DNA of 58,329 nt, filler included, from Platydemus manokwari (Eukaryota): the NCBI GenBank assembly GCA_037951405.1. It is 4 parts of 4 records of this genome, joined end to end, with 100 filler letters (N's around TTAATTAATTAA, not from the genome) between each part and the next. Parts side by side here need not be neighbours in the genome. Positions count along the whole stretch, not along the records: positions 12,472 to 26,311 come from JBBMOY011600297.1; 3 more parts are not named here. The stretch is one strand, 5' to 3'. The notes below the pieces were generated by a model. The model had not been told where the DNA came from. It was given only the letters and a program-made list of their open reading frames with translations, and made no database searches. Made by a program: the position numbers and the translations under genes. The stretch's first letter is position 1. Each line of letters opens with the position of its first letter. Shown in pieces: positions 1-58,329 of this stretch.

Positions 1-53
1 CTCTAATAACTGTTTCTTCTGCTGGTTCCTTGTTATTGCGTTGATTTGTATGG

Positions 54-64
54 CGTGGTCGCCA
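54..64 (-). mobile_element. Possible LTR-retrotransposon primer-binding site (tRNA-Arg type), internal region running off the left edge
   Basis: Minus strand reads TTAAC-TGGCGACCACG, resembling TGGCGACC PBS sequences of Gypsy elements. Short match only. Confidence 0.3.
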
Positions 65-304
65 GTTAAGTTAAAAGGACATTCCGTCATAATATTTATT
101 TGAAAAATTACACTCAAGCCCAAATCAATAATTTAAACAAACACCATGTGTTTATTTATTTAATCACGTTACTTTATCAATGAGAAATTAATCTAATTTT
201 AGTCGTAATACGACCAGAAAATTTGAAATGAATTAATTTTCCAAGGTAATATTATTATAGTTAAAAACAATCTTAGATATCATTCTGGTTGCTTCTAATA
301 TTAA

Positions 305-565
305 AAGAAGGGGCCTTCGATAATTTTGAATTAATTGCATTTTGACCTACTTTGAACCGTTTTTCAAATAATTAATTTTTAGTATATTTTAAAAATTATA
401 GGCGCATATTATTTGATTCTAAATAACTAAATATTAGTCAAATACTTATATAAAAATTCAAAATAATACTAAAGAATTTAATTTAATAATCTATATAGAT
501 TTTTGCAATACACTAAACAATTTTAAAATTTAATTTGAGGAGCCTATTTTTTAACTTAAGCCCCT
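305..565 (+). repeat. Dispersed ~260-bp repeat, family A copy 1 (MITE-like)
   Basis: Aligns by eye with 4362-4620, e.g. ttttcaaataattaatttttagtatattttaaa vs ttttcaaataattattttttagtagattttaaa. Confidence 0.65.
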
Positions 566-1487
566 GTTTCTTTTATGCCTTTGAAATAGAACCGAAAAAT
601 TGTATTGGCATACGATTTGTATTACTTGAAATCAAATAGGCTATCGCAAGCATTTTACAGAAATTCGAAATTGTTCCTTGTACAGAAACACTGATAATAA
701 TGTTTAAGGATTATTTAAACTAGATATTTATTTAAATTTAGGATAAACTTCTGTTTAAGAAAACCAGGCCCACTGCTCCTAGGAAACCAATTCTATTAGA
801 GTTGAAAAGAAGAGAGTGATAAAAATTAATTATTTAAAATATTTACAACTTTCATTAAACTCAGGCTATATTTTAAATATTTTCAACGATATTGACCTAT
901 TTTCTGTGTGACTGTACAGTTTTTTTCTTCTGATTTTAAATATTGCTGATAGAGCAATTTTGAACTCAGTATTTTTAAGTTGCTTTATTAATTATTCTCC
1001 TTTTATTGAACTCCGTTCTAGTAAGTAGTATTGAAACCAGATATTAAGACAATTGAATTAATAAGAAATCTAAGAAACTAAATTGCAGTGGTATTCAATA
1101 ACGAATTTGGTTTCTGAAATCTAACAACTTTTATAACTAAAAGGTATGAGAAAGGAAAATATCTTTTGAGAGACAGTACTTTAAAAATCGTTGATTTAAG
1201 CAATTATGTACATATATTAACATACGATTTTGAAGTTCTTTTCGTCTGATTGTACTGTATATTTATCCGCATTTAAATATCAGGAATTGTGTAATATCGA
1301 ATTAAAATATATTTTGAAATTCATCATGATCAATTTCTATAAAATATTTTATAAAGTAAGAGACAGAATATAAAAGTAAAAATCATTAATATTTATTAAA
1401 CTAATTAGAGCTTTTCCTAATCGATTAAAATATATTTGACATTTCATGTAAAGTTAAAATAAATCAATTATAATTTTTGCCAAAATG

Positions 1488-1883
1488 TCATCTTTTTTCT
1501 AATCTTATTAGTATTGGTTTCTTCGATTTAAGCACTCCAAATGAGTCACAAGTGATTTGTTGCTGAAATTAATTGATTAATTAAAATATATTTATAGAAA
1601 AATTTTTGAAAAATTTACCAATGTTTGATCACATGACACAATTTTAAAATTCCTCAACAAGTGAATCAAAGCAAATTTTGCTTCCAATAATGCGAATCTC
1701 ATACCAACGCAATTCCGTGAACCCATTCCAAACGGAAGAAAGGAAAATGCGTTTTGCTGTTGTTTTTTGCTTGGATCGAATCTTAAATATGAAAAAGATT
1801 AATTTTTGAATAAAATTAAATCTTCAATTATAACAAATAAAATATAATATTAACAATAACAACAATAAGAATAGCAAAAATAA

Positions 1884-1919
<36 letters not shown>

Positions 1920-4900
1920 AAAAAAATAATAATCAATACATACCTATGTATATCGAATGTTTCAGGATTTGACCAAATCCTTTCATCGTGATGTATAGCA
2001 TATACTGGTATGATGAATTCCATTCCCTTCCTAATATTAATCACTTGACCAGTAGATGAAGTCAACGTCGTATCCTTGGCACACATTCTCTGAATCCTTG
2101 TAGCTGGTGGAGAAATTCGCAATGTTTCATTTATACATTGATCTACCAAATGAATATCTTCTAACATATCATATGTGATTTCTTTCTGAATTAATTTAAA
2201 TATTAGAAACTTAAAACTTAAATTTCAAATACAGTAATTAACACATTTATATATCCAATCATGATATGTACTTGCTGCATGATTTGATAACAAAAGAGTC
2301 CAGTTGCAAATGTAGATCGCTATTCTGACCTACATGCATCTAAGACCCTTTGCCTTCCTCGATAAATATTTATTATTATTTTCAGACATTCTTATCGTCA
2401 ATTTTATTTAATTGCAATTTTTATTTTGACAGTTCAGTTTAAAAAATCAAATTATAATAATAACTAAAAACAACCTTATATGCATATTTTTATAAAATAA
2501 AATAATTGCATCACGTTTTCAAATTAATAAAAATATATTGTCATCAACCAATATTAAATTCACAAATTTACTTCAAAAGGAAAATTTTTCTTGATTTCAT
2601 TATAAACTTCATCTTGAGCAGAAGGGTTCAATGATAAATGAAACATACTATATGTCAATAATGTTGCTGTAGTTTCAAAACCGGCAAATAAGAATGCTAT
2701 ACTTTGAGCCAAAATTTCATCGTCAGATAGACCTTTATATTTAACTGGTTCAGACTTCTTTTTGTTGTCAGGGTTATTTTCACATATTTCTTCATTTGCT
2801 TTCAACATGATTGCCAGAAAATCGTTGTATGTCTAAAAATGTAAAATTATTTTCCTTGAAATGTCGAAATAAATAATCTATATTTGATTTATGTTTTTAT
2901 TTAATAAATACCGATCATTATGTATGATATTGTATCATATGAACGGTTGCATTTAGAACACAATCCTTATTTCATGAGCTAATATTTGATTTGTTAATTA
3001 TTATAAAATCATTTGAAGTTTTTGTTAAGTGTATCGTATATCCCACTGGCAATTGAAATATTTATTATTTCTAATAAATTTGTTTTATTAATAGTAAGCT
3101 GTAGAGTAGTATATTTATGAATACAACTCGCGAATTTAAGAGCAAATCAAAGAATTAAGTAAGAACTAATAAACCTAGTAATCATATATAATATATAACC
3201 TCTTTCGATTCTCTTCGACATTGAATAGCTTTAGTAACAGAATTTTTCATATATGTTTCAGAATCTTGAGAAAGAATGTTATCCGAAAACAAGCTAACAA
3301 TTTTGGGGAAAATGCCTTAATAAAATTGTAAAATAAATTATCATTAAAATTTTTTAATTCCAGCTTATTTATTAATAATATTAAGCCATCTAACTACTTA
3401 AATTTCAATGGAAATACATCGTTTAAATTAATGGAGTTGTTTTAAAATTGAATAATTTAAAAAATTATAACTCAAAATATAAAACTGCAGAGCATTTTCA
3501 GAAAATTTACCTTAAGTTAAGAAAGTAGGGTCCTTTGACCCAATTTTAATGTAATGGATTTTCGTGCATTATTTAATATTACAATTTATTTGTAATCATA
3601 TTTCAATGAAATTTTTACTTAAAATGCAATTTAGCATTAAGAAGAAAAAACACCAACAACAATTTGTAAGTATTATGAATCCTGGTTTTATCCGCACCAA
3701 ATTAAATTAAAAGTGTCATTTTAAATTTAAAATTTCTGTTTCCATTGTGATTATTGCTTTTAATGTCTTTTCATTTTAGTTGAGAGTGAGAATTTAGAAA
3801 CAATGTCAACATTTCAAATACCATGTCCTCGACGTCCTTGATTATATTAGGCCCATACAAAATAGGCCTCATTTATTTCCACTACGATATTTCAACCTAT
3901 AATTATTTTTCTATGCCGTGCTACATCATAGGCGTAAAATCTGCAAATTTTGTATCCTAATAAATAATTTTAAATTCTTCGTTTTATTTTGATAAATTTT
4001 TTTTCCATTTCGTAATTATTGGTTTGCTAACACAGTTTATGTGTAGCCTCCATGCACCACGAATAACTTATATTCAAAATATCTATTAGGGGCAAGATCG
4101 AATTGTTGAAACAAGCTCCTATTCGAATCCGAAACCTATACATTTGTGGCATCTCCAAATGTACAATTTGTTTGATTTGGATGAAATCCTCATTAAATTA
4201 CAGTATCGATAAGTTCTTGATTTATGTTATAATTTATTAAATAAACATTAATATACTCATTATGATTTAAAACAAAGGTACCTAGTTCCTATAACTTTCA
4301 AATAATTTCTTTATAAATTAACTCTGAAAATCTTGAATATCGTTCTATTTGTTTCTAATGGTAAAAGAGGGATCCCCGCTAATTTGCAATGAATAACGTT
4401 TTGACTACTTTAATAAGTTTTTCAAATAATTATTTTTTAGTAGATTTTAAAGCTCTAGTGTATCTAATATTTGATTTGAATCAACTAAAAATCTTCCTTA
4501 TCAGTTAAATTAAAACTTCAAAATGTTTTTAAAGAACAGAATTATATAAACTATACAGACTTTTCAGACACATGGCAAATTAAAAATTTTATTTCAGGAC
4601 TTCTTTTTTTAACCTTAACCGAAAATTTTATTACGTGAAGTACTTCTCAAATATCAAATAATTGAATTACAAATCAAATATGATTTTGCTCATTGTTATT
4701 TTTCTAAATTTAGTTTTATTAAAATATCAATAAAACCTAGCAGTTATACAACTACAAAATCTATTAATTATTATTTTAGTTAGAATGAATTAAGATTTAT
4801 AATTTTATCTGCTTGAAATTTAATTATGAATACATTATAATTGGATAATTTAAAATAAAATTAATTGGTAGAAGATTATTACTTAAGAGTATGAATGAAG

Positions 4901-7900
4901 TATTTGAAATAGGTCTGGAGAATAACTTTTGTAAATGTTTAATGAATGGATGGGTGGTGTTATTTGATACATTAATATCTATACCGAACATTGTTTTTGA
5001 AATGACATCCATTGTATATGAATTGAATAATCTGAAAAATAAGATCATGACATTGAAATTATAAATATTAATAATACAAACATTTTTCATCAGATTTTAT
5101 GTTCGAATCATATAATATTGCTTTTATATTTAACTATTCTTTAGATATTATTGAATGTATTTTATTTGGTAATGGAAAAAAATCGTTTACTTAACTATTT
5201 CAAATCAAACTATTTTCTTTATTAACAGAACTTAATGAAGCATGTTTAAGTAAATTTAAACTTTAGGATAAATTAGGTCTTATAGTCATGCAACTTCTTC
5301 AAATGTTTTTGAACAAATAGAAAAAAAAACAACTTTTTTAAAGTAGTAATCATAACGCCATTTTAGCGTCAAAATTCTCAAACAATATTACACGAATGCC
5401 AGTTTCTGATTTATTTTTATATTATTTTGAGAGTATTTCTGTATATATAAAGATTTATTTATACAACAATTTTTTAATGACATAAGTCAGACACTGTCTG
5501 ACACCTTCATCACTAAGTGGCAGGGCATATTATCACAGCTCGCTTTTTAATCCTCAGCATGCTTTCCTTTTCTCGTCATTGTTCATCTAAGTTCTTTGAT
5601 AATTTCTTCATTCTCAGAATCTGGAAATTCGTCGTCAGAGATGTTATCGTTCTGATCCGATTCGGTCCTGTGCTTTGAATAGAAAGTGGCTTTCTTTGGT
5701 GAAATTGTCACTGTTGGTATGCAGAGTTGATGTTGGACCTGATGCACTCATATCTTATCTTTTCAGTAGTACGGTTTCATTTTTTGATGCCCATGTCCCC
5801 AGTACTCCGATCACATAGGTATGAAGTTCAACCGTCCAACTTGGTTTGGCTTCCTTCACCTCTTTCCGCAGATTTTCGTATTTTTGTAGGTTGGCTTCAT
5901 CCGCGTTGTTCATTAGTCGCGGTTCATCCATGGGGCATTTGATGTCAACTAGATAGATATAGCTCGTCCTAGTATTACTCACCTGCAAATCCACCCTCAG
6001 TTTTGATCCGGTAAATTGGCATGATTTTTCTACTTGCACGTCATTTTGAGTAAAGTTAATGATATATTTGGCCAAAATTTCCATTATTTTAGTATGTCGA
6101 TTGAGGATATATGAATGTGACACATTACACTTAGTGAAAACATGTGTCTGGGATTCTACTTCATACAAGCATTTTCGCCATTGTTGACTCAGCATGAACT
6201 TCTAGTTGAGAGTTGCCAGTGTGTCACATTGTGCTTAGTGTACAAAGGTAAACCCATCTATTGAAAGTCCTCCGTTATACATAATTTTTTTCCATGTTGG
6301 AGTAATTTCCGGCAATACCTTTGTATATCTGCCACATCGAATTTGCTTGGCCCAGTGAAGTTGATAACTTCTGTTGAAGCATTGTCGGAATAGTTTTGGC
6401 AGTTTTTTCCGGTTATTTTGGCCCAATAATTCTTCTTTTGATATACGTCCGTCTTCTGTGCTGACGCATTGGTAGATTTTGACACCAACTTCTCAGTCGA
6501 TGATTTGGAAGTTGACTGTAGTGAACATTTTGACTTGTGCATATCTGATGGACTCACGAACTTTGTCCCACCACGAGCGCTTCTTTTCTCATATCCCTGG
6601 GTGGGAATTTAACCAGTTTAATGATTCCAGGAAGTTTTGAGCAGATGCCTTCTGATAATTTTTTGTTTACTGTTTAAAATTGCTAGCCCATTTGATATTG
6701 ATTGGATTGTGAATTCCGCTATTGTGCTTTGCAATCCACTGCCACCGCTTGATTTCGTCGAGTATTAGAAGTACTTTGAGAAACATTTTAATACACCGAT
6801 TATCTTTTACAATATTTTCCGCAATTGGGTGTCCAACCTCTCCAGCTTAGTATATGTAACATAGTAAGTCCTGGCGAAAAAGGTCACTTTGCTACGAACA
6901 AACATACTATAGGCATGATATTTTTGCCATGGTAGCAGAATACAGTCGGTGAGTTTTTCTGATAAGGCTTTTAGTTCATATTCAAGACTCTGGACTGAAT
7001 TATACAGATTTAGGGTAAAGTTAACCCCTAAATATCTGTAATGTTCTTCTAATTGCATTTACTGTATTTGCTGGCCATTGATATGAAGGCTATTAGTTGG
7101 TTGTTTCGATTTCATGTTCCACACGTGACCACATTGGTTGGTTTGAATTTTATGCTCAATTAGTCAACGATTGGCAAAGAATGGTTAATTAACATTTGGC
7201 ATTCTTCTATACTAGTACAGATAATGACAATATCATCAGCATAGGCTAGTGATGTGATTCTTTGACTTGCTAGCATGATTCCACAATTTTTTGAGTGTTC
7301 CATTTGGATTAATACTAGGTTTATGGCAATATTGAAAAGAAGCATTGAGAAAGGGCAATCCTGCTTAACGCCTCTTCTAATGCTTATGAAACCGGTAGTA
7401 TAGTTCTCGCACTGAAACGCTGTTTGACAATTGTCGCAGAGACTTTTGATGATCTAAATTGATGTTGCGTTGAAACCCATCTTCTTGAAAATAATGAATA
7501 GCACCGCATTAGTGACTGATGGAAAAACTTCCTCAATGCCAAGAAAGTAAAAATGAATATTGCTTTTGTCATCTCGTATAGTTTCTCTATAGCAGCTCTA
7601 AGAACTAAATTATGTTCGCTGCAATCATCAGTTGGCATAGCTTGAACGATTATCTTTTGACTTAGATCTCAGTCTTGATTTTTGCTGTTCAGGGTTTGGT
7701 AGATGCTAGTTCAGGTGACCATTTAGGCCTTTAATTAGGTCTCTGGTCAATTCCCTCTCATTTTCTTGCCCATTATTGAAGTTTTCAAGATTTCAAAAAT
7801 TTTGTGCTCTCGTATCACGTTTTTCAGACCTCAGATCAAGTTTATATGAGTAATCTTGGGGACTGGAGGTAAAAAACCTGTTATCCTCACCGGAGAACTC

Positions 7901-10900
7901 TTTTTCTCTGTACAATCGTCGTGATTGGCTCACCTGTCCCGAATAGTTTGGTTTTTCGCGCCAGGTAAGCTCAGATTTTCCATCCAGAAAAGAATCAGGA
8001 TTTTGAGAAAATCGAGTGTTTAAGTGTCTCCTGGAACTGCAGGCATTAGGCCTGTTATCCTGTTGAGCATACTCATATTGGAAATCTCTCAGTGAGTAGA
8101 TTAAGTCGTTAATCAATTGCAAAAGCATAATATAATGTAATCTTCAGTTACTTTCAATATCGCGTGGACTCGATTCAAACAAAAATTTTTGACAAACAGA
8201 ATGTGTTAAATATTTGTAAAGAATATGAAAAACAAATCAGTTAATAATGAAATATCTTATCAAGCGATTACAATGTCAGTTTTACATTTTAAATATTATC
8301 GAAAGGCTTAGTAAATGAATAATTAATCTTCAAGTAGTTACAATACTTTAAAAGGTTGTTGTAGATTATATGAAATGGTGTGCCAGATTTTAATAAACTA
8401 TTTCATTGAAAACCGTGCTTTTTTTCTACAAGTATATTTTAGGTATCGAAAGTTGTAGTTTTTATTTTGACTTTAGTACTGTTTGGTTTAAATTGATATA
8501 TTTAAACAAATAGAAAATAAATGCAATAAAAAAATTGAGTGTTAATATTTATTTATTATTTCAAAATTGTAAACTTTGAGTGGTTCATAATTATTAAAAA
8601 TTTTTAATTCATGTTTTCAAATATTTTTTTACTTATACTAATATTTGACTAATTTAAAATGGTATTTCGTTTTAGCTTATTATTTTAGTAATTATTCTCG
8701 AATTTTAAGGAGTTGTAATGCCATTTTTAATACATTGACTTTTTGTGTCAAGCGTGCCATTCGAGTTTTGGGCAGATATTAAATTAAAATTTTGAACTTT
8801 ACTTAAAAATGATTAAATAAAAAAACAAACAAACTCTCTGATATCAAAATCTAAATTTTCTAATTTCTTTAATCGGTTCACCATGTCATCTGTGCTTGAA
8901 ATAATCATCGGTGACATCTGTAAATGAACATTATAATTTAGAATGTTATTATTTTCAAATCAATTAACTTTTTTCAATTTTCCTGAAGTAAATGTTGGAC
9001 TAACTAAAGTTCGAACTCTTTCCCAATCTTTTCCATTAAGCTGCCCCACATTAAATTTCAGTAATTTTGAAAATCCAATATCCTTAGAAATTAATATCTT
9101 AATTAATACCCTTTCATTTGTTGAAAATTATTTCCTTTATATGTATTAGTGACTTAATTAATCGTCAATAAATAAATCAATGAACATGAAAACTATTTAA
9201 TTTCTAGAGATGATAATTTTTAATAAAATTAATGAAATAAATACTTACAGGTCTGTCAATAAATGATTTCGAGTCTTTAACAAATATTTGTTTCAACATA
9301 GCATCATCGGAAACAACCAGTACTGGTTTTCGTCCAACATAAACCCTAAATAAAATTAAAAGACAACTGTATAAAACATATTTAAGAAAATGAATTATAA
9401 ATAGTAATATGATTCCATATAATTATCGATTTAAATCACAAAAGTATGAAAACTTGAACCAGCTTAAACTTTTTTATTCTCTCAAATTATAACTATCAGT
9501 TTTATTTACTCTAAATATTTTTAATAATTTTTAAATAATCTTTTCTGAAAAATCAACCTCAATAAACGAAGTTAGGTGATTTGTTAAATGAAAATTGGAA
9601 AATTTCCTAAATTTTGGCATAATTAAATTATGCGGGTTACTGTAAAATTAATAGCATATGTGGGATATAATCTATTATTTTATATTGTTGACGTGCTGAA
9701 GAATCAAAAGTTGCTAATAAGTACGATAAAAACACCTTTCAAAAACTGCTTAAAATTTTGGAAGAACAAATATATTCTAAAATTTGGTTTCAACTGGAAG
9801 TTGGACATCTTTTCATCTGCATGTATACATGAGATTTGTGCGTTATTTTGTATCACCTTTGTTTTTTAATTTGACCTTTAATTTTTCAAGTTTCTATTGG
9901 ACTTGTTCATTTTTGAAAAGTTGGAATTGATAATTTCCTATGTATGTGTTGCCAAGTGGCCATGTCCCTTTTCCATTTAAGTTAGGCGTGATTGGATCAT
10001 TTCCATGCTAACATAATTACATAAGCATGTAAATACTTAAAGAGCTAAAACAAAGGTTCCAAGGTGCAAAATCATGTTTTTATTTTATAAAATTTCATCT
10101 TTACTCAACAATATTAATAAGCAAATTCATTAAATATAAGATTATCATCTCGCTATATATGAATGTAACATCGAAATTTGACAAGGTAACAAAATTTTTA
10201 CATACTGTAGACAATAATCGACATTATTTTGGCCACTCTTAGTACAAATGATTCTATTAATTAGGGTACAGTTTGTAATACTTGTTTGATAATGTCTCGA
10301 GAGATCAATCTGATTATTTATTTTGATTTCATATAGAGCTCTCAATCATAATAATAGTTTTTCCTCAGATTATAGCTACTATAGGATTGAAACGAAAGTT
10401 ATGTTCGATATAAAATAATATTTATTTAAACAATAAAGAAAGTATGTAAATTGAGAAATTTAAATGAAATATTATTCGACCAATGGTCCCTGACTTCTCT
10501 CTTCATCACCAACGACAAAATTACCAACAGTGAATTTGACAATTATTCGCTGGCAATTGCTCTTAGACATCTAATCTTCTTCTCAATTGCTGTCGCATTC
10601 ATTCCATCTTCCCATAAAAAATATTTCACCTCTTTAAAGTTGTTTCGCTTAAATTCCATCATATGCCACAAATTAATATTTTTTAAATGATAGCTATCTG
10701 AAACAATTATTTAATAATAAGATAGAAATTAAACATTTTAAAAAGGATTTAATAATGTATTTAAATTAAATATTTCTTCATAAAATGTTGAAATTATTGA
10801 GATTTACAGACGATTGATGTTTTGTTTATATTTCCAATTTACATATTTCCTTTATTGGATAAATAAATATTATTTTCTCTCCATTAAGACTTTCGTTCCA

Positions 10901-11254
10901 ATCCTAAATAATACTTTTAAGATAGAATTATACAAAACAGTATTATGTATAAAAGAAGAATTATATCAAACAATAATTACGGATATATGTGGCCATATTT
11001 CTTCTGATATTTCATATCACAATTATGAAATCCATATTTGATATAATCAAATAAATTTCCAAATAATGGCCATGGTTTTGGTCCTTTTAGTCCAAGATTT
11101 TTTCCAAAATCAAAAGTCCAAGACATCCATCTAAATGAGATTGTGGTTTATTATTGATTAAAGACATCAGGAATTACTTGTAAATGATGAAGAATAAAAT
11201 AAAAAACAAGGTTGTGCAATAAGCTAACGATGATGTTAAGTAAGAGAAAATCAT
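1488..11254 (-). CDS. Cytochrome P450, clan 3 (CYP3A/CYP6-like), complete, 11 exons, ~508 aa
   Basis: Hand-spliced GT-AG exons in consistent phase: 11254-11178, 11130-10981, 9345-9249, 9082-8969, 8917-8835, 5031-4883, 3315-3200, 2832-2572, 2185-1944, 1781-1619, 1562-1488 (1527 nt). Motifs: N-terminal TM anchor, GPKPWPLFGN, C-helix WERVRTLVSPTFTSGKLK, I-helix AGFETT, ETLR, heme motif FGMGSRNCVG. Confidence 0.95.
1850..1932. repeat. (AAT)n/(AAC)n microsatellite in CYP intron
   Basis: Direct reading of the aat/aac run. Explains the poly-Leu tail of ORF 1850..2167. Confidence 0.85.
4000..4132 (+). repeat. Dispersed repeat family B copy 1
   Basis: gcaccacgaataacttatattc...gatcgaattgttgaaacaagctcc matches the reverse complement of 32640-32790 (gcaccacaaataacttatattc...ggtcgaattgttgaaacaagttcc). 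Confidence 0.7.
4362..4620 (+). repeat. Dispersed repeat family A copy 2
   Basis: Colinear similarity to 305-565. Confidence 0.65.
5450..8150 (-). mobile_element. Degenerate non-LTR retrotransposon, RLE superfamily (NeSL/Utopia-like), in CYP intron 5
   Basis: RT motifs CSEHNLVL, RRGVKQDCPFSMLLFN, LAYADD, YRYLG and LLPWQK. Decayed zinc knuckle (W)RKCx6QTHVFTKC followed by RH. RLE motifs LRVDL...LVDIKCP...NLQKY...GVLGTW. Several frameshifts and stops, and an apparent internal deletion near 7640. AATAAA on the minus strand at 5454-5459. Ends approximate. Confidence 0.88.
10470..10662 (-). mobile_element. Mariner (Mos1-like) transposase N-terminal HTH remnant
   Basis: Minus strand MEFKRNNFKEVKYFLWEDGMNATAIEKKI ... 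KFTVGNFVVGDEERSQGP resembles mariner F..G.f.l.De.RsGRP. Frameshifted. Confidence 0.5.
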
Positions 11255-12371
11255 TTCGATTGACAACTGTGCTTTCGTTCTGATTCTCTAATATATATTT
11301 TCAACAAATTAAAACAAATTGATCAATCAAAAACTATTGGATTCTATAATAAAAAATATTTGATGTAAACAACCAACAGTTATCCTATGTGATAAAATAT
11401 CTGAAATTGAAACGTATCTCATAAATATTTATTTTATATTTTCCATCGACATCATTTGTACTGGTCTACTTACAATGATTCTTAATCTGAAGTTGTTATA
11501 CAATATTCGATATTACCTTAATATTTAATTAGACAACCATTCGTACCCAAACATAAGTATCGAAATGGGTGCTATGTATATATTGTCAAAACAGAAGAAT
11601 TATGACTTCGGAAATTTGGATAAGGCCGGGTAAAATGAAAAGTAAAACTGTTAAGATGAAACAAACACACGAAAAATAGCCATTTTAAATATCGACTCTT
11701 CATTCTAATATCGCATATTCATTACACATTCTTTTGGTTGCTAAGCCCACTTTTGCGATTTGTTTTATTATCGTTACTTTGATTCTACTTATTTTGACAA
11801 TGTGATTTGATAATAAAAATAATAATAATAATCTTCTTAATAATAAAAATTAGTTTTATAATTGTTAATTAATAAATATAATTCTTATTTTAACGTCATA
11901 AACTTGTAATTTATTTATTCATTAGACAAAACCATAGAACGTTTTATAATGTCATCTGATTCATGAAAAAAATCAATTCATAAGCTGTGCTGGTATGATA
12001 TATAATTGGATAATATTTTCGAATGTTGGAAAACAAGAAATGTAACGATATCATATTATTTTACAAAACATTTTAATGAATTATAATTATATTAACAAAA
12101 AGATGAAAAAACTTTCAGATTTATCTTAATTTTTATGAAAAAAAACTGTTGGGAAATTTTTACTTAAATATCGGTGGATAGGCTCAACATAAACTTCTTT
12201 AAAATCAACAACGCACAATATATTAAAATATCACATAATTTCACAAGCTGGTAATTGATAAAAATTATTTTCGTTGATTTTTATAATAATACCTACCCAA
12301 TTGAGTCGACAAAATATTAAATAAATGTTAACATTTTTGCAATCAATCTGTAAATCATATATTTACTGTCT

Positions 12372-12471
12372 NNNNNNNNNNNNNNNNNNNNNNNNNNNNN
12401 NNNNNNNNNNNNNNNTTAATTAATTAANNNNNNNNNNNNNNNNNNNNNNNNNNNNNNNNNNNNNNNNNNNN
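12372..12471. other. Artificial contig spacer (44N + TTAATTAATTAA + 44N)
   Basis: Exactly 100 nt. The palindromic 12-mer gives stops in all six frames. Identical to the spacers at 26312 and 45123. Confidence 0.95.
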
Positions 12472-13852
12472 CATTAAAAATTCTGATACTAAATAAAAAT
12501 CAAATATATTTCATCATTATCATTTGATAAGTTTAATTATAATGCATACTTTAATATATTTAAATTTAGCGTAGATTTCAAATAGATATTTTTAAAATTA
12601 TTTATAGAATGAAGATTAATCAATTCGTGATTTCAATATAGAAATATTAGACAAAATTATCATTAATTCACAAAAAAACGTATTAAGTTTGGTATACATT
12701 CACATGACTTTAATTAGTGGTTTTCATCTACACTGAGTTTTGGTGTTCTGTTCATGAAAGAAAATTTCTGTAGTAAAACAACAATAACCAATAACATTCT
12801 ATCAAAATATGAAATGTCAAAGTATTGATAAATAAAATTAAGTTTCAATATTGTTAAATTTATCAACAATAAACCGAAATTGTACAGAAAATCAAATCAC
12901 AAAATGTTTTACTTGAAATATACGAAAAACGAATTTAATAAAATAATTCTTTATGATAGCAATAATAATAATAATGAACAAATACAAAAAAATGATCCTA
13001 ATTAACATCCGTAATATCATTTATTGAATATTTGTTTTCACAAAAACATTTAGCGCAATCCAAACATAGATTTGATACACCAACAGTAGATATATATAGA
13101 GATAATTGGCTTACATAATGGGAACACGGTTCGAAAATACAAATAAATCACAAAAATAGAAAAATATGGGACATTCATAAAATAAATCCAGAGTCATTAT
13201 ATTCAGTCTATTGGTTGCATTAATATTCAGTTACAAAGGTCACGCGATAACTGTTTGGTATTATCAAATAGTGTTGGAACTAAATAAATATGATTATGTA
13301 TAAATTTATATCATAATAACCAGGAAATCCAATACAGTAAAATAATAAAGAAGAAATAACAATCATCATCATCATTATCATCGCCATCGGCATCGACAAC
13401 ATCATGATCCTGATCATCATCATTAATATAGGCTATCAAAAATGAATGACCATAACCATTACCATCAGAGGAATGTGTGTACATTTTGTCAATAAAATTA
13501 TTGGATTATTTTTCTGTTGCATTGTTGAGTAGTGGAGAAATAGAGAAAGCGATCAATAAAGCTCTTGTAACACGTAATAGATACACATTAAAATATATAT
13601 ATGTATATTGATAATCGCACACAATTCTATTATATGTACATAGAATCCGACAGAGAGAGATAGAAATGATGACAATAATATTCGTAGCAATAATAAACAA
13701 AAAATCAAAGTCATTTTTACAATATCTTTATATATAAATATGGCTCTAGTGTAAGTAATGAGATTGTTGCTGTGATTGATTAAAGTCCATCACTCTAAGA
13801 CAAGGGATCACAGGACTAGCGGCACAGTTATCATTTTATTATACTGGTGGCG

Positions 13853-16800
13853 CTAAAACATTGGTTGCTCAATTATCCCATTGTTTCTATGGCCACGTGT
13901 TACCTGGTTAACTTCTTGATCTGGTAACAGCTCCACAACAGCTCTAACTTTATTGTTCAAGTTTTCGTACGCTTTTAAAGCTTCTTCATTTGAAGTAAAG
14001 TGCAACAACACCCACCTGGATGCTAGATTTGGGTGCATGTGAAGTAGGCCAGAGAAGTTGTGATTTGTAAAGACGTTCTTTAACATTTCTATATTGATAT
14101 GACTTGGTAGATCACGAATCAAAACATATGTCATGCTGGTACGATTGACACTTGAACACACACCATTCAAGCTATTGGGCAATCGATTAACGTTGTTGTT
14201 GTTCCCAACTAGAAGAAAAAAACAATTAATGGAAAAAATCAATAAATAAAATTTGAAAGAGAAATATCTGGAATTCAAACAATAATAATTTAATTTCGTG
14301 TGGAATTTCAGTAACTCCAATTCTAATCACAAATCATTACCATAACTATTAATTTGAATTAAATTGAATAAAAAATTTTTTAATTTTAGTGTCAATACTA
14401 TGATATTCAAGAGATCATTGAAATATTTGTAAATCTTACTGTTTTCACCAGAATTGTTTATTGCCACCTTATGACATTATCAATTGTTTGAACTATTAAT
14501 TTAATACATATCAATTATTTTGAAAGCTAATCTTTTATCAGTCTAGAGCTAATCCTGGCATAAAAAACGCCTATGAATCAAGGCTATAGAATATTGATCG
14601 AAACATTTTGTAATCCCATAATCTTGGTGCATAACTAGAATGGGAATAATTTTCTAATAAATCGATTTGTTTTCATAGGAACTCTATAGTCACGCTATGA
14701 GCATTATTTTATCATCGATGCGAGATATTACTTCAAATTATTTTATTATCAGACATAATAATCCTGAACTGAAGCGTCGTGAAATATAAACAAGATAAAT
14801 GTTTACAAAACATTGATTTTAAAAGTTCTATTTGTCATATAAATCACAATGATTAATATAAATGTAGCAATAATTAATATCATTCATATAAAATCTCAAA
14901 AAATTCATTCCTAACAATAGATTGGTATTATTACATTATGCAATTTATTGGTCACATCTCTGAAGATCATTTTATAATCGAAATTATTAGGCACATATAT
15001 ATGTATATACATCTTGTTTTTATGATAGAATGGAAAAGAAATACTTATAAATTGCTTATAAATTATAAATTCCCGATCAAAATATAGTTTATGTTTTGGC
15101 AGATTTGTTCATAATTTTAATAATACAATTTTAAACAAATATATTTCGGATATCTTGTTTTCCACAGATAATAAAACTCGATATAAAATTCAACATCTGA
15201 GATAATAGGAAAACTCTAGTGGGTCATAGATCTAATTGAAAAAAATATTTTGAATTTTTACACATATATATTTAATGGGAAATATATATTAATTAATTTT
15301 ATCACAATATCTTGTCAAATCTTAAACAATATCGATTATAGAATTATTATTTCAATCACAAGCACGATTTTAACAATCAATATTTGACAGTTCAATTTTT
15401 AAATATAAATTGCAAAATATAAATAATAATAGTTATAAATAGTAATAGAGTAATAATTAATTACAATGAGAATAGTAAAATTAATGAGCGTGTTGAAAAT
15501 GATGAATTGAAATATTAGAGCATATCATCATGTACTTATTGTTGATAATATTAATCATTCTCTAATCAAATATAAAAGATTATCACAATACAAATAATAA
15601 TCATAATAATAATATTCACCATCATTTGGTCCATTAAGTGAATTAACTACACTCGGGTTAGCCAACTTTTCCAAATGATCATTGGTAATAGATAATAAAC
15701 TTCTTGGTCCAGCTCCCAGTGTAACATTGGGATCATCGCGCTGTGAATAGCTGATACCAGGCCAAGGTTGACCTGGCACAAATTCCGAAATATTAGCTGA
15801 TATATGAGAGATATCTGTGGAATGTAAATAATTAACGAATCGCATCAAGTCTGTTATTAAATATTACCACGAGAGGAACTAAATGCTGAAGAGACTCTGC
15901 TTCCGATAGAGGAAGGCAGCGTTTGAGACATTGAAAGAGCAGTAGTGATTGCGCTATTAGCAGTTGAGTTGTTATTGCCAGTGGAGTCACTAGCACAGTT
16001 TGAGGTGATTTGCAATTTCGAATTAGTCGAATTGCTATTGTTTATACTGTTATTTGAGATTAAATCCATATCGTCGTTCAGATTTGGCCCGTTACTCATT
16101 GAATGAGAATCTGAGTTCGCGCTGAATGCATTGGTGACACTCGATGATGTTGTAGCAGAATTGGCATTCGGCATCACTCGAGAATGCCACATTGGGTTTG
16201 ATTGGCGATGTGTGGAAATGCAATTAATTTGAGAATTGCGATTGAAATTGTTAAATGACTGAGGAGGTAATGGTCCCCCGTTGGGAATGCTTGGATTATA
16301 AAACCCTCCAGGTTTATCCGTGCCCATGTACGGTGATATGGTGCTAGGTGAAGGCAAAGTTCCTTGAGACCAGAGATCCATGCGACTTTCTAATTAAATT
16401 TTATATATTAAAACAGGAACAATTTGACTATATAAGATATGTCTGTAACTTGTATAAATATCAATATATATATATATATGATAATATAATATAATCTATA
16501 ACTATATATATTCTCCAAAGCTGAGAAGATTGAAAATATAAAAATTTCAATTAAATTATTAAGTCAAGCTCAATGAATAAGTAAATGATAAGCTGATATT
16601 ACTTTGGAGCTTTAATTCATTCATCTGAACTGAAAGATCTGAAAGTGTCCCCGATTGAGACTGTGAAGGAACACCAGAAGCTGAAGGCTGAATTGTTCGA
16701 GAAACCATTGATAAAAGTGGGTTTGAAGAGTTTGTATTCATCATCCCATTTGGCATTTGATTATTTACCATTGACATCTGAGATCTGATAACTTTGAGGG

Positions 16801-17338
16801 TTGTCTGTTGAGTGTTAAGCTGCTGTCGAACCTCATTAAGAGTGCGAGTCATCTCCTGAATAAAGGCTTGAGATCCAGCGATTGAACGCAGACCATGAAT
16901 GCGCTGCATTAATTCTTGCTGCTTTGATTGGAGCTGGGTTATTTCACTGATGATTTGCTTTTCCAAAAGAATGTGATTATCTGATGGCATTCGATTCCCC
17001 ATAGGCATTTGCATATGTTGCATCATGTGCGGCTTTAGCGGTTGATTATTAGATGGTATCATCGATTGGGGCATATATCCTGATCCAAGCATTACTCCAT
17101 TGTCAGGTTCCACGGGATTCACTCGGAAATTTTCATGTGGCATATTCCAATCATTGCGAGATGCCATCATATTGGAGTGATTTATAGATGGATTTTTCAT
17201 ATCCATGAAAGGGCGATTTAATTCCATTGAATTATTAAACATAGTATTCTGGGAATCTTCTTTTCGAAATCCAACATTGACCATTTGTTTGGATTTCGTA
17301 TTTAAAGCCATGCGATTATTTGGTATCATATTCACATT
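13853..17338 (-). CDS. TNRC6: GW182/TNRC6 (gawky)-family miRNA effector, C-terminal ~600 aa, 5' part not found
   Basis: Exons 17338-16603, 16389-15868, 15814-15620, 14208-13853 in phase (1809 nt). Degenerate UBA (QMVNVGFRKED), Q/M/N-rich region, CIM-1-like KSRMDLW, PAM2 SEFVPGQPWPG...DDPNVT (cf. human EFRPGEPWKG...DPYVT) and C-terminal RRM (YVLIRDLPSHINIEMLK...VLLHFTSNEEALKAYENLN), all in GW182 order. Confidence 0.85.
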
Positions 17339-18396
17339 CTAAATCATTGAAAATATTAAAAACCCAATTGATATTACCATATAAACAAGACTATGTATTC
17401 CAATAAAATTAAAAATTTAGAAAAAAAATGTAAGACACTTATACACCATAAGCACTATAATCAAAGCAGAAAATTAATCATAAAATTTTCAGCAATAAAT
17501 ATATAATATAATTATAGATCACAATGAAAAAATTTCAATATAAATCGTGAAAATTTTGAAATAGTATTGAAATCATTAAATACACTTATAATATTGCGTA
17601 GGTTATTTCTATTTGTTGATAATAAAATATTTAGCACGCATTAAATTAAGTGTAGACAAGTCATGAAAGAAAGGACATTTGGTACGATAAGTGACCGCAT
17701 AACAAGTTCGAAAATCACAATTTTGTTAGTTAATAATTATGGATGAAATAATTTTATTATTATCATGCGCGAATTTGCATATTAGAATTCGTAATGCTAT
17801 GTGATCTAATCTCTACAGAATATCAGAATAAACAATAACTTATTTTATCAAGCAATTAAAATAAATCTTGATGGAAATTACTGAAATAAATTCTCATCCA
17901 GCAAATATCAAAAACATTTTATGAAAAACTTTCAAATCTATTTGATTATTTCAATCTAGCTATGTTTTCATCTGATTTTCAATTATATTCACATTAACAA
18001 TGCCATTATAATACAAATAGTGATGATTAAAACCGTAATTGTGAATCAGTGAATTAAAATTAATCCAAAAATTGATTAAAAAAATAATTTTAAGATAAGA
18101 AAATATTGGAATACGATTTTTATATTATTATATTGAAAATACTAGTCAGTATCCATTTCATTAACATAGAAAAGTTAATAAAGGTTTTGTAATCATTCAA
18201 TATAAAATTTGTCACAAATTTGATTCCACATCATTAATTTATGGAACGATTTGATATTAATTGACAGTTCTAGGAAATATACCTGTTATGTTATTTTAAC
18301 CGAAAATCATGTATCTTGAAGCACTATTTTTAAAGCCATTTTCTGAACATCCACTTTGAAATTCATTTCAATTTTTATCATAAATCATTTATTTAG

Positions 18397-21300
18397 AGGT
18401 TCACCATTGAAGCAAGCAGATAAGAAAGCTGTTTTACAAAGAGTTGAAGATTTCTTGCACACTTTGATTATGACGATATTTTTCCGACATCGAGCGTCTG
18501 TGGGTAAATCTATTACAAAAGAAGATATTTATGCACACATAATATTTCATATATTGTGTATGAAACCAATATCACACAGTAAATTGATGAAGAAGCTCAA
18601 TCCTGCATTACAAAAGTATCCGAAAGGTAACTTAATGGAAATTATCGATAAAGTAGCAGATCAAAGCCTGAATTCTCAAATTGTAATATTCAGTGCTAAA
18701 AAATCTTTACTTGCGAAACACTTTGATAGATATTCTCCACATTACTCAATACAAGATCGAAATGAAGTAAAAGACTGTGCAAGTTGTTTTAATAATATTG
18801 ACAAGTTTTTTCTAAAAGGCTGAGTTATGGGTTCAAAATTGTTTTAAAAAAGATGACCTACCTACAGCGATGAATCCACCAATACCCATAGATTTATCTG
18901 ATGATTGCCTATCTTTATACAATTACGTATCAAATGAATGCTTTGGAGAAATTCTGAATAAGATTTTATATTTCTGTATAACAAAAGCAAATGGAGATTG
19001 TTGGACAGATACAATTCTGGATATGGTTCTTTATTTGATTGGATCATGTTTGTTGGAAGACATAAAAGTTCTAGAATCGTAAGATATTCTTTTGTTCATA
19101 AATCAATATTTCGGCTAAAGTTAAGAAAATGAGTCCTAAAACAAAATTTTTAATTTGTTGAGTGTATTGCAAAAATCTATATAGTTTATTTGATTATATT
19201 CTTAAAAAACAATTTGAATTATTAAATTAAATACTTAAGAAGAATTTTAGTTGTCTGAAATGAAATATTAAATACACTAGATCCTCAAAATCTCCTAAAA
19301 TTTGATTATCTTAAAGTAGGTCATAGAATGTCAATTTTCAATTTATTAGCAAGGACTCCTTTTTAAAATTAGAATTAAATTGAGAGGTGCTTTATATATT
19401 GAAATTAATGTTAATTTGCTATTGCTCAATCCAATAACATTCCTCTTTAAGTATACAGAATACAAGTTATTACCTAGTATTATTTCATAAAATATTAGTT
19501 GATAATGAATTCTAAAAGTTAAACTAGGAAAGTATATTTTATCAATTGATCATTTATATATTTTTTAATATTTATTTTCTATTTTAAAATATTATTCGAT
19601 TTCAAAATCCTCACACAAATAAAAATATCTTGAACATAGTATAATGTGCTGATTTTATATTAATGAAAAGCTAATAATTTTATTTACAAATATTTAAACT
19701 TTGATTACTGCAATGTTGTTGGTTTTTTTTAAACATATTTATCATTTAAGTGTTGTTTTAGTAAATTTGATTCTATAGTCATAGTGTAATCAAATAGACA
19801 TTTGTCATTTAAAGGAAAGACATTACTTGGATAAATTTTTTTATGCATTTAGGGCTAAATACTATTATTTCTAAAATTAATTCTAGAAAAATTAATGAAA
19901 TATTTTATGAATTAACCAATTGAAAATTATTCTGGGAAATTTAATTCCGGTTAAAAATACGAATCCATACCTTATTTTATTTTGCTTCTATTATTTTAAG
20001 GGGAAATATTTCTTCTTTTCTGCATCTTTAGGCAACTGAGTGGGATTTACGACATGGTTATTTTCTATCAATAAAAGGTAAAGCACCGAAATCTTATATA
20101 AAATATTTGACAATTTTTTTAAAACTAAAAATAACTAATATTTACATAAACTGAATAATATTGCCTTCGTGTTTTATCGTGTAAACATAACATTGGCACA
20201 ATAATAACCATTATAAAATATCAAAATTATTTAGGCTCTTATTCATTGTGGCCTTTAAATGTTAATTTTCATCAACTGATTAAAGTTGTTAAAAATTTCA
20301 ATTATATTTTTTAGATCTCCAGAAAACGCGAGGCCATTGTTTATTGATACAGTTACCAATAAAGGTCCCAGTGTTGATATCATTGGTAATTTAGAGTTAT
20401 TATGCGATAAAATAACTTGTGATCATCAACTTGAGTTAATAAAGTAGGTGTTTTATTTTTAAATCATTATTATTTGTCATTTTGTATTATACTACTTATA
20501 TTCGTTTAATATGGAGATTTTACAATTGACTGTTTTATAAATTTTCAAAACGATCATATATTCATTAATAATGTATTTAATACAATTTAATTTGTATAAC
20601 GCATTTTGGATTGCTTTTAGCAACACAAATGAAATACAGATTTTTGTTTTGTGTTTTTAAAAAAACGAGTGGGTAGAAAACTTTTTTCTGAAAGACTTAT
20701 TGAAAATAAATGTTACCTGAATTATATGTCAGTGATTCATTTGTCAAAAATGGAATTCAAAATTATAACATTTGTGGATTAAGTTTTGAAATATATTCAT
20801 ATTATACAGTTTCGGTACTTTCGAAATTAAAGTGGTTACGAAGATCTGATAATATTTTATTAATCATTCTTCATTTACTAGAAACACAATTTAATTGGAA
20901 GTAAAAATCTCTTGTATCTTTTCTTGCCGACCGCATAAAATATAAACTTTATATATATATGTGTGTGCTTGTGTGCTAGAAGAATAAATCGGGTCCTTTG
21001 AATTTATTTGGATTATTAATGGTTATTTGTTATAGTATAGCATTTTTATATTAAATTTAATCTTTGTTCTAACATTAACATATTTTAATATTAAATTAAG
21101 TTGAGCTTAAATAAAATAAATCTCAAATATAATTTATTATAGATGGACTATTAGGAAGTGGAATGATATTATTCGAATTAAAACGTTCGGAATTTCAGAT
21201 TCCAATCTTACAGACAACAAAATGGATACTGAAATGGTGGATAAAGATAGTGGGATAGATAACGCTCAGGTGTTACACCAAGTAAGAATTAAATTGAAAT

Positions 21301-24300
21301 ATTTCCTAATTATATTGAGAAAATATATTTTAACGATAATTCGGATTTAGATATGTTATTATGTAGTTTACAGATCTATTTGTTTACGTTTACTTGCACT
21401 TGTTTGTATATTCTACTTTTTAGGCAAAAGTTGCAAAGGCAGATGCAGCGAAAAAGAGAAGAGAACAATTGATGAGCAAAATGTGGAATATGCAAAAGAA
21501 ATTTATTAATGAAAATTCTGAGCTACTTGTAGAGAACGCAGATATTGTAGCTACTTTGATTCAGAAGTCAAAGCGTTATAGTTATTTTTTAGGAGGCTAG
21601 TACGACTAAAGATTGCATTGATTCTCATACGAGAATATCAAAAGAGCGAGATTTAACTTGTATTCTTTGTCAAGAAAGAAACAGCGAGGATAATAAAGAT
21701 AGACCAATAGTCCTTATTGCGGGAGCTTGGAGATCTTCGGTGTTGGCTAAGCATCCTATTATCAATAAAGTGATGGATCAACCTAAAGCATCTGTTTCTT
21801 CTAATCCAACCAGTGCTTCAGAAAATAATTTGAATGAAACAAATGAGACAATTTTACCTGTAAGAACATTTTTATTAATTTGTTACTTGAATTGTCTAAA
21901 TTGAATTATTATTTGTTAAAATATAAATGTTTCAATTATTCTTCCAGGTATGGACAAATACCACTGATGAGGATGGTAACGAAATCTATCCTGTTACAAC
22001 ACGATCAGTTATTTCAATGTTGGATCATGCAGAAGAAACATTTATTACAACTTGTGGTCATGTCATGCATTATGATTGCAAAACGAGCTACATGAAAGAT
22101 ATGGTCAAACAGCGGCAAAATATAGCTAGAACTAAAGGGGTTATGTATCCAAGAATCTATAATCGATGCCCTTTATGCAAATGCGTTTGCAACATTGATA
22201 TTCCTATCATTAAAACCGAATTGGATTACGAAAATGTTACTTCAGATAATGCTCCTGTCATATCATTCGAATCTTGGATTGATAAATTTATTCACTGGAC
22301 ACCGACTATTGCTTGTCACTGTGGAGCAGATATCAAGAAAGTTGATGGATCAATTCGTTGGTGGAATAAGGTAAATTAAATATTATCTTGTTTGACTTTA
22401 AATATATAACTAATGAAAATCAATATTAATTTAAGAAAATATACTTAAAATCTTTCTTTTTTAGTTTTATTTTTTAGTATATTTATAGTTGATGGATATT
22501 CCATTTCACACCCTTTGAAAAATAATCAGTATTGAATATATTGATTAGGAAATACCTCTAATTTCATGTCTAAAGCTAATTCAATTAAGTTAACTGAAAT
22601 TGGGAAAAAATTGCATAGATTTTCATCAAATTTGTAAAATTAAAATAACTTAAAAAAATTAATTTCATTGTCAAAAGTACCATCTAAATATATTGTATTC
22701 AGACATATATAACTTTGGTTTACTAATCCAATTCTATTAGAGAATCAATTTTATTCAAAAAATAGCTTTTTTCCAATATACATACATAGAATATTTCGTT
22801 TCTTTGGACTATTGATCATTAATTTAAAAATATTTGTTCACCTTTGATTTTTTAAGCTATTAAATAGGAAATATTAACAACAATTCTAAATGATTTATGA
22901 AATACATTTTAAATTACTAAATTTAGTTATCAAATAATTTTTATGATTTTTGAAGGGCACATTGATATAGATTCATAATTAAGTTAACAAAGGTTTTCGT
23001 GGGTTCGAATCAAAATGTGCGCTAATTACTAGATGATGAATTTGAGATATAAGATAAGAATGAGTTTAAAATTTGAGATTTTCATTAGTTACATTGACAA
23101 GCTTTCATGACTCTAAAATGATCTTCATTAATAGAAGCTGTTTAGTTGTTCAAATAAATTTTAAGATTTAATTATGTGGTTATATAATGAATTATATCAA
23201 AAATATTTCAGTTATATTTTTATTTTCCACTTTAAAGTGCTGCTTGAAATTATTTGGTGTATATTATATTATTCCAAGGAAATGAGTCTAGATTTGATTA
23301 AAAATCGTTTCATAACCAGGTTTATCTTATCAAAATAAATATTTCGCTCTAATGAAAGAAAGCTTATAAATGAATTTTACATTTCAAAATGTAACCTTTA
23401 ATTATTTCATTTTTTAATAATTGATAAAACTATTGAAAATTCATGTTTAATTGGCATTGTAATATGATATTTATTATAACAATCCCTTCATAGATAGGAA
23501 CTCAGTTGTCTAATTTCATGAAATTGAATTCGTCAATAAAGGGAAATGATTCTTCTGCTACAGATGATGATTTAATATCCTGTTTGGCTTATCGAACATC
23601 TCTGGCTATAAAATTACAACCGACTAATTTATCCAAAGAGACTTATAAAAATTTCGAAAATGTTCGAAGCAGCATATCAGAAAGCTCTTCCCAAGAATTA
23701 ATCGAACTTGATTATGCTGTCATCTACACGCTTTCCGTTTGGGAAAAGGTATGCTTTATTTTTTTTATAACGGCAAATAATAATTTTTGTAATGGTGGAC
23801 TTTTTCTTTGAGATATGGTACGAAGCAGATTTAATTTTTTTAATCCGACCAATTTAGATAATGACTAAACAGAATTATTCACTTTTATTGGATGTTCCAG
23901 AACGCCATGTGGATGGTTTGAAGTGTTTGATCAAAGCTGTTTGTAAATCCCACAAATATTTTACAAATTCGGAATCAGTTAGTCGTGAATGCCAATCATT
24001 TTTCATGTTTTTACGACAAATGTTGTTTGATTGTAATACACCCGGTTTAAACAAAGCTTGGTTAGATTTGAATAAATTTCAAGTTCCACTGTTCATATTG
24101 GAGGTATCGTATTTCTTGTTACCATTTAACCGGGTGATGATAAGTATTTGTTAGGTCGATTTTATATATGTACTCGGATCATTACTGTTTCTCAGAAACT
24201 CTCTTCCCGTACAAGAAGAAAATAGCAATCAGAAAGAATTTTTGGACAGCCGAAATTACAATTTCTATGTTGTTCGATTTATATATCAATTTGCTTCTGT

Positions 24301-25488
24301 TCAAGCTTTGTTATCGTTGGAAAATACCAATGTCTATAACATTGATGTTGCATTAGGCCAATTGAAAACCCATTCTCCGCAGATCTGGTCAAATGTATAT
24401 CAATTATTAAATATTTACTACATCTGAACATTGTTATGTTAGGAAAATATCTATAATCTTTATCTACTACGAGAATCATTGGGCTGTAAATTCAATTATC
24501 GGAATAGAAAAAATTTAAGATCAGATGAAGTTGCTGTATGTTTTTCCCGATCATTATTACCTTTTCTCAGAATTACTGCTTTTCTTTTGCATGAAATGGG
24601 TTCAATAACTATTCCTACCAGTTTCGGTAATCTCTAACTTTTGTTATTTGGTAGTACTTTTTTTTATCTCTTATTGCAGCTCATTCTGATGCCGAGTTCA
24701 ATGATCTCATTAAGATTCTTAATCTGGATTTGGTTCCTTTTGAAATACAAAGTTTTCCCACCTATATTGATAATCATCTCAAACTTATCAGTGATTCCAA
24801 ATCAGTCGAACCAAAAACGTTTTGGAATACTTCTTTACCTCATATTATGCCAGAGTCTCTACCGAAATTGATTGATTTGCCAAGAGAATTTACGGATGTA
24901 ATAACACTGGGTCTGGATAGAGGGTTAGATTTTCGTGATTTGCATCAGTATAATGGAGTATAATTTCAAAGCTTGCATTCTAGTTTATTACTTAAGATAT
25001 TCCTATTAAATATCGATTTATTTATTTAGGTGCTCTCTTAGTCAAAAAGCAACCGGAACTGTCTCAGAGATGTCAATTTGTTTAATTTGTGGAATTACTG
25101 TTTGTCTGAGTGGGTATTGCTGTAGAAGGAGAGAAGAGCCCTCTGGAGCAATAATCAGTGGTGCTCAAATACATTCTATACAGTGTCATGAGGGTTACTC
25201 GCTATTCTTAAATATTAGAAATTCCAAGGTTGTTGTGTTTTTCTATCAAGCTCGGTGGCAAATTTCTTTGGATCCCGTGTATATGGATAAATTCGGAGAG
25301 ACTGATATAGATTTACAGTATTTTTTTTCATTAAACGTTTAATTTCATGTTTTTTGAATTTGCCTAGGCGTGGAAACCCCTTGTTTCTAAATTCAGAAGC
25401 TTATGCTAAACTAGAAAGAAGTTGGCTTGATCACAGTATTGGTTGCATTGTTAATGAGGGATTTTTCTCCAATGATTTTTTTGTGTAA
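18397..25488 (+). CDS. UBR1/UBR2-type N-degron E3 ubiquitin ligase, central and C-terminal part (UBR box and N-domain absent)
   Basis: About 14 in-phase exons (approx. 18397-18766, 18819-19078, 20315-20443, 21143-21281, 21424-21546, 21593-21859, 21948-22370, 23494-23748, 23858-24103, 24155-24394, 24443-24627, 24680-24923, 25030-25317, 25368-25488). Motifs: HILCMKPISHSKL, KKRREQLMSKMWNMQKKFI, split RING-H2 CILCQE...CGHVMHYDC...CPLCK, LPFLRITAF, LIDLP, CLICG, YMDKFGETD...RGNPLFL. Confidence 0.92.
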
Positions 25489-26311
25489 TAAGGGAACATT
25501 GTGAATATTGGTGATTAACTTCTGCCCCATCCATATAGTTGTACCATGGTTTTTATTTGACAATACATTGCCTGATCAGATCTAAATGATGATTCAAACT
25601 TTATATCACTTATGCGCGCCTCTTAGCATCATGTAATACCGTCAATAAAAACGTGTTCTCAATTTGATATAATTCAAATAGAAGCAATGTTTCCGTGATT
25701 TGATTTTTTTTTCATTTGTGTATTACACACTGGTAACGGTTGAATAGGTTGTGATATTAAAAATTATAAGCGATATTAATGTTGTTAATGGTGATAGTAA
25801 TAATTATATTATTAATTGCAGCGATGATAATTTCTAAGTTTATAAATGTGAATTTATGTTCCATTGGTGAAACAGAAAGTGGATTTTATATACTTCTGAT
25901 AAATCAGGAATTTTATTTATATAAGTTATCAAACAATATTCTATGGATAATAAATGACAACGCTGATACACGAAATAACAATCTATTTCGATGAAAAATA
26001 TCAGTTGCAATTCTTTTACACTTTTTATGGTAACGTTAGATTTCTGGTTAATCGATTTATTCTCTTCATAAGATAGTTAAAATAAATTTAATGGAATACT
26101 ACGTACTGATTTTATATTTTTAAATCATCTGGTACGAGATTTATTTAAAAGGATGGCATGGAAACTCTTAGTAATGTATTTTAAAGTAATTTCAAATTCT
26201 ACTGGCTGCAAATAAAATACAAATCAAAGTACAACGGAATCTTTATTATAGGAAACGATATAAATTACAATACATATTGTAGTCAAATACTAAACTTTGA
26301 TAAGAAGATTT

Positions 26312-26411
26312 NNNNNNNNNNNNNNNNNNNNNNNNNNNNNNNNNNNNNNNNNNNNTTAATTAATTAANNNNNNNNNNNNNNNNNNNNNNNNNNNNNNNNN
26401 NNNNNNNNNNN
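26312..26411. other. Artificial contig spacer
   Basis: 44N-TTAATTAATTAA-44N. Confidence 0.95.
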
Positions 26412-27177
26412 TGATATAATTTATTAAATATGAGTCTATGATTTGACTATTATATTGTTTCATTTTTAATCCATGTCGTAACAATGTTGAATTGATTTGA
26501 TATTAACATTTTTCAACATAAAAAAGTATTCCACCACAATATTTATCATTTGATATTTATTCATAAATTAAAAGTAACCCACTTTTCTTGATATAAAAAA
26601 AAGAAAATAATCTCACCTCTTTTCTCATCAACATGATAATTAAATAATTATTATTATGAATATAATTATATTATTATAAATTGAATATGTTAACCCGAAT
26701 ATTGTGATATTTATAATGTAAGCACAATTTAGGTGTGGGGTTTGAAAAGGTGTATAAAAGAAATTGTATCACATTATTAATTAATATAATCGCTTAATAG
26801 AATATCATGTATATAAAATATCTTATTTATTGATACTATAATATATATTCTCATCGTATTTTATTAAATATTTGAAAATACACTTCCTTAATTGATGTTA
26901 TATCTGGTAATTTTCCTTATTTTTATTCATTAAAGCTTATATTTCTTATACTGTTTATGTAAATATCTATAGAATTGGTAACCGTTTTCTGTAATTTGAA
27001 ATTGAATTCAATATTGGTATTGATTTTTCCAATAATTAATCTCCATAATTTTGCTTTTTTAGTTGTCATACGTATTTGTTTTCTACAATTCTCGATAAGA
27101 TTGATCCATTTTGGAAATCATTGATTTAGTTTACATTTATTTATTCTTTATAATAAATGATTATTTATTTGATTTAG

Positions 27178-31842
<4,665 letters not shown>

Positions 31843-32637
31843 TGATGTTGATGATGTCGATGATGTTGATGTCTTTTTCAGATAGAAAGGCTTTTAAAAT
31901 TGATATATAAATATTATTTGTGAATTGTATTGGTTGAAATATAGAACTCGTCTTTTTTCTATTTTTGTTTTCAATACAAATTTGACATTAAAATACTTTA
32001 ATAAATTTAATCACAAAATGCTTAATATTTATTCAGGAACAAATTCATTGTTATGCGATTTAAGATTTGGCAGTGGAAATTCATTAATTTTGTTTCTTCA
32101 TTTTCACTTAACATATGGAAGTATTTGTTGAGTTGTCATTTATATTTTCAATCAATAAATCAATCAATCGCTACACTTTTATCTTTACATATTTAGACAT
32201 TGTATTAAAAGGACAAAATTCATGTTTTGGTTATTTAAATAAGTTTTTCTTAATATGAGCCCTTATGGAAAAATATTAGTTTCTTTTTTTCTTCATTTTG
32301 ATATATTTAAGGTTAGAATTACGTAATCAAATTTGTTGAATTTCTTTTGTTGAACTCAGAAATAGACGTTGTATTAAACTTGTTTATTATTTAAAAATAA
32401 AGATTATTATGTAACAATACTTTTTAGGTTGGATTGGAATTGTGGATTGCGTGGCCACAAGGGAGCACCATAAAGGGGAATGAGATGACCCAATGAACAG
32501 GTGTAGATTTCATATCAAGATAGAGTACTGAATTCACACCGTCCGATTGAGAGAGAGAAAGCAAAAAGGGATTATTCGATCAGCTTCTCATAAAGTCTGA
32601 TTGGATTGTCGAGTTATATTTTTGCAGTAATTGACAA

Positions 32638-32800
32638 AAAGAATTCTAAAAGGAACTTGTTTCAACAATTCGACCTTACCCTTTTCGACATTCTGAATAT
32701 AAGTTATTTGTGGTGCACAAGGGTTACACAAAAAGTGTAATAGCAAAATGACTTCCATAAGCAAACCAACAATTACCAAATGGTGACAATTTTTATTAAA
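32638..32800 (-). repeat. Dispersed repeat family B copy 2
   Basis: Inverted match to 4000-4132. Confidence 0.7.
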
Positions 32801-33789
32801 ATAAAACTAAGAATTTAAAAATATTTATTGATGTATAAATTTGTTGATTCGACAACTATGAATAAATAGCGTCGTAGAAATTGATGAGTTCTTTTTCGAA
32901 GTGGCCAAATGGTATTTGAGTTGTTGAAAGATTTGAGAGATATAATAAAAGGAATTGCTTCTAATTTCCAGTCCGCAATCGAAGGGCAGTGACTCTGGAA
33001 GCAGTGAACAAAATTTATATTTGGAATGATACTTTTATTTAATTACAGTTTTGTGAAACCATGATCCATAATATATACGAATTGTTGGTTTTGTTTTTCC
33101 TTTTTAATCTAAATTTGAATTCCGTGCAAATTTTTCATTAAAATATGATTACTAATAAATTTTTATATTAAATAACTCACGAAAAATTATTACTTTAAAA
33201 TTCTTTTTCTTAACTTAACCCTAGATTTTAATGTTATTCTTTATAATTTTAAATTTTATTTTTGTGCTATTAAAATTTTTTAAAATTTTTATTTATCTTA
33301 AGAAATGGCTAAATAAATCTCTATTAGTAATTATAAATTTATAATTAAAGTATTCATTAAATCAAACGGAGTAAAATAATTGCTAAAAATTTCAAATTAG
33401 ATTATCGTTTCTTTATCCGATTTCGTATGGTTTATATCTTGTAAATGACTTCTACATTAGTAATGTATCTCTTTTGTTCTATCTTGTTGACCACTTTTTC
33501 AACGATCATTTCCTCTTCTTCGGCTTTTGGGGTATGATTATCGTAAATATTCTGAATGTAATCACGAAATTCTATAATTTATATAACTCTTTTTCATATT
33601 TGGTTTTTTAATTTTGAGTAATGTGGAATTTGCCCTTCGCTGCATAAAACATTCAAAGTAGTTACTCGTTCCAGTTATCATCTGAATCTCAATTACTGCT
33701 ACCTATTCGTCATTGATTATGAATATTTTGTCTGCATCGTATTTTTCTTGCCGATGTAGCACTTCTTGATCGTCAATATTCTGCACAGT

Positions 33790-34042
33790 TGTCACACCGT
33801 CACGACTCCGTCTAAGTGTTCAGTTGTTGAAGAGCTCCATCGTATTTGAGTGACTGTAGAGTCCGTTTGTTTCTACTGTTGATTTGTAAGTACTGGTTTC
33901 AAAGATTGATTGAATTGTGAATTTGTAATATTTTTTTAAAAATATTTTATATTTGGTGCATTTATATGCCGATTGTATGTATATTTGATTGTGTTGAGTG
34001 TGTAATTAGATTATATAGTCTATTGGCAATCTCCATCTCACA
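33790..34042 (-). mobile_element. Possible LTR (TG...CA bounded) with decayed internal sequence toward 33400
   Basis: Segment starts TGTCACA and ends TCTCACA. The adjacent minus-strand sequence has broken coding-like fragments. No second LTR seen. Confidence 0.25.
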
Positions 34043-36489
34043 TTTTCAACCCAAAATTAAATAAAATATCATAAATTATGAAACATCAATAAACATTAAT
34101 AATTATTATAGTAATAGTAATTATCAGTAATTAGAATAAATAATTTTAGCAACACTGTTTTAAAAATAAATGATAACTAATATGTCAACTGTAACATGTA
34201 CACTGAATTGTCAATCGTATCTCATTTATACCCAAGTTGCTTGACCCCTAACTTGTATGATATATTATCTACGAGGTTGGTCAAACGAAGACTTGATGGT
34301 AAAAGCTTATATCAAAAGCATAGTCATTGCGATAATAAACAATATAATGATTGAAGATAGAATCTAGGGATCTTGGTTAAGATGTCGATAGCATGCCCGT
34401 GATTAACATATTATTTAACTTTAGAGATTCGTAAAATTGTGATAGATTTGATTACTGATTCTATCTAAATTATTATCAAAAATCCCAAAGTAGTTGAATT
34501 AAAATATTCACTGCTTAATCTTGATTGAGATCTCAATAGAATACCCGCATATTCCACTAATTTGAGTTCCCATTCCAATTGTGATTGACACCAGTATTCG
34601 ATTCTCAGTCTATGTTCTTTCCATGAGATTAGATTTTCGGATTTTCAGTGTGATTAATTTTTATGTAAAAGAATGTATTTGTTTGCTCCCATAAAATTCA
34701 AAGTGATTACAATATTTTCTAAAATGCCAGACTATTTGAACTGAAATGGATGAGAATGTTTTAAATGTTCGTACTCCGTTACTCCGCAAATATAAATCTG
34801 TTGTATAAGCACAAAAACTTCACGAGAAAAGTAAAGGGGTATGTGGTTAGGTGCTCGTAGAATTTTACATAAAAATAAAAGTATGGAACCAAAGAGCCGT
34901 AGGTATGTAGTTAATTATAACAACAATAAAAAATTTACTGATTGTGGAGTATCTTCAGCATAATAGATATAGAAATACACACTGTAAACGCATAAGGAAA
35001 TAATATCAAAAATCGTTCGAAAAATTGCTCAAATAACAATGTGCCCACAATGTTGAGCTTTTAGATTTGTACGAAAACTTTTGTGAGTAGTAACTTGAGT
35101 CATTTATTTATATACTTTTTCAAATTATTTCATGTGTGTCTCATGTTTCATGTCATTATTTTAAGTAACATTCTATGATTACTATAACGTTGTCTCTAGT
35201 GTATTTTAGTTGTCTCTAGTGTATTGCTACTATTTTTAGTTCATATAGTTATTTATAGTAATTTTTGTTGTTATTCTATTTTTGTACATCACGCGATTTC
35301 TGTTTTTAAATTTTGATTAAACTTTGTTATGACCTTGAGGTCTATGAAACAAATCAAAGGATTAAACAAATTTCTAAATTTTTATATACATTTTTTTTAA
35401 AACTTTAATTTTGTTCGTATTTTCGAAATTTTTTAATTGCTCAAATGGTTCCTTGTTCCTAAAACACTATTGACCGGGTCCAACCGACAGTAAATATACT
35501 TTATTCTGTTATAGACAAATATAATTCAATTACCTATCAACATTTATACGTCAAAATACTTTAAATATTTGTCGGGGACTGATTATAGGGTATTTCGTAC
35601 CCATTTATGATTTCGAACATTGTAATTGGATTAATGAAATAAAATCGCGGAATCAAATATCAGAAATACATCTTATAATCTTAAAATGTCTTATTATATA
35701 TTTATCGATGTTTTAAATCAATACAAATATTTATTTTTTAAGAAACATGTTTGAGAGAATTCTGAAACAAGAAAAACAAATATATTTCAATTTTTATTTT
35801 ATTAAAAGTATTAGACGAAAGACTATTTTTTTTATTTTCAACGAATTAGTTATTTCGAACAAACTCTTTATTTAGAATCGAGATTAGCATAACAATAGCG
35901 ACGAATAAGGTTTATTGTGACTTTGACGGGATTGTAATTTGTGTATCAATTTAGAATTCTAAATAAACACCAGAAACAAACCAGTAATTTTTTTAAAAGC
36001 GTATGATTAATTAAATTGTTTTTTATATTTTAATTATTCCTGACCATAAAATAATAATCATTCTTTCTTTAATTTTCCTCCACAGGTTTTACAAGAACAA
36101 CTTATAGCTGGATATTAATTCCAAGTCAGCATTTTAGAATATTAAACTTAGAAAAAATTCATAAAAATAAACTCTTAATTTCAGAACACCCATCACCGAA
36201 ATAAAATTATGATCATTATTAGTTATTATTATTATTAAGTCAAGTGTAGATATGCAAATACAATAATAAAATTTAAATTCGTAATACATTATCATTCATC
36301 ATCAAAATTCATAATACAGAGTAAATACTCATAATGGAAATAAAATAAATGTCACAAGAGTAGGATAAATGTCTATTTTCACAAAAATGAGTCAAGGTAA
36401 TATTTGATAACCATAGCTTAAATTTTCAAATACTTTTTGGTATTTCTGCAATATTGATATTCCCACTAGCAGTAGGTCATATTATTGGA

Positions 36490-36950
36490 CTATTTCATAA
36501 AATATGAAGTAAAGTAAAGTCTAAGAACTTCAAACCACAAAAGTATAATTTAAAAAAAATCAAATTAAATGGAATATTTTAATATTTTAATATAAATGAA
36601 TTTTTGTATTTTAATGATCGTTTAAAATTATTTAATTTTAAAAATCCTCACATTCTTGTCTTTTATTTTTTGTCTTGTCTAAATTCTTTCTTATCTTTGT
36701 CTTATATGCATTCTCGTCTATACTTTTCTGTCATGGATCTTCTCAAAATCGATTTCAAATGTGTGATCATCACATCAGCTGCTACTATATCATAAAATAC
36801 GAATTGAAAACAGTCTAAAAATTTCAAACCACAAAAACATATTTAACCAAAATATTCAAACATTATAAATTAATCATTTTTACTTTTCAATATCAATATA
36901 TTTTCTAGTTAAAATGATCATTTAAATTTATTTGACTTTATAATTCCCAG
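36490..36950. repeat. Diverged local tandem duplication (period ~295 bp)
   Basis: tcataaaatatgaagtaaagtaaagtctaagaacttcaaaccacaaaa vs tcataaaatacgaattgaaaacagtctaaaaatttcaaaccacaaaa, and aatgatcgtttaaaattattt vs aatgatcatttaaatttattt. Confidence 0.6.
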
Positions 36951-37481
36951 AATGAGATTTATTTTAAATCTTTATTAATGGTTTTACCCGGTTGATTTCA
37001 GTTACCGTGTTGAACGTTTTGAGGTGTTATAGAACTTAGGTCAATGTAAAGTTAAAATAAAGTCGTAATAACAATGAAAAGCTTTAATAAATTCTTCGAT
37101 TTCAGGATAATATATTTTTAGAATCACTAATTTTCGATATTCGAAGATCTTTTCAAAAGTAAAAATGTTTACATTAATTTATTCCAATATAAAATCTGGA
37201 CTTCATTTTTCATTGTTGACTTATAATGGATAATTTTTTAAAGAAATTGTTTGGGTTAGAGTTAGGGAATATAAACGATCGATGATAGTAGTTCTGTACT
37301 TGATAAATAATTGGCTCAATGATAAAAGACTTAAAACTATTTAAATAAAACGTGCCACTTCACTTGTGTTTTAAGCAATACCTTTCACAATATACAATGA
37401 ACGAATTGCATTCGAAAGATCAAATGAAACAATTCTAAGAAACAAGCACGGTAAAATGTTCATAGAATTTAACATAGTTAA

Positions 37482-37708
37482 CCACTTAATGCGAGGGTTA
37501 TTCTGTGAAATGAGGTTTTAAAAAGCAGGTTTTTTGTTTTTATTTATAATATTGATAAAGTAGAAATCATAATTTAAATTTATCGAAAAGGTATCGCTCC
37601 AGATAAAAATATAAACACAATATTTATAAGTGGCGAGAGGTACTCGGGATAGCGTAAATCGGAACACATTTGATGCGCGAGAGGGTCTCGTTCGAAATGC
37701 TTAAGTGG
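37482..37708. mobile_element. Possible TTAA-specific (piggyBac-like) MITE
   Basis: TTAA|CCACTTAA ... TTAAGTGG|TTCA: 8-bp TIR with one TSD mutated, plus repeated subterminal gcgagagg-ctcg motifs. Confidence 0.45.
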
Positions 37709-40449
37709 TTCAAACTTCTAGATAATGGACTATAAATATGTATACTGGCAAGCGTTATAATGTAGATCTTTAAAAAGGTATTAAATTGTGTTCATCAAAG
37801 ATCTTTAATAACGTTCTAGTTATAATAGAATTCGACAAATGATTTGCTTGATATTACAAATAGATTGACAGTGTAAATTATTGATAAGTTTATTTCACTG
37901 CAACTACTCGATATAACAGACAATTCAAGGTCTATTGGTATTAAGCATAGTTTGTTTTGAATTGATCTTATAAGATAATAACGATAAAAGAAATTTGTCG
38001 TTTGGAAAATATTTACAAAATATCATTAAGTATACCGATGTTGTTCCTGATATTTCTACTTCTTATCGAATAAAATTTTAAAAAAAATATTTTAAACTTG
38101 TATTTTTGTATTTGAGATTTGGGAGCCATCAATGTTTCTGATGATCAACTGATTAACAACTGGGGAACATTAACGGCACGATTTTTTTATTTTTATTTTC
38201 GATAACAGCATAAAGTTATATTAATATAAAAAAAGTGTAATCGGTTAAGAAAAAAATATAATAATTTTTATAAGCTGGAAAATGTTAGAGTAATTTTTAT
38301 TAGGTCGTTTATTTTATTTGAGAAATTTTACATTTTTTATTTTAGTGTAAAAATTGTATCGATTTTATATTTATGTATTAAAGGGAAATAAACTTCAAAG
38401 AAAGCCAGTGCCATTAAACTAATTAGTGTAATAAAATCTAGCATTCTCAGTGGAAATAAAAATTCCGAGAAATAAATTGTTGCCAGAAATTTAAGATAAT
38501 CAAGACAATTTAGAAATCACAACTTTCAGAGAATTTTTCTGAATGTTTCCTTGCGAATGACCCAGTAAGCCATTTAGTATTTAAGTACTGACATAAATTA
38601 TCCGTGATTATTTGCCATTAGTCCAGATGTTTTCAAGTTAGAATTCAGCTGTTTGTTAGCCGGAGCGTCTGTGTTTTTACCGCATTACTGGATGATTTTC
38701 AAGTAATTTTCTTAGTTATGAAATTCTTTATAAGCATGTATGTCTTATATAATCAACATCCTTGTGACAATATTCATCTTTGATATTGTAAAGGAGAAAG
38801 GAGTCGTAGACTTCTCCGTTCAAGTAACATTCCCAGCTTATCAAAGTAAATTAATAATCGTATTTGTTGCATGTTTATATTATATTTCATTATTAGTTTG
38901 CTTTGGTTTTATATTAAATTTTTGTATTATAATTGTTAAATGACATCGTTTCCTTTGGTTAGTTTTGTAATCACTGTAGGTAATAAAATTGATTAAAATT
39001 CATTGTCATTTCCTCATCTTTTTAGTTGAAATAGAAGTTTTATCAACATTAAGAAGTCAGCTGCTAACAATGTAAAATCTAACCATAACAATTAAATTCA
39101 GTAACAACAGTGCCAAGAAGAACTCATTGAAAGTTATAAGTTATAGCTTTAATAGTTTTTATAAAATACTATTAATGTCTATTGTATTGTTTTCAGAGTA
39201 TCGTGCAATCTGAGGCAAAAGAAGATCGAAACAACAGATACATTACAATCGAGACATTAGATTAGATTTCATAGATACTGATGGAAATTTTAACAAGTGA
39301 TGATGAAGTGGATTTAAATCAATGAGTTAACCTCAATGATTTAAATCCTAATTCAATTTATGTTCTTTAACAGTAGATGATTGGTAACTCCACAAAAAAT
39401 CTAACTCCAAACAGAGAATTATGTGGTGTTCTTATAAATAAGTTATAAAATAACGAATATTATAAAATAATTTTATTGATACTAAAATATACAATTTGAA
39501 ATCACAAATCGATTTTAACAGACTGAGTGTTATGCCCTAAAGAATACAAAATTCGGCGGAGGGTCCAGGGCACCCTACTCCCAATTAAACTGAAGAAGCT
39601 AACGTGATTTTAGGTCATTTAAAATCTACAAATTCTAACGACTTTGTAGAGTAAAGTTTTATTGTTTTTCAACTAATCTCTTATCGGAGAATGATGAAAA
39701 GGCAATGATACAAATAAATACTATGAAAATTACCATATCATATGTGCTTCGAATGATGAATGAATGATCAATTAAATTCCACAATTCGGTTGAATATATA
39801 ATTAGTAGCAATATGCGTTGCTGATTAATTGTCGAAAAACGTTTGCTTCCGAATTTTCTTTGTACAAATTTTTATGTTTGCGAGGAAAATTTCTGTGTAC
39901 CGAATTATGACTGGCATCCGCTTATATAGTCTCTGTCATTGCATGCTGTGTGCACGCGATATGTCATAATTATTCCTGCCTAAGTGAATTGCAGTGTTGT
40001 CATGGTGATATTGACTTTTATTTAATTCACCATCCCAACATGCATTAATAATTCGTATGAATCATTTTTATAATTATTCATGTCTGTCATAAGACCAAAA
40101 ATTTTAATATTCTTTATTTGTTTATTTTAATTTTATTATTATCTATGTACTTATTATGGTATTTTCATTATTTTTGTTGTAATTTTTTATTATTATTATA
40201 TTTCTATGTTTATCTAAATATATATATATATATATTAGTGTTTATTACTACGGATATCTATGTATCCAACAATACTGATTAAGCCATTAATGATTTCCAT
40301 ATAAATTCATCAACTGAATAACCTAGCTATAGTCATGTTGAATAAGATGGAAAAACACTAAGGCCGAACACAACACACACAATTATATATATATATATAT
40401 ATCTTGAATCTTTCTCAGTTTACTGTTGATATCAATTAATTGCTTATCA

Positions 40450-42255
40450 GTTTGATTTGTTAGCCCACGTGTGCGTTATTTAACGTTGTGAACAATTAGC
40501 TTCACCTAGCATGAATTTTCCACCTGCATTTCTGTGGTAGGTTTCTTTTCTACATGGGATTTAGAAATCGAATTAGGGTAAGTTTGAATCTGAGTGTTGA
40601 TTTTTTCCTGGTATTTTACATGTATGTTAAAGCTTTGTGGTTAGTGCGGTTATAAACTTTTTACAATGTAAATGATGTTTAAAATGCATGGCAACTTCAT
40701 GGGTGGTCAAAGGTTCTTTTCTCATAACATAATAGCTTTTTGGATGATTATTGAGAGTTCCCATAACTAATCATTTAGTTTAGAACTGCTTCAAATTGCT
40801 CCAATACCTGCGTTAGTATCTGCACTTAGATATGAAAAAGCTAAAATACATGGCAATTACAACTCTTCACTGATTTTATTCAATTTTTGTCATAATCGGT
40901 GATTCTTCTCATTCCCGGACATTATAGTTTTTGATAAACCGATGGTAATAATTGTTTAATCTTAGCAACGATCTCAACTAGGTTTAATTACTTTTCAAAT
41001 ATTCCTTACTTAATCGTCATTGAATTCTATGCGTTTCACACTAATCGTATGACAGAAGAAGTTGAATTTCGTAATATCAAATACACACTTTGCGTATATT
41101 TTTAATCAATTTCCTTTATCTTTTTTAATCACGTTCATGGCATCAATTAATTCTATTGCTGGTAAGAATATTCCACACTTCTTCATCACATTGACTCAAC
41201 TAAAAAATCTTCGTTAACTTCTTTTATCATAATGATTTTCTTCTCTAGTACTCTTATTTCATGTGCGTTGGAAAGCAAATTTCAGAACTTAACTTCATAC
41301 TTTTTGAGCTACAACGTACCTTCAGTTGTTCTTATTCATTATCATTATTCCATAACCTTTTGATTTTTGACCCATTGAAGGTCACTGTACTTCACTGTCT
41401 ACTGTGTGTTATCTTATCATCATGTTATCTATGTCTATTTCTAATTTATCTTTAGATTATGCATATCCCTATTATTCAACCTTATTGACAAGATAGTTGC
41501 CATTTTTTCTTCTTTATTTTCTGAGTGAATTTTATTTTTATTTTCTTCATCTTATTGTAAAGATTTTTAGTGGACTTTCATTGTTAAATAGCATTCTCTT
41601 CTTTCGCGTGAATCGAGCATTTATCTCGCAAAGAACACTCAATCTTTCAATGTTTCAAATTGCTACAGTAAAAGCAAGTTCCAGACCTCAAAATATTATC
41701 TGATGACGTGGTTTTTCTTTAAAGACTTCGTAAGAAAATGCCTCTACGGGGTAACATCATGTGCTTTCTCTACATAGGTTTAATGACTGAGTTTAATTGT
41801 CTGGCATGGATTACTTGAAAGTCCTTGTTCAAGCCAACACGAATGACTCTTAGTTCCTAAAGAATAAATAATTTCAATATCCCTTTTAATGTCATTTTTT
41901 GTTGCACATTCTGAAAAGTGTTTGCGTATGTGAAGCTCATAGTTACTCTACTTTGAATGTCTTTTCTTGCAAAATTTTTTTAAGAACAATGCATCTATTA
42001 CTCAATTCCAGACTTCTTCTCTGCAAGTGCTGAATTCATGCCATAGTTGTGAAGCAGCATATCGAAAGCAAATGATGGATTCATTTGATTAAATGTAGAG
42101 AAGTCGATGTTCGTCCGAAAACAAATATCCGCATTTTGGAATACATTTCCTTAGATTTTTGAGGTAATCTGTAGATAATTTCCCGACTCTCTTTCTTTAA
42201 TTATATCCTTTATTTTGGTGATAGCGCTAGCAAGAACAACGTCAGTAATCATATT
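40450..42255 (-). mobile_element. Degenerate Ty3/Gypsy LTR retrotransposon internal region (gag-pol relic)
   Basis: Gag knuckle GTCFYCSNLKH*KIEC (CX2CX4HX4C, ~41630-41690). RT end KCVFDITKFNFFCHTIS and NYYHRFIKNY. RNase H-like AGIGAI, YYVMRKEPLT..HFKHHLHCKKF, RTNHKALTY. Many stops and deletions. Confidence 0.75.
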
Positions 42256-42982
42256 AAAAAAAATTTTAAATAAAAAGTACATTAAACAAATACAGGAATA
42301 ATTATTAACAATCAATAGTGTATAACTGTTATTACAATGATTATATTGTATATTATTGAATTGATCTAGATCTGTGTCTTAAAACAAGGGCGTAAAACTG
42401 TATAGAAAATTTGTCAAAATCAAATTAAATTTAAATATTTACAAATTAATGTCAACGACAACTGTGATTTATAATAATCATCAATCGAATTGAAGTGATT
42501 ATATGTAGATTTATTATTATAAAAGGCAAAAGACATTTGTTTTATTTTGAGTTTCATTATTCCATTTGAGAAATAGCAATATATTCACATTCATACCTTC
42601 GTCAAAAGGTAATCTGAACTGATTTGATATTTCGAAATAAATCAGAAAATTTCATTGATTTTCTGCCATATGTCTTGAAATCCAAAGAATAAAAATAAAA
42701 CTATAAACACAATAATATATCAACCCAAATTAGCTTCATCACAAAACAAAAAACCATATATACATAATACAGTACATGAAACACAAAAACATAATTCAAA
42801 GTAGAAATGAAAATAACAGTAAAAGAATAAATTTCCGAACAGCAATTCTAAATTGTCGGATATATAAACTAGACGTTAATATATTTCAATAACCATGTCA
42901 AGCTCGAAATGAATAAAGAAGTCATGAAGATTTCATTTGTAGTTTTGATTTACATTCCAATGTTACTTAATCCCATCTCGTT

Positions 42983-43158
42983 NNNNNNNNNNNNNNNNNN
43001 NNNNNNNNNNNNNNNNNNNNNNNNNNNNNNNNNNNNNNNNNNNNNNNNNNNNNNNNNNNNNNNNNNNNNNNNNNNNNNNNNNNNNNNNNNNNNNNNNNNN
43101 NNNNNNNNNNNNNNNNNNNNNNNNNNNNNNNNNNNNNNNNNNNNNNNNNNNNNNNNNN
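42983..43158. other. Scaffold gap (176 N, no linker)
   Basis: Plain N run, unlike the 100-nt spacers. Confidence 0.95.
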
Positions 43159-43610
43159 AGTTCCATATGTAATCTAATCTTAATAATATCTGTTGGACGG
43201 GATAATTATATCAACAAATCGATTATTCAAAGTCTAATATAAAAATCACCACCAACCTAACAACCGTATTTGTCAATTATTGAATAACGATATACACTCA
43301 GATAACGACGATTAACACCACAAATATCGTTATAATTTACAACGATTATCTATGACATATGGTAACTGATCAATGCCATTACTTTTCTAATATTTGATAT
43401 TTGAAAAGCCTCAACAAACATTTTCACTGGAAGAAAATAAACAATAAGAAAAATAAACGACAGATAATAATAAAATAAAATAAAAAATAAAAAATAAAAA
43501 CAACAAATTGATATTTATATATCTATATAAATGTATTTACATACTTCATTGGAGAAAGATCGAGATTTATCAAAAAAAAAATTCTCTTTTCAACTAGAAC
43601 ATCAAATTCT

Positions 43611-44642
43611 CTAACCAATTCTTTGGAGAACCTTTTCGACGGCTTTCGTTTGATTTTCACAAATCGTCAAATAATTTATCGAATCGATTCCATACAATTT
43701 CGGGTTTGACGCCGATCGTTTTTGTGCACTCAATTTGTTATTGGTGTAATTCGAAACATTCATATATGTTTCAGAAAAATCAATATACGTGTACTGGATT
43801 GGAGAAGGCTCATCATGAGCTTTACGATCGGTGACTGGTGTAAATGAGCTCTTGTTATTAAAGAAATAATCCGTCGATTTTGATGCTCGTTTTCGGTGAG
43901 GCTATGAGGAAATAAATCATAAATTGTTTTCAATGAAAAAGTGTTATTTTTTTTTAATAATCATCTCTGAAGAAAAGAGACACTATAAGCAAAAATAAGA
44001 AAGAAATTCGTTTAATGCTATTAGAAAACTTGATATACATCGACTTTTCCATTAAAAGAATACATTAAATGGTAAGGTTACGTATGATGTCAGAAAATGA
44101 TTAGTTTGTAAAATCAGTTTTCAAAAATATCTAGGTTAAAATGTTCCCTAGTGACTATGTTCCCTAGTAACATATTAGAAAAAATCACAAAATCACTGAA
44201 TCAGTAATTTATTCCATGTTTAAATGTCTTACAATTGTCAGATGGATATAAATGGATGAATGTCTGTTAGAAATCAAAAGAAATATCTGAACAAAGACAC
44301 GCTATCGAATGGAGACACTGTGCAGTATTGAAATCACTTCAACTCGATGATATATGTATTCATTGGACATATACTGGATACAAATTGTCGAAAATAATAA
44401 TAATAATAAACGTCTAAACACATCGAACAGGAAGTCATGTCAATTCAGATAAACAAAAGACAGCTGATAACCATGACAATCATTAAACTTACCAAATCGA
44501 CAACCAAGTCACTCTTGGAAATTTGATATGATTGCGTTGATGCCAGGTTGTAATAATCAGGAGATGATATTTGGAAAGGTGCAACATATTTTTTATTGAT
44601 TATCTCGTGTGATTTGGAATTGTTCAACTTATCTTTGTTGGA
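43611..44642 (-). CDS. 3' exons of a Gab/DOS/FRS2-like tyrosine-kinase docking protein (5' part missing)
   Basis: Exon 44642-44493 has a clean TAG acceptor and GTAAGT donor and contains DYYNL. Terminal exon 43901-43611 is open for 96 aa with IQYTYIDF...INYLTICENQTKAVEKV, resembling the Gab1 C-terminal YLDL...VDYVVVDQQKTLAL pair. Small exons between (44230-44375) are unresolved. Confidence 0.5.
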
Positions 44643-45088
44643 CTAAATAATATTTCGTTTAAATTAAATAATTATATAATTAATTAATTAATCAATATCA
44701 ATTAATTATCTAAATTTAATATAGAATAACTAATAAAAATAACTGTTCGACAAACCATAAAACAATTTGGAAAATATATAAAAAATAAAATAAATTAATA
44801 TAATCACTCTAAAGCTTGATGTAATGATTTGATGATGCCTTGATAATTGAAACAAATCTCAATAATTTTTTGGATAAAATTTAGATAATCATTATCATTT
44901 AATAATTATTCACCAATAATAAATGATAATATGATGGAACAATATAATTATTTAACACCAACAATAATTTATAATTATCGAACTTAATTGTTTTAAAAGT
45001 TTAAAAATGTATAAAATTTTCAAATCTTTTAATTAAATTATTCGTTTGATTGTCTCGTATTGTCTCGTTTGTATTGAACTACTGGTCA

Positions 45089-45122
<34 letters not shown>

Positions 45123-45222
45123 NNNNNNNNNNNNNNNNNNNNNNNNNNNNNNNNNNNNNNNNNNNNTTAATTAATTAANNNNNNNNNNNNNNNNNNNNNN
45201 NNNNNNNNNNNNNNNNNNNNNN
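45123..45222. other. Artificial contig spacer flanked by (ATT)n repeats
   Basis: 44N-TTAATTAATTAA-44N, with ATT microsatellite on both sides. Confidence 0.95.
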
Positions 45223-46608
45223 TATCATTATTATTATCATAATTACTATTATAATTACTATTATTAATATTATTATTATCATTATTATTTTTTTATCATT
45301 ATTACTATTATTATTATTATCATTATCATTACTATTATTTTTCATATTTTTTTCAATGAAAATATTAAACAATATTTATCTATACAAATTATCAGATTAT
45401 TTTTTAAATATGTATTCGAAATTCAAAAGAATCAAAGTGGGATGAATTTCCTTTCAATTTCCATTTTCATTTCCAATGGGAATTGGTTTGGGGAATTTTG
45501 TCTTTGGTTTGGAATGGGAATCTAACTAATAAGTGGAAAATTTCTGTTTGACATAAAGCAATTTGGTTGATTCCGAAAACAAAAAATCGTTACAAATATT
45601 TGTTTTAAATTTCTTTTATTAATGATTGATATATGGCATATTTGTAGAAATTCTTCTATGAAAGATGTTTAGGCTCAATTTTTGAATATTAATGTTTAAT
45701 TTTGTTAAAAGATTATTTCTGTTATTATATTATTTGTTATTATTGTCTTTATTGTGAATGATATGCTGATATGGAAACAAAATATAAACACAACTAGTAT
45801 TCAAACGACAAGTGATAAATATTAATGAAGTTGAATGAAGTGTGAGTTTGATTGAACGGGCTAACCGTATAATCTAAAAAACCTATACAAACAATATAAG
45901 GGGAAAACTATGATTTTATTACTTATAAAGCAAATCAAGCGTGATTAGTGCGCGATATATTGCAATTAAATAATACATGCGACTTTGAATTTACTCAAGA
46001 GGGTCTATATCTTTCATGAGAAATAACTGGATAAATTTAGTGGAATTTGTAGCAATAACTAAAAATTATAGCAAAGATTCTTAATTGTGGTCATTTTCTA
46101 TGAAATTCTGGCATGACTAAGCTTGATATCGAGAGGTTTGTGTATCTTAATTCTAGTGTGGATAAATTTGGTGTAGTAGTGCATTGGGAATAAGTTTATT
46201 GCCACTTAATATCGTTTGACTGCAATAATTATGGCTCAGTCATGTTCTTGTTTATTATTATGGGGTTTTTAATTGCTAAATTTAGATTTTATATTTAAAA
46301 ATCGCGTAGTTCTATTTTTAGTCTGTTCTAATTTTATTTATTTCGTCTGCTGGCTATGTTAGTTATAATTCCTAACATGAATATGGAGTACGAAATCGGT
46401 CGATCGATGGGATACTTGTTGAAATTATAAGTGGTCCAATCAATCAATCTGATGATATTTATCATCATTATTTCAAACTTGGTTATTATAGAAGGAAAAT
46501 ACCATTCACAATTCATAAGTTTTGCTAAAATTATAAAATAATCATCTAAAAAGAAATGCAACAATAATGATTCTCTAAGCTTCTTTCTACATAATTACCC
46601 ATAATCAG

Positions 46609-48939
46609 AAAGAAATAATCTCAGTTCATATCGGTCAAGCTGGTGTTCAACTCGGTAGTGGTATCTGGGAATTATTGGCAGCAGAACACGGTGTCGGCGC
46701 CAATGGTATGTGCGGTACTTTGGATGATGATATTGCATTGAGAGGTATGAATCGATTCTTTTATCAGACTTCTGAAAATCAAATTGTTCCAAGAGCTCTT
46801 TTTATTGATTTGGAACCCAATGTTGTAGGTTAGTTTTAAAAAATATATTGATTCTATAGTACTGTATTAATAAAATTTGACTTAGAAAGGAAGCAAATAA
46901 AGATTTATCTAATTCATGCATTTATGTATTTTCATTATGAGTATTGATCTCAACATTCGACATGTGAGTCCTTTTAGATCTTTGCCTTTAATTACTGGTA
47001 AAGTGTGATTTACTTCTAAATGGCATTGAATATAAGAAGTGGTTCTAAACAATGATCAATATTTTGTTCTAGCGCAGTTTTATTAATATATTGAAAATTT
47101 TTTAATAAGAAAATAACAAGTAGTTGTAAATATGAACACATCCATACTTAATATAATCTAAATGACTTTAAAAGAACAACTACAAAACTATTTTAGTTAA
47201 TCAGAAAAGTATGCATATGTCTGTTCAGTATTAGTATTAATAATATGCACAACTATTCTCATTAAATAAGCTAATAAATTTGATTGTGTGTATTATAAAA
47301 GAATAAAACATAAATCCTTTATAATAATATAAAAATTTAATAATAATTGGTGCTTTATTTTTATATTATTTATTTTCTATGGAAAGATGAGATAAAAGGT
47401 GGCCATTACAAAGAATTGTTCAGCACTGAATCGTTGATTTCTGGATTTGAAGATGCTGCCAGTATTTTTTCCAGAGGATATTTTTCTTTCGGTCGTTTTT
47501 TCATCAATGATATCATGAATAAAGTCAACCGACAAATCGAACTATGTGACAATCCACAGGCATTTTGCTTTACTCATTCTTCTGGTGGTGGAACGGGGTC
47601 GGGGATGTTTTCGTTAATAGTTGAAGAAATGGAGGACTTTACGAAAATAATGAAAATGGAACTCTGTATTCATCCGTCATTTCCCATATCTCCTATAATA
47701 GTCGAACCGTATAACAGTGTCCTCACGTCTCATTATACAATGGATAATACTGATATTTCATTTTTGATGGACAATGAAGCTCTTTATAATTTGGCTTTTA
47801 GGCATCTGGAACAGTCTCAAATGAATTACCATTTGATAAATCGAATTACATCCCAGTTGTTGAGTTCCGTTACTGCGGCCACCAGATTTGATGGACAAAG
47901 TGCAACGATTTCCGAATATTTAAACAATCTTGTCCCCTATCCAAGGATTCATTTCCCCATTTGTAGTCTTTCGCCAATATACAGTCCAAACAAACAGCTC
48001 CATTATCCAAATACGATTTATACAATAACTAAAGATGCTATGAGCCATGATTTTCAAATGATAAGATGTGTTCCAATGGATGGAAAATTCATGTCATGCT
48101 GTTTGATGTACCGTGGCGATATCAGTCCCGGAGAAGTGTATCAAAGCATCGAACGATTGAAATGCTATGATCGTATGCAATTTGTTGATTGGTCTCCTAC
48201 TGGAATTAAAATCACCATTTGCAACAGACCGGCAACGATTATTGAAAGAAGTGGTATGAGTTTTACCGGGAAAAGTTTGACAATGGTTTGCAATAATTCT
48301 TCAATTGTCGATGCACTTTTGCAGAATACTTTTCGTTTTCACATTTTATTTAAAAAGCGTGCTTTTGTTCATTGGTTCGTAGGAGAAGGTATGGAAGAAG
48401 AAGAGTTCAAAGATTCATTGGAAAACATAGCTTGCTTGGTGAAAGATTATGAAGAATGTGCCTATCCAACGAAGCTATTGCAAAACGCTTGTCAAGATGG
48501 AAACGATGATAAAAAATCTAAAAATCCACCATATCAACAGTCACCACTGGACCAACACGACAAACCACTTGAAGAAAAGGGTTCTTATCAAGGATTGAAA
48601 AGTTCCGACAATTCCGAACAAAACATTCAAGATGTCGAAGACAATCCATCCGGCCAGGAAAATAATGAAAATATCAATTACAATGTTTCCAATAGAAAAA
48701 TCATTGAGGATTTTATTTCGGAAGAAGTATCGCGGATCAGTTCATTTACAAATCCCGAAACATATTACGATGAGAATTCGAGACTGAATGTGATGAGGAA
48801 TTATTCGGCAATGGATGAATTGGAAGTTGTTTCACCGAATAATAATTGCGATATCATGAATCTATCATTGACAAGCACTCATAACAAACACAAACATAAA
48901 TCACATTCAATACAGGAAAGCTGTTATTTAGCTTTGTGA
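46609..48939 (+). CDS. Highly divergent alpha-tubulin with long C-terminal extension (~590 aa, initiator exon not identified)
   Basis: Exons 46609-46828 (KEIISVHIGQAGVQLG..WEL..EHG..VPRALFIDLEPNVVD) and 47387-48939 (HSSGGGTGSG, VEPYNSVL, DNEALY, LVPYPRIHFP, QFVDWSPTG, KRAFVHWFVGEGMEE, KDYEE). PYPRIHF and FVDW.PTG are alpha-type. Confidence 0.93.
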
Positions 48940-50369
48940 AAGTGGTTTATTTCTATCCCATTAAAAAACAAAACTGTCCATTATTTTTACCTTTTCCCCA
49001 AAATCCCATGACTACGAAAGAGATTATTTTTACACACACACACAAAAATCCGGAAATTATTTGAAATATTATATTTCATTCCAAATAATTATTATCATTA
49101 TATATTATTATTAGTTGATTGAATTGAATTCCATCAATCATTATTAAATGAAGCTGATGAATTGATTTCAGTTATATTTTTAAAATCTAAAAATATTTCA
49201 AAACTTTCTTTGAATTGTATTGATTGATTTTTTGGATATTTGAAGAAATAAAAACAGATATTTATTAACATTTCCAATCTATTTGTCTTTCATTTGATTT
49301 GAAGAAAACAAGTTTATTATAATATTTTAATATCGGCTATTTCATTTATTTTTCAAAATTATAACATTTTCGTACTACTTTCAGTTTTCAGTAGTACATT
49401 TGTAAGGGACTTTACTTTCTGAATTTTAATTGACACTAAATTTTCGCCATATCAGGTTTAATTTAGGAAATAATGGAGAAAAATAAAGAGAAAAGAGGAG
49501 TTAATCAACAATTGACTTAAGAAGAATAATTTTTGTGGTATCCAGTGTAGCAACAATGTCAATATTTTACATTATGAGATTAATGTTACTGTTAATCAGT
49601 AGATTAGATAAGTATATTAGAATTTGATTTATTATAAATTAGTAATAATAACAGATAGCAAAACAAATAATATGAAGCCATTATGCGTGAAACTAATTTT
49701 GTGATGATTTCACAAAATTTACTAAATGCATTGAGCTTAGGCCATCGCTGATGATTTTACTTCATGAAATTGATTTTTACCATTTACGCCTTCCTTAATT
49801 GTTTGATTATATCATAATCATAAAGCTTGAGTGAGTAATTGAACTTTTATTTTTAATGAATAATAATCTTTCAAATCTTGCGAATATAAATAACACAGTA
49901 GCAACATCAAATAATCTTTCATGATTAGATGACCCAACCTCATTGGTTGGCAAAGTCAATATCAAAATATGTCATTTATTTAGTAGTCTTTTAAATAAAC
50001 TTTAAATATGCTCTAATAGTTAAAATATTCTAATATGTTCTAGAAATATTCGATGAGAACAAAATTTTCATTGTCACAATTTTTTTTCAGTTGAATTTAA
50101 AAAAATAGTGCGAATTTACGGAATTTTGATCACCGACACAAAAATGATCTTCCTTGATTGTAAGTCATGTTCTGATTTCCTTACATAGCAATAACTCTGC
50201 TAATGCTTATTTTTCACAAAATACCATTTTGAAATAATGCATTTTTAAAATGTAATGAATCCTTTTGTTTTTTTGATAATATAAAAATTTGTATTTTCGT
50301 TTTTCAATCGATTATTAAAACAATTTTGTATAAAGCAAGTATGACCTTAATTAAATGAAAAACTATTTG

Positions 50370-50565
50370 TGTTGGGAAAACAGACAGACTGTTCTTCTAC
50401 TCGCATAATGAAGAATCTGAGAAAGAAGCAGAAATCACGGTGCATGGAAAAAAAATACCAACTCGGAGATAGCAAGATATCATACCAAAATAAAGAAACA
50501 TTAAGTGATAAATAAAGAATCAGATTGTGGTGTCAGAAATTAAGGCTCATAACACTTGGTAGCAG
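50370..50565 (+). mobile_element. Short LTR (~185 bp) followed by an initiator-Met tRNA primer-binding site
   Basis: TGTT...AACA termini (50370-50554) with internal AATAAA, then 2 nt later TGGTAGCAG, complementary to the 3' end of tRNA-iMet (...CTGCTACCA). Confidence 0.55.
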
Positions 50566-51958
50566 TGGCCCAGTCTAAAATAAGGATTTTTAAATTTTTT
50601 GATTTATAACCTTATTTTGGTTTTATTTTATTTTGCTAATAAACTTAGACAAATTTATTAAAATAGAAACCACACTGTTGAATTGCAGGAAACATCATAT
50701 ATAAAAATCACAATCTAAAATCTGTGACAAAAATATTTTCGGAAATTGCATAGTTGGTGAACTGGATTTTCAATCGTCACATGTAGGTATTGTTTAGATA
50801 GTTTCAAATTTAGTTCCACTTAACGAATGATCAATGATATTTACTTCTAATGATCAAGAAAAGGATGAATTGAATGTTGTAATATTACTAAGATTTACTT
50901 TAAAATCCTCCAACCACATATTTAACGAAAAATAGATAAAATCAAGTGTTTTGTTGCCTTTAATAATTAGCATTTTATTCTCAGCAATTTGTTCCCAGCA
51001 TCATTACCTTTTAAATTGCATCTTTACTAAAGGTTGTATTAAAAAATTAATTACTCCATCTTTTAACATGCTTGGAATGTATAATTGAAAAATATTCAGA
51101 GAGAACATGTAGTTAAAAGTAGAATCAGAAATATTGTTTAATTAATTTTGATGATAATATCGTAACCTTGGTTTTAGGATCGAAATTGAAGCTTTTATGC
51201 TAGGCATTATGAAACATAAATACACCATATTAACAAATTGACGAACAGTAGGAACAAATGAAGTACGAAATTGACGGTTATAGACGCAAGTGTCCGTCAA
51301 CGTGTTAAAAAAGAACCTAATTCATGCATTAGGTTCATACTTTCAGAAGAATTGATAAATTTACCCTAAGTCATTTTTAATCTTATTAATTTATTATTTC
51401 ACATGTAAAAATTTCATTCAATAAAAATGCAAAACACATCGACATTCTTGACAATACCAACTTAAGAGATATTTTGAATTAATTCCTGCTAATATTCCCG
51501 ACTAAATTTGTCCACAACTTTCTACTTGTTCGAATTTTTCCAACCAGTTTTCCAAATATAGAATAAGCACTTCGTCGCAAAACATTTCAGTCCATAATGA
51601 TAATTTGGATTCAAATCAATATCAAAGCTGTTGTTGTCAAAGCAACTCTTCATACTCTATTTGATTGTAAAATAATTCCTAACTATTCAACGATAAAATA
51701 ATCCGTATTTTACACGATTTCAAACATTCGACAATAAAATGAAAATGAAAATTTTCAAACAAAACCAATTACATAATCCCATTATTTCATGATCAATCCA
51801 ATCAAATGAGCACACCAAGAATTCAGTCAACATCATGTATATATGCGGACAAGTTTCTGCGACATTCCATTGAAATTCATAGAACAGTATTTTAAAAATG
51901 CGCAGACCGATTCCATAATAAATAAAAAAAACCATTTCATACACGTTTATTGGATTTG

Positions 51959-54900
51959 TTAAAGAGCTTGGAAGTTTGGAGAAAGACTGGATAAATTATC
52001 TAAATCATTGGTTTTATTTTCATCGATCGTCGTACAACGACTGGTAACCATGCTCTCGCTTTCTTCAACAATCGGTGTACCGAAGGGATCATCAATATTG
52101 GTTATTAAATCGAGTTTTTTCAATTCAGATGGCGTCAATTTATTCATTGCTCTATCCCATTCATCAAAATTCACATACGCTGTGATTGGGGTTATATTAA
52201 ACGTTGGACCCAATTTAAAGCCTTGGCATGAATCCTAGTAAAAATATAGAAAATCAATTGATCATTCAATTCGTATCAATTGAGATTTCTGTCAAAATAT
52301 TATCACATTATCAAAATATAAACTAAAAAGATTAATATTTTTGATTTGGGTTTTATTGAATTAAAATATTCCAGTAAGGATTGAAATTTAGTTTTTCATA
52401 TTTTAGTTTACTGGAATAAGAAAACTCCATTAACCCTTTCAATACGACTTTTGGCCAGTGAAAATATTTTTGTATTACTGAACTATATGTCTATATATAA
52501 ATAAAGAAACATATTTACATAATTTCAGATTTTTAGAAAATATGGTTTTTTGAAAAAATGTCTTGGGACACATATGTCCCTGCAGTAGTTCAATGCGAAT
52601 ATTTTTCACATCAGTAATTTTTGAACATGCTCTGGGACTTATATATCCCCGCAGTATTGAAAGGATTAAAGAACCTCAATTATAATTGGAAACCACAACA
52701 TACTGCCATGTAATTGCAATCTTTAGATTTATTTTTATAAAATTATTATTCATAAACTTAATAATTAAGCATTTCCCTTATAAGAATATTAATTCTACTC
52801 AACTTTTTAAACAAAGGGAAACAGGCAAATTTCAACGGAGAATTACGCCATTGGAATTTAGATACACAAAAGACATTAGCATAGGTATTGGAAATTAATG
52901 CCTTCTAATATTAATAGAAGCTCATAGAAGCCAAGCGGTTTCCAGATAAAATATTTCCAAATCACTGCTGATATCGAAATTTATATGTAGCGGTTTTCTA
53001 ATCATTTACATAATTGAGAACCTCAAATCTACCAACTCTACAGGTGTTCAGTGATATATTCAAATGTAACCGTCTATAATAGTGCTTAAGTAGCATAATA
53101 ACATATCCTTCATAATATTAGGGGAAATATTTATTCTAATTGTAAGCCGCCACTATTTTATAAAAAACGCATCGAAAACAAACTTAAAAGACTCGACATT
53201 CAATTTTATTCAAAGATAATTATTTAAACAAAATAAATAAAATTCAATATCAAATAAAATTTAATATCAAATAAAATTTAACATCGAATAAAATCTAAAA
53301 TAAAATAAAATTCAAATTCAATTTAAATTCAAACTCAATTTGATATTCTCACACTAATAATATATACTTATACTGCATCGGATCCCAATCCCGCAAGTCT
53401 CATTTTAAAAATACTTCATTTTCAAAATGTTTGTTATTTTCAGTAACACAAAGACCAAACATTTCTCAATAACCAGGGGACAGTTCACTACATAACCCTT
53501 CATCAACACCACGGAGTACGTCTCAAATTCTATTTTCAAGATCATCTAAGGTTTAAGAATGACTCTGATACAGCGATTCTTTTACATAACCAAAAAGAAT
53601 GAAATCTCATGGTGTTAAGTTAGGTGATCTCAGGAGCCACCACTTCAGAAGATTTCTTTGGTTACCAATCTAAGAAGAAATGCAACAGAGCTCAGTTCTA
53701 TATGAATACACCTACATCCTACAAACTTAGAAGCATGGATAGATAATTTCAACAGTGGTCCTGAAGATATAGGTACCAGTAATGCATTGTTCCAAAATTC
53801 TCTACAAACAACCGTATCGATTTATGGATTTCATAAGAGAATTTGTTTTTTTAGAGATTAATAAACACTATGATGATTAACTGATCTATAAACATACAGT
53901 TTGGCTTCATCTGTTCAAATAATTCGTGCGTTTGAGGATTTTTGTTGTAGCAAAGCAATGAAATATTCACAGAAGCTGGATCATCTCCATTACACTCTTG
54001 AGGCAAAGAAAAAATGACAACTAAATACCAAGATTCTTAAATGATTTTGGTATGAAGAAAAAATCACTTTTTTTATTAACAGTATCTGCAATCTCACCAA
54101 TTTTATTGTCATAATTATCATCACAAGTTTTGTCGTGTGCTTTTCGTGAAAATCATCAAAACAAATTTCTGTTTAACAAAATTATTCACAACAAAGAAGT
54201 CCTCTTTCGTAGTTTGAAAAGACTCTCATTAATCAAAGAGTCTACAGAATTTGAATTTTAAACTTACTAGAATTTAGTGCGATACAACAAATTCCATTTT
54301 TAAAATATTCAATGAATTCATGCACGTTTATATTGGAGAAGGAGTTCGCTGTGTGACACCCTTTATTTAAATAATCACCGAATGTATTTAATATTAAGAA
54401 TTTTTAAACAAAAATACTCTTTTTTGTGATTTAATGATTTTTAACGCTATTCTAAAAATTTTGGAATGAATTTGGTGCTTTTTACAAACGGTCTCCCCTA
54501 ACTTATCCATAATATTAAAAGATTCTAACGTATTAATAAAATAACAATTAGTTTAGTGATCAGAGGAATCCATCAATCACACTTGATAATAATATGTTCG
54601 AGTTAAAGTGAAATATGATTAAATTGATTGGAATGTGTTATCCCATATATTTATTGAATGAATCAAATAAATATTTATTGTTTTACTCGTGAATATGAGG
54701 TTCATTTCGACCTTTTCGGTCTTTTGTGGTACTATTTTCTGCTTGTTTGAGAGTTAATAATTCATGAAATGCAAATAAATAATATGAAATATGATTACTC
54801 GTGTATTTAAGGAATCCAAACTATCATTGGTGCTTGGAACCTGAAAATAATGAAATAAATATCACATGAAATCATAAATATTCAAAACAAATACATTGGA

Positions 54901-57824
54901 TACATTTTTTTCTACAATTTCGAATCCATTTGAATCTTCTTTCGTAACATGGGTATCACTCAAATGTGCCGATATATCAACGACAAACAGACTCAAATCA
55001 TCATGTTGAGAATATTCGACGGATTTACAATCTTTACCCATTAGATCTTCGTATTGTTCGTGGCACTTTTTTTGTTCATTGACATAAAAGTCCAAAACTT
55101 TCTATTTAGAATAATTATAATTACAGAAAACTATAATTAAAATGATGAAAATATTCTGATCCAAATTGTTAATTGTAATAAACATTGAAAATAAAGAATC
55201 GCAATACATTTCCTGAATAGTGATCAAAATGCATTAAAATGAAAACAAATAAAAAATATTTTAAAATTCTTAATTAAGAGTACCAAATAGGATTTATTAT
55301 ATTAATAAAAGCAACAAGTCGTGCAAATCCATTGGAAACAGTGAAGTGAAAACGATATCGTAAAAATTAAAACCTGAAATAATAATAATTTTTCTAGATT
55401 GATTTACCGTATTAGCCAAATCTCAATATTTTTAAAATTACATTTATTTAAGACCGCGATAATATGGTGATTTACAATTTTTCAATAAAACGAATGACTC
55501 TTGTTTTCAACAGTATTAAAGGGGAAAATCCTCGTCTTATATACAGACTGATAAGGTAATTATCGACAATTGATATGGGGAACCATTTCTGGTTCCAGAA
55601 GTATTTATAACACTGGACATTTGTTTTTTGTTCACAATTATAATTAAATCTATTTTCATTGAATAATTTTTTAAAGTGCAATTTAAATCGATTTCAGAGA
55701 TCTGGTTTAAAATAAATTTCTTAAATATTGAATGAATCAACAACCTATAATAAAATAAAATACAATATCACACAATATTACGATATTAAAGATAATATGA
55801 ACATTCATTAAAATAATAAAGCATTTCATTTATAATGACAATTTTTATCTCTTTGAAAGCCAATAAAATCTGTCAAACTCAGGTGCCTTGATTCATTTTG
55901 TCCTTGAAAATCCACCAATCAATTCCGATTATTTTAATAATCCTATTTGGAAGATTATCATGAAAATATATTTCAAATATTTTGAACATTAACAAATGTT
56001 GTTAAATATCGTAATTAGATCTTGTAACTATAAAACAGAGTTATCATCATTTGGTTATAGTTCTTCTTTTTTAATGCTTCTCTAGTAGATCAAATAAAAG
56101 TTATTCATGAATTTTTGGATTAATTTGAAAATAAAAAATAAACACGTCGTGCCTAATTTTTCCATCTTATACATTTGCAAGAGACAATTAAAGATGATTG
56201 TTTGATTTTATACTATTCCGTGCTTTTGAAATCCAAACCACAATATGATTTATAAATCTAATTTTGATGTACTTTATAATGCCTTGATCACGAAGTTGAA
56301 TAAGAGATGATGTGTCTTATGGGGAAAAAATTCAATCATGTTCATTTCAAAGTTCTTTCATTGAATATGCTCATTATCTAACAATAATAATATGATTTTA
56401 TGTCATTCTGTTTTCAATCAATTGTTTAAATTGTTAACCAATTTTCAAAAATTGTTAGTCTCATATCAAAACTTTGTATTCCAAATGATGTAACTTTTCA
56501 ATGTTAAAATGTTTAAAATATCTGGGTTTTTTTGACTTGTATATTTTAAAAATCACCAATTTTGCTCCTGACATATTAACTCCCAAAAGGCATAGTTGCG
56601 TGATCTGGAAAATTTACCACACGACCTATCTTTCATTCTCCAATAATTCTTTTGGACATTATCATATGGATTAAAAGAAAAGAATTAAGCCAGCTATTTG
56701 ATATATTAAGAACATGATTTTCAAAGTACTCTGCTAAATTTAACGCATTTTGTTGCAATAAATAATCATTGATATTAATATTTCATAACCACTGAATAAA
56801 TGTGATTTTCTTATCTGTTTGACATTCAAATTTTAATTCTAAACGGAATCTTTAGATTTCACAGGATTATTTATGCAACTTAATGAGAGATTGTATTTGA
56901 ATTAAATAAAGCGTAGAGAATAAAAATTATCTTCATCAAATAATGTGGCCTTGTAATTTGGATCTATATAAATAATTTTTTGGGTAATATATGAATTGTT
57001 CTTATATTCTGGCCAATATGGTATAAAATATAATAAAGTATAATATTCAAAAATATTTTAAAAACTAAAATGAGAAATTCAATATTTTATATACAATCAG
57101 ATATTTTCATATAAAAATGATCAGCCTATAGATAATTTTCCTATCCAAACATATGTAAGATGGTAATATATTGATACAAAACTAGTTATTAACGATTGTT
57201 TTCCTTTCTTAAAATCACTTATTATTCCAAATGTAAATTCTCAGTGGAAAAGACAAACACGCAAATGGTAGCATATTGATAAAATCGAATTTAATTGTTA
57301 GATTGGTCTTGGTTTAAATTTTAAAAAAATCGCTCGTTTTCAATGTTTTTTTGTTCAAATTTTCGGAAATAAAAGCTAGCATTCCCACAACGTTCTTATT
57401 TATTCTAGAGGTGGCCAGTCATAATTTGGCCCGCATTAAATAACACGCATGAGGTAATGAATGTAAAGAAATAAATGTGTACTGGATAAGTAGATATCAT
57501 TTGACCATTATTTAGCATATAAGATAAATAATTATATAAAATCATCATTTAAATAAATAAAATATAAAATTATTAGAAAAAATTATATTTAAAAACATGC
57601 CATTTACCTTGCATAACTGACTCAGTGAATCATTGGGATTTTCGTTTTTCAATTCAAAGAATTTCCTACTAATTTCACCAGGAATTTTATCAGTGTCATA
57701 TGTATACTCTCGAACCAAATAGAATAGACCACTCGATACCAACAGAATATGCGTGTAATTATTTTCCAATGGGATGAATTTATCACTCTGTGGTGTACAG
57801 ATCAATGGACTGGACAAGGCATGA
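51959..57824 (-). CDS. TAB1: TAB1 (TAK1-binding protein 1) PP2C-like pseudophosphatase, 3' exons
   Basis: Exons 57824-57608 (SPLICTP...HILLVSSGLF), 55101-54904 (KVLDF...QHDDLSLFVVDI), 54840-54799, a possible small exon near 54690-54740, and terminal exon 52234-51959 (ITAYVNFDEW). These parallel human TAB1 PIIAEPE, FLVLMSEGLY, RHEDMTLLV and the TAK1-binding PYVDFAEF. Confidence 0.75.
52434..52665. mobile_element. piggyBac-family non-autonomous MITE in TAB1 intron
   Basis: TTAA TSD on both sides (52430-52433, 52666-52669). TIR CCCTTTCAATAC / GTATTGAAAGGA. Two palindromic subterminal repeats: gggacacatatgtccctgcagta and gggacttatatatccccgcagta. Confidence 0.8.
53236..53320. repeat. 17-bp minisatellite, ~5 copies
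   Basis: Unit AATAAAATTYAATATCA repeated with drift. Confidence 0.7.
53440..54365 (-). mobile_element. Degenerate Tc1/mariner transposase (WPPRSPDL type)
   Basis: I*TDEAK near 53910, WLLRSPNLTP*DF..GYVK near 53585-53640, LDDLENRI and terminal KHFEN. An AAGGGTGTC end-like motif lies near 54360. Confidence 0.7.
56150..56900 (-). mobile_element. Degenerate pogo/Tigger (DDE_1) transposase
   Basis: Minus-strand fragments NMSGAKL, KSKKPRYFK, IFENWL, ILLLLDN and TSSLIQLRDQGII match the pogo DDE consensus order. Confidence 0.65.
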
Positions 57825-58329
57825 CTAGATAATATTTTGTTTTAACGAATCGTTAATCGATTAAATATTTCGAACATCGATTGGAATAATAAGTTTATTT
57901 TGTAAGTAGTTTATAACTTGAGATATTTTTGATTGGCCAAGGGCTTTTAAACTTTCGTTGAGGTATTGATTACACGTATAAGGTTAGAGAAGCTGTGAAA
58001 TGCACCTTTAGATATGAATCATATAAAATGATAACGTATATTAGTTGCACAAATTTCTTTATTCGTGATATTTAAATCAAAATTCATGTTAACAACGGAA
58101 CAAAAATATATATTTGCCAATACATCAATTTCTCAATCAAATTTTAACTATTAGATTTAAATGATTTCCGTCTGATTTGTCTTCATTTTTAATCCAAATA
58201 TAAAAATCTCCACATTTTTATATTACAGCTTATTTTTTTAAGATTTAAATTTTATTTTTAATAATTTTAATATTGAGAGTTTACCAATAGATATTAGCAA
58301 GATCTCTTTATACATATTAATATGACATA

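Follow-up and report, generated by a model that had tools for sequence, protein, structure and literature searches.

Why do only the back halves of two genes, one GW182-like (minus strand) and one UBR1/2-like (plus strand), lie head to head with approximately 1 kb between them in the Platydemus manokwari assembly GCA_037951405.1? The window is a stretch of 58,329 nucleotides joined from four parts of this genome, and both genes are in the part that comes from record JBBMOY011600297.1 (positions 12472-26311; 13,840 nt, ~28% GC), which carries spliced eukaryotic genes on both strands. A sequence-only reading of the window had reported two headless genes with intact downstream parts and no gap between them. 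This description is borne out: all 18 modelled exons (18/18) combine an open frame with canonical splice sites, and no N's occur inside 12472-26311. Each fragment is a real and intact 3' portion of an ordinary single gene, and both genes belong to one AT-rich animal genome. A new kind of gene is a less likely cause of the layout than an effect of the assembly or the contig edge, and most probably there is no biological feature behind the "headless genes".

The plus-strand gene was modelled by dynamic programming as 14 GT-AG exons (18397-25488) that give an open frame of 1077 amino acids. Its junctions were checked by eye, except those of exons 3 and 4, whose edges stay uncertain. Homology searches for both genes were run exon by exon, and joined translations were used only for frame tests. 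The exons of this gene are as follows.

18397-18766 and 18819-19078, plus strand: UBR-like exons 1 and 2, separated by a 52-nt intron; winged-helix domain, then a helical region
~20315-20434 and ~21155-21281, plus strand: UBR-like exons 3 and 4, from the dynamic-programming model with a manual phase check; edges uncertain
21424-21546, 21593-21859 and 21948-22370, plus strand: UBR-like exons 5 to 7, with introns of 46 nt and 88 nt; basic helix and RING
23494-25488, plus strand: UBR-like exons 8 to 14; C-terminal helical region and PRT6_C/UBLC, with the stop at 25486-25488

The predicted protein is colinear with human UBR1 from approximately residue 725 through the C-terminal end. Exon 1 matches the UBR1-like winged-helix family (PF22960, E 9.2e-11, 42.2 bits against a cut-off of 27) and corresponds to residues 739-842 of the 1749 in human UBR1 (E 1.8e-5), and the segment of exons 1 and 2 aligns with UBR2 868-940. 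The RING is in the UBR1 position (human UBR1 1149-1237, E 1.1e-6); Pfam zf-C3HC4 matches with E 0.0013, and generic RING families of Pfam match slightly under the cut-off. The C-terminal exons match PRT6_C (PF18995, E 3.3e-22, 79.4 bits against a cut-off of 26.2) and correspond to UBR1 1620-1703 and UBR2 1630-1709, the UBR2 match having E 2e-9. The final intron is confirmed by a spliced relative, a 159-amino-acid partial UBR model (P0004, UniParc UPI000600D8DA). By these matches, the plus-strand gene clearly encodes a UBR1/2-type ligase (N-recognin). As in human UBR1 and UBR2, the winged-helix, RING and PRT6_C/UBLC domains occur in the same order and with the same spacing (UBR1 ~725-1749). In contrast to the human proteins, the UBR box, a zinc finger with the type-1 N-degron site, and the ClpS-like N-domain, together approximately the first 725 residues, are absent from 12472-26311.

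Exon 1 of the UBR-like gene starts at 18397, directly after a TAG at 18394-18396, and one base completes a codon. The TAG and a start at around residue 700-750 of UBR1 had been recognized before, and the alignment places the start at approximately residue 725. Upstream of 18397 the frame is open for just 17 codons, with no start codon. The first ATG after 18397 in any frame is the in-frame ATG at 18471. Because homology to UBR1 residues 739-749 precedes this ATG, exon 1 is an internal exon.

UBR-like introns are either 46-53 nt or 0.1-1.2 kb long. Mini-introns of 46-53 nt (18767-18818, 21547-21592, 24395-24442, 24627-24679, 25318-25367 and, in the minus-strand gene, 15815-15867) coexist in these genes with introns of 0.7-1.4 kb, and the acceptors are mostly TAG, not CAG.

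The minus-strand gene was modelled as four exons (17338-16603, 16389-15868, 15814-15620 and 14208-13856) with GT-AG introns and matching phases, encoding approximately 600 amino acids.

16603-17338, minus strand: GW182-like exon A, 245 amino acids, from an ORF and splice model
15868-16389, minus strand: GW182-like exon B, a disordered Ser/Asn-rich middle region with two Trp, bounded by phase-consistent GT-AG junctions
15620-15814, minus strand: GW182-like exon C, with the PAM2-like motif EFVPGQPW
13856-14208, minus strand: GW182-like exon D, an RRM, then a stop at 13856-13858 or a possible donor at 13903

In the predicted protein, a disordered region is followed by a helical hairpin, then by a PAM2-like motif and a GW182-type RRM; the ~600 residues include five Trp and no GW/WG dipeptides. 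Exon A comprises a disordered Met/Asn/Pro-rich stretch, the helical hairpin, and a Ser/Gln-rich tail. In an AlphaFold2 model of this exon, residues 1-116 have pLDDT below 50, and residues 120-150 and 157-193 (31 and 37 residues) form a confident two-helix hairpin. Exon B has the top coding scores within 12472-26311 in a codon-usage scan and matches no Pfam family. For EFVPGQPW in exon C, the Pfam family TNRC6-PABC_bdg gives E 0.041, below the cut-off, and among PDB entries the exon weakly matches an engineered 'superPAM2' peptide (E 0.83). Exon D matches Pfam RRM_1 with E 0.025, also below the cut-off, and its top PDB match is the Drosophila GW182 RRM (2wbr, E 0.016, 70 residues). The PAM2-like motif precedes the RRM by one exon, which is the expected order. 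Members of the GW182/TNRC6 family bind Argonaute, CCR4-NOT, and PAN2-PAN3, and their PAM2 motif, between M1 and M2, binds the MLLE domain of PABP. These three matches, weak but colinear, suggest that the minus-strand gene is GW182-like, on weaker evidence than that for UBR. Farther along the minus strand, downstream of the RRM exon, an Asp/His/Gly-rich open segment (13362-13472) has the best coding score outside both gene models; this segment may represent another C-terminal exon of the GW182-like gene or just low-complexity sequence.

The 5' edge of exon A is at 17338, immediately after a T-rich tract that ends in TAG (17339-17341), and this TAG both closes the frame of the exon and serves as an acceptor. 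The sequence-only reading had placed the start of the gene at this TAG, just before a UBA-like region. The position stands, and the UBA-like region does not: no exon of the gene has a Pfam UBA match. A UBA domain in exon A was rejected on this ground and because the AlphaFold2 model is a two-helix hairpin (120-193) and not a compact three-helix fold. An in-frame ATG is present at codon 4 (17329-17327), 9 nt past the acceptor-like site, so the spliced-leader AUG proposed earlier for this gene is superfluous. An out-of-frame minimal ATG-TGA at 17337-17332 lies ahead of the in-frame ATG and is relevant only if exon A is the true first exon.

In canonical GW182 proteins, the Q-rich, PAM2, and RRM parts follow an N-terminal GW-repeat domain and a UBA-like domain (PMC4615383). 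The visible protein resembles GW182/TNRC6 proteins (Drosophila Gawky and human TNRC6A-C) in the order of its features, which are a disordered or coiled region, a Trp-bearing middle, the PAM2-like EFVPGQPW, and the RRM. All of the sequence matches are weak, and neither the GW/WG-repeat domain nor the UBA-like domain is present. It is also similar to AIN-1 and AIN-2 of C. elegans, which are short, GW-poor functional analogues, in its length (~600-650 amino acids) and its few Trp residues. However, AIN-1 and AIN-2 have no defined Q-rich region, UBA, or RRM (PMC4615383), whereas the gene found here, with its PAM2-like motif and RRM, is of the canonical type. To judge from its domains, the visible gene looks like a canonical GW182 gene without its front.

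Searches for the missing fronts within the contig were negative. In a six-frame codon-usage scan and a motif scan, the minus strand right of 17339 was free of GW-rich or W-rich exons, and the plus strand left of 18397 was free of Cys/His-rich UBR-box exons. These scans agree with the earlier observation that there are no GW/WG exons in the UBR introns and no UBR-box exons in the GW182 introns. Outside the gene models, the codon-usage scan detected only antisense shadows of known exons. The N-terminal Argonaute-binding GW/WG domain and the UBR box are therefore absent from 12472-26311, and both may lie off the contig; the ClpS-like N-domain is likewise not encoded anywhere in this interval. Small hidden 5' exons within 12472-26311 were rejected by the same codon-usage and motif scans.

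Relatives were found for both genes in the same place. Exon A and the UBR C-terminal (PRT6_C) exon each have one relative that is 79% identical, and both relatives (P0001 and P0003) are in the ENA assembly ERZ27256860, a metagenome-type assembly in which the contigs with relatives are approximately 1.1-1.3 kb. The called ORF of the exon A relative, P0001, starts with Met at the same place, so the boundary of exon A is conserved. The related species in ERZ27256860 clusters at 90% with UPI000600D8DA (P0004). Word searches with exon A, the UBR PRT6_C exon, and P0004, whose length window leaves out full-length relatives of single exons, returned only the one relative from ERZ27256860. A two-sequence HMMER profile searched against 1.8 billion representatives revealed no exon A relatives beyond one close species, and JGI metagenome contigs gave no matches; exon A is fast-evolving. 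The nearest Atlas clusters to the GW182-like protein are of 776 amino acids from Rotifera (0.79) and of 646 amino acids from Nematoda, annotated 'GW182 middle domain' (0.78); with scores below the reliable level, these clusters are leads only, and the Atlas leads for the UBR-like protein were uninformative. Since each half of the contig has a relative of 79% identity in the same ENA assembly, the contig is unlikely to be a cross-organism chimera. We rejected this candidate, as both halves are equally diverged from relatives in one sample.

Only one public run, here called X1, contains DNA of 12472-26311 (95% of sampled words matched), and it may be the source data of the assembly; the search of public runs turned up no RNA run with this DNA. 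The evidence from X1 consists of k-mer-assembled contigs, not reads, aligned to 15400-21300. Together with the sequence itself, these contigs define four features in and near the interval that separates the genes.

17339-18396, no strand: spacer between the 5'-truncated genes, 1058 nt, 22.6% GC, no N
17370-17763, no strand: spacer segment with approximately twofold contig depth (25.2 and 23.5, against 12.8 for the spanning contig)
18089-18354, no strand: join without support from X1; the match of contig 2 (2539 nt) ends at 18088, and depth is 0 in 18158-18354
19109-19340, no strand: high-copy dispersed repeat in the second UBR intron, which belongs to neither gene

The spacer is bounded by the two acceptor-like TAGs, at 17339-17341 (minus) and 18394-18396 (plus). 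A six-frame codon-usage scan detected no coding signal in it on either strand, and its repeats are chance-level AT-rich matches only. An X1 contig of 2539 nt fits 15626-18088 with one mismatch; right of 18088 it continues for 37 letters that do not match the path of the window, and its left unmatched end falls in a repeat skipped by the alignment. X1 contigs have zero depth at 18158-18354 and also leave 18552-18748 uncovered. On the UBR side they are short, with a depth of ~3-8 against 12.8 on the GW182 side, although contig depth is a poor measure that seems to follow GC, and a hole in contigs proves nothing. The departure at 18088 is thus suggestive, a hint of a misjoin and not proof.

The double-depth segment (17370-17763, ~400 nt, noncoding) probably has a second copy, at least 90% similar, elsewhere in the genome. 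At 19109-19340, summed X1 contig depth reaches 183,354, and the repeat contains the ends of more than 100 contigs. Neither this repeat nor the rest of 12472-26311 has an Rfam or tRNA match, and the repeat may be a MITE or SINE of the host genome. An (AT)n microsatellite at 16450-16490, in the first visible GW182 intron, has contig depth up to 293. The joints in the contig alignment (18395 to 19108 and 20866 to 17335 among them) were taken as chance, all their sides being 20-29 letters of AT-rich sequence or high-copy repeat.

Two truncations, each at an intron, meet at one spot, and this therefore points to a single structural cause. We tentatively favor an intragenomic misjoin or collapse, to which we give slightly less than an even chance; that the join is an artefact is our inference. 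A misjoin might have occurred while a short draft contig was being built. Alternately, a collapse might have dropped a segment with both 5' halves, in which case the genes are perhaps divergent neighbours in reality. The assembler perhaps switched paths at a short AT-rich word shared within the spacer, where 18089-18354 is most suspect, and other contigs would carry the UBR-box exons and the Argonaute-binding exons with GW repeats. One event at one place would account for both independent truncations, each at an intron position. The missing parts are those that are normal in both families, and the visible GW182 part has no GW/WG at all; the UBR exon is internal, given the UBR1 homology upstream of its first ATG. 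The 2539-nt X1 contig departs after 18088, X1 contigs are missing at 18158-18354 and 18552-18748, and the lower depth on the UBR side points weakly in the same direction, as depth follows GC. The contig is only 13,840 nt long in a repeat-rich genome, with a repeat of summed depth above 180,000 at a distance of 700 nt, and the locus was selected for its oddity, which would enrich for artefacts. As in repeat- or low-complexity-mediated chimeric contigs of short-read drafts, fragments of unrelated genes are joined in AT-rich noncoding sequence, and an independent k-mer assembly (X1) departs from the join. However, the suspected junction has no N and no obvious long repeat, a difference from such chimeric contigs, and both sides are of one lineage by their relatives in the same ENA assembly. 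Also, the contig hole is not probative, and the 37 unmatched letters could reflect a heterozygous variant or an alignment effect. A chimeric assembly was ranked first in the sequence-only reading as well; this ranking matches the scant X1 contig evidence (the end of the match at 18088 and the hole at 18158-18354), whereas its cross-organism form is unlikely.

The simplest biological alternative is that the contig is correct, the 5' exons are beyond its ends, and the GW182-like gene is antisense within a large UBR intron. We consider this unlikely, although it keeps some weight. The UBR intron, ending at the acceptor at 18396, would then span at least 5.9 kb, and the exons upstream of it would lie left of 12472. 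Within it, the GW182-like gene may be complete, short, and GW-poor, starting at the ATG at 17329; less likely, its 5' exons are beyond 26311 and the two genes are interleaved, which requires two mutually spanning introns, a rare arrangement. Intron-nested genes are common in animals, other introns in the same gene reach 1.1-1.4 kb, and the sequence is gap-free with both sides from one lineage. The in-frame ATG 9 nt past the acceptor-like site, where the ORF of the relative also starts with M, is suggestive of a true start, but Met makes up 11% of exon A, so an ATG within the first five codons has a chance of ~40%. Nesting is simple only for a GW182-like gene that is short by nature. The closest Atlas clusters, as leads only, are of 776 and 646 amino acids against the ~600 visible (scores 0.79 and 0.78), yet a protein that lacks GW/WG and UBA while keeping PAM2 and a GW182-type RRM resembles a canonical GW182 without its front, and X1 contig support is missing at 18089-18354. 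A real structural rearrangement in the DNA of the animal is distinctly unlikely. Possible forms are a deletion that joined introns of divergent neighbours, one breakpoint of an inversion whose ends fall in a GW182 intron and a UBR intron, and a partial duplicate locus. The rearrangement would be present on one haplotype or beside intact copies elsewhere, so that the fragments would be young, nonfunctional remnants. Deletion of the middle of a head-to-head pair, or an inversion between same-strand genes, would yield the exact layout observed, and the X1 contig leaves the path at 18088 as it would with two alleles or paths; the lower depth on the UBR side adds a weak indication. With 18 of 18 exons open and flanked by canonical splice sites, however, any inactivation would have to be very recent, and the GW182 exons show no extra contig depth from a second copy. 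On present evidence, a real variant of this kind is not distinguishable from an assembly error.

The remaining readings take the junction as real and the fragments as expressed. That the fragments are each expressed alone (driven from the spacer, or by a spliced leader at 17338 and 18397), or that the 3' halves reside in each other's introns, is very doubtful. It is highly improbable that both truncated genes work, with expression driven by the 1-kb spacer they share or with spliced leaders as caps at the two acceptors; in that case the GW182 product would consist of the silencing domain only and act independently of Argonaute, and the ligase would lack a UBR box and start at the ATG at 18471. 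Good acceptor-like sites are present at both exon starts, followed by first in-frame ATGs at 17329 and 18471, both frames are intact, and mini-introns of 46-53 nt are typical of several phyla with trans-splicing. However, the stretch homologous to UBR1 residues 739-749 precedes the ATG at 18471, and two unprecedented, independent truncations side by side are far less economical than one structural event; the literature on GW182 with a spliced leader yielded nothing relevant. Barely credible is the proposal that genic trans-splicing, which is very rare and known from Drosophila mod(mdg4) and lola, attaches 5' halves transcribed at other loci to these 3' halves. Its fit is formal only, in that both fragments are intact and begin with an acceptor, and a pair of adjacent cases would be extraordinary.

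As it stands, the locus flags a probable misjoin in a draft assembly, and it provides usable partial gene models for two conserved genes from a poorly sampled, AT-rich animal lineage. Should the junction prove real and both fragments be expressed, the minus-strand product would be a natural Argonaute-independent GW182 silencing domain, with PAM2, RRM, and W-motifs, and the plus-strand product would be a UBR ligase without the UBR box that reads N-degrons. If true, both products would bear on how such scaffolds reach their targets.
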